Source: an uncultured Mycoplasma sp.
Lineage (GTDB): Bacteria > Bacillota_I > Bacilli_A > RF39 > UBA660
DNA: 64,000 bases
Assembly: GCA_902493595.1 (NCBI GenBank)
Contig: CABUPU010000002.1
Location: 9,942 to 73,941 of the forward strand
Reading direction: 5' to 3'
In this document: piece after piece, positions 1 to 64,000 of the stretch
Position numbering within the stretch: position 1 is the stretch's first letter
Layout: each line of letters opens with the position of its first letter
Program-made: the position numbers and the translations under genes
Notes under the pieces: generated by a model
Seen by the model: only the letters and a program-made list of their open reading frames with translations
What the model was told of the DNA's origin: nothing
The model's database searches: none

Positions 1-18392: not shown

Positions 18393-20651
18393 ATGAATAA
18401 TTTACTACCAGTACTTATACTTAATGAAGTTATTATTCTTCCTAATCAAGAAATAAAAATTGATTTAAATAATGAATTAAGTAAAAAAGTAATTATAGCA
18501 AGTTCTAAAAATGAATTAAATAAAGTTCTTGTTATTGCACCGAAAAATAGTTTAGAATCCTCTCCATCACTTGAGGATCTTCCTCGCGTTGGTGTTGTTG
18601 CAAATGTTAAGAGTAAAGTTGAACTTCCTAATAATAAATTAAGAGTAATTCTAAAAGGTGAAGAGAGAGTATGTATAAATAAATATTATCGAAACCAAAA
18701 TACCAATGTTTTAAAATGTAGTCATAATGTCATAGAGCTTCCTACATTTTCTAAGACAAATGAAACTGCTATTTTTAGAAAATTAATAGAATTGACTAAG
18801 AATTATATTTCTTTAAATAAAAGCGTTTCTAATTCAATCTTGAAATTACTTAATGATAAAAAGAGTTTAAGCGATATAACTGATATTATTACTTCTTTTT
18901 TGCCATTTAATTTTACTAAAAAGTTATTTTATATGGAAACAATTAATCCCCTTACTAGGGCAGAAAATCTAATTAATGATTTAAATGAGGAAATTTTAGT
19001 TACAAATATTGATAGACAACTTGATGAAAAATTAAATGAAACTATTGAAAATGGTCAAAGAGAATTTATTTTAAAAGAAAAATTAAAAGAAATAAATAGT
19101 GAATTAGGTTTAACCAAAGATAGTGAGATTAATCAGTTAAGAGAAAAACTTGAAAGTCTAGATTTAGATAAAAAAACATATAATAAATTATTGAATGAAA
19201 TTGATAAATATTTTACTTGTTCTGAATTTAGCCCGGAATCTTCGGTTATAAAAAACTATTTGGATACAGTATTAAACTTACCTTGGCATGATGAAACGGT
19301 AATTAATACTGATATTAAAAAAATAAAAAATGAGCTTAATGAGACTCACTATGGATTAAATGAACTTAAAGACAGGATATGTGAATATGCTTTCTTTTTA
19401 GCAAAAAATAAGAATTTAATTTCTCCAGTTATTTGCCTTTTGGGTGCGCCTGGAGTAGGTAAAACAACAAGTGCATATTCAATTGCAAGGGCGCTTAATA
19501 GAGAATTTATTAAAATAAGTGTTGGAGGTCTTAATGATTCTACAGAACTAGTGGGTTCAAGAAGAACTTATCTTGGTGCTTCACCAGGGAAAATTATGCA
19601 AGGAATAATGAAATGTAAAGTAAAAAATCCAGTAATTTTAATTGATGAAGTTGATAAAATGGTTAAGGATTATAAAGGTGATCCAGCATCTACTTTATTA
19701 GAAATATTAGATAGTACTCAAAATAAACATTTTGTAGATAATTATATTGAGGAACCTTTTGATTTATCTAAAGTTATGTTTATTTTAACTGCAAATAACT
19801 TGGATACCATTCCAGCTACTTTACTTGATAGACTTGAAATAATAAAAATGGACAATTATATGACAAGTCAAAAAATTGATATTGCAAAAAATTACTTAAT
19901 TAAAGATATTTTTAAAGAATTAAATTGTGAAATAAAAATAAGTAAAGAAGTACTTGAGTTTATTATTGAAAATTATACTAAAGAGCCTGGAGTAAGGGAA
20001 CTTAAAAGAATTCTTGAAAGATTAATAAGAAAGGTAATTGTAAATGAACCAAATGCAAAAAGCATTACTATTCTTCATGCTAATAAATATTTAGTAAATA
20101 AAAATATTATGTATTTGCCTGAGGTTACAACAAGTGGCGTAGCTAATATTTTAGCATACACTACTTTAGGAGGAAAATTATCTCATATTGAAGTTGCAAA
20201 GTATAAAGGTACTGGTAAAATAATTATTACAGGCTGTGCTGGTGAAATTTTAAAAGATAGTATAAATGTTGTAATAAGTTATTTAATAAATAATTATAAT
20301 ATTGATTTAAAAAATCAAGATTTACATTTTCACTTTTTAGAAAGTTATGTTAAAAAAGATGGTCCTTCAGCAGGTGTATCAATTGCATGTGCTTTAATGA
20401 GTCTTGTTAAAAATAAAAAAATTTCATCAAGTATTGCATTTACTGGAGAACTTTCTTTAAAAGGAGATATTTTACCAGTTGGTGGTTTAAAAGAAAAAAT
20501 TTCTACAGCGGCTACTGAAGGAATAAGTAAAATATTTGTACCAGCTGAAAATGCCTACGAAGTTGCAAATATAAGTGAAAATATTACGAATAATATTGAG
20601 ATTGTTCTAGTTAGCAATTTTAATGAAATATATGAATCGCTTTTTAAATAA
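18393..20651 (+). CDS. lon: ATP-dependent Lon protease.
   Basis: N-terminal LON domain, AAA+ Walker A GAPGVGKTT and a C-terminal Ser protease motif DGPSAG. Confidence 0.9.
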   Translation: MNNLLPVLILNEVIILPNQEIKIDLNNELSKKVIIASSKNELNKVLVIAPKNSLESSPSLEDLPRVGVVANVKSKVELPNNKLRVILKGEERVCINKYYRNQNTNVLKCSHNVIELPTFSKTNETAIFRKLIELTKNYISLNKSVSNSILKLLNDKKSLSDITDIITSFLPFNFTKKLFYMETINPLTRAENLINDLNEEILVTNIDRQLDEKLNETIENGQREFILKEKLKEINSELGLTKDSEINQLREKLESLDLDKKTYNKLLNEIDKYFTCSEFSPESSVIKNYLDTVLNLPWHDETVINTDIKKIKNELNETHYGLNELKDRICEYAFFLAKNKNLISPVICLLGAPGVGKTTSAYSIARALNREFIKISVGGLNDSTELVGSRRTYLGASPGKIMQGIMKCKVKNPVILIDEVDKMVKDYKGDPASTLLEILDSTQNKHFVDNYIEEPFDLSKVMFILTANNLDTIPATLLDRLEIIKMDNYMTSQKIDIAKNYLIKDIFKELNCEIKISKEVLEFIIENYTKEPGVRELKRILERLIRKVIVNEPNAKSITILHANKYLVNKNIMYLPEVTTSGVANILAYTTLGGKLSHIEVAKYKGTGKIIITGCAGEILKDSINVVISYLINNYNIDLKNQDLHFHFLESYVKKDGPSAGVSIACALMSLVKNKKISSSIAFTGELSLKGDILPVGGLKEKISTAATEGISKIFVPAENAYEVANISENITNNIEIVLVSNFNEIYESLFK

Positions 20652-20696
20652 TAGTAAATATGATATAATTTCCTTATGTAGATAGGATGATTTAAA

Positions 20697-21416
20697 ATGA
20701 ATTTAAAAGATGTTAATTATAAAGATTATGGTGTGGATAAAAAAGGTGTAATTGTTCTTTTACATGGATGGGGTCAAAACATTCAAATGATGGATATGCT
20801 TGGCCATCCTTTTGAAAAAGACTTTCGTATAATTGTTTTAGATTTACCAGGATTCGGTAATTCATCTGAACCCAATGATTTTTGGTCTGTAACCGATTAT
20901 GCAAATTTTTTAAATGATTTTTTTAACAGTTTAAATATTAAAAAACCAATTCTTATTGGACATTCTTTTGGTGGTAGAATTGCTATTGATTATGCATCAA
21001 GGTTTGAAGTAAACAAAGTTGTATTGTTATCAGCTCCATTTAGACCAAAAAAGAAAAAAGTTAGTATGAAAGTTAAAATATATAAAATTATTAAAAAAGT
21101 TAAATTTCTAAAGTCATTTGCAAATTATTTAAAAGGCAAGTGGGGAAGTAATGATTATAAAAATGCTAGCGAGATTATGCGTGGAAGTTTAGTTAAAATT
21201 GTAAATCAAGATTTAACAGAGAACGCCAAAAAAATAACTGCTCCAGTACTTTTGATATATGGAACTGCTGACAAGGATGTTCCTTTAAAAGAGGCTATTT
21301 ATCTAGAAACTATTTTAAAGGATGGTGGCTTAGTTAGGTATACAGGACTTGGACATTATGCATATCTTGAAAATTTAAATTTAACAATTAGTATTTTAAA
21401 TAATTATTTAGGGTAG
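20697..21416 (+). CDS. Alpha/beta-fold hydrolase (esterase/lipase family).
   Basis: HGWG oxyanion region and a GHSFGG nucleophile elbow. Confidence 0.7.
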   Translation: MNLKDVNYKDYGVDKKGVIVLLHGWGQNIQMMDMLGHPFEKDFRIIVLDLPGFGNSSEPNDFWSVTDYANFLNDFFNSLNIKKPILIGHSFGGRIAIDYASRFEVNKVVLLSAPFRPKKKKVSMKVKIYKIIKKVKFLKSFANYLKGKWGSNDYKNASEIMRGSLVKIVNQDLTENAKKITAPVLLIYGTADKDVPLKEAIYLETILKDGGLVRYTGLGHYAYLENLNLTISILNNYLG

Positions 21417-21423
21417 GTGACAT

Positions 21424-22992
21424 ATGAAATATTTAATGATAATACTTATATCCATTTATCTCATTTTTGAGGGTTTATTTTTTTTACAAATGCTTCAGCA
21501 AAATTCTTATAATGATAAAAATAGATTTTTAGTTTTTGTATTAAAAAACATTAAAGAAAATTTAAATTATTATGCTTTAAAATTATTATTTGCTATTTCT
21601 TTTTTACTATTTAATAATTTTGAACAAATTTTATATGTCTATTTTTTTACTGTTTGTTTTATTTTAATATATTCAAGCATTTTACAATATCGAAAACATA
21701 ATAAAAAATTACCATTGGTATTTACCTTTAGGATTTATAGAATTAGTTTTTTGCATTTAGCTCTATATTTTTCTTTATTAATTCTTTTTATTAATGATAA
21801 TCTTTGCCATTTACTTGGATATTTATTACTATATATTTCATTAGTACCATTTATTTTAATAATAATAATTTATATACTTACACCGATTGAAAAAATAATT
21901 TACACGATTTATAAAAATAAAGCTTTAAAAAAACTTGCAAAAATGGGTAATATTATAGTAATTGGCATAACTGGATCATTTGGTAAGACAAGTACTAAAA
22001 TGATTTTAAATGATATTTTAAGTATTAAATATAAAGGTTTTGCCACTGCTGCATCATTTAATACACCAAAAGGAATTTTAAAAACTATTAATGAGAATGA
22101 TACAATATTTAATGACTATTTTATTGCAGAAATGGGAGCACGAAAAAAAGGCGAAATTAAAGAAATTTGTAAACTTGTTCATCCCCAATATGGAATTATT
22201 ACAAGTATTGGCCCTGCCCATTTAGAAACTTTTAAAAATATTGAAAATATTACAAATACTAAATTCGAATTACTTGAAAATTTAAGAGATAATGGACTTA
22301 TTATTTTAAATAAAGATAATGAATACGAAAGAGACTATAAAGCACATAAAAAAGTAAAAAAACTATGGTTTGGTATTAATAATAAAGCGGATGCTTATGC
22401 TGACAATATTAAGTTTTCCAGTAAAGGTACAACATTTGATTTATATTTAAAAAAGCAAAAAATAAATGTTAGTACTATTTTACTGGGCAAAGAAAATGTT
22501 TATAATATTTTAGCCGCAAGTCTTCTTGGATATGAAATGGGTCTTTCATTAGATCAGATTAAACTAGGAATTAAAAATATTAAGCCAATACCTCATAGAT
22601 TAGAAATTAAGAAAAATGGCACTACTACAATAATTGATGATAGTTATAACTCTAATCCTATTGGAGCTGAAAATGCATTAAGTGTTTTAAAACTAATGAG
22701 TGGAAAAAAGGTAATTATTACTCCTGGGATGGTTGAAATGGGTAAGAAAGAACAAGAACTTAATTATGAATTTGGTGAAAAAATGGCGAATATTTGTGAT
22801 AAATTTTATTTGATTGGTAAGAAAAGAAGTACACCAATATCCGATGGTATTCTTAAAAATAATAAAAATGCAGATGTAAAAGTATTTAATAGTTTTAATG
22901 AAGCATATAATAGTTTTGGAAAAGAATATGAAAATCAAAAGGTAACTGTGTTAATCGAAAATGATTTACCAGACACTTATACAGAAAAATAG
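21424..22992 (+). CDS. murF: Mur ligase family protein (MurF-like UDP-MurNAc-peptide D-Ala-D-Ala adding enzyme) with an N-terminal polytopic membrane domain.
   Basis: The Mur ligase P-loop IGITGSFGKTSTK is present. It sits immediately upstream of ddl, the canonical murF-ddl context. The first ~170 aa are hydrophobic TM segments instead of the usual soluble N-domain. Confidence 0.55.
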   Translation: MKYLMIILISIYLIFEGLFFLQMLQQNSYNDKNRFLVFVLKNIKENLNYYALKLLFAISFLLFNNFEQILYVYFFTVCFILIYSSILQYRKHNKKLPLVFTFRIYRISFLHLALYFSLLILFINDNLCHLLGYLLLYISLVPFILIIIIYILTPIEKIIYTIYKNKALKKLAKMGNIIVIGITGSFGKTSTKMILNDILSIKYKGFATAASFNTPKGILKTINENDTIFNDYFIAEMGARKKGEIKEICKLVHPQYGIITSIGPAHLETFKNIENITNTKFELLENLRDNGLIILNKDNEYERDYKAHKKVKKLWFGINNKADAYADNIKFSSKGTTFDLYLKKQKINVSTILLGKENVYNILAASLLGYEMGLSLDQIKLGIKNIKPIPHRLEIKKNGTTTIIDDSYNSNPIGAENALSVLKLMSGKKVIITPGMVEMGKKEQELNYEFGEKMANICDKFYLIGKKRSTPISDGILKNNKNADVKVFNSFNEAYNSFGKEYENQKVTVLIENDLPDTYTEK

Positions 22993-23004
22993 AAAGGAAA
23001 TATT

Positions 23005-24156
23005 ATGAAACTGAAAATAGGTATTATATATGGTGGAATTAGTACAGAACATGAAATTAGCATTATAAGTGCACTTCAGGCAATAAATAATATTGATACC
23101 GATAAATATGTCGTGGTACCAATATATTTGTCTAAAACGGGAATATTTTATACTGGTAAATATTTATTAAATATTGATAATTATAAAAACTTAAATTTAA
23201 TATCTAAAAAATGTAAACAAGTAACTATAATTAAGAAAAAAAATAGTTTTTATTTATTAAATGCTTGTTTTCCTCATAACATTGTATCTAATATTGATAT
23301 TTTCTTTCCAATTGTTCATGGATATAATGTTGAGGATGGTTCAATTGCTGGCTTTTTAGAAACAATAGGTGCTCCATATGCTGAAAGCGATTTATATGCA
23401 AGTTTAGTCGGCCAAGACAAAGTACTTCAGAAAATGGTATTTAAAGAAAATGGTATTAATACTACTGAATTTGTATATTTTTATGATAATGAATATTTAA
23501 CTAATCAAAAAAATATAATTGAAAAAATAAAAGAATTATCTTTTCCAGTTATTGTTAAACCTGCAAGACTTGGAAGTAGTGTAGGAATTAGCATTGCAAA
23601 AGATGGAATTTCTTTAAAAGAGGCAATTGAAAATGCAATTAAATACGATGAGAAAATAATTGTTGAAAAACTTATTGACAATTTAAAAGAGTTAAATTGC
23701 TCAGTACTAGGTGATAAAAACTTGTATAAAACTTCTTTAATCGAAGAGGTTAGTGCTAAAGAAAATATTCTTTCTTATGAAGATAAATATATTTCTGGTG
23801 GAAAAACAAAAGGCATGGCAAGTGCAAAAAGAAAAGTCCCTGCGGATATACCAAATAAAATAACTAAAGAAATAGAAAATATGAGTATTAAGGCATGTAA
23901 GGTTCTTAATACAAGTGGAATAGTTCGCATTGACTATTTATATGATACAAAAAGCAATGTAGTTTATTTAAATGAAATAAACATTATTCCAGGATCTTTA
24001 TCATTCTATTTATGGAAAAATACGAAATATAAAGATTTACTTACAAACATAATCGAACTTGGAATTGAAAAATATAAAAATAAGTCTAAAAAGGAAACAT
24101 CATTTGAGACAAATGTATTACAAAATTTTGAGGGAACTAAAGGAATAAAAAAATAA
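23005..24156 (+). CDS. ddl: D-alanine--D-alanine ligase.
   Basis: ATP-grasp architecture with an N-terminal IGIIYGGISTEHEIS and conserved Ddl motifs (PVIVKPARLGSSVGIS). Confidence 0.9.
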   Translation: MKLKIGIIYGGISTEHEISIISALQAINNIDTDKYVVVPIYLSKTGIFYTGKYLLNIDNYKNLNLISKKCKQVTIIKKKNSFYLLNACFPHNIVSNIDIFFPIVHGYNVEDGSIAGFLETIGAPYAESDLYASLVGQDKVLQKMVFKENGINTTEFVYFYDNEYLTNQKNIIEKIKELSFPVIVKPARLGSSVGISIAKDGISLKEAIENAIKYDEKIIVEKLIDNLKELNCSVLGDKNLYKTSLIEEVSAKENILSYEDKYISGGKTKGMASAKRKVPADIPNKITKEIENMSIKACKVLNTSGIVRIDYLYDTKSNVVYLNEINIIPGSLSFYLWKNTKYKDLLTNIIELGIEKYKNKSKKETSFETNVLQNFEGTKGIKK

Positions 24157-24272
24157 ACTCTAGACAATAGTTTTCAAATATGATATATTTAATTTGCTCG
24201 AAAAAAATATTTTTTTGCGAGCTTTTTTTTCGAATAAAAATAAAAATCATACTAGTTTTTGAAAGGAAACAC

Positions 24273-25487
24273 ATGAAAAAAATATTAATTACAATAATAA
24301 CAATTTTTGCTTTCGAAATGAATATTAACGCTGTAACTGGTATAAGTTATACAATAGGTGGAACTATGAAACATATTTGTTCAAATGATTTATCAATTAA
24401 AGGGGAAATTCCATTTATTAATTTAAATAATGCAGAAGTTTATTTTTTAAAACCTGAATCAGCATTCAATCTTGATTTAAAAACATACGAATACGATAGT
24501 TATGATAATTATAATTTACCTAGTGATTTAAGGGACTATTTTTATGGCTTTTTAGAGTTTAAAAAAATTCCTAATATTACTCGAAGTGACTATCATGTTC
24601 TTACTCAAAGATTAGTATGGGACTATTTATATCCAGAACTTCAGCTACAATTTTGTACAAGTTTTGGTAAAGAATTTAATTTTTATGATAAAGAATATAA
24701 TGAGATAAAAAATAAAATTTCTTCAGTTGTAAATGGACCGGATTTTTTTAAAAATGATAATTATTTACTAGCAAATAAGGAATATACTTTTGAATTTGAA
24801 TATTTAAGTAGCTATGATTTAATATCTAAACCAGATAATTTAAATGTTAATATTAACGATGATAAATTAAATTTAAGTGGTGAAAATGGTGTATATAAAC
24901 TTATTTTTAAGAAAAAACCTTTAGAGAGCAAAGGGTATATTTCAGAAAGAATATTATCAGATGGAAACAATGGATTATTTTCCTTTGCTAATTTTAATGA
25001 TAAAGAATATGTAATGAATGTAATTATTGAAAGTGTAAATTTAACTGTTATAGTTCTTGATGAAAATGGTAGTGCTTTAAATAATGAATGTATAATTTTG
25101 AATAATTCACCTTATTGTACAAATGAAAATGGTTTAATTAATATACCTGGACTTGCAAAAAATAAATATAATATTCTTTATGAAGAAACAGAAGATTATG
25201 AAAGTTATAGCGAAAGTATTGAATTAAATCAAGATATGTTTTTGAAAATTAATTTAAAAGCTAAAAAAAATAATCAGGAAATTATAAATATTAATAATGC
25301 CTCAATGGATGATAGCAAAAATGATAGTGATTCAAATGACAATATTACAAATAATGATGAAAATTATGCAAATGAAGATTATATAATATTCAAGGATACA
25401 TTGTCCATAAATAAAATTTATGTTTTAACCATTGTTTTATTTCTTTTTATAGGGGTAATATTTTGTTATCAAAAATTAAAAAAATAA
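24273..25487 (+). CDS. Secreted cell-surface protein with a C-terminal hydrophobic anchor and a basic tail. Probable substrate of the downstream sortase.
   Basis: Signal peptide MKKILITIITIFAFEMNINA, an Asn/Asp-rich linker and a C-terminus ...LTIVLFLFIGVIFCYQKLKK. No canonical LPXTG is seen. The start is chosen at the ATG after RBS GAAAGGAAAC. Confidence 0.55.
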   Translation: MKKILITIITIFAFEMNINAVTGISYTIGGTMKHICSNDLSIKGEIPFINLNNAEVYFLKPESAFNLDLKTYEYDSYDNYNLPSDLRDYFYGFLEFKKIPNITRSDYHVLTQRLVWDYLYPELQLQFCTSFGKEFNFYDKEYNEIKNKISSVVNGPDFFKNDNYLLANKEYTFEFEYLSSYDLISKPDNLNVNINDDKLNLSGENGVYKLIFKKKPLESKGYISERILSDGNNGLFSFANFNDKEYVMNVIIESVNLTVIVLDENGSALNNECIILNNSPYCTNENGLINIPGLAKNKYNILYEETEDYESYSESIELNQDMFLKINLKAKKNNQEIININNASMDDSKNDSDSNDNITNNDENYANEDYIIFKDTLSINKIYVLTIVLFLFIGVIFCYQKLKK

Positions 25488-25948
25488 TTTTATTAATCAA
25501 TATTTTGTTAATTAATACTAAAACTGTTGATATCTTAAATACTTACAATATCCTTTTTGATAGCTATCAAGAACATGAGAATATTACTCTTACTATTCCA
25601 ACGATTAGTTTTTCTAAAACTTTTAATGTTCATTCAACTTTAAAAGATAGTTTAGAACTTGATAAAAATTCGAGTTTATATCCTAGCGATAATAATACTA
25701 TAATAATACTTGGGCATTCTGGATATAATTATAATGCATATTTTAATGATTTATTTTACTTAAAAAATAATGATAAAATATATTTAAAATATGGTAATAT
25801 TAATTACACATATAAAATTATTTATATTGAATACATAAAAAAAAATACTAAATATAAAATAGAATACAATAAAAATTATTTATATCTTGTTACATGTGAT
25901 TTATATGATTTTAATAAGCAAATTGTTATAAAAAGCTCAAAAATTTAA
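25463..25948 (+). CDS. Small sortase-family transpeptidase.
   Basis: N-terminal TM, His region IILGHSGY and catalytic Cys in YLVTCDLY (a TLXTC-like motif). Confidence 0.6.
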   Translation: MLSKIKKIILLINILLINTKTVDILNTYNILFDSYQEHENITLTIPTISFSKTFNVHSTLKDSLELDKNSSLYPSDNNTIIILGHSGYNYNAYFNDLFYLKNNDKIYLKYGNINYTYKIIYIEYIKKNTKYKIEYNKNYLYLVTCDLYDFNKQIVIKSSKI

Positions 25949-25965
25949 CTTTTTTTGAGTTTTTT
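25925..25965 (+). terminator. Terminator-like hairpin after the sortase gene (CTCAAAAA...TTTTTGAG plus a T-run).
   Basis: Read directly. Confidence 0.4.
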
Positions 25966-26037
25966 TCATTTTTTTTTAAAAAAAAGGAGGAAATCGGGGG
26001 GGTAGCGGTAATAATATATATATGTAGGGGATAAAAT

Positions 26038-27786
26038 ATGAAGTATATTAATGAAGAAGAAATTAACACAATTAGACAGAATGCTAATATAGTTGATATT
26101 ATTGAAAGTTATGGAATTAAACTCGAAAAAAAAGGTAAAGATAATTATGTATGTCTATGTCCATTTCATGATGATCACAATCCAAATATGATTGTTTCTC
26201 AGGCTAAGCAAATCTTTACTTGCTTTGGCGGATGTGGTGCAACTGGTAATGTATTTACATTTGTTCAAAAATATGAAAATGTAAGTTTTATTGAAGCAGT
26301 TAAAATAGTTGCCGAAAAATCTCATCAAAATTTTAATTATGATATTAAAAGTTCTACGGCAAATGATAAATTTAGTAAAGAGTATGAAATCATGGATTTA
26401 TCATTAAAGTTTTTTCAAAATAATTTAGCCTCAGGTGAGGGTATTAAAGCCAAAGAATACCTTTTTAAAAGAGGTATTAATGAAACAATTATTAATGAGT
26501 TTAAACTTGGCCTTTCAATAAGTAATAATAGTTTAAAAAAATTCTTTGAAAGTAAAAATGTCTCTTTAGAACTTGCTTATAAAATTGGCCTTTTAAATAA
26601 AAGTGGAACAGAATATTATGATGTGTTTAATGACCGTATAATGATTCCTATATTTAATCAATCTGGTAAATTATGTGGTTATACAGGAAGATGTTATATA
26701 AAAGATGAAGAAAATAAATATGTTAATTCAAAAGAAAATGAAATTTATAAGAAAAGTGAAGTATTATTTAACTATTTTAATGCTAAAAATGAAATCAATA
26801 AGTTAAAGGAAATTGTTATTGTCGAAGGTAACATGGATGCAATAACTATGAGTACTTATGGTATTAAAAATGTATGTGCTTTGATGGGAGTTGTGCTTAC
26901 AAGTTATCAAATAAACTTTTTAAAAAAACAAAGACTTAAATTAATATTGATGCTTGATAATGATAATGCTGGTAGAACAGCTACTTTAAAAGTCGGAGAC
27001 AATTTATATAATGCTGGTATTGATGTAAGAGTAGTAAGACTTTCTGGAGCTAAAGATCCCGATGAATATGTAAGAAAAAATGGAATTGAGGCTTTAAAAG
27101 AAAATATTAGTAATGCAAGAAAATTTATTGATTTTAAAATTGAGGCATTAAAATCAGACTATGATTTAACTTCAGTTGAGGATATACAAAAATACATACT
27201 TCAGGTACTAGAAATAGTAAAAGGACTTAGTGATTTAGAAAAAAATATAATTATTAATAAATTAAGTGAAGAGTATCGTGTTGATGTTAATATTTTAAAA
27301 AAGAATGTTACTTTTGAAAATAAAAAACCTCTTGTAAAAGAATTACCACAGAAAAAAAAGAAGAGTGGATATGATTTAGCTGTTTCAAATATTATTTATG
27401 GAATGCTTCAGAATAAAGAGTATTATGTTATTTTTACAAATCGGTTAGGTTATTTAAAAAATAGAGTTGAAAGAATGACTGTAGCTTATATAAAAGAATA
27501 TATTGATAAGTTTGGTAACATTGATATTGCAGGTTTTCTAGATTATGTGGTAAAATATGAAGATGTTTATACATTTGTAAGTGATGTTTTATCTAATAAT
27601 GATAAAGAGATAACGGAAAAATGGTTTCTCGAAGCACTTGATAGAGCAAATAATGAAATAGATAAGATGGATTTAAAACAAAAAAAATATAATGCCCAAA
27701 ATGAGCTAGATGCAAATATGAAAATAAATGATGCCCAAAAGTGGCTTGAAAAAAAAAGAAAAATTGAGTATGAGGAAAGGATGTAG
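26038..27786 (+). CDS. dnaG: DNA primase.
   Basis: Zinc ribbon [13 protein letters not shown]...CFGGCG, a TOPRIM domain (EGNMDAI...DNDNAGR) and a C-terminal DnaB-interaction region. Confidence 0.9.
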
Positions 27787-27791
27787 TAAAT

Positions 27792-28904
27792 ATGAAAGAA
27801 ATTAAAACATTTAAAGAAAGAGAAGAAGAATTAATTAAAGAGGGGGAAGCCAAAGGTTACATTACTTATGAATTGCTTGCAGAAAAGTTAAAAGGGCTAG
27901 AAATTGATAATGATTTATTAGATGAACTTTATAACAAATTGCTTGAACATAATATTACAGTTATATCAGGTGATGATGTATCCTCAAATGGAGGAAATGC
28001 CCAAAGAGTACTCGAGGAAGCAAAAGAAGAAGAAAATCTTATTTTAAATGATGAAGAAATTACAAAGGATGTTAATATTAATGATCCTGTTAGAATGTAT
28101 TTAAAAGAAATAGGTAGAATTCCACTTCTTACTCCTGAGGAAGAACTTGCGTTGTCTGATAGAATTAATAATAATGATGAAGATGCTAAAAGAATTCTTG
28201 CTGAAAGTAATCTTCGTCTTGTTGTATCAATTGCTAAAAGATATGTTGGAAGAGGTCTTCTTTTCCTTGACCTTATCCAAGAGGGAAATATTGGCTTAAT
28301 GAAAGCTGTAGATAAATTTGACTCAAATAGGGGTTATAAATTTTCTACTTATGCCACATGGTGGATTAGACAAGCAATAACAAGAGCACTTGCCGATCAA
28401 GCTAGAACAATTCGTGTACCAGTACATATGGTTGAAACAATTAATAAAATGGTAAGGGTACAAAGACAACTTACACTTGAACTTAATAGGGAACCTTTAG
28501 AAGAGGAAATTGCAAAAAAAATGAATGTCAGTGTTGATAAAGTTCGTGAAGTTATTAAAATCAGTCAAGATCCAGTTTCACTTGAAACACCAATTGGTGA
28601 AGAAGATGATTCACATTTAGGAGATTTTATTAAAGATGAAAGTTCACTTTCTCCAGAAGAATATACTGAAAATGAGATTTTAAAAGAGGAAATTGATGAT
28701 GTACTTCAAAGTCTTCAGCCTAGAGAACAAGAAGTATTACGTCTACGTTTTGGTCTTAAAGATGGTACTTGTCATACCCTTGAGGAAGTTGGAAAGAAAT
28801 TTAATGTAACAAGAGAAAGAATTCGTCAAATTGAGGCAAAAGCTCTTCGTAAACTTCGTCATCCTTCAAGAGCTAAAAAATTAAAAGATTTTATGGAGGA
28901 GTAA
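27792..28904 (+). CDS. sigA: RNA polymerase primary sigma factor SigA/RpoD.
   Basis: Region 2 [18 protein letters not shown]...[13 protein letters not shown], region 3 and region 4 [28 protein letters not shown]. It lies immediately downstream of dnaG, as in Firmicutes. Confidence 0.9.
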
Positions 28905-29512
28905 TGAAAAGTCTTCGCCTCGAGGCTGTTGCATCTTTCGTAAAAAAAGATTCTATAGTACTTGATGTTGGAACAGATCATGCTTATTTACCAATAATTC
29001 TATCTAAACAAGGTAAATGTAAAAAGATTATTGCTAGTGATATTTCAGAAAATGCTTTATCATATGGAAAAGCTAATTTAAAAAAATATAATATAAATAA
29101 TGTAACGATAGTATTATCTAATGGATTAAAAAATATTACCAATAAATATGATACTCTTACTATATGTGGTATGGGAACATATACAATAATTGATATTTTA
29201 AAAAGTGGATATTTACCAGAAAATATTATAATAAGTTCCAATAATGATTTATATACTTTAAGGTGTTATTTAAATAGCATTAATTATAAAATTGTAAAAG
29301 AAATTATTATATTTGAAAACTCTAAGTATTACGATATTATTTCATATGAAAAAGGTTTTGAAAAGTTATCATATTTTCAAAAAATGTATGGTAAAAGTAA
29401 CGATAAGAAATACTTGAAAAGTTTACTTCATAAAGAAATTCATATTTTTAAAAAGACTAAAAAATTGGGAATACTAAAAAATATTATATATTTATTTTTT
29501 AAAACTATTTAA
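28904..29512 (+). CDS. trmK: tRNA (adenine22-N1)-methyltransferase TrmK family.
   Basis: SAM-binding VLDVGTDHAYLPI. It lies downstream of sigA, as yqfN/trmK does in Bacillus. Start codon overlaps the sigA stop. Confidence 0.7.
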   Translation: MKSLRLEAVASFVKKDSIVLDVGTDHAYLPIILSKQGKCKKIIASDISENALSYGKANLKKYNINNVTIVLSNGLKNITNKYDTLTICGMGTYTIIDILKSGYLPENIIISSNNDLYTLRCYLNSINYKIVKEIIIFENSKYYDIISYEKGFEKLSYFQKMYGKSNDKKYLKSLLHKEIHIFKKTKKLGILKNIIYLFFKTI

Positions 29513-29768
29513 AAAATGTTGGGTTATTAATAAGACTACTTTTTATAGTAGTTTTTATTATGGAGGAATTTACTTCTTTAGGAGTTTCTTTTACTTTAGA
29601 ACCTCGGTTTAAAGCATTTAATATTTTTGGCAAATTTTTTGCACTACCTATCATTGGTTTTACACTTTCATAAAGGGGAATTACTTCTTTAGCAATATTG
29701 ATTGTTTTAGAAAGCCCAGATAAAACTTTAGCAAGAGTTATTCCTGAAGATACCATACTTGAAAACAT
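29505..29768 (-). CDS. Hypothetical small protein (87 aa).
   Basis: The ORF has an AGGTGA RBS-like motif shortly upstream. It occupies an otherwise empty 350-bp gap. I recognise no domain. Confidence 0.3.
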   Translation of the reverse strand: MFSSMVSSGITLAKVLSGLSKTINIAKEVIPLYESVKPMIGSAKNLPKILNALNRGSKVKETPKEVNSSIIKTTIKSSLINNPTFFK

Positions 29769-29865
29769 ACAATCACCTAATAAATTATATGATAAAAAAT
29801 AATATAATGTACTAGAATATATAAAAAAATTATGTTATAATTTTTTTATAGTAGGGAGATTAGTA

Positions 29866-31434
29866 ATGGAAGAAGCAAAGAAAAAAAATAATATTTTAAT
29901 AGATTTTATTACTTCATTTATATATATACCAGTTTATTCACTACTTGGAATTAAATTTATTTTATGGGATATGTGGATAATGCTTTTTAATTATTTTGCT
30001 TGGCAACTTGAAAAAACAGTTAATGGTAAAGCTGATAAAGTTGAAACAAAGGAAGAACAGGAACTTTTATATCAAAAAACTAAGGGTAAAAAGAAGAAAA
30101 AAACAAGAGTATATAATTATAGTAAAAGAACTTTAGCTAGATATGAAAAAATGAAAATTGAGCTTGCTAATGATTTAAGAACAAGTGGTGCCACAAGAAG
30201 TAAAAATCCCAATGTATATCAATTTACAGTTAGAAATGTTGCTGGCGATGGGCAAATTTTTACAGGTACAATGTCAGGTCTTTCAAAACTAGATATTAAT
30301 GCATTTTTGGTTAATAAAGGTTATGAAGTATATGATATAAAAACTAGTAAACTAATCAATTTTTTAAATGCTGATTCCTCATTTTTATCAAGAGAAATGT
30401 CTAAAAAAGATCTTATTTTTTTCTTGACTCAACTTTCAACTTATTTAAAAGCTGGTATTACTTTAAATGAAGGTATGAAAATACTAACAACACAAATGAA
30501 AAAAAATAAAAATAGGCAAAGAGTTTTTGAATCAATATGTTATGAACTTCAGCTTGGAGAAACATTTTCTAATGCTCTTCAGAAACAAGGAACACTATTT
30601 CCAGCACTTCTTATAAACATGATAAAAGCAGCTGAAGCAACTGGAACATTACAAGAAACTTTAGAGGATATGGCTAATTACTATACTGAATTAAATAATT
30701 CGCATAAAGAAATGGTTAGTGCATTAACATATCCGGTAATAATTATGATCTTTGCTATAGCAGTAGTAACATTCATTGTTGTGTATGTTGTTCCACAATT
30801 TTCAATAATCTATGATTCTATGGGCTTAACCATAAGTGGAATGACACTATTTTTAATTAATTTAAGCACTTTTTTAACAAATAATTTAGCTTTAATAATA
30901 ATGCTTATATTAGGGTTAATTTTAGTAAATGTTATAATGTATAAAAAGGTAAAAATGTACCGCGTATTTATTCAAGAAATTACAATGAAATTACCTGTAA
31001 TTAAAAATATTATTATATATAATGAAATAGCTACTTTTGCTAAAACATTTGCTTCACTTTTAAGAAATAATGTATTTATTACAGAAAGTATGGGAATTTT
31101 AAGTAAAATTACTAATAATGAAATCTATAAGGCAATTATGTATAAAACCATTGATAATATTGTTATGGGTGAAAAGATTTCTGATGCGTTTAAGGATCAC
31201 TGGGCAGTACCTGATGTTGCTTATTATATGATAGTTACTGGTGAATCAACAGGACAACTTGCAGATATGATGCAAAAGGTTAGTGATTATTATCAAGTTA
31301 TGCATAAAAATACAGTTAATGCCTTAAAAAGTTTAATTGAACCAGTAATGATTGTCTTTCTAGCTGTTATTGTTGGTGGAATTCTTCTTGCAGTAATTGT
31401 ACCTATGTTTAGTGCATATAATCAAATTTTATAA
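29866..31434 (+). CDS. Type II secretion / type IV pilus platform protein (GspF/PilC/ComGB family).
   Basis: Two T2SSF repeats (LTQLSTYLKAGITLNEGMKIL ... and a second copy) and three TM segments. There is a possible N-terminal extension, so the true start may be internal. Confidence 0.75.
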   Translation: MEEAKKKNNILIDFITSFIYIPVYSLLGIKFILWDMWIMLFNYFAWQLEKTVNGKADKVETKEEQELLYQKTKGKKKKKTRVYNYSKRTLARYEKMKIELANDLRTSGATRSKNPNVYQFTVRNVAGDGQIFTGTMSGLSKLDINAFLVNKGYEVYDIKTSKLINFLNADSSFLSREMSKKDLIFFLTQLSTYLKAGITLNEGMKILTTQMKKNKNRQRVFESICYELQLGETFSNALQKQGTLFPALLINMIKAAEATGTLQETLEDMANYYTELNNSHKEMVSALTYPVIIMIFAIAVVTFIVVYVVPQFSIIYDSMGLTISGMTLFLINLSTFLTNNLALIIMLILGLILVNVIMYKKVKMYRVFIQEITMKLPVIKNIIIYNEIATFAKTFASLLRNNVFITESMGILSKITNNEIYKAIMYKTIDNIVMGEKISDAFKDHWAVPDVAYYMIVTGESTGQLADMMQKVSDYYQVMHKNTVNALKSLIEPVMIVFLAVIVGGILLAVIVPMFSAYNQIL

Positions 31435-31444
31435 GGGGGAAATA

Positions 31445-32191
31445 ATGGTAGTATTATTATTTATAATTGGTGCATGTTTAGGATCTTTTTTCCTTGTTGT
31501 GGGTAAAAGGCTTCCTATAAACGAAGACATAATTTTTTCAAGAAGTAGATGCGATAAGTGTAAGAAAAATCTTAAATGGTATGATTTAATACCGATTTTT
31601 TCTTATGTTTTCTTAAAAGGTAAGTGTAGATATTGCCACGAAAAAATAAGCCCCATTAATTTAATTATAGAATTAAGTATGGGATTACTATTTGCTCTTG
31701 GATATCATTTTATTCCAATTGGCTATAATTTTTATACTTATTTAGTATTATCCAGTTTAATGATGATTATATTTATTTCAGATTTTTCTTATTACATTAT
31801 TCTTGATTCACCTCTTATTATTTCTAGTGTTTTATTATTTATTTTAAAATTTATATATTTTGGATATAAAGAGGCATTTTTTAGCTTAATAAGTGGCATA
31901 TTTTTATTTTTGGTAATGTATTTAATTAAATTAATTGGTGATAAGATTTTTAAAAGAGAGAGCCTTGGTGGTGGAGATATTAAACTTTCCTTTGTTATAG
32001 GCTATGCTTTGGGTTTTAGATTATCTTTAATAGCATTAATATTATCATCATTTTTGGCACTTCCTTATTCTGTTGCTTCATTAAAGTTACAAAAAAATAA
32101 TGAAGTACCTTTTGGACCATTCCTAGTATCTTCATTATTCATTGTTTTTCTTTTTCAAGATAAATTTATTAATATTTTAGAGTTACTTTAA
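31445..32191 (+). CDS. Prepilin peptidase (A24 family).
   Basis: An N-terminal Zn-binding CxxC...CxxC (RCDKCKK...CRYCHEK), a polytopic membrane topology and the catalytic region GGGDIKL. The start is chosen at the ATG after RBS AAGGGGGA. Confidence 0.8.
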   Translation: MVVLLFIIGACLGSFFLVVGKRLPINEDIIFSRSRCDKCKKNLKWYDLIPIFSYVFLKGKCRYCHEKISPINLIIELSMGLLFALGYHFIPIGYNFYTYLVLSSLMMIIFISDFSYYIILDSPLIISSVLLFILKFIYFGYKEAFFSLISGIFLFLVMYLIKLIGDKIFKRESLGGGDIKLSFVIGYALGFRLSLIALILSSFLALPYSVASLKLQKNNEVPFGPFLVSSLFIVFLFQDKFINILELL

Positions 32192-32283
32192 CTAGCTAAA
32201 TATGCAAGAAGACCCGCAACTACAGAACCAACCATTAATATTAATAATGACCAAGCTATAAATTTTTTATCTTTCTTTTTCAT
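32188..32283 (-). CDS. Putative 31-aa hydrophobic peptide (MKKKDKKFIAWSLLILMVGSVVAGLLAYLAS). It is convergent with the prepilin peptidase gene, and the two stop codons overlap.
   Basis: A strong RBS GGAAAGGA sits 6 nt upstream of the ATG (seen on the reverse complement). The peptide has a basic N-terminus and a single TM, which is type I toxin-like. It is below the ORF track length cutoff. Confidence 0.35.
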   Translation of the reverse strand: MKKKDKKFIAWSLLILMVGSVVAGLLAYLAS

Positions 32284-32435
32284 TTTATTTCCTTTCCAAT
32301 AAATCCCATCTTTATATGCTCTTTCAAGCAATTTAATAATATCATATATTTTTATATTTGTAAATTACCCTTTTATTTTTATATATAGTAAGTTAAGTAT
32401 TCAAATAATCAAGAATAAATGTTATTATAATATCG

Positions 32436-32951
32436 TTGGAGAATTATATGGATAAAAATAGTATTATAGATAAAGAAAGTTTTGAAGTTTGGGTGCACGC
32501 TGAGGATCATCCAAAAGTATTTGTTTGTGACAAATTAATAGCACCTGTAGTAGCGCAGTTAAATAAAAAAGGTTATAAAACCATAGCAAGTTGCAGTGGA
32601 CATTATAAAATAGAGTTTTATGAGTATTTTGATGAACCAATAGATAATTTAAAAAATTTTGAGAGAAATAAAAGAGTTATTATTAAAAAAATAAATAATG
32701 ATACTTTTGATTATTGGAAAGAAGTTGATAGTACTTCTATTTATATATTATTTGCTAACAAATATGATTTTCATTGTATCCCATCTGATTTTGTTTTAGA
32801 AAACGATGAAAGAACTTACATTGGCTGTAATATAAGTTTCTATGATGAAAATGGTAGTCATCGAAAAATGAAAGATGTTATGAATGAAATTGAGGATAAA
32901 TGTAATTCATTATATGAGTGGGTTAACACTCTTCCTAATATAAATAATTAA
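32436..32951 (+). CDS. Hypothetical protein (171 aa).
   Basis: ORF only. I recognise no motif. Confidence 0.4.
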   Translation: MENYMDKNSIIDKESFEVWVHAEDHPKVFVCDKLIAPVVAQLNKKGYKTIASCSGHYKIEFYEYFDEPIDNLKNFERNKRVIIKKINNDTFDYWKEVDSTSIYILFANKYDFHCIPSDFVLENDERTYIGCNISFYDENGSHRKMKDVMNEIEDKCNSLYEWVNTLPNINN

Positions 32952-33020
32952 TTAGTGATAGTTTAAAACTATCTTTTTTTTAAATAGTGTGCTAATATAT
33001 TTATTACTTTTGGAGGTTCT

Positions 33021-34714
33021 ATGAATAGTGATTTAAAAATTATAAAGAAAAAATATGGTGAAAATTTTAGTAAATTATGTAGAGAATTATTTCCAAGTAT
33101 TTTAGAAAATGAAGGTGAGTTAGTTTCAATTATTACTTCCTTATTCAAAGAAAGCCATTTTCTTTATGATGATTTAATAACATATGATAGAGTTAAAAGC
33201 TTTCAAAGATTTGTAATGAATAAGTATGATAAAAAATCAAATAGTATAATTAATACAGGAAAATCACCTTATGAACTATTTAAAGAGCAAGGCTATACCT
33301 TAAGAGAATGCCATACTAATGAAGAAATATTATCATATAAAAAGTATTATGCAAAAGGCGAAGAACTTTGTACATTTAATGGTGATAGGCTTAAAACTAA
33401 TAGAGTATTTTTTGCGGTTAAAGATAATGCTTTAGAAATTAAAAGAAAAAGTGAACCACAAAGGGAAGATGAATATGGTACAAGTGTACTTTCACTTCAG
33501 TTTACAATTGACACAAATTATTTATCTATTAAAAATAGATATAATCATACAGTTAATAATCCAGATGCAACATATCAAAATAATTTAGAAAATATAGCTG
33601 AGGGTTTAACATATTCATTTGAAAAATGTTTAGGTATTAAACAAAGTAATGCATATAGTGATTTTGAAATGCCTAATTATGTAAAAACAGATGATGGTAA
33701 ATACTATAGGTATAATTTTGAATGTAATAATATCTATTATTGTGCAGATAATATTATCATAGATTTTTTTAATGAGGTGTCATTTCCTAAAGAAGAATTT
33801 ATTGTATTTGATGGATTTGTTCTTGATTTAGTAAATAAAAAATTAGAAAATTATGATATAAATTGCTATGAAGCTGCTGAGACAGTTTTTAGTAATATTA
33901 AATCTATTAAAATAGAAAAGAATGGTGATACAAAAGGTATATATATTATTTGTGAAGATGATATAAGAGTATATTTTCAGTTAAATAAATATAATCAAAT
34001 AATTAGTGTTGTTATGGACGGTGTAGAAATAATTTCTTCGTGTTTTTTAGAAAATAGTTCGAGTATTAAAAGTTTTTCCTCAAAAGACACAATTAAAATT
34101 GATGATTATTTTTTAACAAAATGTGAAAACTTAGAATATATTTATTTGCCGAAATGTGAAATTATTGGTAATAGTTTTGCTTTTAATGCGAAAAGATTAA
34201 AAAGTATAAATTTACCTAATGTTAAAAAAGTCGGGAATGAATTTTTAACATATAATAAACTTATTGAACAACTTTATATGCCCAACTTAGAAACTATTGG
34301 AAATTATTATTTAAGGGATAATTCTAGCTTAAAAGAAATTAGTTTGCAAAATCCTAAAAAATAGGATTTTACTTTTTAGAAGCTAATAATATTATTGAAA
34401 AAAACTATTTGCCAAATCTTATTAAAGCGGGAAGTAGTTTTTTAAGGGAAAATACTTGTTTAAGAGAGCTTTATGTGCCAATGCTTAAGGATATTGATAA
34501 TAATTTTCTTGAAAATAATCAAGATTTAGAATATTTAAGTTTTCCAGAAGTTGAAACAATTGGAAATAATGTTTTAAGTAAAAATACCAAGTTAAAAAGT
34601 TTTTATATACCAAGAATTCAATTTATTGGAATTAATTTCTTAAAAAATAATCAAGAATTATTGGATAGTTCATGTATATATAGGCAAAGTATGCATAATT
34701 TATTACGAAGTTAA
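33021..34714 (+). pseudogene. BspA-type leucine-rich-repeat (LRR_5) protein gene interrupted by a -1 frameshift at an A6 tract near 34356-34361.
   Basis: Repeated IGNxxFxxNxxLKxIxLP units occur in both ORFs (33021-34364 and 34409-34714). The second frame is open back to 34358 and continues the repeat (KIGFYFLEANNIIEKNYLPNLIKAGSSFL). Confidence 0.6.
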
Positions 34715-34809
34715 AGGTGGAAGATAAATTAATAAAAAACATAATGGTTATTCATTGACTAAATGCAAAAAATATTATATTATTTTAATAGATAGAAAAT
34801 AGAAAAAGG

Positions 34810-35115
34810 GTGAAAAATGTGACAAAAGCATATAGATTTACATACATTTTTTTAGGTATTATGATTACTGTCTTACTAGCTTTTTTAATACTTTGGTGTA
34901 GTAAATCATATACAGTTACATTTGATACTGATGGAGCACAAAGTTATGAAGCTATTTCAGTTAGACCTGCACAAAAAATTGATTTACCTCCATCTCCAGT
35001 AAAAGAGGGTTACACTTTTGAAGGATGGTATTATGATGATAAAAAATTTGATGAAAATACTTTAGTATTTGATAATATAATTTTAAAAGCAAAATGGAAA
35101 AGTATTATGGAATGA
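34810..35115 (+). CDS. Small membrane-anchored protein with a Listeria-Bacteroides (Flg_new) repeat.
   Basis: An N-terminal TM followed by YTVTFDTDGA...EGYTFEGWYYDDKKFDENT. GTG start. Confidence 0.55.
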   Translation: MKNVTKAYRFTYIFLGIMITVLLAFLILWCSKSYTVTFDTDGAQSYEAISVRPAQKIDLPPSPVKEGYTFEGWYYDDKKFDENTLVFDNIILKAKWKSIME

Positions 35116-35123
35116 AAAAATCA

Positions 35124-36482
35124 TTAGTTGAGTTCTAATGATATTTTTTTGATTAAATCTAAATATTTTTGTTTTTCTTTTTCTAAAGTTTCCTCATCTT
35201 TTCTTTCAAATCTTACTGTAAGAACAGGACCGGTATTAGATTGTCTTATTAAAGTAAAACCATCTTCATAATCGATTCTTATACCATCAATATTATTATA
35301 TTTAATATTCTCATTATCAAGGTATTCCTTTAATTTATCGATTATTTTAGATTTATTTTCTTCGGTTACTTCAATTTTAATTTCTGGTGTATGGAAATAT
35401 TTTGGAATACTTTCACTCATCTGGCTAAATGTTAACTCACTTTTAGAAAGCATTTCAATTATTCTTAAAGCGTTATATATTCCATCATCGGTACCAATCC
35501 ATTTATCTTTAAACCATAAGTGTCCTGAAAATTCACCACCAAAGTCTAAGTTCATTTCATTTATTTTTAAATTCATGTAACTATTACCAGTACGGTAAAT
35601 TGTAAGTGGCAAATTAATCTTTTGCATTTCATCAATAACTGCTTTTGAACACTTTACATCCATTATTGCATTTCTATTTTTTAAGTTTGGATTTAAATAT
35701 TTGTAAATGTTTATCATAACATTATCAATTGGAGTAAATACTCCTTTATCATCGACAACACCAACTCTATCTGCATCGCCATCAATTCCAAGTGCTATAT
35801 CAAAATGGTTGTTTATGATTTCCTCTTTAAGCATTTGCATATTTTCTTCGACTGATGGATCTGGATGATGGACAGGGAAGTTACCATCACTTATACCATT
35901 AATTATTTTATAATCAATATCAAATTTTTTAAGTATTCTTTCTAAAATTATACTTCCTGTACCATTTCCTGGATCAAATACAGCTTTTATTTTTTTGCTA
36001 CCTAAATCTATGCTTTCAGTTATTTTATTTATGTAACTTTCAAAATTGTCATTATACTCTTGGTAAAATCCTTGAACATTTCTAAATTTACCAGTAAATA
36101 GGAAATCTCTAAAATCATAAATCTCTTTACCACAGGCATTTCCCTTTATTGAAAAAGAAAATTTAAATCCATTATATTCCTTTGGATTATGTGAGGCAGT
36201 AATCATTATACCATTTTCAACATTAAGTAGCTTTTTATAATAATAGTAAATAGGAGTAGTACATAATCCTAAATCAATTACATGAGCCCCACCTTGTAGA
36301 AGTCCATTTACTAAAGCTGTATTTAACCCTTCAGAGGAAAGTCTATTATCATGACCTATAATTACTTTATTATTTTTAATGTATGATGCAAATGCATGGC
36401 CAAAAGTAAATGCATCATCTTCGTTTAAATCAGTAGGGTATATACCTCTTACATCATATTCTCTAAATATATATTTTTTCAT
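35124..36482 (-). CDS. Phosphohexomutase (phosphoglucomutase/phosphomannomutase/GlmM family).
   Basis: Active-site loop TASHNPKEYNGFKF, metal-binding DGDADR and a sugar-binding GEFSGH. Confidence 0.8.
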   Translation of the reverse strand: MKKYIFREYDVRGIYPTDLNEDDAFTFGHAFASYIKNNKVIIGHDNRLSSEGLNTALVNGLLQGGAHVIDLGLCTTPIYYYYKKLLNVENGIMITASHNPKEYNGFKFSFSIKGNACGKEIYDFRDFLFTGKFRNVQGFYQEYNDNFESYINKITESIDLGSKKIKAVFDPGNGTGSIILERILKKFDIDYKIINGISDGNFPVHHPDPSVEENMQMLKEEIINNHFDIALGIDGDADRVGVVDDKGVFTPIDNVMINIYKYLNPNLKNRNAIMDVKCSKAVIDEMQKINLPLTIYRTGNSYMNLKINEMNLDFGGEFSGHLWFKDKWIGTDDGIYNALRIIEMLSKSELTFSQMSESIPKYFHTPEIKIEVTEENKSKIIDKLKEYLDNENIKYNNIDGIRIDYEDGFTLIRQSNTGPVLTVRFERKDEETLEKEKQKYLDLIKKISLELN

Positions 36483-36982
36483 ATCATCACCATTTAAATT
36501 ATATAATTATTTTCTTTTTTAGTAAATATATTTATAAATTTGCTTTACAGTTTATAATATAATTTTAAAATGTAATGACATCATATTTTCTAAGATAATA
36601 CCTAGCATGAATTTTCCTATATTAATCCAGTACCAATAGTAATATATAAAAAGGCTAGCTAATCTAAATATTATTAAATTTTAATGGCATATATAAAACT
36701 TTAACATTTTATGATGTTGATAATAATGAGTTTGCTATTTATGAGGTATACGATTTAGATTTGGAATGGAGACAATATAAATTTAATGCTGATAGTGATG
36801 AATGAGCATTTGTTATTTTAATGTTTGATGGGCAATCATAGTAACATATTTTGAAGTATAATTGATTTTGTATTTACATTTTTAAAAATATAGTTTGTGT
36901 AAAGACTATATTTTTTCTTTCTTTTTAATTGTAATTAAAGCTTAATTATGGTATCATTTAAAGTAGAGAGTAGGAAGGTTTT

Positions 36983-38158
36983 ATGAAAAGAAAAGGAATG
37001 TTATTTGTAATCGGAGCGCTTTTGATATGTAGTGTATTTTTATTAACAGGTTATATTGTTCATAATAAGAAAGGAAGTAATTCTAAGCCCAATATTTCCC
37101 TTAATAAAAATAATAGTTTTGATTATAAATTTATAAAACAAATTGATAGCAATGATAATATCTTAGTAAGCCCATTATCTATGGCTTATTTATTATCAAT
37201 GATTCAAAGTGGTGCAAAAGGTAATAATTTAAATGAACTTAATATTGCACTTGATAATTATGATTTGAGGCCTTTGGAAAATATAGAGGGAGTAATGTCA
37301 ATGGCTAATAGTATGTGGATTAATAATAGATATAAAAATGATATTAATAGTACATTTGCTACAGCACTTAAAATTAATTATCATAGTGAAGTTTTATACG
37401 ATGAATTTGCAAATGCTGATAATATAAATAAATGGGTTTCAGAAAAAACATATAATATGATTAATGAGTTATTTCCAAGTGATAGTGTAAATCCATATGA
37501 TACAGTTATGGCTTTAGTAAATGCAATTGGTATTAATTTTAAATGGGATGAAGAATTTGATTGTAATAAAACTACAATGGGAAATTTTTTAGATAAAAAT
37601 GTTTATATGATGAGCTCTAACGAAAAATATATAGAAAGTGATTATTATACAGGTTTTATTAAAGACTATGAAAAACTTTCTGATAATTCGCAATATGAAT
37701 TCATTGGACTTCTTCCTAAAAAAGATATTCAAGATATAATTAATAATTTATCTAATGATGTAATAAATAAGTCTATTACAGAAAGTGAAACTTATGTTCA
37801 AATACCTAGGTTTAAGTATAACTATGAAGTAGGTAATTTAAAAAGTAAATTAAATGCTCTTGGTATAAATGATATGTTTATTGATGGTGTAGCCAATTTT
37901 GATGGAATAGCTAAGGATATTTATGTAAGTAAAATTGTTCAAAAAACATATATAGATTTTATGGAAAGTGGTACTAAAGCAGCTGCAGCCTCCGGAGCGA
38001 TATTTGATTCAAATTCAGTTTCAGCAGCAAAATCCGTAATATTCAATAAACCATTTGTGTATTTAATTAGAAAAAAAGGAAGTAACAATATTTATTTTAT
38101 GGGTATTGTAATTAGCCCTATAGAATATGACGAGACAAAAGGTGTTTGTGAAGGGTAG
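36983..38158 (+). CDS. Serpin (serine protease inhibitor) with an N-terminal signal/anchor sequence.
   Basis: An N-terminal serpin motif NILVSPLSMAYLLSMIQSGAKGNNLNELNIAL, a reactive-centre-loop hinge GTKAAAASGA and the C-terminal serpin signature FNKPFVYLIRKKGSNNIYFMGIVISP. Confidence 0.8.
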   Translation: MKRKGMLFVIGALLICSVFLLTGYIVHNKKGSNSKPNISLNKNNSFDYKFIKQIDSNDNILVSPLSMAYLLSMIQSGAKGNNLNELNIALDNYDLRPLENIEGVMSMANSMWINNRYKNDINSTFATALKINYHSEVLYDEFANADNINKWVSEKTYNMINELFPSDSVNPYDTVMALVNAIGINFKWDEEFDCNKTTMGNFLDKNVYMMSSNEKYIESDYYTGFIKDYEKLSDNSQYEFIGLLPKKDIQDIINNLSNDVINKSITESETYVQIPRFKYNYEVGNLKSKLNALGINDMFIDGVANFDGIAKDIYVSKIVQKTYIDFMESGTKAAAASGAIFDSNSVSAAKSVIFNKPFVYLIRKKGSNNIYFMGIVISPIEYDETKGVCEG

Positions 38159-38166
38159 GAAGAGTT

Positions 38167-39915
38167 ATGTTTGGTAAAATACTTTATATAAGTGATAGTA
38201 TGGCATATGTTCAAAATCTTGCGGGAAGTAATGTTCAAGCAGATTTAATGAACATGCATGTAATTTTTGAAAGTAACGGTGAAAGAATTTTAGGAGAAAT
38301 CACTGAAGTTAATAGTAGTGAAATAAAAATTCGTTTCCTCGGAGAATATCAAGGTAATAGATTTTTAAATGGTGTGCTTAGAAAACCTCTTTTATCTTCG
38401 ACTATCAGAATAATTAATGGTGAAGAGTTAATGGCTCTTGTAGGAACATATTCTGAAAATAGTTTTGTATTAGGTCAAAGTGCAATTTATAAAAACTTTA
38501 CAGTATGTCCAAGTATTAATGATTTATTTTCAAATCATTTAGCGATATTTGGTAACACTGGTTCTGGTAAATCTTGTGGTGTATCAAGAATGGTTCAAAA
38601 TATATTCTTAAATAAATTTGCCAAAGTAAAAAATGCAAATATGTTTATTTTTGATGCTTATGGTGAATATAAGAATGCGTTTAGTTCAATTAATACAATT
38701 GATCCAGAGTATAATTATAAGTTTATTACCACTAATCCTAAGGAGACCACTGATGTACCACTTAAAATACCAGTTAATTTATTAAAACTTGATGATTATG
38801 CACTGCTTCTTCAGGCTAGTAAACATACACAACTTCCAATACTTGAAAGAACACTAAAACTATCTAAAATATTTGCTACAGATTCACCTGAATCTAGAAA
38901 ATATAAAAATCATTTAATTGCTAAAGCTTTACTTGCCGTATTATTCTCATCTGAGACCACTGCTCAAAAGAAAAATGAAATATTTACAATTATAGAAACT
39001 TGTCATACACCAGAATTTAATTTTGATACAACTATTCAAGGACTTGGTTATACAAGAAGTTTCTCTGAATGTTTTGAAATTGATTCAAATGGTTATTTTG
39101 GAGAAAGTGTTCTTATTACTGAATATATTTTAAAAAATATTAATGATGAAATTGAAAATCTTTCTCCGGATGAAAATGCTTTTTATTCACTATTAGACTT
39201 TTCAAAAGCACTAGAGTTTACTTTAATTTCTGAGGGTTTCTTACATAATGATACACTTGTGGATGATGCCTCAATATTAAAGGTTAGACTTACTACAATT
39301 CTTCATAGTGAAGTTGGTAATTATTTTGATGGAACTAAACATTATACAAATAATGAATTTATTGATGCTTTAAAATCATTTAATGGTAAAAAAGCTCAAA
39401 TAATTAATATTAATCTCGAGGATGTAGATGACATATACGCTAAAGTTATTGTAAAAATAATGTGTAAATTCTTATTCGATTATTCCAAGTCTTTAGAACA
39501 AAGGGCAAGTATTCCATTTCATTTATTTTTGGAAGAAGCACATAGATATATTCAAAAAGATAATGATACATTCTTACTTGGATATAATATTTTTGATAGA
39601 ATTGCAAAAGAAGGAAGAAAATATGGCGTAATTCTTGATATTATATCTCAAAGACCAGTTGAAATATCTGATACAGTTATTGCACAATGTTCAAATTTCT
39701 TAATCTTTAAAATGACACACCCTCTTGATATTAAATATATTTCAGAAATGCTTCCAAATATTAGTGCAGATATTATTGAAAAACAAAAAACACTTCAACC
39801 AGGAACTTGTGTATCATTTGGTAGTGCCTTTAAAATACCAATGATAGTTAAGATGGAATTACCTAATCCAATGCCTTATTCATCAAACTGTAATGTTTCC
39901 TCTTGCTGGAGATAA
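38167..39915 (+). CDS. HerA-like ATPase (DUF87 / FtsK-HerA superfamily) with an N-terminal HAS-barrel.
   Basis: An N-terminal barrel (ILGEITEV...IKIRFLGE), Walker A GNTGSGKS and Walker B FLEEAHRY. The overall size is ~580 aa. It starts 8 nt after the serpin stop. Confidence 0.7.
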   Translation: MFGKILYISDSMAYVQNLAGSNVQADLMNMHVIFESNGERILGEITEVNSSEIKIRFLGEYQGNRFLNGVLRKPLLSSTIRIINGEELMALVGTYSENSFVLGQSAIYKNFTVCPSINDLFSNHLAIFGNTGSGKSCGVSRMVQNIFLNKFAKVKNANMFIFDAYGEYKNAFSSINTIDPEYNYKFITTNPKETTDVPLKIPVNLLKLDDYALLLQASKHTQLPILERTLKLSKIFATDSPESRKYKNHLIAKALLAVLFSSETTAQKKNEIFTIIETCHTPEFNFDTTIQGLGYTRSFSECFEIDSNGYFGESVLITEYILKNINDEIENLSPDENAFYSLLDFSKALEFTLISEGFLHNDTLVDDASILKVRLTTILHSEVGNYFDGTKHYTNNEFIDALKSFNGKKAQIININLEDVDDIYAKVIVKIMCKFLFDYSKSLEQRASIPFHLFLEEAHRYIQKDNDTFLLGYNIFDRIAKEGRKYGVILDIISQRPVEISDTVIAQCSNFLIFKMTHPLDIKYISEMLPNISADIIEKQKTLQPGTCVSFGSAFKIPMIVKMELPNPMPYSSNCNVSSCWR

Positions 39916-40076
39916 AAAAAGTTAATAGAAAAATTAATGTAAAAGAGCAAGAACTTCCCACATTTAATAGGGTTGGTTTTGTTGCTGCTCAATGGGGAGG
40001 AGTAAGATATTAATCTTACCTCTTTTTATTTTAGTCATTTTTTTATATAATTATAGTATTATTAAATGGAGGATTT

Positions 40077-40472
40077 ATGGATAATAAGAAAGAATATATA
40101 AATAATGAAATTGATACTAAAAAAAGGGAAAAATACTTATTAAAAGTATTTAAGAAGATATCAATCTATGGTTTAGTTATAACATCTATTATACTTGTAG
40201 GTAATGGAGTTGATCATTTAATTGAATCTTATTGTTTAATGGGAGCGGATGGCCTATTTATTATAACAAGTGCATGTAGTTCATATATGCTTAATAATAC
40301 TGAAAAAAAACTTAATGAATTATATGAAAAGAAAATCGAATTAGAAAGTGAAAATAATAATAAAATTGAAACTAATGAAAAAATGAACAAAAATGATTTA
40401 TCATATAATTATGATGAAGATTATACCTTAAATAATGACTTAGGCTTTTCTCGTCGAAGAAGATTGAAATAA
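40077..40472 (+). CDS. Small membrane protein with a coiled-coil tail (hypothetical).
   Basis: One TM (IYGLVITSIILVG) and a C-terminal basic RRRRLK. Confidence 0.4.
   Translation: MDNKKEYINNEIDTKKREKYLLKVFKKISIYGLVITSIILVGNGVDHLIESYCLMGADGLFIITSACSSYMLNNTEKKLNELYEKKIELESENNNKIETNEKMNKNDLSYNYDEDYTLNNDLGFSRRRRLK

Positions 40473-64000: not shown

Follow-up and report, generated by a model that had tools for sequence, protein, structure and literature searches.

The stretch of DNA analysed here (64 kb, referred to as the window throughout) carries a serpin gene, a gene for a HerA-like DUF87 ATPase and an ORF for a small membrane protein, one after the other and in the same orientation (Table 1). 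The question raised by this locus is whether such close packing reflects a shared function. A preliminary description had left the choice between coincidental co-transcription and an uncharacterised module. The reading favoured here, to which a probability of roughly 0.78 is assigned, is that the serpin, HerA and the small ORF are unrelated genes, adjacent through lineage-specific history and not a functional module.

Table 1. Positions of the genes and sequence features discussed in the text, numbered from the first nucleotide of the window.
Feature	Position	Strand	Description
Serpin gene	36983-38158	+	391 aa; Pfam Serpin match
HerA/DUF87 ATPase gene	38167-39915	+	582 aa; Pfam DUF87 and PADLOC HerA model
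Small membrane protein ORF	40077-40472	+	131 aa; 1-2 TM segments by hydropathy
Spacer between serpin and HerA	38159-38166	+	8 nt, gaagagtt; Shine-Dalgarno-like AGGAAGAG
Promoter-like site for serpin	36929-36957	+	TTGTAA, 17 nt, TATCAT with TG; consensus scan alone
Reactive-centre loop	37964-38035	+	aa 328-351; P1 codon 38012-38014
Terminator-like hairpin	39991-40034	+	17 bp, one bulge per arm, into U-rich tract; RNA fold
6S RNA gene	40757-40942	+	Rfam RF00013
ThiF-family gene	40956-41624		directly downstream of the 6S RNA gene

The first gene encodes a full-length serpin, in agreement with the clear reactive-centre loop (RCL) and signal/anchor sequence originally described. Its match to Pfam PF00079 (9.6e-60, 203 bits against a cut-off of 27) spans profile positions 2-370 of 370, and neuroserpin and tengpin are the closest solved structures, with PDB serpins matching at up to 4e-27. 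Hydropathy analysis has revealed a single N-terminal hydrophobic segment (aa ~6-26), preceded by MKRKG. A canonical hinge, ESGTKAAAASGA, is found at aa 328-339 with the small residues in place (P17 E, P15 G, P14 T and an Ala-rich P12-P9), and the loop is of canonical length, aligning gap-free to neuroserpin. The prediction of P1 from the RCL, which had been suggested as a way to the protease target, has given N344, with S345 as P1'; the count from P17 (E328) and the alignment to neuroserpin R362 agree on this position. These features predict an extracytoplasmic, surface-anchored inhibitory serpin that, by analogy, would be expected to trap a target serine protease covalently upon cleavage of its RCL. 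The loop is the most variable part of the protein, the predicted P1 included, and is both hypervariable and mosaic. Among 119 serpin variants entropy peaks at aa 340 and 344, substitutions against three related loci (L007, L008 and L010) are enriched in the loop, and at the predicted P1 this strain has Asn where others have Lys, Thr, Tyr or Ser. The variation of P1 between strains suggests strain-specific protease targets at the host-microbe interface. Bacterial serpins had been called uncommon, which holds in relative terms, but those of gut bacteria are an established class (PMC5127057; PMC6718151; PMC8233489).

The second gene encodes a HAS-barrel/HerA-type ATPase of the FtsK-HerA superfamily, as had been proposed, with matches to Pfam DUF87 (2e-22) and to the PADLOC HerA model (2e-105). 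A HAS-barrel occupies aa 1-~95 and a helical insertion aa ~205-400, and the motifs detected comprise Walker A (GNTGSGKS, aa 129-136), Walker B (HLFLEEAH, aa 452-459), KEGRKYG and SQRP. In 23 orthologs of 38-92% identity, GNTGSGKS, LEEAHRY and EGRKYG are invariant, the arginine-finger motif among them, and the HAS domain is as conserved as the ATPase core. No hydrophobic segment was detected by hydropathy, and the protein is thus taken to be cytoplasmic. In an AF2 model with a pLDDT of 83, β-strands occupy aa 2-82, and the best Foldseek matches are the HerA chains of HerA-DUF4297, Sir2-HerA and Sulfolobus HerA (probability 1.0, TM up to 0.73). At the sequence level the protein scores 111 bits against Sulfolobus HerA, 79.7 bits against the NCBIfam helicase_HerA model (cut-off 970), and 161.9 and 155 bits against the HerA_antiphage equivalogs, below their cut-offs of 850 and 800 bits. 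Among plasmid-borne relatives the nearest, with 31% identity across the full length, are the HerA of SIR2-HerA, with SIR2 directly upstream. Homologs of 829-943 aa contain no extra Pfam domain and are probably gene-call or read-through artefacts. Homology and predicted fold together point to a hexameric, ATP-driven DNA translocase or helicase acting on the chromosome, in repair, recombination or segregation. The window's HerA is 99% identical to that of 'Mycoplasma sp. CAG:472', which places the window in a gut Bacilli lineage, presumably of the RF39 type in GTDB. A literature search found no paper tying HerA or DUF87 to RF39 or to Mollicutes-like gut Bacilli. Another 582-aa ORF in the window (26038-27786), considered as a HerA paralog, was rejected, being DnaG.

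Evidence on the relation between these genes comes from their distribution. When the window's proteins were compared by tblastn with 86 related loci, a serpin was found upstream of HerA in only nine (L007-L015), which are all nine of their clade and whose HerA is 87-99% identical to that of the window; where HerA identity is 83% or lower, no locus has one. It had been stated that the case for a link would fall if homologs of the ATPase were never beside serpins elsewhere, and this is largely so, the exceptions being these nine close relatives. Of the two original options, coincidental co-transcription is supported and the module is not. Elsewhere the genes preceding HerA include AsnA, GatB, YlxM, a sensor kinase, an ABC ATPase, RNase Y and tRNA synthetases such as MetRS, and those following it include ThiF, RecA and TatD; neighbours outside the serpin clade are unrelated, mostly housekeeping genes that differ by clade, and distant orthologs (39-47% identity) have no recurrent neighbour. 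The order HerA, 6S RNA, ThiF is kept down to ~63% HerA identity, a HerA relative occurs in at least 310 GTDB species genomes, and in at least 70 loci without either flanking gene HerA is no less conserved. In these comparisons the adjacency appears as a trait of one genus-level clade, in which common descent, and not joint function, seems to account for the proximity of serpin and HerA. Genes for PilC, PilD and pilin also occur in the window, and in one locus (L092) HerA is followed by a pilin-like gene; across the loci, a link between HerA and pili did not recur.

The two genes also differ in the selection acting upon them. At similar dS, dN/dS amounts to 0.025-0.03 for HerA, 0.04-0.08 for the neighbouring DXS gene, 0.12-0.15 for ThiF, also a neighbour, and 0.2-0.3 for the serpin, placing HerA and its flanking serpin in regimes about ten-fold apart. 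HerA is under very strong purifying selection and is among the slowest-evolving genes of its own neighbourhood.

The serpin ends in a TAG codon at 38156-38158 and HerA starts with the ATG at 38167, leaving a gap of 8 nt, exactly as first reported. A promoter and terminator scan of this spacer detected no terminator and no promoter-like site, and the fold of 38100-38200 is no better than that of shuffles. The promoter-like site of the serpin is located ~26 nt 5' of its ATG, close to where similarity to related genomes starts (synteny from window 36878-36946). The AT-richness claimed for the 500-bp region preceding the trio (36483-36982) has not stood up, its GC content of 0.22-0.23 being not unusually low against 0.22-0.30 in the surroundings. 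Serpin and HerA are probably co-transcribed in this species. In the serpin-bearing loci as a group the gap ranges from 3 to 47 nt. A promoter or terminator between the two genes had been named as a further argument against coupling; none was found here, but a consensus extended -10 promoter occupies this place in L013 and L014. Most loci outside the serpin clade have a TGATATAAT promoter of their own before HerA. This element and a conserved AGAATAAAGAGGTGT leader are found 5' of HerA in many clades, and in L014 both occupy the gap that separates the two genes. Given the 8-nt gap and no detectable internal promoter, the apparently important HerA of this species would now depend on the serpin promoter. 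Such dependence would be odd for a purely accidental insertion and counts against the favoured explanation, as does the order of the trio, which is kept in several species of the genus (serpin in 9/9, a distantly related small ORF at least in L015) and may indicate selection for the arrangement.

Downstream of HerA, the terminator-like hairpin is part of a -26.9 kcal/mol structure and is present in the centroid, having been missed by a simple terminator scan. This 17-bp hairpin and its U-run, placed between HerA and the small ORF, probably make the third gene a separate transcript. The small membrane protein noted as third member was recovered, with one strong and one weak hydrophobic segment, a basic C-terminus (GFSRRRRLK) and no Pfam family. 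Copies 98% identical occur in L008 and L009, the gene at the same position in L015 is 28% identical over the full length, and a similar C-terminal motif is found in L011 and L012. The ORF is fast-evolving and restricted to the serpin-bearing genus. SLATT_5 is a 2-TM effector domain of conflict systems, and the L015 ortholog gives a sub-threshold match to it (22.7 bits, cut-off 29.5). The window copy has no SLATT match even at E up to 10, and its candidacy as a SLATT 2-TM effector was rejected. The slot between HerA and 6S RNA varies between strains. A mini-ORF in this slot (40531-40620, a 29-aa peptide), considered as a DUF4160-like candidate, has no Pfam match. The supposed structured leader is in fact the gene for 6S RNA: its match covers model positions 1-187 of 187 and reaches 53.3 bits, above the gathering score of 46.4. 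The gene has an extended -10 element of its own, TGTTATAAT, directly 5' at 40745-40753, and is no leader of the trio. It is found in the same position, upstream of a ThiF-family gene, in six other loci.

Under the favoured explanation, HerA would be a vertically inherited, partner-less motor that behaves as a core housekeeping gene of a reduced-genome gut Bacilli lineage, its core status being based on conservation and synteny in the retrieved loci rather than on a complete-genome census. Any partner would be encoded elsewhere in the genome. In the ancestor of one genus, the gene for an inhibitory, membrane-anchored serpin would have been placed directly in front of HerA, and in this species the 3' end of the serpin would have taken over the former HerA promoter region, so that transcription from the serpin promoter probably continues into HerA. 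Outside the cell, the serpin would inhibit serine proteases of the host or of microbes as a suicide substrate, with an RCL, P1 included, that appears to diversify between strains. The interval from HerA to the 6S RNA gene would be a variable site, here taken by a separately transcribed small membrane protein gene.

As to the role of HerA itself, it can be tentatively proposed, at somewhat worse than even odds, that the orphan serves the whole lineage as an essential housekeeping motor and is a sister of the anti-phage HerAs, chromosomal and without a partner, engaged in a core DNA transaction such as end resection, segregation or DNA uptake. It is rather unlikely, though worth weighing, that HerA acts more specifically with an unlinked NurA-like or RecJ-like nuclease to resect the ends of double-strand breaks, as known from Deinococcus and Thermus, a reading that refines the favoured explanation and does not contradict it. 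Interaction of NurA and of RecJ with HerA has been documented in bacteria (PMC9960219; PMC4663267), recA and rny adjoin HerA in some clades, MgsA/RarA is syntenic with HerA and found a few kb downstream of it in relatives too, and partners usually bind at the HAS domain, whose conservation equals that of the ATPase core. Against this, neither the window nor the flanks of 95 loci yielded NurA (precomputed Pfam annotations covered the flanks of 11 contigs), and recA adjacency is confined to two clades. HerA also scores below the NCBIfam repair-HerA cut-offs, and no Cheo/LexA box (GAACN4GTTC, at most one mismatch) was detected within 150 nt upstream of HerA in 85 loci. In the loci examined, no neighbour or regulatory motif points HerA to DNA repair.

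It is highly improbable that the ATPase drives anti-phage defence of the Sir2-HerA or DUF4297-HerA type together with a new effector, be it the serpin, the small 2-TM protein or the product of an unlinked gene. Defence HerAs are its closest characterised relatives in sequence and fold, and the SLATT_5 match of the L015 ortholog would fit an effector of this kind. However, none of the ORFs of 120 aa or longer in the window contained SIR2, DUF4297 or NurA when scanned with Pfam, which bears out the earlier impression that no HerA partner is evident, and no SIR2 or DUF4297 lies next to any HerA homolog examined. The HerA score is far under the antiphage cut-offs, the window's small ORF is without a SLATT match, and this gene is absent in most clades. 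Phage genomes (50,697 records) yielded partial and weak matches and no full-length relatives. A dN/dS of 0.03, housekeeping synteny and the breadth of species are the opposite of what patchy, mobile defence genes display. Least credible of all is a genus-specific module, for instance with HerA powering or regulating serpin export or display through the 2-TM protein, or with HerA sensing something and acting through its neighbours, since the tight co-oriented packing, the serpin in all nine species-level loci, the weakly conserved small ORF and its C-terminal motif, and the action of HerA proteins through HAS-bound partners (bioRxiv 10.1101/2024.10.24.620088) are outweighed by an equally conserved HerA where both flanking genes are lacking, the divergent selection regimes, the variable and in places promoter-bearing gap, the hairpin before the small ORF, the different compartments of serpin and HerA, and an L015 serpin that has lost its RCL beside an intact HerA.

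The favoured reading removes a tempting false lead, namely a serpin-HerA system suggested by tight spacing alone. What is left is a slow-evolving HerA akin to anti-phage motors, with no linked partner, in hundreds of uncultured gut species, which bears on the recruitment of HerA into defence. If the protein is indeed a housekeeping motor, it may replace machinery lost in genome reduction, and defence and housekeeping HerAs may be related by exaptation. Alongside it, a prevalent human-gut lineage carries a putative surface serpin whose predicted P1 is strain-variable (Asn, Lys, Thr, Tyr, Ser).

Several known systems offer points of comparison. Inhibitory serpins known from bacteria include the Bifidobacterium serpin and miropin of Tannerella. 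With those of gut bacteria, the siropins of Eubacterium siraeum among them (PMC5127057), the present protein has in common a complete serpin domain, a canonical hinge, an export signal and its origin in a gut commensal. It differs from the known gut serpins in coming from an uncultured, reduced-genome Bacilli lineage and in having a long N-terminal hydrophobic anchor with no obvious cleavable signal peptide. The 6S RNA gene resembles known 6S RNA (RF00013) in its full-length model match, and its place 5' of a ThiF-family gene is kept in relatives. For HerA, Sir2-HerA (Nezha) and HerA-DUF4297 (PDB 8sub, 8j4u, 8yhx, 9c1m; PMC11514289; bioRxiv 10.1101/2024.10.24.620088) are the best matches in both sequence and structure, with a common fold and domain order (a HAS-barrel, then a RecA-like core with a helical insertion) and with Walker A, Walker B and arginine motifs intact in the window's protein too. 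In plasmid SIR2-HerA systems, SIR2 overlaps the HerA start, a position held here by the serpin and in relatives by housekeeping genes. Unlike the defence HerAs, that of the window is chromosomal, syntenic, vertically inherited and without an effector gene. The NurA-HerA end-resection systems of archaea, Deinococcus (PMC9960219) and Thermus (HepA, PMC5448004) are more distant, and genes for NurA, Mre11 and Rad50 do not adjoin HerA in the contigs and loci examined. The hexameric translocase fold of the HerA family (4d2i, Foldseek) is nonetheless common to both, and these systems provide a precedent for a lineage-wide bacterial HerA with a housekeeping role in DNA metabolism.

The serpin-HerA adjacency is real: the ORFs, domain matches, an 8-nt gap and hydropathy agree with the core of the preliminary description, which had a serpin followed by a HerA-like DUF87 ATPase and a small membrane protein. 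The three ORFs share one orientation in a window of ~25% GC (composition count), the spacing running from the serpin stop at 38156-38158 to the HerA start, and a ribosome-binding sequence, AGGAAGAG, spans the junction. Hydropathy revealed a single hydrophobic segment in the serpin (aa ~6-26, after MKRKG), none in HerA, and one strong and one weak segment in the small protein, which matched no family in a Pfam search. The AT-rich 500 bp described 5' of the serpin have an AT content no higher than their surroundings, and the "structured leader" described downstream is a 6S RNA gene.

Features of the serpin-HerA region and its wider neighbourhood, in window positions
Feature	Position	Strand	Basis
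YhcG/DUF1016 paralogs, three in tandem	2107-3015, 3031-3663 (truncated), 3679-4581		
YhcG/DUF1016 array with further partial copies	1431-4924		
Pilin-like N_methyl protein	15306-15851	+	
PilC-like T2SS-F protein (522 aa) and prepilin peptidase	29866-32191	+	
BspA-type LRR gene, split	33021-34714 (101-aa ORF 34409-34714)	+	LRR_5 in both ORFs
Serpin ORF, 391 aa, full-length domain	36983-38158	+	Pfam PF00079, 9.6e-60
DUF87/HerA ATPase ORF, 582 aa	38167-39915	+	Pfam 2e-22; PADLOC HerA model PDLC04102, 2e-105
17-bp hairpin into U-tract	39991-40034		RNA fold
Small ORF, 131 aa	40077-40472	+	ORF listing
29-codon ORF (L)LTISKFYGIIIRMYFQQREYGEPKFKRE	40531-40620	+	Good Shine-Dalgarno sequence
Weak hairpin with U-run	~40594-40630		
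Extended -10 element of 6S RNA gene, TGTTATAAT	40745-40753		
6S RNA gene	40757-40942	+	Rfam 53.3 bits
Cardiolipin-synthase-like gene	43535-45055	+	PLDc_2
Five consecutive ORFs, 182-291 aa	48292-51943	+	
CotZ-like spore-coat domain protein	54434-54871	+	
Three large ORFs, 720, 729 and 763 aa	56489-63644	+	

Since a consensus scan and RNA folding detected no promoter-like or terminator-like site between serpin and HerA in the window, their co-transcription in this species is likely. In most other clades TGATATAAT and a conserved leader, AGAATAAAGAGGTGT, precede HerA, and both elements sit between serpin stop and HerA start in the serpin-bearing locus L014 (45-nt gap; the gap in L013 is similar, at 47 nt). 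Because HerA has its own signals in most clades and in L014, it appears to have been ancestrally an independent transcription unit, and the former HerA promoter region is now occupied by the 3' end of the serpin gene in the species of the window. No LexA-type box was found upstream of HerA in 85 loci. Nucleotide similarity to relatives starts at ~36880-36946, just 5' of the serpin, and the stretch from the HerA stop to the 6S promoter (~39920-40620) is occupied by other sequence in other genomes; these alignments characterise both flanks of HerA as variable slots. Window synteny with L009 and L015 also breaks at ~36880-36946. YhcG/DUF1016 PDDEXK-nuclease genes, a tandem array far upstream in the window, are located a few kb 5' of the serpin in L009 (1-2015) and L015 (246-1828), which indicates a ~32-kb rearrangement in the window relative to those genomes.

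Comparison of the window proteins with 86 loci by tblastn placed a serpin immediately 5' of HerA in nine species-level genomes alone, L007-L015, whose HerA is 87-99% identical to that of the window; serpins are absent from all loci in which HerA identity is 83% or lower. Across the nine, serpin identity drops from 86% to 40% while HerA holds at 99-87%. Flanking-ORF clustering, with Pfam annotation of contigs and representatives, showed that the gene upstream of HerA differs by clade: AsnA, a sensor kinase, a 150-aa membrane-anchored protein, GatB, an ABC ATPase, a germination-protease homolog, MetRS, RNase Y (divergent) or YlxM. On the downstream side, 6S RNA and ThiF persist down to ~63% HerA identity, with RecA (convergent), TatD or Ffh in other clades. 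Orthologs at 39-47% adjoin a sulfatase, YqeH with a pilin-like protein, or a bacteriocin-type ABC exporter. A conserved neighbour was thus sought among the homologs, and no recurrent partner gene emerged across the compared loci and these distant orthologs. A pilin-like N_methyl/DUF6273 protein is encoded 12 nt after HerA in a single distant clade (L092, L093; L092 7786-8958), and no recurrent pilin-HerA link was seen across loci. Relative to the window, L012 is closer than L015 in HerA (92% against 87%) and serpin (59% against 40%) and farther in ThiF (73% against 81%) and DXS (71% against 80%), and the window-L012 dS of HerA (0.71) lies below that of neighbouring genes (~1.0). This discordance may stem from within-genus recombination across the serpin-HerA segment or from saturation noise.

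The serpin has the clear reactive-centre loop first described, with a canonical hinge (E328-SGTKAAAASGA); counting from P17 and a gap-free alignment to neuroserpin (P1 R362) agree on N344 as P1 and S345 as P1'. Alignment of nine orthologs shows a conserved hinge and a variable P4-P4'. In 119 metagenomic variants of the same length, positional entropy is highest at aa 340 and 344, the P1 residue is N, K, T, Y or S, and 36 distinct loop sequences occur. Loop residues 339-351 differ at 8-10 of 13 positions from L007, L008 and L010 (Fisher p 1e-6 to 4e-4) and at one of 13 from L009, though the rest of the L009 serpin is 14% different, a pattern that reads as mosaic. Because of the canonical hinge, the variable P1 and P4-P4' and the loop mosaic, the protein is consistent with an inhibitory serpin that is surface-exposed and subject to diversifying pressure. 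Gut-bacterial serpins of this kind have been described (PMC5127057, PMC6718151, PMC8233489). The L015 serpin (3846-4964) lacks the loop, a ~10-residue deletion having removed hinge and RCL (EGTMSPNEI----SNNENV), and is probably non-inhibitory or decaying; the adjoining HerA is intact (87% identity).

At similar dS (0.13-0.49), dN/dS is 0.025-0.03 for HerA, 0.04-0.08 for DXS, 0.12-0.15 for ThiF and 0.20-0.32 for the serpin, and by tblastn HerA is more conserved in protein sequence than neighbouring DXS and ThiF in every inter-species comparison, a pattern suggestive of a core gene, not a defence gene. In a protein search, homologs at ≥72% identity number in the thousands; they come from Bacilli/Firmicutes MAGs and are named at fullest "DUF87 domain-containing protein". 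At least 310 loci in GTDB species genomes encode a relative. Among the best GTDB matches (99%) are "Mycoplasma sp. CAG:472" and uncultured gut Bacilli; such CAG "Mycoplasma" bins we take to be members of the GTDB order RF39. Named relatives in NCBI taxonomy are Bacilli incertae sedis only. An exhaustive profile-free search of 1.84 billion representative sequences gave end-to-end alignments at 34-53% identity in only about a dozen 50%-identity clusters, the next tier being defence-type HerAs, ~30% identical and with longer N-termini.

L008 and L009 carry copies of the small ORF that are 98% identical. All it has in common with L011 and L012 is a basic C-terminal motif, and full-length identity to its positional ortholog in L015 (172 aa, ~6810-7328) is 28%. 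That protein matches Pfam SLATT_5 below threshold (E 7e-5, 22.7 bits, cut-off 29.5) and SieB weakly, neither match being reproduced by the window ORF, which is treated as a putative fast-evolving membrane protein in a variable slot. A hairpin separates it from HerA. The 29-codon ORF beyond it, followed by a weak hairpin, looks similar to the N-terminal part of DUF4160 proteins and is possibly what remains of a gene; its peptide, very short for Pfam, had no match there. The 6S RNA gene has its own extended -10 element and lies directly upstream of the ThiF-family gene (40956-41624) in the window and in L009, L012, L016, L029, L044 and L061.

Of the two explanations initially offered, an uncharacterised serpin-HerA-small ORF module is not supported, having neither a recurrent partner nor concordant selection in its favour. 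Coincidental co-transcription agrees with a pairing that is genus-restricted and, judged from its sequence, probably on one transcript in the window's species. The adjacency places a rapidly diversifying extracellular serpin beside a deeply conserved, cytoplasmic orphan HerA motor in one genus only.

Several features of the wider neighbourhood were also recorded. The cardiolipin-synthase-like gene lies between DXS and GpsA in the window and L009; L008, L012 and L015 lack it, GpsA coming almost directly after DXS, and in L014, lacking DXS as well, ThiF abuts GpsA. The PilC-like protein and prepilin peptidase have no adjacent T2SS-E ATPase gene, and a pilin-like protein is encoded elsewhere in the window. 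The split LRR gene (447-aa and 101-aa ORFs) could represent two genes, a frameshift or a pseudogene. The five consecutive and three large ORFs matched no Pfam family, lenient thresholds included for those tested. The CotZ-like protein and the germination-protease (Peptidase_A25) homolog just upstream of HerA in L048 hint at sporulation-related genes in a reduced-genome lineage.

As to known systems, profile searches uphold the HerA identity of the ATPase. Walker A (GNTGSGKS, aa 129-136), Walker B (LEEAH, aa 455-459) and the EGRKYG and SQRP motifs are invariant in 23 orthologs of 38-92% identity, which likewise show good conservation of the N-terminal HAS region. Its AlphaFold2 model (pLDDT 83.3, pTM 0.81) matches known HerA chains in Foldseek with probability 1.0, including those of HerA-DUF4297 (9c1m), Sir2-HerA (8sub, 8j4u, 8yhx; TM up to 0.73) and Sulfolobus HerA (4d2i), and a PDB sequence search gives the same relationships. 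It scores far under every cut-off of the NCBIfam HerA equivalogs; Pfam scans found no SIR2, DUF4297 or NurA domain in the 64-kb window, as the preliminary description had indicated, and phage genomes contain no full-length relative. Because of these fold and motif matches, low scores and absent partner domains, the protein is assigned, on sequence and model, to the HerA family outside the Sir2-, DUF4297- and NurA-HerA systems. In each of the closest plasmid-borne relatives (31% identity across 98% of the length), a SIR2 gene overlaps the start of HerA. As known HerAs bind partners through the HAS domain (bioRxiv 10.1101/2024.10.24.620088) and bacterial HerAs work with NurA or RecJ (PMC9960219, PMC4663267), a partner encoded at an unlinked site is plausible by analogy.
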